From NCBI RefSeq assembly GCF_000010625.1, contig NC_010296.1, positions 3,120,001 through 3,152,000 on the forward strand: 32,000 bases of DNA. Reading direction: 5' to 3'. The DNA is from Microcystis aeruginosa NIES-843 (lineage in GTDB: Bacteria > Cyanobacteriota > Cyanobacteriia > Cyanobacteriales > Microcystaceae). The notes beneath the pieces are model-generated. The model did no database searches. It saw only the letters and a program-made list of their open reading frames with translations, and was not told where the DNA came from. This document shows positions 1 to 32,000 of this stretch, piece after piece (position 1 is the first letter of the stretch; the number at the start of each line of letters is the position of its first letter). Made by a program: the position numbers and the translations under genes.

Positions 1-962
1 AACATCAAAAGTTTAGTGGATTCTCAAAGCCAAACTGACCCAAGTTTTAAAAGCCAAAGGCTTTATGTGAGACTGAGTGCGGCCGAAGTCCGAAAGCAAT
101 TAATCTCTAAATATGGGTACAGTGATGAGGATTTACCGAGCGAGGAAACTATTCGGGTTAAATTAAATAACTTAGGTTATCGTCTGAAAAGAGTCGCTAA
201 AGTTTTACCTCAAAAAAAATTCCAGAAACCGAGGCAATCTTTGAGGAATTAGCTAACATTAATCGGGAAGCGGATGAAGACCCTACGATGTTACGTCTTA
301 GTTTGGATGCCAAAGCCCGTGTTAATATTGGACTATTTGATCGAGGAGGTAAGAATAGAATAACTGTCGAAACAAACGATCATGATTTTAATCCGAAAAC
401 AACCCTAACCCCTTACGGAATATTTATTCCAGAATTTGATGAGTTGTTTTTGTATTTCACTGCCTCCACAGTCACCAGTGACTTTATTGTTGATATATTA
501 GAAGATTTCTGGGAGTCGGAAAAATCTCGTTTTGAGAAAATTAAAACTTTGATAATTAATCAAGATAATGGACCAGAAAATAATTCGAGACGAACTCAGT
601 TCATGAAACGTATAGTTGAGTTTTCCCAAAAATATCAAGTTAATATACGTTTAGCTTACTATCCCCCTTACCATAGTAAATATAATCCTATTGAACGAAC
701 CTGGGCTGTGTTAGAAAACCCTTGGAATGGGAGTATTTTAGATGAAATCGAAACGGCTTTGAAATTCGCCCAAACTATGACTTGGAAAGGAAAACACCCG
801 ATTGTTAAGTTGATTACTGAAACTTATGAAAAAGGAGTAAAGCTTACTAAAAAAGCCATGGAAAAAATCGAAGAAAAAATCGAACGTCTCACAGAATCAA
901 CGAATCAAGACTTTCCCGATTTGGGACAATGGTTTATTGATATCTATTATGATAAGACCTAG
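1..962 (+). pseudogene. DDE transposase (ISAzo13-like), 5' end outside the window, split by a frameshift
   Basis: ORFs 16-252 and 288-962 are consecutive pieces of one protein. Reading about 220-290 in the frame of the second ORF gives KIPETEAIFEELANINREADEDPTMLRLSLDAK, so the frame change lies at or next to the A8 run 212-219. NQDNG...YYPPYHSKYNPIERTW is a DDE catalytic-region pattern. The family name is from memory of similar cyanobacterial transposases. Confidence 0.65.
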
Positions 963-1122
963 TTTGTAGTTAACTAAGATGGTTAGCTAAAAACTGTCTT
1001 TGATTCTTTAACTTGTCCTTGTTATACTCGAAAAAGCTCGGAAGTATAAGAGTTTGTGCTGCCTATTTTTTCGGAAAAATAGGTTGTAATGGGAGACTCT
1101 TTGTTTTCCTAGACAAAAATAA

Positions 1123-1473
1123 TTACTTTTTCAAAAAAACACTTTTCTATTTTTTTGTTGGGTATTTTATTCTCTGGAAGTCCCTTATGCCATTGGAGCC
1201 GGGTCACATGGTGAACCACCCGCTTATACAGAGTGGAGTGGCAATTACAGGTTTACCGGACCGGACTCGTTCGTCTTTATCCCACTGAAAGGAAAAATCA
1301 TGGTCGGGGGAATATGGTACTATTGCCCTCCCCTTCCCAACCAGATGATTGATGCTTGCACGTCAGTTCAATTTATTGCAGGGCCATTAGGTAAGCAGCA
1401 AGCGGGCAGCTTCCGGATGAATGGCTCGAACCAACTCTTGTCTGGTGGAGAAACTTGGTATCGGATTCGCTAA
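1123..1473 (+). other. start-less open frame (117 codons), possible gene remnant of unknown function
   Basis: Frame 1 is open from the stop at 1120-1122 to TAA 1471-1473 (…EVPYAIGAGSHGEPPAYTEWSGNYRFTGPDSFVFIPLKGKIMVGGIWYYCPPLPNQMIDAC…WYRIR). There is no ATG, GTG or TTG before codon 60, which explains its absence from the ORF track. It lies directly upstream of 1527-3020. Confidence 0.25.
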
Positions 1474-1526
1474 TTCGGGTTTTTTGTCGGAGTTAAAGTA
1501 ACAAATCCTATCTAAGGAGAAAAACA

Positions 1527-3020
1527 ATGTTTTGTTCGCAATGTGGCACCAAAAATGTTGATAATGCAAAATTCTGTTTCAATTGCGGCTCTCCACTTTA
1601 TACCGAGTCCGCAGAGAGCCAAACTGGGCAACAGAAAAAAGGGCTATTTCCCAATAGCTCAATAACTCTTGAGGATCTAACTAAAGTAACTCTTGAGGAT
1701 CTAAAGAATGCCCTCATTGTGCCATCAGATAGACGGAATTATTCTTACGGTGCGATGGACAAATCTTACGGTGTGATGGACAAATATATCAAGAACGGGG
1801 ATTCTACTACACAAGGCGAAGTTATCGACAAAGATTGCAAAAAAGAGGACGAGATGGATGTATTTAGATTTGTAAATTCGCCGTCGCCCAATGAAAATAG
1901 CCTAAATGAAAATAGCCTAAATGAAAAGCAGTTCGCCTTACATCAAGTAATTGATACGCAACACAATGGCGTTGTGGCATTGGTTTTTGAGCATCCGGTA
2001 GGTTGGCGAGCAACTAGCTATCTTGTATGGAACTTTCAGAACGTGAGTTTTCCGGTTTGCAGCTTCGCCAAGGTTGTTCCGTCTGGGCTGCTCGATCAGT
2101 TAAAGCCGCATTCCGCATCTTTATCTTTCTGGTTTCCAGGACCACTTTTCTTCTGGGTAGAGCCGAATTACGGACTTTGCCAACAAGGACAAAATATTTT
2201 AGGTGCGGTATATTTGCAGCCCATGTCAGCAGTGGATGCCATGACTCGCTGGGTAGTTCCCAACTATTCTTATGCCAATAAACTATTAATTCCTAACACC
2301 TTAAAGATTGTCAGTGTTGTTCCAATCCCGCAGCTCGCACAAAGAATCGGCATGGATTTGAAAGGACTGACAAGTGAGGATGTATGCCTCAAGATTGAAT
2401 ATGAACAATTGGGCGGACAAACTTTTGAAGAAGAAATTTACGGCATCAAATTCACGCAAAACGTACCGTACTATGGGCCGATGGGCATGACGATGCAGAT
2501 CAATTGGGGCTTTGCTCGGCTTTTCAGTTTTCAAGGGGAAAAGGGCAGCCTCGACGCAGAAAAAGAAACGTTTTGGCGGATTGCCTGTTCAGTTAAGCCA
2601 AATCCGCTCTGGGAACAGCTTTATGCCCAAATTTTGCAAGAACTTCAGATGCAGTTCAACCAATATATTCAGATGGGCTATTCGCAGATTCAAGCTGCTG
2701 GCCAGTTAAGCCAGGCTATCAGTGCGAATAACGACGCTTGGCTGAGTGCTTTCGAGCAACAACGCCAAGCTGCTCGGCAATCAAGCCATTCTTCGAGCAG
2801 TAGTTCATCAGACCGTTCACCGAGTGATGCTTTTAGCGAATACATTCGGGGTGTAGAGACTTGCGATGACCCTTACTATGGCGAGTCACAACAAGATTAC
2901 AACTACAGTTATCATTGGACGGATGGCTTCGGTAACTATCAACATTCCAACGACCCATTTTTCAATCCCAACATCGGTTCAAATCAGAATTGGACTTTTA
3001 TGGAGCCGAAGAAAAAATAA
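1527..3020 (+). CDS. zinc-ribbon domain protein with repeat-bearing linker, unknown central domain and Q/N/S/Y-rich tail
   Basis: N-terminal CxxC...CxxC (MFCSQCGTKNVDNAKFCFNCGSPL). AGGAG lies 8 nt upstream of the ATG. There are in-frame tandem duplications at 1663-1704 (24-bp period), 1743-1784 (21 bp) and 1890-1919 (15 bp). A poly-Ser run and a Y/N/Q-rich C-terminus are present. Confidence 0.75.
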   Translation: MFCSQCGTKNVDNAKFCFNCGSPLYTESAESQTGQQKKGLFPNSSITLEDLTKVTLEDLKNALIVPSDRRNYSYGAMDKSYGVMDKYIKNGDSTTQGEVIDKDCKKEDEMDVFRFVNSPSPNENSLNENSLNEKQFALHQVIDTQHNGVVALVFEHPVGWRATSYLVWNFQNVSFPVCSFAKVVPSGLLDQLKPHSASLSFWFPGPLFFWVEPNYGLCQQGQNILGAVYLQPMSAVDAMTRWVVPNYSYANKLLIPNTLKIVSVVPIPQLAQRIGMDLKGLTSEDVCLKIEYEQLGGQTFEEEIYGIKFTQNVPYYGPMGMTMQINWGFARLFSFQGEKGSLDAEKETFWRIACSVKPNPLWEQLYAQILQELQMQFNQYIQMGYSQIQAAGQLSQAISANNDAWLSAFEQQRQAARQSSHSSSSSSSDRSPSDAFSEYIRGVETCDDPYYGESQQDYNYSYHWTDGFGNYQHSNDPFFNPNIGSNQNWTFMEPKKK

Positions 3021-3129
3021 TATTGGTTAGCTCGCTTTGTCCATTATTTCTGTGTGGGATACTGATAGCAAATGTGGTTAAATCTAGACCTTTTCTTGAT
3101 CATTAAGTTTATTTCTTAGGAGCAAAACA

Positions 3130-3615
3130 ATGTTTTGTACGAGATGTGGAACTCAAAATTCTGACAATGCGAAATTCTGTATCAACTGCGGCTCTCAACT
3201 TCATTCGCAGCCTGTAGAGCCAGAAATTGTCCAACCCAAAAGGGAGGCATCCCCCAATGGTTCCAAAATCATTCCTGAAAAAGACCTTCTAAAGATACTG
3301 TGTTATGTTGCTATAGGTGCAGACACCATCGTCTTGCTATTTGGTATATCTATAGGTAATTTTTGGGGTGTTGGTTGGACGTTTTTGATGCTCTGGTCTA
3401 TTCTCATTGTTTGTGAATCGCTCAGTAAGAATAATCTTGATCAAGCAAAAAACGCTGCTCTTTTTGGCATAGGATTAAATGGCTTTTTCGTGTTATCCAA
3501 TATTTTTATGCTGACAGTTGGAGGTAGTATTAGTTTCATGCTTGGAATATTAGAACTCATTGCAGCAGGATGTCTGGGTTATGTGTTCTACAAACTGAAT
3601 CAAGTGAAATCATAA
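3130..3615 (+). CDS. zinc-ribbon domain membrane protein (3-4 predicted TM helices)
   Basis: The N-terminus MFCTRCGTQNSDNAKFCINCGSQL is paralogous to that of 1527-3020, with a near-identical RBS/leader (taggagcaaaacaATG). The C-terminal half is hydrophobic. The stop codon TAA 3613-3615 overlaps the first bases of the IS1634 terminus. Confidence 0.75.
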   Translation: MFCTRCGTQNSDNAKFCINCGSQLHSQPVEPEIVQPKREASPNGSKIIPEKDLLKILCYVAIGADTIVLLFGISIGNFWGVGWTFLMLWSILIVCESLSKNNLDQAKNAALFGIGLNGFFVLSNIFMLTVGGSISFMLGILELIAAGCLGYVFYKLNQVKS

Positions 3616-3861
3616 CCCACATTCCGCACCCTAAGTGTCACAACGTCTCGAAAGAGGAAGGAGCGTGAGTCAAAATACTTATCTAGAGGAGTGAGTTGGC
3701 GGCAAGCTGCCGCCAACTAAGTCGAAAAATTCAGGGTTCCCCCGGTCATTCGCAATAAACAGTGCTTGTTGAGAATGGCTGGGCAATCAGACTTAACATC
3801 TAGGGGGAGATGTTCCAGTTACTCGCTTTGTTTTGTCACCCCTTGAAGTCAATCCATCTGG

Positions 3862-4944
3862 TCAAGATAAGAGATAATATTCCTGGCAAGGTTTGGGGAA
3901 AAATCTCAAAATGTTGCGCCTCTCATCCGTTAAGTTGCTAATCTTTTGATTGTCTTGAATAGGTCGGAGATGAATCCCTTGAAAGCCCTGAAATATCCAG
4001 CGTAATGTTGGTCGGTCGGTTAACTTACCCAACGGATTTTTCAGTCCCGTCTCCTGCTGTTTTAAGTTCAGACGAAGTTGTCTTTGACCAATAGTATAAA
4101 TCAGCAGGCACAAGCCCATGAGCAGGGCCATGACCTCGATTCTATGGGGAGATTTGAGAAAGACACTGTCGGCAAAAAAGCAGGGGTCTTTGAGAAAAGA
4201 AAATCCTCTTTCTGGAGCTTGTTGCCCTTTATATTTTTTGAGTATATCCTCACTGCTCAATCGTTGTTTCTCCAAATCGTTAGTTGCTAAAACGAATCGT
4301 CCTGCTCGTTTCTTGAGCCTCTCAATCGCTGGCAAATTCAACTCTAATTCGGCTTGAATTCGGTAGAATTGAGAGGGGGAATTGTCGGTCAGTTTGGCTT
4401 TTAATTTCTTCGAGTCAGCTTGAAAGTAATTCCCTTGAATCTCAGTTAACCGATGATATTTTAAGGAGTCAGATAATCCCTTGACTATCGCCAACGCCAC
4501 CGCTCTATTCTCAAATTCTCTTCGGGATAGTTGGCGGATTTTTTCTTGGGCAGAATTCTTTTCTTGCTCGATTTTTTTCTCTAATTTTTTCAAGTCTGAT
4601 TCTTTTCTAGTTTGACTTTCAACTAGCAACCATCTTTGTTCTATTCCCCCATAGTTAGAGCTTGTTTCCCGCCAGGAATAACCCAGTATTTCTGCATCGG
4701 TTAACTCTTTTTCTGAGATGCTATCGACTAACTCTTGAGCCTCTTTAATGCTTAATGGTACTCGAGACAACCAACGCATTTCTTTCATTAGTTTTAAATT
4801 CTCTTTGCTATAGAGGGCGCTATCGCCGACTATTAAACTGTCAAAGTCAACTTGTTTTTTAAATTCTCGGGCGATTTGACCAAAAACCGCTTTGTCCGCT
4901 TTATTTCCGTCCCCTACTTTCAGGAATAAAGGTACATCTCCATC
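3862..4944 (-). pseudogene. IS1634-family transposase, C-terminal part (copy A)
   Basis: From VPLFLKVGDGN onward the protein is near-identical to residues about 200-557 of the intact copy (13156-14829). The first 28 codons of track ORF 3862-5028 are read-through of the ISAs1 terminus, not transposase. Confidence 0.85.
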
Positions 4945-5875
4945 CAGGGTAAGCTCATCTAATTTGGTATAAATTGTACTTGACAAATATCTCGAAGTAT
5001 CCTGCCTGTCTCTCCCCTCAAATTTCATTTATAAGTAGTTAAACAAAATCAGTCTTAATCTGAGCATGATCAATTAATATTAATTAGGAGAGAAGTCATG
5101 GCAACAGGTTTTGCCCCCGTATTGGAACCAGAAAAGAAAGCTCAACAGCCAACGACCGGGCCGTTAACACCAATCAATGAAATTCAAGCCAGGTTATTGA
5201 ATTATGTTCAAGATATTCCTGACCCGAGAGTTTCTCGAACTCAAAAACATTTGCTGACCGATATTTTAGTGATTGCGATTTTAGCCGTGATCGCCGGGGC
5301 GCAAGGTTGGGAAGACATGGAAAATTATGGCATCAGTAAGCAGGCTTGGTTATCGGAATTTTTGGAATTACCCAATGGCATCCCTTCTGATGATACTTTT
5401 CGTCGGGTTTTTGAACGGATTAAGCCGGAAGCTCTCGAACAAGTTTTGTCTCAATGGCTACAACATTTGATGGGTTCTCTCGCGGGAGAAATTGTCCCCA
5501 TAGACGGGAAAAATCTCAAAGGTTCCTACGATCGTAATCAAGGGATAAAAGCCTTACATTTAGTCACCGCCTGGGCAAGTGAGCAACGATTGGTTTTAGG
5601 ACAAGTCAAGGTGGAAGATAAGTCTAATGAGATTACGGCGATTCCTGCCCTACTAGAATTATTAGATATCTCGGGTGCGATTATCACCATTGACGCGATG
5701 GGAACTCAAACTGAGATTGTTCGACAAATTCGCCAAAAAAAAGCTGATGTTTGTGTTAGCACTTAAAGCTAATCATCCCACTCTTCACTCTCAGGTTAAG
5801 AATTGGTTCGATCAGGCTCAAGCTCATAACTTTGAAGGGATTAAATTTAGTTATGACTATCGCCTAGAAAAAGGT

Positions 5876-7297
5876 GGCTCTTCGTTACCCTTTATGCTAA
5901 ATCAACATACAAGATGCCAAGATAACATACTTCTAACCCAAAAATTCCGAAAGTTTCTAAAGCCATAGCCTCTCCGTTTTATTAGTTTAAGTTTATTGTT
6001 GATTCCTTCGACCACCCCATTCGTTGTCCTTCGCTCGAAATAACTAATTATTTCTCCAAACCAGTTTCGGATTGTTTGACAACTCTTGGTAAAAACACTG
6101 GAGGATTTTGCCAACCATTCCGAGATGGATAGCATTCCCTCTGTCGGATTCTCTGAGGTTTCATAAATCTTTCTAAATTCTTCCTTTAATTCCTGCATCT
6201 TTTTCAAATTTGGGAATTTTTCTTTGATAGCTTCTAGTTTAATTTTTTGGGGTTCCGTTAAATCTTCTTCATTTTTTAACAGGCTATATTTACTTCGCTT
6301 TAAAACTTCTAGCTTGGCTTCTTTTTCTGCTTTCTGTTTTTTATTTTTCTGCGCTTCTACGGCTCTTTTTTCTGCTCTTCTCTGTTCGTCTAACTCTTGA
6401 TTAATTTGTTTCATTACATGGAATCTATCGGCGACTACTTCGGCCGATGGCATCAATTCTTTCACCAAATTTTTATAAGGCAACCAAAGGTCTATGCTCA
6501 CTTCTTCAATTTGCTCTAACACCTCTTTTCCCCAGCCCGTAAGCGTTTCTCTCAACTCTTCTTGTGTTCGCTTCTCTAGAATAGCTATTAGTTTTCCCGT
6601 ATCTAAATTTACTAAAACCGCACAGTAATTTTTTTGTCCTTTGACTAGAGCGATTTCATCAATTCCTAGTCTTTTTAATTCCGATAGGTCTGGCTCTGTA
6701 ATTTCTTCGGCGATGTCCTCTATCATTCTTTGAATCTCTTCTTCCGTTACGTCATTTATTCGACTAACATTTAAAATATCTCCTTCTTTTAATTGTTCGA
6801 GTATATTTGCGGCTAGTCTTTTCGTATAGGTTCGTTTCTTGGCGACAAAATCTAACTCTTCGCTAAAGGGTCTCTGACAATTATCGCACTTAAATTGACG
6901 ACGATTAACTTGTAGGTATACTGGTTGACCTGAGATTGGTAAATCTTTGACTAAATGTCGATGATTTTGGTGGAGTTTATCGCTCTCTAACCCACAACGA
7001 GGACAGGTTGCTTTTTGATTTTTCGATTCGATTCGGCAAACTATACCGATATTTTCTAGGTGTAGATAGCCTTGAATACAGGTTCCTTTTAGGTTCAAAA
7101 ATTTGTCAAGTATCATAAGTAAAATAATCTCGTTTTTGGCTATTATATCAAATCTTAACTCAATTGTCTATCTTTTGGTATTAACCTGTTTGTGCCTTAA
7201 GTCCTTCCCTGTATGGATTTCAGCTACTTTTGAGCGTAGGCGCTCTCATCGAATTTTATTTTAAGTTAATTATTTGCATAACAATTCCCGAAGAGCC
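5876..7297 (-). mobile_element. ISL3-family element (1422 bp)
   Basis: Termini are ggctcttcg... (5876) and ...cgaagagcc (7297). A perfect 8-bp target duplication aaaaaggt lies at 5868-5875 and 7298-7305. Confidence 0.9.
5902..7116 (-). CDS. ISL3-family transposase (apparently intact, 404 aa)
   Basis: Uninterrupted ORF. It has an N-terminal CxxC...CxxC zinc finger (CPRCG…CDNC) and the ISL3-type C-terminal pattern VEGINNKLKLIKRRGYGFRNFRNF. Confidence 0.9.
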   Translation of the reverse strand: MILDKFLNLKGTCIQGYLHLENIGIVCRIESKNQKATCPRCGLESDKLHQNHRHLVKDLPISGQPVYLQVNRRQFKCDNCQRPFSEELDFVAKKRTYTKRLAANILEQLKEGDILNVSRINDVTEEEIQRMIEDIAEEITEPDLSELKRLGIDEIALVKGQKNYCAVLVNLDTGKLIAILEKRTQEELRETLTGWGKEVLEQIEEVSIDLWLPYKNLVKELMPSAEVVADRFHVMKQINQELDEQRRAEKRAVEAQKNKKQKAEKEAKLEVLKRSKYSLLKNEEDLTEPQKIKLEAIKEKFPNLKKMQELKEEFRKIYETSENPTEGMLSISEWLAKSSSVFTKSCQTIRNWFGEIISYFERRTTNGVVEGINNKLKLIKRRGYGFRNFRNFWVRSMLSWHLVC

Positions 7298-7396
7298 AAA
7301 AAGGTCATCATCGTCTAGAAAAGCGTTGGTGTTGGGCTGTACCTTTAGAAGCTTTTGGCGGTCTTTACCAACAACAGCAATGGTTAGGACTTAAAA

Positions 7397-8614
7397 AGAA
7401 CTCTTGCAAATTAATTATATGTTATAATGATGGGTTAACTAATTTTCCCCAAAAAATTAGTTAATCAGTACATTTGTCCTGAATGAAAACTTGAAGTTTA
7501 ACTTTTAACTCAAAACTCTTTAGAGCTGCTTTAATTTGGTTATCAAAACCTCTTTATTTAAGCGGCACAAACTATCTCAATTATAAAAATTGAGAATAAA
7601 TTCTCCTTGACTTGATTAATCTTTAGGCAACTTTTAAGAAGCTGCTATACCTATCCCTAACTCACAGTTATAAATAGCCGCCAACAAGTTAACTCTTAAA
7701 CTATATCTTCGACGACGATTCCGATATTTACAGGATAAGATTTTAAAGATTTTGAGTTTCCTATTTATAGGTTCAATGATAATCCTTTCTTTGGCTAAAG
7801 CCTTGTTATACTCTTTTTCTAACTCTGTTAATTTTCTATTTTTCGATTTCTTTTTCGGTGTATAACTATTACTATGGTATGCAGCTATTCCCTGATAACC
7901 ACTGTCTTCTATGCTGGTAGTTAAAGGATGAAAACGAACTCGACTTTTTTTAAATAAACTAAAATCATGACCTCTACCTTTCCCACAAAAGACACAGATA
8001 ATTTCCTTTGTATTTTGATCAGCTACTAATTGGGATTTTAAAGTATGATAACCTCTTTTACCCCCCAAAAAATCTTTCTGTTTCTTTTGGGGGCGTTCAA
8101 TGGGAGTTTCCGTTACATCCATTACCGTTATGACCGGTATCTCTGCTTGATTGAGTAAAGCTTTTTTTCCTTTTAAACGGAAGTTTCCCGATTGTAAAAG
8201 CATTTTTTCCGTCTTATTTACAATCCGACATATAGTTGATTCTGATAGTTCCCAGCTTGTACCAATGTGAAAATATGTTCTATATTCTCGCCAATATTCT
8301 AACGTTACTAAAACTTGTTCTTCTATAGATAGTTTAGGTTTCGGTCCCCTTTTAGATGGTGAATTAGAGTCGGCTTCAACACTTTTTACTGATTCTACCA
8401 TCTTTCTATAGGTTTGTTTATACACACCGAAACGGCGTTTGAATTGTTCATCTGATCAGTTTTGATAATCCATAATTTTGCTAATAAACATAGCAAAATT
8501 ATAGATGATTTCCTGACCTAAGATCACATTTTATTCTTTTTTCCACTTCAATCTAAGAATTGAGAAAAAAGCAAAACCTTATATTATACCATAAAAAAAT
8601 TATGCAAGAGGTCT
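7397..8614 (-). mobile_element. IS5-family-like element (1218 bp)
   Basis: Inverted termini are agaactcttgca (7397-) and tgcaagaggtct (-8614). The inferred 3-bp AAA duplication (7394-7396 / 8615-8617) restores the ISAs1 transposase reading frame exactly. Confidence 0.75.
7634..8473 (-). pseudogene. IS5-family (Harbinger/DDE_Tnp_4-like) transposase with an in-frame TGA at codon 6
   Basis: The minus-strand ATG at 8473 gives MDYQN*SDEQFKRRFGVYKQTYRKMVESV…, in the same frame as track ORF 7634-8425. The TGA is at 8458-8456. HTH and DDE regions follow. The family call is tentative. Confidence 0.65.
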
Positions 8615-8986
8615 AAAGTATTGTTATGGTTAAACGGATTCGCCATCTCTGGAATAAAACTACTCACGAAGTCCAATTTTATCTCAGTTCTCTCCCGGCT
8701 GATGCTCAAATCATCGGTAAGGCTATTCGTAAACACTGGGGCATTGAAAATCAAGTCCACTGGACTTTAGATGTTACTTTTAATGAAGATAAGTGTCGGA
8801 TTCGGTCTTGGCATAGCCCTCGGAATTTTGGTCTCCTCAGACGGCTAGCACTTAACGCCCTTAACCAGGAATCCACTTACCGACGTAGTCTGCGACAAAA
8901 AAGTAAGCGCGCGGCGATGGACAATGACTATATGGTGGCTGTGCTGAGTTCCTTTTGTCAAGCGTGATTGAGATGCTCTTACCCTG

Positions 8987-9587
8987 CATCTCCATCCCCA
9001 CTTACGATTAAGTCAATCATAAATTGTTTTAAGTCAGGTCTTCGGTCGCGGGAGTATCCGTAGGTAATTTTTATTGGCTGTTGTCTGGTTTCAATTTCTT
9101 CTCCCACTGCTCCTGATTTCAGGATTTCTACTGTTGGGTATTCCTTGTTATATTCTCCTTCTACTGATAGAGAAGTCGAATCTAAATGAGAATTCTCGGT
9201 CGCTACACCAAATTTTTTCACGGCGGCTAAACTAATGAGTAGGAAAATACCCGAAACATCAAGTTGATAAAGTTTGTCCATCACTCGACCAATTTTATCA
9301 TCATTCAGGTGTTTTGGTTCGATGCCCTCTCCCAGCAGATGTTCGGTTGCTTTATCTTCAAAAAATTGAGGAAATAAATACAAGGACCCGGAGACAAATC
9401 CCAATCCATTCAGGATAATTGCTTTCACGACTTGCCCCGCTGTGACAATTTCTCCTCGCTCAATTGAGACTTGTTCGTTGATAATTTCAACGATTCCTAT
9501 TTCATCGATAATTCCGGCTACTAATCCCAGATGGTCTAGATTTTTGACTTCAATTTCTGTTGATTGATTCATGGTCGAACAGCCCAC
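8987..9587 (-). pseudogene. IS1634-family transposase, N-terminal part (copy A)
   Basis: Near-identical to residues 1-199 of 13156-14829 (…MNQSTEIEVKNLDHLGLVAGIIDEIG…DLIVSGDGD). It ends at the ISAs1 insertion point. Confidence 0.85.
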
Positions 9588-9862
9588 TGCCTAAGTTTTC
9601 CAACAATTCCTATTTTTTCATAATTAGGGGTCTCAAGACCCCCCTAGCGGCCACCGAGAAAACCTTCACCAGCTAAGTATTTTTACTCAAGTCTCTGGAG
9701 GGGGACAGCTTATGTGACAGTTGAGGGTGCGGAATGTGGGCTGTATGATTCTGTAGAGGTTATAAATTTTTAGCGGTCTATCCCGTGCTAGGGGATAGGA
9801 TAGAAAAGTGCTACTATCCCAGTGATATAGCGTTTTTCACTTAGAAAATCGGGGTTAAAAAC

Positions 9863-11002
9863 GTGGTTGCCATTTCAGATCAACAACAGTTAGCCGCTAC
9901 CCACAACCACAGCGATCGAGTGGCGGTATTATTGATGGGATACGGGGAAGTGGAGAGTTATGAGGACTTCGCCAACTATAATGAACAGGCCTTGAATCTG
10001 CTGACGGCTAAGTTCGCTCCCGTACCGACTTGGGTTTATCCTCCCCTAGCGAAATTATTGGCCCTATTTGACCTACACGAATGGCAGCACCAGCATAATC
10101 ACTTTATTTCGCCCCATAACCACATTTTCGAGCATCAAAGACAGGAAATCGAGCGCAATTTACAGGCAAAATGGGGTAATCGGGTGGAGGTATTCAAAGC
10201 GTTTAACTTCTGCGCGCCTTTTTTACCGGCACAGGTGTTAACGGAAATCCGCGAACGGGGATTCGAGAAAATTTTGATCTATCCTCTCCTCGTGGTTGAT
10301 TCTATCTTCACCAGTGGCATTGCCATCGAACAAGTTAACAAAGCTTTAGCTCAGGGACAAACGGGGGAACATTGGGTCAAAGGATTGCGCTACATTCCCT
10401 CGTTTTATAACCAACCCGCTTATATAGAGCTAATGGCGCGGTTAGTGGAGGAAAAAATCGCTGCTGAGGTAGCTAGTAGCTGTCTTCCCTCGCAAATTGG
10501 CATTATTTTAATGAATCACGGTTGTCCCCACGAAGCTAAGGGATTTACGTCGGGAATCGATGAAAGTCAAGCTTTATACGAGTTGGTCCGGGAAAAATTA
10601 ATCTATCGTTATCCCTTGATTTCTGTGGGTTGGTTAAATCACCAAACCCCCTTAATTAAATGGACGCAACCGAATGCAGAGTTAGCGGCGAAGAATTTAA
10701 TCGAATTGGGGGCAAAAGCCTTAATTTTCATGCCGATTGGCTTTGCTACGGAAAATCACGAAACTTTACTGGATGTGGAGCATATTATCGAAGCTTTACG
10801 CCGCAAACACGACCAAGTTAATTATGTGCAGATGGCCTGTGTCAACGATAACCCCGAATTTTGCCAGATGGTCGCCGATTGGGCCGAGGAACATATCGAA
10901 GCTTTACTATCACAAGAGGCTTTATCTGTCAATACTTCTGTAACAATTCCTCACATTCATTCCGATCACCATCATCACCACGGACACCACCACCATCATT
11001 AA
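9863..11002 (+). CDS. ferrochelatase-family (class II chelatase) protein with His-rich C-terminus
   Basis: Ferrochelatase-like blocks are VAVLLMGYGE, IYPLLVVDSIFTSG, LMNHGCPHE and FMPIGFATENHETLLDVE. There is no C-terminal CAB/transmembrane segment. The tail is HIHSDHHHHHGHHHHH. The start is GTG. Confidence 0.7.
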   Translation: MVAISDQQQLAATHNHSDRVAVLLMGYGEVESYEDFANYNEQALNLLTAKFAPVPTWVYPPLAKLLALFDLHEWQHQHNHFISPHNHIFEHQRQEIERNLQAKWGNRVEVFKAFNFCAPFLPAQVLTEIRERGFEKILIYPLLVVDSIFTSGIAIEQVNKALAQGQTGEHWVKGLRYIPSFYNQPAYIELMARLVEEKIAAEVASSCLPSQIGIILMNHGCPHEAKGFTSGIDESQALYELVREKLIYRYPLISVGWLNHQTPLIKWTQPNAELAAKNLIELGAKALIFMPIGFATENHETLLDVEHIIEALRRKHDQVNYVQMACVNDNPEFCQMVADWAEEHIEALLSQEALSVNTSVTIPHIHSDHHHHHGHHHHH

Positions 11003-11090
11003 GCTTGGACAGTGGCAAAGAGGGGCAACGGCGAAAATTAGTCCTACCACTTGTCACTTTTGGAAGTATAATCTATAATTGTGCTTTCCT

Positions 11091-11163
11091 GGGTACGTAG
11101 CTCAATGGATAGAGCATCCGCCTTCTAAGCGGACGGTTGTAGGTTCGATCCCTACCGTACCCG
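11091..11163 (+). tRNA. tRNA-Arg (anticodon UCU)
   Basis: Hand-folded cloverleaf. Acceptor gggtacg/cgtaccc, D arm gctc-aatggata-gagc, anticodon stem tccgc/gcgga with loop cuUCUaa, T arm gtagg-ttcgatc-cctac, discriminator G. No encoded CCA. Confidence 0.9.
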
Positions 11164-11273
11164 TTATTGTTAAGTAGGGATGGGAAATTCTCTCCTCTTG
11201 TCCCGGGGACAATCGCTTTGACGCGGTGAGCGTCGAATTGGGGCAGTTGAGTCCCGTCAGTTGATATTAATTG

Positions 11274-11430
11274 TGTTTAATTTAGTTTGCGATCGAGTTG
11301 AAGCGCAGTCAAGGGAGAAGGCAAAGGCGAATCAGACATACTGCGTCACAATATCTCACGGAATGAGGATATACAGCCTGAGAAGGAGTAAAACAAGAGA
11401 AACTACCTGAAACTCCTTCTTCTGTGCATC
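11274..11430 (+). repeat. cassette-associated conserved repeat, copy a
   Basis: About nine in ten positions match copy b over about 128 bp, judged by eye. It shares the core gacatacYgcgtcacaatMYctcacggaa and the tail cctgaRactccttcttctgtgMatc with copy c. It ends 4 bp before the stop of 11434-11631 (-). Confidence 0.7.
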
Positions 11431-11433
11431 CCT

Positions 11434-11631
11434 CTATTTAATAGTTTGCCCTCTTTGCAATAGCCTTTCTCGTCTCTTTTGACGGGATTCTGTTTCCAGT
11501 TGGGCGAGTATATCGTCTAAAAAAAGATTATAAAGCTCAATCTGGCGGTTAGTTTCCCGTAAGCTTTCAAGACATTGTTTTCTCGTTGCTTCATCGGGAT
11601 AGGAGGTGCGGTAAGTCATCATAAGTTCCAT
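11434..11631 (-). CDS. hypothetical small charged helical protein (65 aa)
   Basis: The ORF overlaps the upstream gene by 13 nt, an arrangement consistent with translational coupling. No family is recognised. Confidence 0.5.
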   Translation of the reverse strand: MELMMTYRTSYPDEATRKQCLESLRETNRQIELYNLFLDDILAQLETESRQKRRERLLQRGQTIK

Positions 11632-11966
11632 TGCCTCTTTACTTCATCAACACTAGCACTAACAGCATCCACATTGGCTGTTCCTTGCAAAATCGCTCTT
11701 TCTAACATCTCTAGCATCGTATTTGAGAGAGTCGGCTGCTCTTGTAAAATTCTCAGCAGGATATTATTAATTCGGGAGTAGGAATTAGTTACCCTCTCTC
11801 TGGCATTAGATAATTCTTCTAATTCTGATAATGTCCGTTCATTTTCCCCATATTCTGTAAAAAGTTGCCATTCCGTTGCCGATGCGTACTCTATCTGATC
11901 CGCTAGTTGACGCAGTAGATCAAAAATGCTCGTTAAGGTTTCCTCCGGTAATGTAGCCATATTCAA
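11619..11966 (-). CDS. hypothetical helical protein (115 aa)
   Basis: First gene of an overlapping two-gene unit. No family is recognised. Confidence 0.5.
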   Translation of the reverse strand: MNMATLPEETLTSIFDLLRQLADQIEYASATEWQLFTEYGENERTLSELEELSNARERVTNSYSRINNILLRILQEQPTLSNTMLEMLERAILQGTANVDAVSASVDEVKRQWNL

Positions 11967-12014
11967 TTATTTCTATTATCCCCAGTCTATAATCTGGTTG
12001 GTACGAGGTAATCC

Positions 12015-12143
12015 TGTTTAATTTAGTTTGCGATCGAGTTGAGGGTCAGTCAAGGGAGAAGGCAAAGGCGAATCAGACATACTGCGTCACAATATCTCAC
12101 GGAATGAGAATAGTTCGCCTGAGAAGCAGTAAAACAGGGGAAA
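12015..12143 (+). repeat. cassette-associated conserved repeat, copy b
   Basis: It starts with the same tgtttaatttagtttgcgatcgagttga as copy a and lacks the 3' tail shared by a and c. It lies downstream of the 3' end of 12210-12527 (-). Confidence 0.7.
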
Positions 12144-12209
12144 GGAAGCGATCGCTAGTGTGAGAGATATATAACTTAAGATTTGTGATGCGATCACGAC
12201 AAAGCAGAA

Positions 12210-12527
12210 TTAATAGTTCCACTGGTTCAGGGAAATGAACTGATTAGCAAGAGGGACGTTAGCCGTTTCCAGATTGGCGATCGCATTGACAATTGCCTTA
12301 AAACTCATTTTCTTTGAGGGATTTGCCTCTTGATAAATTGCCAAAATTCCGGGATGGTGGGAATCCGCAGCATGGAGAAACTGAAAGTCACGGCAGTTAA
12401 GGGTCAACAGGATGCGATCGGCATTTCTAGCATAGTCCAGAACTATGAAATCTGGGTGACTCATCAGACCAGCTTCGTTAACTGTAATTACTTCATGTCC
12501 AGCCTGTCGTAGCAATTTCACCAACAC
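12210..12527 (-). CDS. DUF5615-type PIN-like protein (putative toxin)
   Basis: The pattern …LLRQAGHEVITV…ILLTLNCRDF… is typical of DUF5615 partners of DUF433. The frame stays open upstream (…FLKLLIDEDAQDK) without a canonical start. See findings. Confidence 0.65.
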   Translation of the reverse strand: MLVKLLRQAGHEVITVNEAGLMSHPDFIVLDYARNADRILLTLNCRDFQFLHAADSHHPGILAIYQEANPSKKMSFKAIVNAIANLETANVPLANQFISLNQWNY

Positions 12528-12559
12528 TTTATCTTGGGCATCTTCATCAATGAGTAACT

Positions 12560-12847
12560 TTAGGAACCCAGGGCTACTCCTCTCGCTTCTAGGTAACGAC
12601 GTTCTGCGTCCGCTTCCTGCTGCAACAGTTCTTGATGAGTTTGGCAGTATTCAATTGCTTCGAGAACGGCGGCTAAGGGTAATTCTTTGCTGTCGGCGAC
12701 TTCTTCAGGAGTCATTTTGTTGGCGATCGCATCTGACCAAACAGTGAAAGCTGTCAGCTTGCTGCCTTTGACGTATAGTTGCTGTCGCCAGGAATGAGGA
12801 CGCTTCTCTAAATACTGCCATTGAGTTTTTGCCGCGTTGGTAGTCAT
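12560..12847 (-). CDS. DUF433 domain protein (putative antitoxin)
   Basis: …RPHSWRQQLYVKGSKLTAFTVW…MTPEEVADSKELPLAAVLEAIEYC… matches the DUF433 pattern. It is immediately upstream of the DUF5615 gene. Confidence 0.75.
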   Translation of the reverse strand: MTTNAAKTQWQYLEKRPHSWRQQLYVKGSKLTAFTVWSDAIANKMTPEEVADSKELPLAAVLEAIEYCQTHQELLQQEADAERRYLEARGVALGS

Positions 12848-13001
12848 GCTGATGTCTTGATGAAAGCTGGTATCCCTAGTTTATCAGCTACAGAAGCAGC
12901 GCACCGTCGAAGGCGGCTCTCTTCGAGATCGCGCTAACCCAATGTTGTTTGGTGTTGTAACCCAATCGGATTCACAATAATTCTATCTTCCTGTTTTTTA
13001 A

Positions 13002-15077
13002 CCCACATTCCGCACCCTCAACTGTCACATAAGCTGTCCCCCGCCAGAGACTTGAGTAAAAATACCTAGCTGGTGAAGGTTTTCTCGGTGGCCGCTAGGG
13101 GGGTCTTGAGACCCCTAATTATGAAAAAATAGGAATTGTTGGAAAACTGAGGCGAGTGGACTGTTCGACCATGAATCAATCAACAGAAATTGAAGTCAAA
13201 AATCTAGACCATCTGGGATTAGTAGCCGGAATTATCGATGAAATAGGAATCGTTGAAATTATCAACGAACAAGTCTCAATTGAGCGAGGAGAAATTGTCA
13301 CAGCTGGGCAAGTCGTGAAAGCAATTATCCTGAATGGATTGGGATTTGTCTCCCGAGCCTTGTATTTATTTCCTCAATTTTTTGAAGATAAAGCAACCGA
13401 ACATTTGCTGGGAGAGGGCATCGAACCAAAACACCTGAATGATGATAAAATTGGTCGAGTAATGGACAAACTTTATCAACTTAATGTTTCGGTCATTTTC
13501 CTACGGATTAGTTTAGCGGCCGTGAAAAAATTTGGTGTAGCAACCGAGAACTCCCATTTAGATTCGACTTCTCTATCAGTAGAAGGAGAATATAACAAGG
13601 AATACCCAACAGTAGAAATCCTGAAATCAGGAGCAGTGGGAGAAGAAATTGAAACCAGACAACAGCCAATAAAAATTACCTACGGATACTCCCGCGACCG
13701 AAGACCTGACTTAAAACAATTTATGATTGACTTAATCGTAAGTGGGGATGGAGATGTACCTTTATTCCTGAAAGTAGGGGACGGAAATGAAGCGGACAAA
13801 GCGGTTTTTGGTCAAATCGCCCGAGAATTTAAAAAACAAGTTGACTTTGACAGTTTAATAGTCGGCGATAGCGCCCTCTATAGCAAAGAGAATTTAAAAC
13901 TAATGAAAGAAATGCGTTGGTTGTCTCGAGTACCATTAAGCATTAAAGAGGCTCAAGAGTTGGTTGATAGCATCTCAGAAAAAGAGTTAACCGATTCAGA
14001 AATACCGGGTTATTCCTGGCGGGAAACCATCTCTAACTATGGGGGGATAGAACAAAGATGGTTGCTAGTTGAAAGTCAAGCTAGACAAGAATCAGACTTG
14101 AAAAAATTAGAGAAAAAAATCGAGCAGGAAAAGAATTCTGCCCAAGAAAAAATCCGGCAACTATCCCGAAGAGAATTTGAGAATAGAGCGGTGGCGTTGG
14201 CGATAGCCAAAGGATTATCTGACTCCTTAAAATCTCATCAGTTAACGGAGATTAAAGTCAATCTCATTCCGCCTGAGTCCCAGGGGTCAAAACTCAAATC
14301 AAAAGACGATTTACCCTCTCAAAGCTATCAAGTTCAAGCCGAATTAGAGTTGAATTTGACCGCCATTGAGAGGCTAAAGAAACGAGCAGGACGATTCGTT
14401 TTAGCAACTAACGATTTGGAGAAACAACGATTAAGCAGTGAGGATATACTCAAAAAATATAAAGGGCAACAAGCTCCGGAAAGAGGATTTTCTTTTCTCA
14501 AAGACCCCTGCTTTTTTGCCCACAGTGTCTTTCTCAAATCTCCCCATAGAATCGAGGTCATGGCCATGCTCATGGGCTTGTGCCTGCTGGTTTATACTAT
14601 TGGTCAAAGACAACTTCGTTTAAGTTTAAAACAGCAGGAGACGGGACTGAAAAATCCGTTGGGTAAGTTAACTGACCGACCGACGTTACGCTGGATATTT
14701 CAGGGCTTTCAAGGGATTCATCTCGTCCGTATTCAAGACAATCAAAAGATTAGCAACTTAACGGATGAGAGGCGCAACATTTTGAGATTTTTTCCCAAAC
14801 CTTGCCAGGAATATTATCTCTTATCTTGACCAGATGGATTGACTTCAAGGGGTGACAAAACAAAGCGAGCAACTGGAACATCTCCCCCTAGATGTTAAGT
14901 CTGATTGCCTAGTCATTCTCAACAAGCACTGTTTATTGAGAATGACCGGGGGAACTCTGAAATTTTCGGCTTAGTTGCCGGCAGCTTGCCGCCAACTCAC
15001 TCCTCTAGATAAGTATTTTGACTCGCGCCCCTTCCTCTTTTGAGACGTTGTGACACTTAGGGTGCGGAATGTGGGTT
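13002..15077 (+). mobile_element. IS1634-family (IS4-like) element, copy B, intact
   Basis: Imperfect terminal inverted repeats are cccacattccgcaccctcaactgtcaca (left) and tgtgacacttagggtgcggaatgtggg(tt) (right). It contains a full 557-aa transposase ORF. Boundaries are good to about 2 bp. No target duplication is recognisable. Confidence 0.9.
13156..14829 (+). CDS. IS1634-family transposase
   Basis: Uninterrupted 557-aa ORF; the likely true start is the ATG at 13171 (MNQSTEIEV…). The N-terminal NLDHLGLVAGIIDEIG pattern is typical of this family. Confidence 0.9.
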   Translation: MDCSTMNQSTEIEVKNLDHLGLVAGIIDEIGIVEIINEQVSIERGEIVTAGQVVKAIILNGLGFVSRALYLFPQFFEDKATEHLLGEGIEPKHLNDDKIGRVMDKLYQLNVSVIFLRISLAAVKKFGVATENSHLDSTSLSVEGEYNKEYPTVEILKSGAVGEEIETRQQPIKITYGYSRDRRPDLKQFMIDLIVSGDGDVPLFLKVGDGNEADKAVFGQIAREFKKQVDFDSLIVGDSALYSKENLKLMKEMRWLSRVPLSIKEAQELVDSISEKELTDSEIPGYSWRETISNYGGIEQRWLLVESQARQESDLKKLEKKIEQEKNSAQEKIRQLSRREFENRAVALAIAKGLSDSLKSHQLTEIKVNLIPPESQGSKLKSKDDLPSQSYQVQAELELNLTAIERLKKRAGRFVLATNDLEKQRLSSEDILKKYKGQQAPERGFSFLKDPCFFAHSVFLKSPHRIEVMAMLMGLCLLVYTIGQRQLRLSLKQQETGLKNPLGKLTDRPTLRWIFQGFQGIHLVRIQDNQKISNLTDERRNILRFFPKPCQEYYLLS

Positions 15078-15319
15078 CTAACCTCAGCAAGATCATAATT
15101 CATCTGGAGGCGCAGCCAGAAAGCAGGGGTGCTACCGATTGTCTTTGACAAACGCACAGCCATTTCCGGGGAAATCCCCGCCTTGCCATTGATTAGGTTA
15201 GATAGTCTAGAGCGTGACACGTTCAGCATTTTTGCCGCAGCTGTAACGGTCAATTCAAGCTCTTCAATCGAACTTTTGACAATTCTGCCCGGATGTACGG
15301 GATTTTTCAGGGTCATCAT
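15005..15319 (-). CDS. higA: HigA-type XRE-HTH antitoxin, native 3' end replaced by the IS1634 terminus
   Basis: KNPVHPGRIV…LTVTAAAKMLNVSRSRLSNLINGKAGISPEMAVRLSKTIGSTPAFWLRLQMNYDLAEV is HigA-like. Codons after …AEVR (below 15077) are read from the IS inverted repeat. Confidence 0.75.
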   Translation of the reverse strand: MMTLKNPVHPGRIVKSSIEELELTVTAAAKMLNVSRSRLSNLINGKAGISPEMAVRLSKTIGSTPAFWLRLQMNYDLAEVRTHIPHPKCHNVSKEEGARVKILI

Positions 15320-15329
15320 GTTTTTTCCC

Positions 15330-15389
15330 TCAATGATAATCTACAAGGTCAATGTCGAGAGCGTTTCCATCTTCACCCATCACCCATCC
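15330..15389 (-). pseudogene. remnant of higB (RelE/ParE-superfamily toxin), last ~19 codons only
   Basis: The minus-strand reading GWVMGEDGNALDIDLVDYH* ends 10 nt before the higA start. …DG.A.D….DYH is the characteristic HigB C-terminus. An in-frame stop lies immediately upstream (15392-15390). Confidence 0.5.
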
Positions 15390-15545
15390 TCAAAATCCCC
15401 AAATCACTGAAAATCCTGATGCTGACAAGGAAGTAGTGCAGATACCAGCGTAAGCCATGAGGGAGAGGAATGTAAAGATTTATTAAATATAGAGAAATTG
15501 CGGCATGAGATATGATCGATATGGTTGCCTATTAGTCTAAGTCAA

Positions 15546-15782
15546 ATGAACATTGAACAAGTTATCATTAAAAACCTAAGAAAACTTCCCTTAGAAAAAC
15601 AACAAGAAGTGTTATCCTTCACCGAATCTCTCACCTCAAGAATTTCCCTCCCTTCCCCAGATTATAGTCTTACTCCCCAGGAAAAAGCTCAAAAATGGCA
15701 GAAAGTAATCGCTAAACTTCCTAAAACAAGTGCGAATTTACCTGATGAAGCTTTACACCGTGACACTATGTATGAAGACTAA
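15546..15782 (+). CDS. DUF2281-like antitoxin (VapB position)
   Basis: MNIEQVIIKNLRKLPLEKQQEVLSFTESL. Its stop overlaps the start of the PIN gene (TAATG). The track ORF begins at an upstream TTG (15525). Confidence 0.65.
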   Translation: MNIEQVIIKNLRKLPLEKQQEVLSFTESLTSRISLPSPDYSLTPQEKAQKWQKVIAKLPKTSANLPDEALHRDTMYED

Positions 15783-16234
15783 TGACTCAATATTTACTGG
15801 ATACTAATATTTTGCTTCGGGCAGCTGATACGTCTTCAGCAACTTATTCTCTTGCTAATAATGTAATTACTCAAATCGTTGAAACAGCTAATGAATGTGT
15901 TATTATTCCTCAAGTTTTAATTGAATTTTGGGTCGTTGCAACCCGACCCCTTGATGTTAATGGTTTAGGTTGGATTCCAGCACAAGCTACAAATTATGTC
16001 AATGATTTATTAGATAACTTTACATTAATTGCAGAAACGCCGGATATTTTTCCCCTTTGGTTTCAATTAGTCACCATCTACAACATTAAAGGAAAACGCA
16101 CTCATGATATTAGGCTTCTTGCTGTTATGAAAGCTTCTAACATTACCCATTTATTAACCTTTAATCCTGATGACTTTATCCCTATTCCCAATATTACCAT
16201 CGTTCATCCTCAAGATTTCATTAATTCCCAATAA
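15782..16234 (+). CDS. vapC: PIN-domain ribonuclease toxin
   Basis: The N-terminal YLLDTNILLR motif carries the first PIN acidic residue. The length (150 aa) and coupling to a small upstream antitoxin also fit. Confidence 0.8.
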   Translation: MTQYLLDTNILLRAADTSSATYSLANNVITQIVETANECVIIPQVLIEFWVVATRPLDVNGLGWIPAQATNYVNDLLDNFTLIAETPDIFPLWFQLVTIYNIKGKRTHDIRLLAVMKASNITHLLTFNPDDFIPIPNITIVHPQDFINSQ

Positions 16235-16236
16235 TT

Positions 16237-16344
16237 AGGCAGCAAATCCGACATACCGCGTCACAATCCCTCACGGAAGTGGATAGTTAACCTGAAAAGG
16301 GGAAAAACAGGGAAAAACACCTGAGACTCCTTCTTCTGTGAATC
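16237..16344 (+). repeat. cassette-associated conserved repeat, copy c (3' two-thirds only)
   Basis: It shares the core and 3' tail with copy a. It starts 3 bp after the vapC stop and ends about 50 bp before the stop of 16395-16658 (-). Confidence 0.65.
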
Positions 16345-16394
16345 ACTGTCTTATGGCGAAAGGAGAAACAGCAGTCTAGAAAAGAGTTCTGGTA

Positions 16395-16658
16395 TTATTT
16401 ATAGACATCGCCGCGAGGTTTAATAGTTGTAATGACGTATAGATTGTTGTCTCTATCTTCAAAAAACAACACTCGATACTTACCTACTCGCAATCTTAGT
16501 TCATCTCTTCCGTAAAGGGGTTTAATATCTAATTTTGTAGAATCCGAAATCAAAGTATCCAAAGCTTCAAGAAGACGAATTTGATCATTTTTAGGCATCC
16601 TTTCTAAGGAGCGTTCTGCTTGTCTAAGTAGAATATAATCAGCCAAGTTTATCTCCAA
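16395..16658 (-). CDS. RelE/ParE-family toxin
   Basis: …LRLRVGKYRVLFFEDRDNNLYVITTIKPRGDVYK is the RelE/StbE C-terminal pattern. It overlaps the upstream antitoxin ORF. Confidence 0.8.
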   Translation of the reverse strand: MEINLADYILLRQAERSLERMPKNDQIRLLEALDTLISDSTKLDIKPLYGRDELRLRVGKYRVLFFEDRDNNLYVITTIKPRGDVYK

Positions 16659-16884
16659 ATAATTTGTATTTTAATTCTGTTGAAGTGATTCCAGTATCTC
16701 GACCGGATAAATAATCTTGCCATGCTGCTTGGCTTTCAGCAAGTTCTTCGGCTGGAATGATCTCATCGTCATCTTTTGGCGCTACGGTCGGCTTGATGAT
16801 AGTTTTTAAATCCTCTAAAAGTCGCAACTTATCCGTAAGGGGAAGATTCTCTATTTGGCTGAGGATTTCATAGTAAGTTGTCAT
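16639..16884 (-). CDS. antitoxin partner of the RelE/ParE toxin
   Basis: MTTYYEILSQIENLPLTDKLRLLEDL…, an acidic small protein overlapping the toxin start. The track ORF extends to 16932, but the ATG at 16884 is the more plausible start. Confidence 0.6.
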   Translation of the reverse strand: MTTYYEILSQIENLPLTDKLRLLEDLKTIIKPTVAPKDDDEIIPAEELAESQAAWQDYLSGRDTGITSTELKYKLFGDKLG

Positions 16885-17060
16885 AGACCTTGATCGTATC
16901 AGATAATCCGAACACACCTCAAATAATACCACATCCAGATACTAACCAAAAATGGTAAAAGCGGTGGGCTGTTCACAACCGACTTGGTTCTGCGGTTTCT
17001 TTATCGGGATTAAGAGAGAAATATAAAAATTTATTAAATTGTATCAAAAAATACAATTGT

Positions 17061-17074
17061 GGGGGGGGGGGGGG
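17061..17074. repeat. G14 homopolymer tract
   Basis: Counted directly: 14 consecutive G at 17061-17074. An 8-bp perfect palindrome arm pair aattgtat/atacaatt (17039-17059) lies immediately before it. Confidence 0.95.
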
Positions 17075-17230
17075 AATGTGTATTGTTGTCTTTGCTGACC
17101 CTTTAGGGTTAGGTAAAACTGCTGGTTAACTTGGCTGCTAGAAAAGCGATCGTATCAATTTACTCTTTGCCAACTTTGCCAAAAAGCAGTTAAATCCCAC
17201 TAACAACTTCAATGTCTTGAGGCATCTATC

Positions 17231-17953
17231 ATGGTATTCATTAAACTTGTCAAAAATTCTATTGGGGGAGCCGTACTTATCAGTTTGGCAACAATAGGTA
17301 CTGCTAATGCTCTTCAAATTACACCTATCAGTTATGATATGGAAAATGGAGGCGGAGGATTGTTTAAATACTGGGACAAGAAATATAATGGCACTGGAAA
17401 CACGTCGCTAGATTATGCTCCTCTCAGCGGAGGAGTTGGAGATCTAACTGATGGCATAATTCCTACACAAAACTGGAATGTTGTAGAAAATGCAGAGGGT
17501 ACAGGACCTTATGTTGGTTGGGAAAACCGGAATCCTGTCATTACTTTTAACTTTGCTGGCACAGTAAAGTTAAACTCAGTTACTGTCCATGTGGATGACT
17601 CAAATGGTAATGGTGGTGTTTCCGTACCGCAAAGTATATTATTAAGTATGGGTAGCTCTAATTACAATTCGGGAACTCTTACTGATCCGCCTAGTGCAGC
17701 GCCAACATCCTATACTTTTTCAGGATTAAATTTTAGTGGTAGTTCCCTACAACTTACTCTAAATCGACGCACTGCGTGGGTCCTTGCCAGCGAAGTTACT
17801 TTTGATGGCGAACTTTTGGGTGTCCAACCAGTTCCCGAACCCACTTCTACTTTAGGCTTCCTCGCTCTCGGCACTATCGGCGCAGCTTCAACCCTGAAAC
17901 GCAAACTAAAATCATCCAAACCATCAGAAAAAGAAACCACAAAAGTAGGCTAA
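17231..17953 (+). CDS. PEP-CTERM sorting-domain secreted protein
   Basis: N-terminal signal-like hydrophobic segment. The C-terminal VPEP motif is followed by a TM stretch (TSTLGFLALGTIGAAS) and basic TLKRKLK. Confidence 0.85.
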   Translation: MVFIKLVKNSIGGAVLISLATIGTANALQITPISYDMENGGGGLFKYWDKKYNGTGNTSLDYAPLSGGVGDLTDGIIPTQNWNVVENAEGTGPYVGWENRNPVITFNFAGTVKLNSVTVHVDDSNGNGGVSVPQSILLSMGSSNYNSGTLTDPPSAAPTSYTFSGLNFSGSSLQLTLNRRTAWVLASEVTFDGELLGVQPVPEPTSTLGFLALGTIGAASTLKRKLKSSKPSEKETTKVG

Positions 17954-17978
17954 ATTGCCCACTAAAATACCATAAATG

Positions 17979-18012
17979 CCTCTTCATTCGGTCAGTTGAG
18001 GGGGTATTTTTT
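17979..18012 (+). terminator. putative rho-independent terminator
   Basis: The 8-bp stem cctcttca / tgaggggg includes two G-U pairs and is followed by tattttttg. It lies 26 nt after the stop codon. Confidence 0.55.
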
Positions 18013-18118
18013 GTGTATTGTTTATTGTCTATTATTTAATTGCTGCTAACTAATTGACAACAAGAGCGTTTTTTTATGGTAAAATAGTTGGCCTAGTGTA
18101 AATATAGTAAAAGTTGAA

Positions 18119-18373
18119 ATGTCTGTCACCCATATTAATAATCTTCAAGACCAGATTTTGCAAAGTATTAAGACTTTACCGCTAGAAAAACAGCAACAAG
18201 TCCTTGAATTTGTCAAATCCTTACAAAGAAATTCACGTTTTCAGAAATGGGACAATATTTCAGATGCAGAAGCACAATCGTTACAAAATGAATTTGCTCA
18301 AGAGGATATTAGCTTTTCAGAAAGTATTTTACCCGATTATTTATCTCACCTTAAACAAGAGGATAAGGAATAA
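18119..18373 (+). CDS. DUF2281-like antitoxin (MazE position)
   Basis: …SIKTLPLEKQQQVLEFVKSL… It abuts the mazF start (TAA then ATG). Confidence 0.65.
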   Translation: MSVTHINNLQDQILQSIKTLPLEKQQQVLEFVKSLQRNSRFQKWDNISDAEAQSLQNEFAQEDISFSESILPDYLSHLKQEDKE

Positions 18374-18709
18374 ATGCGAGGCGATATTTATCTAGCTGAT
18401 TTGAATCCGAGTCGTGGTTCAGAACAAGCTGGTATTCGACCTGTTATTATTGTCCAACATAACAATATTGATCGCTTCACTAGCACTGTTGTTGTAATTC
18501 CATTAACCAGTAATTTACGTCGCGCACAAATTCCCGGAACAATGGTTATTCCCGCAGGACAAGGAGGCTTAAATCAGGAATCAGTAGCCTTATGTTATCA
18601 AATTGTTGTTATTGATAAACAACGACTTCAGAGACAGTTGGGGACACTTTCTTCTAGTTATTTACAGCAATTGGAAGATGCTACGCGATACACATTAGAT
18701 TTAACATAA
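18374..18709 (+). CDS. mazF: MazF/PemK-family endoribonuclease toxin
   Basis: MRGDIYLADLNPSRGSEQAGIRPVIIVQ…VVVIPLTS… is the canonical MazF/PemK N-terminal signature. Confidence 0.85.
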   Translation: MRGDIYLADLNPSRGSEQAGIRPVIIVQHNNIDRFTSTVVVIPLTSNLRRAQIPGTMVIPAGQGGLNQESVALCYQIVVIDKQRLQRQLGTLSSSYLQQLEDATRYTLDLT

Positions 18710-18760
18710 AACCCTAATATGAATGTTTAATTAGTTTAATTTTCTGTCTGGAAAACTTGA

Positions 18761-18865
18761 ACTTTAAGTCTCCTGGTAGTCAGTACACTCGGCGCAGGTG
18801 CAACCCTGAAGCGCAAACTAAAACCCTCCCAATCCATTGAAAAAGAAACCAGAAAAGTAGGCTAA
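18761..18865 (+). pseudogene. 3' remnant of a second PEP-CTERM gene
   Basis: It reads …LLVVSTLGAGATLKRKLKPSQSIEKETRKVG*. This is homologous at DNA level to 17877-17953 and continues into a homologous terminator. No PEP motif or upstream coding sequence remains. Confidence 0.7.
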
Positions 18866-18890
18866 ATTGCTTCTAAAAATACCATAAACG

Positions 18891-18926
18891 CCCCTTCATT
18901 TACTCCCTTGAAGGGGATTATTTTTT
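18891..18926 (+). terminator. putative rho-independent terminator
   Basis: Perfect 8-bp stem ccccttca / tgaagggg with a 10-nt loop, followed by attatttttt. Confidence 0.7.
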
Positions 18927-18975
18927 CCACCTTTTTAAACTCTAAAAATTTCAGAGTTCACAGCTTATCGCTTAC

Positions 18976-19443
18976 TTAAGACGGATGATTATTAGGATTT
19001 TCCATCAGCAATCCCTCACTGATCACAGCGACATTCAATTCATTATCTGCCGAGACAAAAGTGATAGAAGGTAAACCACTAGCTAGGCAAAGTGTATTAA
19101 CAGCACAACCTACTGCTAACTGGATTGCGTCATAACCTCTTAAACCATAAGTTTCCGCTAATACCATTCCTGAATTAATTATACTTTCGGTAATTTCAAT
19201 GACTTGATAATCTTTAAGCGAGTCCTTTCTCAACTGATGAACTATTGCCGTTGCATCCGTAACGCTAATACTTCCAGTGCGGGATCTTCGCGTAATAGCA
19301 GCCACAATTTCTACCTTGGCGATTGCGGCAATAAATATTTCATTATTTAAAGCAGCAGCAAATAATCCCAATACCCACGCTGAACCGGTTTCGCTGATAT
19401 AACGCTTGACCAAGGCACTACTATCTAGGAAATAAAGTGCCAT
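18976..19443 (-). CDS. vapC: PIN-domain ribonuclease toxin
   Basis: MALYFLDSSALVKRY… is a PIN N-terminal motif. It directly abuts the upstream antitoxin (19444). Confidence 0.8.
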   Translation of the reverse strand: MALYFLDSSALVKRYISETGSAWVLGLFAAALNNEIFIAAIAKVEIVAAITRRSRTGSISVTDATAIVHQLRKDSLKDYQVIEITESIINSGMVLAETYGLRGYDAIQLAVGCAVNTLCLASGLPSITFVSADNELNVAVISEGLLMENPNNHPS

Positions 19444-19707
19444 TTAACGGCGTTCCTCAATAATCGTTTCTGAAATAGGTTTTCCCTCGATTTCAATCAA
19501 TCGTCGCTCAGTTATCGGTTGAGATGAAGGACGCTTAATCTGCTTGACTAATCCAGCATCAAGAAGAGATTGGTGAAATACCGCTTGTTTCTCAGCTTCT
19601 TCTTTATCCATAAGATGCTGTTGAATCGTCTGATTAAGCAGCTGAAGTTCTTTTAGCTCAAGAGTCTCAAGCTGATTCAAGATTTGAGTAAGGATTGCCT
19701 GTGTCAT
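19444..19707 (-). CDS. antitoxin partner of the PIN toxin (VapB position)
   Basis: An 87-aa charged protein whose stop is adjacent to the vapC start. The family is not recognised. Confidence 0.6.
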   Translation of the reverse strand: MTQAILTQILNQLETLELKELQLLNQTIQQHLMDKEEAEKQAVFHQSLLDAGLVKQIKRPSSQPITERRLIEIEGKPISETIIEERR

Positions 19708-20004
19708 AATCTGCTACTTTTTTTGCTGTCTGAGTAATTAATATTTTATAGCAAAGTTATAATTGAGTTAGTACAATGGACAGTATCATAAAAATTCACT
19801 CTTTAGACCTGCTTGATCGTAAATTTTTAGATTCTAGGCGCTTAATATCCTCTTGCCAGTAGCTGTTGAAAAGCAAAATGATCAAATCCTAGAGAACCGC
19901 TTGGATATTTGTTTGATTCTTGGCCAATTCTGCCAATGTCATTCCCTTTGTAAGTCGTTCAATTTCACTGCATCAGCTTAATTCCTTGCCAATAAATCAA
20001 ATAA

Positions 20005-20433
20005 CTGGACTTCCCCCGTATAAACATACTAGCTATGGCTAAAAGTCTTATAGAGCCTGAGTTAAAGCCATATAATACTAATGGACTACTGGACACAAAC
20101 TCCTGAAGTCCTTACGCTGATAGGGTTTGAGGCAAAAATTTTCAAATTTGACCTTTCGACCATTATAGCTTGTTTCGGGGCAGAAAACCAGCAAAAACAT
20201 GGCTACAGAGGGAATCGCTGACTCTAGAGATTAATGACACCATCTGTTACAATGAGGTTAGCGATCACTATACAGCCAACTCTACGGAATCGCTCTACTC
20301 CAGATACAGTCAACGGTACAGCCATTTTCAAGCGAAAAATGTACCCAGTAGTGGCTTGTCAATTTTTTCTGAGAAGCTCCATGCAGTAAGGGTTTTGTTG
20401 ATTTTTTAGTATTTCTGTATGGGGGAAGTCCAG
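20005..20433. mobile_element. MITE-like non-autonomous element (429 bp)
   Basis: The 25-bp terminal inverted repeats are ctggacttcccccgtataaacatac (20005-20029) and gtatttctgtatgggggaagtccag (20409-20433), matching at 20 of 25 positions. They are flanked by a perfect 6-bp direct duplication aaataa (19999-20004 / 20434-20439). No credible transposase lies inside. Confidence 0.75.
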
Positions 20434-20534
20434 AAATAAAGACAAAGACTTTATCCCCAGTTTTGGCAACTATTCTCGGTGTGAGAGGAGGAGGCAGATT
20501 TTGCTGCCGTTTCCTCCTGATAGCTAAGACAGGA

Positions 20535-21587
20535 TCAGTTTTTGCGGTAAAAAATCTTACTGCCTTGGTCACTGACAAAATGACAATTGCGGTAGGACAG
20601 CCAGAGAGATTTGAAAATCGGTTCTTTCGAGACGCGATAATAGTCTCCTAAGACGGGACGGATGGCCTCGGTTGCTTCTTGGAGATGATAGTGGGGAATA
20701 GTAATAAAAATATGATGGGCGACGTGAGTACCAATTTGGTGATGGATGGGATTAAAGATGCCATAATCGCGATCGATGGTAGAAAGCGCCCCTTTGAGAA
20801 AGTACCAGTCTTGACCGCGATACCAGGGAATATCATCTTCGGTGTGGTGTAGGAATGTCACTAGGTCTAACCAAACCACAAAGACGATATAGGGCATGAT
20901 GTAGTAGTTAAACAGAAACCAAAAGCCTTGGCTGATACCCACCCCGATTAATAGACCTAACATAAAGGTACAGCAAAAGGTGCTAGTCAGTACCTGCCAC
21001 CGTTCCGAGGGGCGAAAGAGGGGGCTTTCGGGCATAAAATGGGACCCCTGTTTATTAGGGGAACGACGGAAAAGATAGAGGGGATAAACAAATAAAATTA
21101 GCTGAAAACGAGCTAATTTTTCGTACCAAGCCATATTGTTATACTGGGTTTCCGTGACGGGATACCAACTTTCATCGGTGTCGATATTGCCGGTATTAGC
21201 GTGATGGGTGCGATGACTGATGCGCCAACCGTGGAAAGGTACGAGAATGGGAGTATGACTGAGATGACCGATTAGGTTATTTAACCAACGATAACGGGAA
21301 AAGGAACCGTGACCGCAATCGTGACCGACGACAAATAGGGCCCAAAACATGGTTCCCTGCATAAACCAAAAAAGGGGGAAGAACCATGCTTGATTAATCT
21401 GGTAAGTTATCCAGTAAAGTAGGGTAATGATGCCAATATCAAAAAAAAAGTAGGCTAAAGAGCGAAAAACGCTTGATTGGAAGCAACGGGCTGGGATAGC
21501 TAGACGGACATCCTGTAGGGTAAATGGCAAAAATTCTCTTTTTAGGGAGGGTTTAGGTAGGGTTTGGGACACTAGGTTATAACTCAA
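20535..21587 (-). CDS. desB: omega-3 (delta-15) acyl-lipid fatty-acid desaturase
   Basis: Three His boxes (HDCGHGSF, HRTHH, HVAHH). There is extended colinear similarity to Synechocystis DesB as I recall it (LPFTLQ…AIPA.CF, GNIDTDESWYP, WLDLVTFLHHTE, YFLKGALSTIDRDYG). The start is TTG. Confidence 0.9.
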   Translation of the reverse strand: MSYNLVSQTLPKPSLKREFLPFTLQDVRLAIPARCFQSSVFRSLAYFFFDIGIITLLYWITYQINQAWFFPLFWFMQGTMFWALFVVGHDCGHGSFSRYRWLNNLIGHLSHTPILVPFHGWRISHRTHHANTGNIDTDESWYPVTETQYNNMAWYEKLARFQLILFVYPLYLFRRSPNKQGSHFMPESPLFRPSERWQVLTSTFCCTFMLGLLIGVGISQGFWFLFNYYIMPYIVFVVWLDLVTFLHHTEDDIPWYRGQDWYFLKGALSTIDRDYGIFNPIHHQIGTHVAHHIFITIPHYHLQEATEAIRPVLGDYYRVSKEPIFKSLWLSYRNCHFVSDQGSKIFYRKN

Positions 21588-21870
21588 GATAGATGACAGG
21601 GCAGTATTGACGAAAGCTTGAGAACTAAACTTTTCTGTTTCTCGATGCGCTATCTTTTCTCTATCTCAGCTAGGAGCGGATAAGACCGAGCGATCGAGCG
21701 AATTTCGTCTAACTCACCAGAATTATATTGTAGGGCTTAATGTAACTTAACAAAAGCCCCTAGGGAAAGTGAATCACATTCTCCCCCTGTCTGTCCGTCT
21801 GTCCCCTTGGACATCTAGTACAATAATATCTGAGAAAATAGATAAGACTCTCGGTTATTCAATCAACATT

Positions 21871-22911
21871 ATGAACGAGTTACCTATTCGTCCAGCTAAC
21901 AAAAATTTTACCCATAGTCGCTTGACTTTTGCCGATTTTTATGCGGGAATTGGTGGCTTTCGTCTCGGTCTTGAACAAATCGGTTGGCAATGTGTTTTTA
22001 GTAACGAAAATAACCCAGATTGTGTGAAAACCTACAATCACAATTTTCATGAATCCATAAAACCGCAAGATGTTGAAGCTTTAATTCCTAGCTTACTTCC
22101 CGATTTTGAGGTTTTTTGTGGGGGATTTCCCTGTCAGCCATTTTCCAGAGCAGGACAACAAAAAGGTTGGCAAGACAGTCGCGGACTAGCCATTCAGGAA
22201 ATTATCAGAATTTGCCATGAAAAAAAGCCTAAAGTTATCTTTCTTGAAAATGTTAGTAATATCGTGCGCTTAAATCAAGGGCAGATATTAAAAGATATAT
22301 TAATCCAGTTAAAAGAAATAAATTATCTGGCTTTTTATGCAGTTATCGATAGTAAATATTTCCAAATTCCTCAATCAAGACCTCGCTTTTTTTTATTGGC
22401 TTTCCGAAAGGATTTAGGAATTAAAAACTTTCAATTTCCCCAACATTGCCATGCAGAAGTGGGTATTGAAAAAATTATTGTTCCAGGGGATTATTCAATT
22501 CCCATATCGGGAAAATGGCAGCAGTATATTGATTATTATGCTGGCAGAATTAATGCCGAACAATTATCTTTTCAAATGCCAAAAACAAGAATAAGTATTG
22601 AAAGGGCAAGTGTTAATGTAGATTATGATAATTGTATTTATCAAATGAGATCTAGTGGCATCCGAGCAATTTCTATCCAAAAACCCTTTCCTACTTTTGC
22701 AGTTAGTGTTAGCGGTGGTGGTGCCATGATTCCAGTGTATAGCAAGGAAAGAAGACATTTAAGTCTCTTAGAAATAAAAAGATTAATGGGATTTCCCGAT
22801 GATTATTATTTTCCTGTTTCTCGCACCGCTGCTATTAAACAACTTTCTAACGCTGTCTGTCCCCCAGTCATTAAACATATTGGTATAAATATTACTAAAT
22901 CACTTAATTAG
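21871..22911 (+). CDS. DNA (cytosine-5)-methyltransferase
   Basis: Motif I FADFYAGIGGF, motif IV GGFPCQPFS, motif VI FLENV, motif VIII QSRPRFF, motif X NAVCPPV. The track ORF starts at 21769, but the ATG at 21871 (MNELPIRP…) is more plausible. Confidence 0.9.
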   Translation: MNELPIRPANKNFTHSRLTFADFYAGIGGFRLGLEQIGWQCVFSNENNPDCVKTYNHNFHESIKPQDVEALIPSLLPDFEVFCGGFPCQPFSRAGQQKGWQDSRGLAIQEIIRICHEKKPKVIFLENVSNIVRLNQGQILKDILIQLKEINYLAFYAVIDSKYFQIPQSRPRFFLLAFRKDLGIKNFQFPQHCHAEVGIEKIIVPGDYSIPISGKWQQYIDYYAGRINAEQLSFQMPKTRISIERASVNVDYDNCIYQMRSSGIRAISIQKPFPTFAVSVSGGGAMIPVYSKERRHLSLLEIKRLMGFPDDYYFPVSRTAAIKQLSNAVCPPVIKHIGINITKSLN

Positions 22912-24072
22912 CTCGATTTAACCGGTCTTCAATATTTTCTTGAGTGGGGAAAATAATCTTAGTTACTTCAGGAAAAGCTAAGACGCATTCTGAACATTTA
23001 TCAGGAGCATAGTTACAAAGATTACAGATTTGCCATTTGCATTTATTACAATAGAAGCAGAGAGCTTGAAAATTGTCATCGGCACTATTTCCACCTTTTT
23101 CTACGAGAATCCGATGATCCCAAACTAAACGCACTCGATCCCTAGCATAGGTATTTTGATTAATATTTTCTTTCTTTTTAAGAATTGAGCCAGAAAAATT
23201 ACATTTATTTTTTTGTTGTTCTAAGATATTTCTCTGAATTAGGGATGAGGGAGGTGTTCTAATCGGTGGTTTAGTAGTGGTAAAAAGTCGTTGATGATCG
23301 GAACTATCTAAAATATACTTTGCACGGCTATAACTTGCATTTTTTACTCAAAGACAATAATATATAGCGGTTCTCGCATCTGTGCGGCACACTTAAACCT
23401 TTGCTGATTAAGCTGTTCAGGATCGGGAATGTACCTCTTGTGAATCAGAAACGCTATAGTTTAAGAGTCATAATTAGAAGCAAAGCACTCATTAAAAACA
23501 TGATTAACCTAGAATTCACGGAAGAAGAAAAGAACTCACTGTATTATGAAAGATTTCATCATCCCCATCCCCGGGTTCAACTGAAGATGGAAGTTCTCTG
23601 GTTAAAGAGCCAAAAGATACCGCACCAAAAAATTTGTCAGTTAGCAGGAATCTCGCCAAATACCTTATTAACCTATCTTCGAGATTATGAAGAAGGCGGA
23701 ATAGAAAAATTAAAAGAAATCAACTTCTATCGCCCTAAAAGTGAATTAGAGTCTCAAAAAGAAACGCTCAAAAAATACTTCGAGAAAAATCCACCAGCCA
23801 CAATAAATGAAGCTGTATATAGGAGAGAAGAATTAACGGGAATAAAACGAAGTCCTACCCAAGTTAGAAAATTTTTAAAATCAATGGGAATGAAATGTTT
23901 AAAAGTAGGTTCTCTTCCTTCTAAAGCTGACCGGGATGAACAAGAGGACTACAAAGAAAAAAAGCTAGAACCCAGACTAAATGAGGCTAAAGAAGGAAAA
24001 AGGGCTGTTTTTTTTGTTGATGCCGCTCACTTCGTCATGGGAGCATTTCTCGGTTTTGTTTGGTGTTTTGAG

Positions 24073-25251
24073 GGGAGCATCCCAGTTTTGCAATGAGTAA
24101 AAATACTCAGGCAATATCGCCGTTGAGATAAGCACAACGTAGCTTCAAATACTGAGGAACATTCTCTGCTTTCCATTGTGCTCCCACAATTTTCATTCTT
24201 GCACCTATTTGCTTAATCTTTGACTCTACACTTCCAGAACCGATGCAAATCCCTTGTGATTGATAGAGTTCGTAATTGGGTATTCTTTCTCGATGTTTAT
24301 CGACATATTTGGTGAAATTTATAGCCTGTTTCTTTTTGCATCCCTCTAATTCCTCTAAAACTCTTTTCACCTCTCCTTTCCATAAATTCTCTTTGATTCT
24401 ATTCAGACGCTTGTTTGACCCGCCTATTTTCTTCATATTCTCTACTAAATGATACCAATCCAATATTTCTCTCCTTTTAACACCGATTTTCTCCATCAGA
24501 TTCCACACCCCATCATGACCATCTCCTAAACAGGTGACTACCTCTGTTAAGGGCTGACGGTTCACCCATTCCAGTAATTCTTCATTTTGCTGAAAAAATC
24601 CCGCACATTCTTGACCATGCAGACTTACTGCTTTGTAATCTCGACCTTGACTCGGTTGTCCTTTGGGCGTTCTGATTCTGACTTTTCCGACCTCTACACT
24701 CAATGCTTCTACCGGACTCTTTGCTTCTGCTTCCTCAAATTTATATCTTTGTACAAGCCTCTGTTGACTACTGCCTGAAACTGCCATTCCTGTCGCCATT
24801 TTGATAGCTTTTTCCGCATCTTCAAAAGAGACTTTAGCCACTGCTCCTAAGCAACATTTCTCCAGCATGGGACTTAATCGATTATTCTTGCTTAATCCTA
24901 GTTTATCGGCTTGTTTCTCGCTTATCTTGACTTTCCCTATGATACTGCTTACGCTTTTGGTTCGCCCTGCTTGGGTTCCTGTTGCTGATTCAAAAAAAAA
25001 TTGCCTATGGCAGGACCCAATGTAGTCAGCCAATGGTCTCGCAGGGCGGTTTCAATGCCCTCAAAGCTACGTAGTTGTTCTTCTGGGGTATTATCGACTA
25101 GAATTTGAGCAATGGCTTTTAAATGTTGATCTAGTTGTTCTTTTTGGTCTGTATTCATGATTCTACCGTTTAATTGTTTCTCTTTATTTTGCCTTAGCTA
25201 ACGTTTTTAGTCTCTAAGCATTTATACTTATGGCAAAATTGGGATGCTCCC
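24073..25251 (-). mobile_element. ISKra4-family element (1179 bp)
   Basis: Terminal inverted repeats are gggagcatcccagttttgc / gcaaaattgggatgctccc. A perfect 9-bp target duplication tgttttgag lies at 24064-24072 and 25252-25260. Confidence 0.85.
24107..25158 (-). pseudogene. ISKra4-family transposase split by a frameshift in a T9 run
   Basis: ORFs 24949-25158 and 24107-25033 overlap. The switch …GPAIGNFF(F)/ESATGTQAGRTKS… occurs at the homopolymer 24992-25000 (A9 on the plus strand). Conserved blocks are LSPMLEKCCL, CLGDGHDGVWN, ILDWYHL and RCAYLNG. Confidence 0.8.
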
Positions 25252-26018
25252 TGTTTTGAGAGACTTTTTGTTAAGTCACCGAGCGGGCGTAAACGCTTCA
25301 ATGTTTTAGGAGCATTAAATGCAATAACTCATGAAGTTATTCTGGTTACGAATGACACTTATATTACAGCAACTCAAGTCTGTGAACTCCGGTCAAAAAT
25401 AGCTGCTTTAGGAATAACTATTCCCATCACTCTAGTCTTAGATAATGCCCGCTATCAAAAATGTAAAATTGTTGAAGAATTGGCTCTTTCTTTGTCAATA
25501 GAGCTACTCTATTTGCCGTCTTATTCGCCTAATCTAAATTTAATTGAAAGGCTGTGGAAATTGGTCAAAAAGAAATGTTTGTATGGTAAATACTATGAAA
25601 ACTTTTCTGACTTTTCTTCAGCTATTTATGAATGTCTGAATGATGCCCACCTGAAACATAAAAAAGAACTGGATTCCTTGCTCACTCTACGATTTCAGAA
25701 GTTTAATAAATCTCAGATTATGAACGTCTAAAGTATATATTTTTGACTGCCTAATCTTTTTTGTCCTGGGGGAGCATAAATAAAATTAAATCCCTCTTCA
25801 TTCCAAAGTTCGCTAAAAGGTTTATTAGCATCAGCATAGGAGTCTTGAATTAAATTTTCAGGAATTTTACCCTTGAGTGTAGTTTTTATCTCTTGTAAAT
25901 TATTGGTCGCATTAGTTAGATCGCTCTCACAACCTTCTCCATACCTAATCAAAGTTAGCAAAGCAGCAATAGTTCTTTTTTTATATAAAATAATTACTCT
26001 GTTATCATTAAAGATAAT

Positions 26019-26205
26019 GGTTCTTCGTTACTTGGTATGGTTCGATAGGGGGGCATAAATCGACTAAATCCTTATCTGGCAAGAGACTTAATTGATTAGT
26101 TCGCTCTAGATAAAAAACAATTGACAAAAATCGCTAAATGCCTTTCTATATAAGGGTTCCATCCCTTATAACCCCCGTCCATTGCATAACAATTACCGAA
26201 GAGCC
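26019..26205 (-). mobile_element. ISL3-derived MITE, copy 1 (187 bp)
   Basis: Termini are ggttcttcg… (26019) and …cgaagagcc (26205). A perfect 8-bp duplication aagataat lies at 26011-18 and 26206-13. It is colinear, in inverse orientation, with 30948-31134. Its ends resemble those of the ISL3 element at 5876-7297. Confidence 0.85.
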
Positions 26206-26326
26206 AAGATAATTAAATATCCTTTTTCCTGAGGATTCTTGGTAATTTCCCTAATATCTTCTAACTTGATCCCACTCATCTTAATACCTCTAGAGACTAC
26301 AGATAACTGGCTGTTAAAAATTGTCA

Positions 26327-26410
26327 GATACCCCCGCCTATCGGCACCCCCCTTATCAAGGTGAGCAGGAGGGATCAAAGACAAAATCTATCTTCAATTT
26401 AATTGAAACC
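26327..26410 (+). repeat. single hairpin-repeat unit plus terminal tail, related to 28724-28997
   Basis: cccccgcctatcggcaccccccttatcaagg…ggatcaaagacaaaatctatcttcaatttaattgaaacc parallels the last unit and tail of the array at 28.7-29.0 kb. Confidence 0.55.
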
Positions 26411-26417
26411 ACCTACT

Positions 26418-26632
26418 TATATTTATCAAATGAGGTCTAGTGGCATCCGAGCAATTTTTATCCAAAAACCCTTTCCTGCTTTTGCGGTTATCGTTAGCGG
26501 TGGTGGTGCCATGATTCCAGTGTATAGCAAGGAAGGAAGACATTTAAGTCTCTTAGAAACAAAAAGATTAATTTTCCTGTTTCTCGCACCGCTGCTATTA
26601 AACAACTTTCTCACGCTGTCTATCTCCCAGTA
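26418..26632 (+). pseudogene. degenerate duplicate of the C5-methyltransferase 3' region
   Basis: Colinear with 22634-22870 (YQMRSSGIRAI.IQKPFP.FAV.VSGGGAMIPVYSKE.RHLSLLE). A deletion of about 22 bp removes the GFPDDYY-coding segment and shifts the frame. Confidence 0.8.
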
Positions 26633-26824
26633 ATCGGTACCCTGCCGATGGTTGTGAGTGTGATTATGAGGAATCCTCCGAAAAGTGTATTTAAAAATAT
26701 TAAATAATTTTCCATGATGATGAGATAAAACCGACATCATTCCTAACAAACATTTTGCCCCATGATATCGGGAGAACCTTACATGACAAGGGAGTAGAGT
26801 GGAGTTCTCTCCTGTTGACTCTGA

Positions 26825-27136
26825 TCACGCTAAAATCCTGTAGCCACCTTGCCACCTTGCATTAAACTCTTGTTTACTGATCCGGCTATATTCACCCTTA
26901 TGTTCCTTATATTGTGATGTTAAGGTACCCCAAGGGTCGTGGGCTATCCAGTCTTCAGCTTTTTGGTCAATCAGCATAATAATATGGCCACCAGAAGGAT
27001 TTGTGATCGGACCTTTATGCAATATGTTCACCACAACAGGAAAACCAGCCTCTACCAAGTCCTCAACAAAGGGTGTATCCCTATCAGTCATCCATTTAGT
27101 ATTGAAGCCGTACTGCTTTATCGCCTTGGTCTGAAC
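26825..27136 (-). pseudogene. 5'-truncated gene, possibly C39/papain-like peptidase C-terminal fragment
   Basis: The frame is open from the IS4 boundary (…VQTKAIKQYGFNTKWMTDRD…GGHIIMLIDQKAEDWIAHDPWG…). No N-terminal part is in the window. The family guess is weak. Confidence 0.35.
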
Positions 27137-28723
27137 CTATCCATTAGTCACATCTTTCTTAACATAAAATTTGACAAAAAGAGAAAAGTGTGCCAGATGG
27201 CTCAAGGGGGTTCTATGGGGGAACTAATTTGATGCGATAGTTTCCAAGTCTGGCTGATATCATGTAACCTTCGCAGTCCCAACCAAATAGTTTTAACACC
27301 TGGTTCACCGTCGCCTTTTCTACCTAAAAACCCCCCAAGAGAAGCAATCATTCTGACTGCTTCCCTAAAGGAGGGCGGCTTTTCAGGTGGCGGACTCTTT
27401 TTCTGAATAGTGGCACACAAAGATTGCCATTCATGTTCTTCCAAAAAACTTTCACAACTCTCCTCTCCGTGTAAGCGTGCTTGATAGGTTAACCAAAGTA
27501 ATCTCCAAGCTACAATTGAATAGGTAGCTAAAGCCATCTCAATTCTCCGACCCGTTTCTAATTGCAGTTTTTCTAATCCACAACCACTTTTTAAAACAAA
27601 ATGATAGCGTTCTATTAACCAGCGATAACTATACCAGCGCACACAGGTTATCGCCGATTCAAAGCTACTAATGTCTAGGCTAGTTAAGAGGAGCCAACTG
27701 ATAGGATTAACTCCGGGACGCGGATTTTCTTCTTCAGCTAAAATTACCTGTAATTTGACCGGTTGACGAGGGTTCGCTTTCGAGTGATGCTTAGGTACTT
27801 GTATTTCAAAACTGGCAAATCTAACTGTTAGTTTAGCTAGTCTAGCCTCGTGATTAGGATTGCGTTTTACTTGCACATCTAGGCTACCACAGGCTTTTAT
27901 TTCTCTGATGGATTGATGTAAATATTTAGGCTCTGGATGCCCTGACTTTTGCTTGTCTTCGAGATAGTTAACTTTTCGGTTATGAGTTCCTCGGATTAAT
28001 AAATGAGAGTTAGGACTTCTTGATTGGGCAAATAAATCAAATATGTCTGCCTCACAATCTCCGATTGTTACTACTTGAATTTCTTCGGGTATTTGTTGTT
28101 GTGTTTCTGATAAAGAATCTAACCATCTTTGACTTTCTTTTTCTTGGGTTTCTCTTTTTTTGCGTTGCTTGGCAATCCCTAAATTCTTTTCTTCTCTTGC
28201 CCAGACCTATTGATTAATCAGTCCTAAAGGTATTCCTTGCGGTGACACTCCTAATGTGGTATGAACTTTGAGACCAAAGGATTTTTTATAATCTAGATAA
28301 CCCATTCCTTTTTTGGCTTTTTGCGTCGTAAAGTCTAAACTTGTTGTGTCTTGCACTGCCAAAACTATTGGATGTTCTTTGATTCTTTCTACTGTACTTT
28401 TGGCTTGGGCGGCAATTAGATCTGAGGGGTGAAAATAGGGGGAATTCCAAAAGTCGTAGGTGGCACTCGCTGCGGCTAGATTTCCCGAAGCTTGTGGCAC
28501 ACTTGTACTAGGTTGGCTGGCCAAGTTTTCTACGATACTGATTAACCTTTTCTTTCTTCTGGTGTCCCCTAGGTCTGCATACTGTAATTCTTGGGCTGCC
28601 CATTTCTCCATTTTTTTGCTTACCTCCACCTTAATTCCTTCTTTCAAAACTATACCTATCAATCGTTTCCCCTTTTTTTAAGTTTCTTCTCTTTTTGTTA
28701 AGAAAGATCCGACTAATGGATAG
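27137..28723 (-). mobile_element. IS4-family (Tn5/IS50-like) element
   Basis: Terminal inverted repeats are ctatccattagtcacatctttcttaaca (27137-) and the reverse complement of ctatccattagtcggatctttcttaaca (-28723). No matching target duplication is present. Confidence 0.8.
27202..28662 (-). pseudogene. IS4-family transposase inactivated by a single in-frame TAG
   Basis: Track ORFs 28207-28662 and 27202-27876 and the stretch between them are one continuous frame (…GLINQ*VWAREEKNLG…TIGDCEADIFDLF…SLDVQVKRNPNHE…). The only stop is TAG at 28206-28204. The N-terminus has the Tn5-like pattern (LGDTRRKKRL…ATYDFW). Confidence 0.85.
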
Positions 28724-28997
28724 CTTATCAAGGGGGGCAGGGGGGATCAAACCCCCCTTATCAAGGGAGATCCCCCCGCCTACCGGCACCCCCCTTATCA
28801 AGGGGGGCAGGGGGTATCGGCACCCCCCTTATCAAGGGGGGACTAAGGGGGTATCGGCACCCCCCTTATCAAGGGAGATCCCCCCGCCTACCGGCACCCC
28901 CCTTATTAAGGGAGATCCCCCCGCCTACCGGCACCCCCCTTATCAAGGGGGGCCGGGGGGATCGAACCTAAAATCCATTTTTAATTTAATTATAACC
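28724..28997 (+). repeat. tandem array of seven 33-37-bp hairpin-forming units plus conserved tail
   Basis: ttatYaagg cores start at 28725, 28758, 28795, 28829, 28866, 28903 and 28940. Each sits in ccccccTTATCAAgggggg-type palindromes. Two unit types alternate. Track ORF 28695-29021 is only a translation of this repeat. Confidence 0.85.
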
Positions 28998-29130
28998 AGC
29001 CATTTATTATCTCAAGAATAATCTCACAGATCGCTATCAATATCGCTGATTGCCTCTAATGATTACCAATCAGTTTAAGAGGTTGGAAGGGTTCTTTTTC
29101 AGACTCGATCTCCTCTAAAAAATATTACAA

Positions 29131-30480
29131 TCAATCGCTTTTGATATACGCTTTAAAAATAGATGATAATTGAAATCGGTTTTGCTCCCTTTGAATTAAA
29201 TAACGTTGTTGCAAGGATTGTAAACCATTGATTAAATCACTGGCGGATAAATCTAGGTTATTTTTTAACTCCTCTCTAGATAAAGGTTGATTAACTTTAC
29301 TTAATTCTAAGGCGATTTGTTGAGCAAGGGGAGAACAGCGACCAAAAATTTGTTTTAAATGAGACTGCATTTTTTTTGTAATAACTAAGCTATTTTCTGC
29401 CAAGAAATCGTTAACCTTGCCATCAAAAACATCTTTAATCAAAACGGCAATATCGGTTAAATAAAAAGGATTACCTTCGTATAATTGAATTAATTCTAAC
29501 CATCTTTCTTCATCTTGTAAACCTTTATTTTCAAGAAAATTAATCGCTTCAAATCCTGATAATTCTAAGCATTGAATAGGAGAACTTTCTTGATTAAGAT
29601 AGTTCATTTCTGCCGATTTTTCTTGACTAATGAGAATAAAATGGCTCTGGTGTTGGATTTCTGCGATCAGTTTTAAAAAATGTTGATAACTACTATATTC
29701 AGGTTGATAATTACCCGCCATTTGACCAACAGCAAAAAGATTTTGAAAATCATCTAAGACGATTAAACATTTATGATTGCTTAGAACTTCTAACAATTGC
29801 TGGATTTTATTATCGGTGCTTTCTTTCGGTTCTTTTTGGCAAGTATTCAATAAATCATTTAGCCATAAATCTAAAGACTTAGGAAATTTTAAACTTTTCC
29901 AAATCACCACTTCAAATTGTTCTAAATTGAGATCAATAAATCGTTTAACTAGGGTGGTTTTTCCTATTCCCCATAATCCCAAAACGGCAATTAAGCGAGT
30001 ATTTTGCTTAAACACCCAGTTCGAGACTGTTGCGAGTTCGTTTTCTCGATCGTAAAAATCAATAATTTGAGGAGCAAGGGTTAGATCATGATATTTTGAT
30101 TCAGATTGAGAGTTATTATTACTATTTAAGTCATTTTCGTTAGACAATCTTGTATTTTCTGTAGGACAAAGATTATTATTATTGCCATTAATACTATAAA
30201 TATTAGAATTTTTTAATGATTTAATATACACTCTTTCTAAGACAGAACGGGAAGTAGATTTTTTTATATCTTTTTCTAAAACCTCTGATAAAAGCTTCCA
30301 TAATTTAGCACCTTCCTCTCTAATATGAGTCTCACTGCGGTGATATTCGTTACCTATTTCTTGATAACTCTGTCCTTGCCAACTCCCTTCAAAAATAGCC
30401 TTCTGGATAGTATTTAGCGGCTTTTTATCTCGCTCAATAAGGCGTTCATCAATCAGTTGTAAGACTTCCGTGATATTCAT
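29131..30480 (-). CDS. STAND-class P-loop NTPase (N-terminal HTH-like domain + NB-ARC + winged helix), no repeat sensor domain
   Basis: Walker A is VLGLWGIGKTTLV and Walker B is CLIVLDDFQNLF. The N-terminal LNTIQKAIFEGSWQGQSYQEIGNEY…GAKLWKLLSEVL pattern is common at the N-termini of cyanobacterial NB-ARC/NACHT-WD40/TPR proteins. The C-terminal LSREEL…LQSLQQRYLI looks like a winged helix. Confidence 0.8.
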   Translation of the reverse strand: MNITEVLQLIDERLIERDKKPLNTIQKAIFEGSWQGQSYQEIGNEYHRSETHIREEGAKLWKLLSEVLEKDIKKSTSRSVLERVYIKSLKNSNIYSINGNNNNLCPTENTRLSNENDLNSNNNSQSESKYHDLTLAPQIIDFYDRENELATVSNWVFKQNTRLIAVLGLWGIGKTTLVKRFIDLNLEQFEVVIWKSLKFPKSLDLWLNDLLNTCQKEPKESTDNKIQQLLEVLSNHKCLIVLDDFQNLFAVGQMAGNYQPEYSSYQHFLKLIAEIQHQSHFILISQEKSAEMNYLNQESSPIQCLELSGFEAINFLENKGLQDEERWLELIQLYEGNPFYLTDIAVLIKDVFDGKVNDFLAENSLVITKKMQSHLKQIFGRCSPLAQQIALELSKVNQPLSREELKNNLDLSASDLINGLQSLQQRYLIQREQNRFQLSSIFKAYIKSD

Positions 30481-30726
30481 ACAATCGACACAGCAAAAGA
30501 CTTTTGGGTATTATAGCCCAACTAAATCCCACTTTTTCCAATTTTTAGAAAAATTTACCCGACAAAACTCCCGATAAAATCCGATGTTTAGGGATTGTCA
30601 CTTTTTGGAAGCGTTTGGCATGATGGAATGTAGTTAAGCAAAACAGACCTAAAACTAACCATATCTAACTCAGCGACGCTAGTTCTAAGTATTATTGCTT
30701 ATGTCTCAGTTTAACGTAGGTATTTT

Positions 30727-30912
30727 ATGACGAAGTTCGTTTTAGACAAATATGCGCTCGATTCTAAAAAATCAGAAGCTAAGGCAAAAATCGTCGGTTC
30801 ATTGGGTTCAAATGCCTCAATTTCAGGGGATCAGATAGAAGTACCCAGTTATGACGCGAGTAAAGTGGTTCAGATTTTAAGTCAAGTTGGTATCAAGTAT
30901 TCGGGGGGTTAA
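30727..30912 (+). CDS. hypothetical small protein (61 aa)
   Basis: ORF only, with no recognisable family and a weak RBS. It is divergent from the STAND gene and on the same strand as the downstream GTPase. Confidence 0.35.
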   Translation: MTKFVLDKYALDSKKSEAKAKIVGSLGSNASISGDQIEVPSYDASKVVQILSQVGIKYSGG

Positions 30913-30947
30913 TTTAGGCGACTGTTACCCTAACGCCTTATGTTTTT

Positions 30948-31134
30948 GGCTCTTCGGTTTGTGTTATGTAATAGACGGGAGTCATAAGGGATGAAAATCT
31001 TACAGAGAAAGACATTTTGCGATTTTTGTTAATCGTTTTTGATCTAGAACGAACTAATCAATTAAGTCTTTTGCCAGATAAAGATTTAGCCGATTTATGC
31101 CACCCGATCAAACCATACCAAGTAACGAAGAACC
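30948..31134 (+). mobile_element. ISL3-derived MITE, copy 2 (187 bp)
   Basis: Termini are ggctcttcgg… (30948) and …cgaagaacc (31134). The flanking tgttttt is repeated (30941-47 / 31135-41). It is the same length as copy 1 and colinear with it. Track ORF 31017-31226 lies inside it and is spurious. Confidence 0.85.
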
Positions 31135-31164
31135 TGTTTTTTGTACTAAATTTTTATCAATACT

Positions 31165-32000
31165 ATGTCATTCCAGCAATCAAACATATCTTCCGCCCAA
31201 GAAAAAGAAATCAGGGAACGCATTGATGCCGAGCGGAATAAACCTCTGGTTGTAGTCGTAATGGGACAAACTGGAGTCGGTAAGTCTTCCCTTATCAACG
31301 CCTTGTTTGGAACAAAGCTCAAGACCAATGACGTACAGCCAGAAACAAAGTCCCCAGAGAAGCATATTGAAAAAGGTTCTGATCACTCTGAGTTATGGTT
31401 CTGGGATATGCCTGGAATTGGGGAATCTTCTTCTGCTGATAGTGGATACTTGAATGACTATCGCCAAAAAATTCTGGAGGCAGATGTTGCTTTATGGCTT
31501 TGTCATGCAGACAGTCGCTCAGTAACGTTTGATGTTGAAGCGATACATAAAATTCTTGAGGGTTTAACAGATGGCGAGAAATCTCTGATTCTTAGTAAAC
31601 TCACTTTTGTTCTTAGTAAGGCTGATTTGATCACACCAGAGCCTTGGATTTTATATCGCTCAGGCAATGAAGTTGTATTTGATACAACTGAAAAAACTGA
31701 AAAATTACTGAATGCAAAAGCTGCATATTTCAAAGAAGCATTGCTAACACCGCATAGTAAAAATTTCGTTTCCAAAACATTTCATGATGGAACATTTCAG
31801 CTACGATTGTCACATTTAACTTATGACAAGAATTTTACCTATTATTCGGGAATAATGACTGTATCACATCTTAGAAAGTTACAAGAAGAGTATCCAAATT
31901 ATTCTGATGTATTTAAGAGACTCTATCACAACTCAGAAGTAATCTACTGCTCTTCTCGCTTCAAATATAATCTTGCAAAACTAATGCAAGTGATCGTTGA
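31165..32000 (+). CDS. TRAFAC-class GTPase (YfjP/YeeP / MMR_HSR1-like), 3' end beyond the window
   Basis: My own translation from the ATG at 31165 has no stop through 32000 (278 codons). G1 is GQTGVGKSSLINALFG, G3 is WDMPGIGE and G4 is LSKAD. It is absent from the supplied ORF track because it has no stop in the window. Antisense track ORFs 31146-31328, 31180-31386 and 31503-31775 are shadows of it. Confidence 0.8.
   Translation, partial: MSFQQSNISSAQEKEIRERIDAERNKPLVVVVMGQTGVGKSSLINALFGTKLKTNDVQPETKSPEKHIEKGSDHSELWFWDMPGIGESSSADSGYLNDYRQKILEADVALWLCHADSRSVTFDVEAIHKILEGLTDGEKSLILSKLTFVLSKADLITPEPWILYRSGNEVVFDTTEKTEKLLNAKAAYFKEALLTPHSKNFVSKTFHDGTFQLRLSHLTYDKNFTYYSGIMTVSHLRKLQEEYPNYSDVFKRLYHNSEVIYCSSRFKYNLAKLMQVIV

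Follow-up and report, generated by a model that had tools for sequence, protein, structure and literature searches.

Several STAND proteins are described as transcription regulators: MalT and GutR are cited as STAND transcription factors (PMC13581612), and AfsR/SARP proteins bind direct repeats that lie one helical turn apart and overlap the -35 element (PMC10936776). In cyanobacteria, a 'SigR'-type architecture, r4_2*NB-ARC*TPR_MalT, has been listed among the sigma-like factors (PMC11119718); that work is a domain-architecture catalogue, with targets, operators and cargo lying outside its analysis. The M modules of VMAP proteins, including M9, have been proposed as sensors and not as DNA-binding regulators (PMC7159879). 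Our literature search found no description of a short HTH-NB-ARC family or of the cargo encoded divergently from it.

The window (the whole 32,000-nt stretch from Microcystis aeruginosa NIES-843 that was analyzed) encodes such a protein near its end. We propose that this 449-aa STAND protein is probably a sequence-specific, nucleotide-switched transcription regulator of interchangeable, divergently transcribed cargo. The arrangement given in an earlier note on this DNA, namely a 449-aa ORF, a 246-bp gap, a 61-aa ORF and a GTPase on the same strand as the latter, was confirmed in the sequence in every coordinate. The features are as follows.

29131-30480, minus strand: STAND NTPase gene (HTH-NB-ARC-winged-helix), complete ORF of 449 aa
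30208-30480, minus strand: HTH domain of the STAND protein, residues 1-91
Residues 92-126 of the STAND protein: disordered linker
Residues ~127-449 of the STAND protein: NOD
30481-30726: intergenic region between the STAND gene and the 61-aa ORF, 246 bp
30510-30517, minus strand: predicted -10 box of the STAND gene's own promoter (GCTATAAT), 30-37 nt upstream of the ATG
30518-30547, minus strand: proximal repeat cluster, predicted operator, about three 10-bp direct repeats with yGG cores at -40, -51 and -60
30558-30587, minus strand: distal repeat cluster, predicted operator, three direct repeats with TCGG cores at -81, -93 and -103
30595-30624, plus strand: promoter-like site facing the cargo (TTGTCA, 18 nt, TG-CATGAT), a consensus match only
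30727-30912, plus strand: ORF of the Microcystis-specific 61-aa protein, first gene on the cargo side
30946-31134, no strand assigned: MITE-like repeat of 189 bp inside the GTPase cassette, its end 30 bp short of the GTPase ATG
31165-32000, plus strand: TRAFAC-class GTPase, ATG at 31165, 278 aa visible, running past the window end

The HTH-like N-terminal domain, NB-ARC core and winged helix previously called in the STAND protein were all borne out by Pfam and by an AF2 model (pLDDT 86). In the model, residues 1-91 form a helical domain with a tri-helical core (H24-34, H39-45 and H50-68), residues 92-126 are disordered, and the NBD, helical and winged-helix domains follow, the last of these reaching the final residue. 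The P-loop NBD followed by helical (ARC1) and winged-helix (ARC2) domains places the protein in the NB-ARC clade; over residues 142-311, Pfam gives 33.1 bits for NB-ARC (cut-off 23.5), 33.3 for NACHT and 35.0 for ATPase_2. Walker A (GLWGIGKT, G168-T175) and Walker B (LIVLDD, ending at D243-D244) are present, and GxxGxGKT, LIVLDD and a GNP motif are kept across the aligned relatives. The N-terminal domain bears the precomputed assignment PF26355 (HTH_VMAP-M9) on STAND orthologues; its residues 17-61 gave weak PDB matches to the HTH regions of two Lrp/AsnC-type transcription regulators and two NarL/LuxR-type response regulators, and Pfam Sigma70_r4 gave a value of 0.062. By profile assignment, the HTH is of the LuxR/sigma-region-4-like type (HTH_VMAP-M9).

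Neither the AF2 model, in which the C terminus is the winged helix, nor domain searches revealed a sensor or effector domain in the 449 residues. It had been suggested that relatives normally continue into WD40 or TPR repeats and that the protein might be a truncated version of these. The first suggestion holds for the five long relatives inspected, all of which bear WD40 propellers. It does not describe the family as a whole, in which the short form is the commonest: of the 150 top-ranking clusters at 50% identity, 104 are 400-500 aa long and align with residues 1-448 end to end, and only 10 exceed 700 aa. These equally short, full-length matches rule out truncation. Database matches to the family run into the thousands, all 80 genomic loci inspected are cyanobacterial and many genomes hold several paralogues; phage records encode no relative of either the STAND protein or the GTPase. 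The 449-aa protein is a member of a large cyanobacteria-specific minimal STAND family, with an HTH and a complete NB-ARC module and without sensor repeats.

The layout of the locus recurs across this family. Among 76 loci, which come from many cyanobacterial genera and unrelated genomic contexts, 71 have a nearest upstream gene that is divergent from the STAND gene, at a median distance of 198 bp (5-95%: 158-270; 76 loci), whereas the downstream neighbor lies on the same strand in 31 of 72 loci, as expected of random orientation. The divergent genes, here called cargo, belong to families that recur beside the STAND gene in different genera. Of 100 loci, 16 have a GTPase as cargo, among them loci of Argonema, Dolichospermum, Anabaenopsis, Phormidium and Microcoleaceae, so that the divergent STAND/GTPase linkage first noticed in the window proved to be recurrent. 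NTPase conflict modules are frequent in the cargo (GTPases, DO-GTPase and IetA-like AAA), alongside R-M type methylase-nuclease fusions, radical-SAM plus ATP-grasp peptide cassettes and secreted proteins; apart from the IetA-like and R-M methylase families, PADLOC mostly gave no match to the cargo. In one locus, a stand-alone 173-aa HTH_VMAP-M9 protein with no NOD lies divergently, 173 bp from a cassette of a 78%-identical GTPase and a 64-aa protein, and the region upstream of it has a matching layout of repeats and central element. Because the stand-alone HTH pairs with the same GTPase cassette, the HTH by itself appears to suffice for this pairing.

The DNA between the divergent genes is conserved in the same manner. 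An alignment of 42 non-redundant loci, drawn from many genera, runs without gaps through the 130 nt that precede the STAND ATG; these 130 nt share a -10 box at constant position, a central TTTTgTTACAAAAT element and the two repeat clusters. The proximal cluster overlaps the -35 region of the STAND promoter and the distal cluster adjoins the cargo-side promoter-like site. Lag-10 self-identity is 0.518 in the proximal cluster (0.319±0.013 in shuffles) and 0.412 in the distal cluster (0.287±0.014), placing the 10-bp periodicity 9-15 SD above shuffles; a SARP-like period of 11 bp, our first reading, was dropped when autocorrelation gave 10 bp. The repeat unit varies by subfamily (CGGAAAA, CCTGAwAA, ATCTTrAA, GTTCTAAA and others) at fixed positions, and the repeats in the window are more degenerate than the family consensus. 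Repeat sequence tracks the HTH recognition helix (Mantel r=0.44; partial r given NOD 0.40; p<=0.0005), a co-variation that is confounded by the common ancestry of the regulator and its adjacent promoter. Since one GTPase cargo type is found with at least three repeat types, and since the repeats co-vary with the HTH, the repeats follow the regulator and not the cargo. An Rfam scan of 28600-32000 returned no significant RNA family.

These features also bear on a different reading, in which the STAND protein acts at the protein level as an Avs/NLR-like immune sensor or scaffold that works physically with the cargo proteins, while the role of the HTH and of the repeats is confined to autoregulation. 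The NB-ARC module is indeed closest to those of plant NLRs, Apaf-1 and CED-4: a PDB profile search matched NBD-ARC1-ARC2 of a wheat NLR at 9e-13, the best value among the matches to plant NLR NB-ARC, and the best Foldseek matches are the ZAR1, NRC and Sr35 resistosomes, Apaf-1, CED-4 and MalT. The abundance of NTPase conflict modules in the cargo would suit such a partnership, and because the proximal repeats and the -35 region of the STAND gene itself overlap, the repeats could be operators for autoregulation alone. However, the protein has neither sensor nor effector, the cargo is too diverse for a single protein interface, an HTH without NOD shows the same pairing, and the second repeat cluster adjoins a promoter-like site that faces the cargo. 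We therefore regard this sensor or scaffold role as rather unlikely, and transcription regulation as the better account of the locus.

Comparison of Microcystis alleles adds a further dimension. Near-identical alleles retain the STAND gene and its intergenic region and, in most cases, the 61-aa ORF, and unrelated cassettes replace the DNA 3' of the stop codon of this ORF. Beside STAND genes that are 94-99% identical, these cassettes comprise vWA plus GTPase, TerB plus IetA-like AAA, 480- and 363-aa unknown genes, and a PEP-CTERM protein. Even where both the 61-aa ORF and the cargo are replaced, the STAND gene and ~120 nt of regulatory DNA persist, and in one allele (L024) homology to the window stops just past the TTGTCA of the cargo-side promoter-like site; the regulatory block thus travels with the STAND gene. 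On this comparison, the GTPase is just one among many interchangeable cassettes. The slot is sharply bounded, with the STAND block on one side and a conserved toxin-antitoxin block on the other; this, together with plentiful MITEs and IS elements, could mean that the STAND gene merely flanks a recombination hotspot that takes up cassettes to which it has no functional tie. This we consider improbable: the divergent layout and its spacing are repeated in unrelated contexts and genera, the same cargo families recur with the STAND gene, and the regulatory block moves together with it.

The cargo in the window begins with the 61-aa protein, for which no homologues were found outside Microcystis and whose ORF is missing from one Microcystis allele. 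It is modeled (pLDDT 92.7) with a ferredoxin-like beta-alpha-beta-beta-alpha-beta fold, has a conserved C-terminal YSGG and lacks a CxxC motif; Foldseek gave generic matches only (HMA, UreE and designed ferredoxin folds; best E=0.015). A ubiquitin- or ThiS-like role, considered for the C-terminal GG, was rejected because the modeled fold is ferredoxin-like and not beta-grasp. Next comes a short, non-coding, multicopy element bounded by GGyTCTTCG inverted repeats, a MITE. The earlier note had placed one, of 187 bp, 30 bp upstream of the GTPase start; the element is real, measures 189 bp and is present in at least three copies, including an inverted, 87% identical one at 26019-26207 and one from a second Microcystis genome (L008). 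It may have broken operon continuity between the 61-aa ORF and the GTPase.

Motifs G1 (GQTGVGKS), G3 (DMPG) and G4 (SKAD) and an MMR_HSR1 match (3.1e-15, 56.7 bits) place the next protein among the TRAFAC GTPases of the MMR_HSR1 type; neither a YfjP- nor a YeeP-named family, to which it had been likened, is among the best 25 of its 49 NCBIfam matches. Content beyond base 32000 was deduced from an identical allele (L002), in which the GTPase has a full length of 330 aa and is followed by a 63-aa helical ORF. A LeoA/dynamin-like identity fails: the PADLOC LeoA match (1.2e-9) covers profile positions 41-174 of 559 only, the protein has 330 aa versus ~560 aa and there are no LeoBC neighbors. Because a GTPase with a small helical ORF occurs without any STAND gene in Actinocrispum, Nostoc and Spirulina, three distant genomes, the pair is evidently an autonomous conflict-type module that elsewhere does without the regulator. 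The surroundings are as anticipated for an island of defense genes and mobile elements, with at least seven transposase ORFs, two PIN toxins, one PemK toxin and a C5 DNA methylase in the window.

A single dedicated anti-phage or conflict system with the STAND protein, the 61-aa protein and the GTPase as its obligate parts, as the earlier note had tentatively proposed, is very improbable: the genes stand side by side both in the window and in the identical allele, GTPase cassettes recur beside the STAND family in several genera and the region resembles a defense island, but the 61-aa ORF is limited to Microcystis, nearly identical STAND alleles hold other cassettes in place of the GTPase, the GTPase pair exists STAND-free and PADLOC matched no system, so that a fixed trio appears largely refuted by the allele comparison. 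The tempting reading of the locus as a new three-gene defense system is thereby corrected.

In the regulator model that we favor, the HTH of the STAND protein would bind, within the bidirectional promoter region, both repeat clusters, each made up of about three 10-bp direct repeats, one lying over its own -35 region and the other just upstream of the divergent promoter. Oligomerization driven by the NOD would bring several HTHs to the same face of the DNA, and binding would result both in autoregulation of the STAND gene and in switching of the divergently transcribed cargo: in the window, the 61-aa ferredoxin-fold protein and then the MITE, the 330-aa GTPase and the small helical protein. 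This model rests on computation, by which the domain architecture, divergent layout, promoter and repeat array, co-variation of repeat and recognition helix, and cassette swapping are established; DNA binding by the protein, its dependence on ATP, the choice between activation and repression and the input signal are the parts that we infer.

If correct, the model would define a hitherto uncharacterized family of sensor-less NB-ARC transcription switches and offer a minimal model of the switching of NOD modules that lack a sensor arm. Defense, toxin and peptide cassettes of bloom-forming cyanobacteria would be plugged in behind a conserved regulator-operator unit, a form of docking that would account for the turnover of cassettes in Microcystis islands; new cargo systems would be discoverable through guilt by association, and orthogonal HTH-operator pairs might be of use in cyanobacterial synthetic biology. 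In vertebrates, the NLR proteins CIITA and NLRC5 are transcription regulators. As a more speculative extension, the minimal NLR-like proteins of cyanobacteria might generally be transcriptional master switches and not executioners, each paralogue having private 10-bp-repeat operators and turning on interchangeable immune, toxin or peptide cassettes upon infection or stress sensed by the NOD or by a cassette-encoded partner. They would then be a bacterial counterpart of CIITA/NLRC5, with promoter and regulator forming a plug-and-play docking site for defense cassettes.

Among known systems, Avs/AVAST and bacterial NACHT anti-phage proteins share the STAND core, the location in defense islands and the diversifying partners. 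However, Avs proteins combine a large C-terminal sensor (typically >=400 aa) and an N-terminal enzymatic effector in one polypeptide, whereas the 449-aa family has neither. PADLOC Avs models did not match the STAND protein, and the candidate PDC-S27 matched it weakly (E=1.1e-9, 35.8 bits), over profile positions 5-302 of 484, which correspond to the NTPase core only. The earlier note had recognized no named system, and PADLOC gave only this and the weak LeoA match for the three window proteins. The vWA-MoxR-VMAP and GTPase-centered ternary systems (Kaur et al. 2020, PMC7159879) share the M9 module, which Pfam named after VMAP middle region 9, and, as here, the vWA-MoxR-VMAP hosts are multicellular or colonial cyanobacteria; some of the alternative cargo (vWA plus GTPase, TerB plus AAA, DO-GTPase) resembles ternary systems. 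By contrast, vWA, MoxR AAA+ and VMAP (with VMAP-C) are absent from the window, leaving the M9 module as the only common part, and M9 is here fused to NB-ARC and tied to a conserved promoter, which is not so in vWA-MoxR-VMAP.

The 'SigR' type likewise has a sigma-region-4-like HTH before NB-ARC in cyanobacteria, although the catalogued pattern (PMC11119718) is a long form with TPR and the family described here is short. The likeness extends to AfsR (SARP-NOD-TPR, Streptomyces), GutR (HTH-NB-ARC-TPR, Bacillus subtilis) and MalT/LAL, which also fuse a DNA-binding domain to a STAND NOD, N-terminally in AfsR and GutR as in the 449-aa family, and in which the regulator lies beside its target genes. 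SARP sites, too, consist of direct repeats that recur about every helical turn over the -35 element, those in the window being predicted only. The protein and its DNA also differ from these: AfsR, GutR and MalT/LAL have a TPR/SUPR ligand-sensing arm, which the 449-aa protein and the 104 short clusters lack; the HTH is of the HTH_VMAP-M9 (sigma-r4/LuxR-like) and not the SARP/OmpR type; and the repeats, compared with the sites of known STAND regulators, have a 10-bp period and form two clusters of three. Finally, whereas AfsR, GutR and MalT/LAL act on a fixed catabolic or biosynthetic operon, the predicted targets of the 449-aa family are swappable conflict and peptide cassettes.

The arrangement proposed in the earlier note is borne out exactly by ORF calling: a 449-aa STAND gene, a 246-bp gap, a 61-aa ORF and then a GTPase gene. 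The MITE that it placed ahead of the GTPase is likewise confirmed by repeated copies with shared termini (GGyTCTTCG); a second, inverted copy, 87% identical, lies at 26019-26207, and a further copy is present in another genome.

29131..30480, minus strand: STAND ORF, 449 aa
30727..30912, plus strand: 61-aa ORF
30946-31134: MITE, 189 bp, ending 30 bp ahead of the GTPase start
31165 (ATG) to past the window end: GTPase ORF, 278 aa visible

Pfam places NB-ARC, NACHT and ATPase_2 above cut-off on STAND residues 142-311 and matches the GTPase to MMR_HSR1 (3e-15); PADLOC returned no named system, just weak matches to PDC-S27 and LeoA (1e-9 each). The surroundings hold at least seven transposase ORFs, two PIN toxins, one PemK toxin and one C5 methylase. 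One Tn5-type transposase is divided between two minus-strand ORFs, 27202-27876 and 28207-28662, one carrying Tnp_DNA_bind and the other DDE and Dimer_Tnp_Tn5, and is probably a frameshifted pseudogene; a related locus, L001, has an intact 469-aa transposase at the equivalent position. A GC-rich tandem array (28724-28968; 37-bp unit, ~5.5 copies, palindromic G6/C6 runs) separates this remnant from the STAND gene's 3' end and yields spurious ORFs and weak, sub-threshold Rfam matches.

The STAND protein had 4765 relatives in a full scan over 1.84 billion representative proteins, and lengths were taken from the best 150 clusters. Proteins of 400-500 aa, aligned end to end over residues 1-448, make up 104 of these clusters, whereas just 10 exceed 700 aa, with WD40 propellers in all five long ones checked. 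The earlier remark that relatives normally continue into WD40/TPR repeats thus describes a minority, and does not hold for most; judged from these alignments, the 449-aa protein is complete, not truncated. Its AF2 model (pLDDT 86) comprises a five-helix N-domain (residues 1-91), a disordered linker (92-126), and then NBD, helical and winged-helix domains to the C-terminus. In PDB profile searches and Foldseek, the nearest structures to the nucleotide-binding oligomerization module (NOD) are plant NLR resistosomes, Apaf-1 and CED-4, with MalT also recovered. The Pfam domain HTH_VMAP-M9 is precomputed on STAND orthologues. A profile of the N-domain gives weak matches to the HTH regions of four proteins, two regulators of Lrp/AsnC type and two response regulators of NarL/LuxR type, and to one unrelated saposin-like protein. 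The Walker A motif (residue 170; window 30478-29971 region) reads GLWGIGKT here versus GLGGIGKT in most Microcystis orthologues, Trp 170 occupying a variable motif position.

No gaps are needed to align the 130 nt preceding the STAND ATG over 42 non-redundant loci. Outward from the ATG come a GCTATAAT -10 box (about -37 to -30), roughly three direct repeats forming a proximal cluster, a central TTTTgTTACAAAAT...AAGCAAAA element and a further group of about three repeats, the distal cluster. At a 10-bp lag, self-identity is 0.518 in the proximal cluster (0.319±0.013 in shuffles) and 0.412 in the distal cluster (0.287±0.014). In the window, these and a site facing the cargo (the variable genes divergent from the STAND gene) are as follows.

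30510-30517: -10 box
30518-30547: proximal repeats
30558-30587: distal repeats
30595-30624: promoter-like site facing the cargo

At a fixed position, the repeat unit differs by subfamily and follows the HTH recognition helix, the most divergent part of the STAND protein: CGGAAAA accompanies ...TKNHVGDVG.ELW, CCTGAwAA accompanies ...YDEGYIGDEsR.LF, and ATCTTrAA accompanies ...RSESRVRNvA. This association (Mantel r=0.44; partial r 0.40 with NOD divergence controlled; p<=0.0005) is partly confounded by co-inheritance. Since at least three repeat types are seen beside GTPase cargo, the repeats go with the regulator and not with the cargo. A stand-alone 173-aa HTH_VMAP-M9 protein (L104 3306-3827; also L105 and L106), which has a second short HTH-like segment C-terminally, lies divergent from, and 173 bp away from, a 78%-identical GTPase + 64-aa cassette, and its upstream DNA has the same repeat and central-element layout as STAND loci. 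Its predicted domain content shows that the family exists without a NOD, and the shared pairing and layout tie the HTH, rather than the NOD, to promoter and cargo.

On this wholly computational evidence, the best reading is that the STAND protein is a minimal STAND-class transcription switch. Its HTH domains would bind direct repeats one turn apart at a bidirectional promoter, the NOD would supply nucleotide-dependent oligomerization, and the output would be autoregulation and control of a divergent, swappable cargo. A protein-level sensor role for the STAND protein is possible, as is a purely positional association with the cargo; both fit less well than such a switch.

The fixed three-gene system of STAND protein, 61-aa protein and GTPase envisaged in the earlier note is largely refuted by the Microcystis alleles, which differ in the cassette behind the 61-aa ORF.

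330-aa GTPase + small helical ORF (window and L002, the allele with an identical GTPase)
two GTPases + four or five ~65-aa ORFs
vWA + 422-aa GTPase
TerB + IetA-like AAA + two small proteins
five-gene cassette, AAA last
two unknown genes, 480-520 and ~360 aa

In pairwise alignments, alleles remain homologous up to the 61-aa stop codon and become so again from a conserved toxin-antitoxin block onward; the cassette exchanged in L002 (10187-11664) comprises MITE, GTPase and small ORF. The L024 allele has no 61-aa ORF, and its homology ends ~122 nt from the STAND ATG, followed by a PEP-CTERM protein; what stays constant is thus the STAND gene together with the ~120 nt preceding it. Some 500 bp downstream of the intact 61-aa ORF, L001 (10717-10827) and L021 (5262-5372) carry a second, incomplete copy (36 aa, hmmsearch E=1.6e-19), apparently a scar left by cassette exchange. 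A sequence of ~120-140 bp is repeated with 72-76% identity (L002 11665-11787 and 14366-14505; also L003-L008): one copy immediately follows the variable cassette and another precedes a later toxin-antitoxin pair. It may be a cassette boundary or a common TA promoter.

Hundreds of Microcystis assemblies encode the 61-aa protein, either exactly or in variants of 62-98% identity, and no homologue was found outside Microcystis. At every place examined a STAND gene of 408-454 aa is divergent from the 61-aa ORF, at a spacing of 215-312 bp except in L002, where an inserted TerB gene (9609-9980, 123 aa, 2 bp ahead of the 61-aa ORF start) raises this to 680 bp; in other loci that TerB gene comes between the 61-aa ORF and an IetA-like AAA. 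The 61-aa product is a genuine, conserved protein for which a ferredoxin-like fold is predicted with confidence (pLDDT 92.7), with an almost invariant C-terminal YSGG and generic fold matches only in structure searches; the protein may be a lineage-specific first cistron or a regulator accessory. All 278 visible residues of the window GTPase are matched exactly by a 330-aa protein in L002; the small helical ORF behind that gene, called as 63 aa, ends ...WIKRQFS. Homologues of similar length (~330 aa) come from Nostoc, Spirulina, Actinocrispum and other actinobacteria, Acidobacteria and Ktedonobacteria, and in three of three contexts examined a same-family 62-77-aa ORF follows the GTPase with no STAND gene nearby. 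By gene context, GTPase and small ORF are an autonomous two-gene module.

Of 80 further loci (Microcoleus, Dolichospermum, Planktothrix, Crocosphaera, Okeania, Trichodesmium and other genera), 76 were usable; in 71 of these the STAND gene has a divergent gene as its nearest upstream neighbor (median gap 198 bp), and the downstream neighbor is randomly oriented. Several cargo families are shared across genera.

GTPase(s) + small helical ORFs: 16/100 loci
IetA-like AAA cassettes
DNA methylase fused to an Mrr/NA-iREase1 domain: 11 loci
DO-GTPase
~74-aa peptide + radical-SAM cassette: 10 loci
MvdD-like ATP-grasp enzyme: two loci, one with a preceding 75-aa peptide

The radical-SAM cargo (L027-L043, Microcoleus and relatives) is a conserved set of five genes in 10 loci, some truncated or one gene short, encoding, besides the radical-SAM enzyme, a 71-74-aa peptide whose C-terminus is Ser/His-rich and three further proteins (614 aa; 323 aa, DUF483; 266 aa). 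The set appears to be an undescribed RiPP-type cluster with the same regulator. In the single-gene methylase cargo (L045, L075, L077, L084, L098 and others), the fusion joins an N6/N4 DNA methylase to an Mrr_cat / 'NACHT-associated inactive REase 1' domain, and the predicted operator subtype is CCTGAwAA in every case. Relatives of ~30% identity occur on 89 cyanobacterial plasmids; one of 1189 aa, on Nostoc sp. PCC 7120 pCC7120alpha (L107, 124768-128337), is 211 bp from a divergent giant (>3000 aa) Ig-domain gene and offers a genetically tractable model organism for experiments.

Our literature search found no paper describing the short STAND family or its cargo. VMAP-M modules were defined by Kaur et al. 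2020 (PMC7159879), a 2024 catalogue enters an r4_2*NB-ARC*TPR architecture as "SigR" (PMC11119718), and a 2026 STAND survey centers on sensors of 400 or more residues (PMC13581612). GutR and MalT, which that survey names as STAND regulators (PMC13581612), are further precedents for the proposed switch; the closest mechanistic one is provided by AfsR/SARP proteins, whose binding sites are direct repeats with an 11-bp spacing, overlapping the -35 element (PMC10936776).
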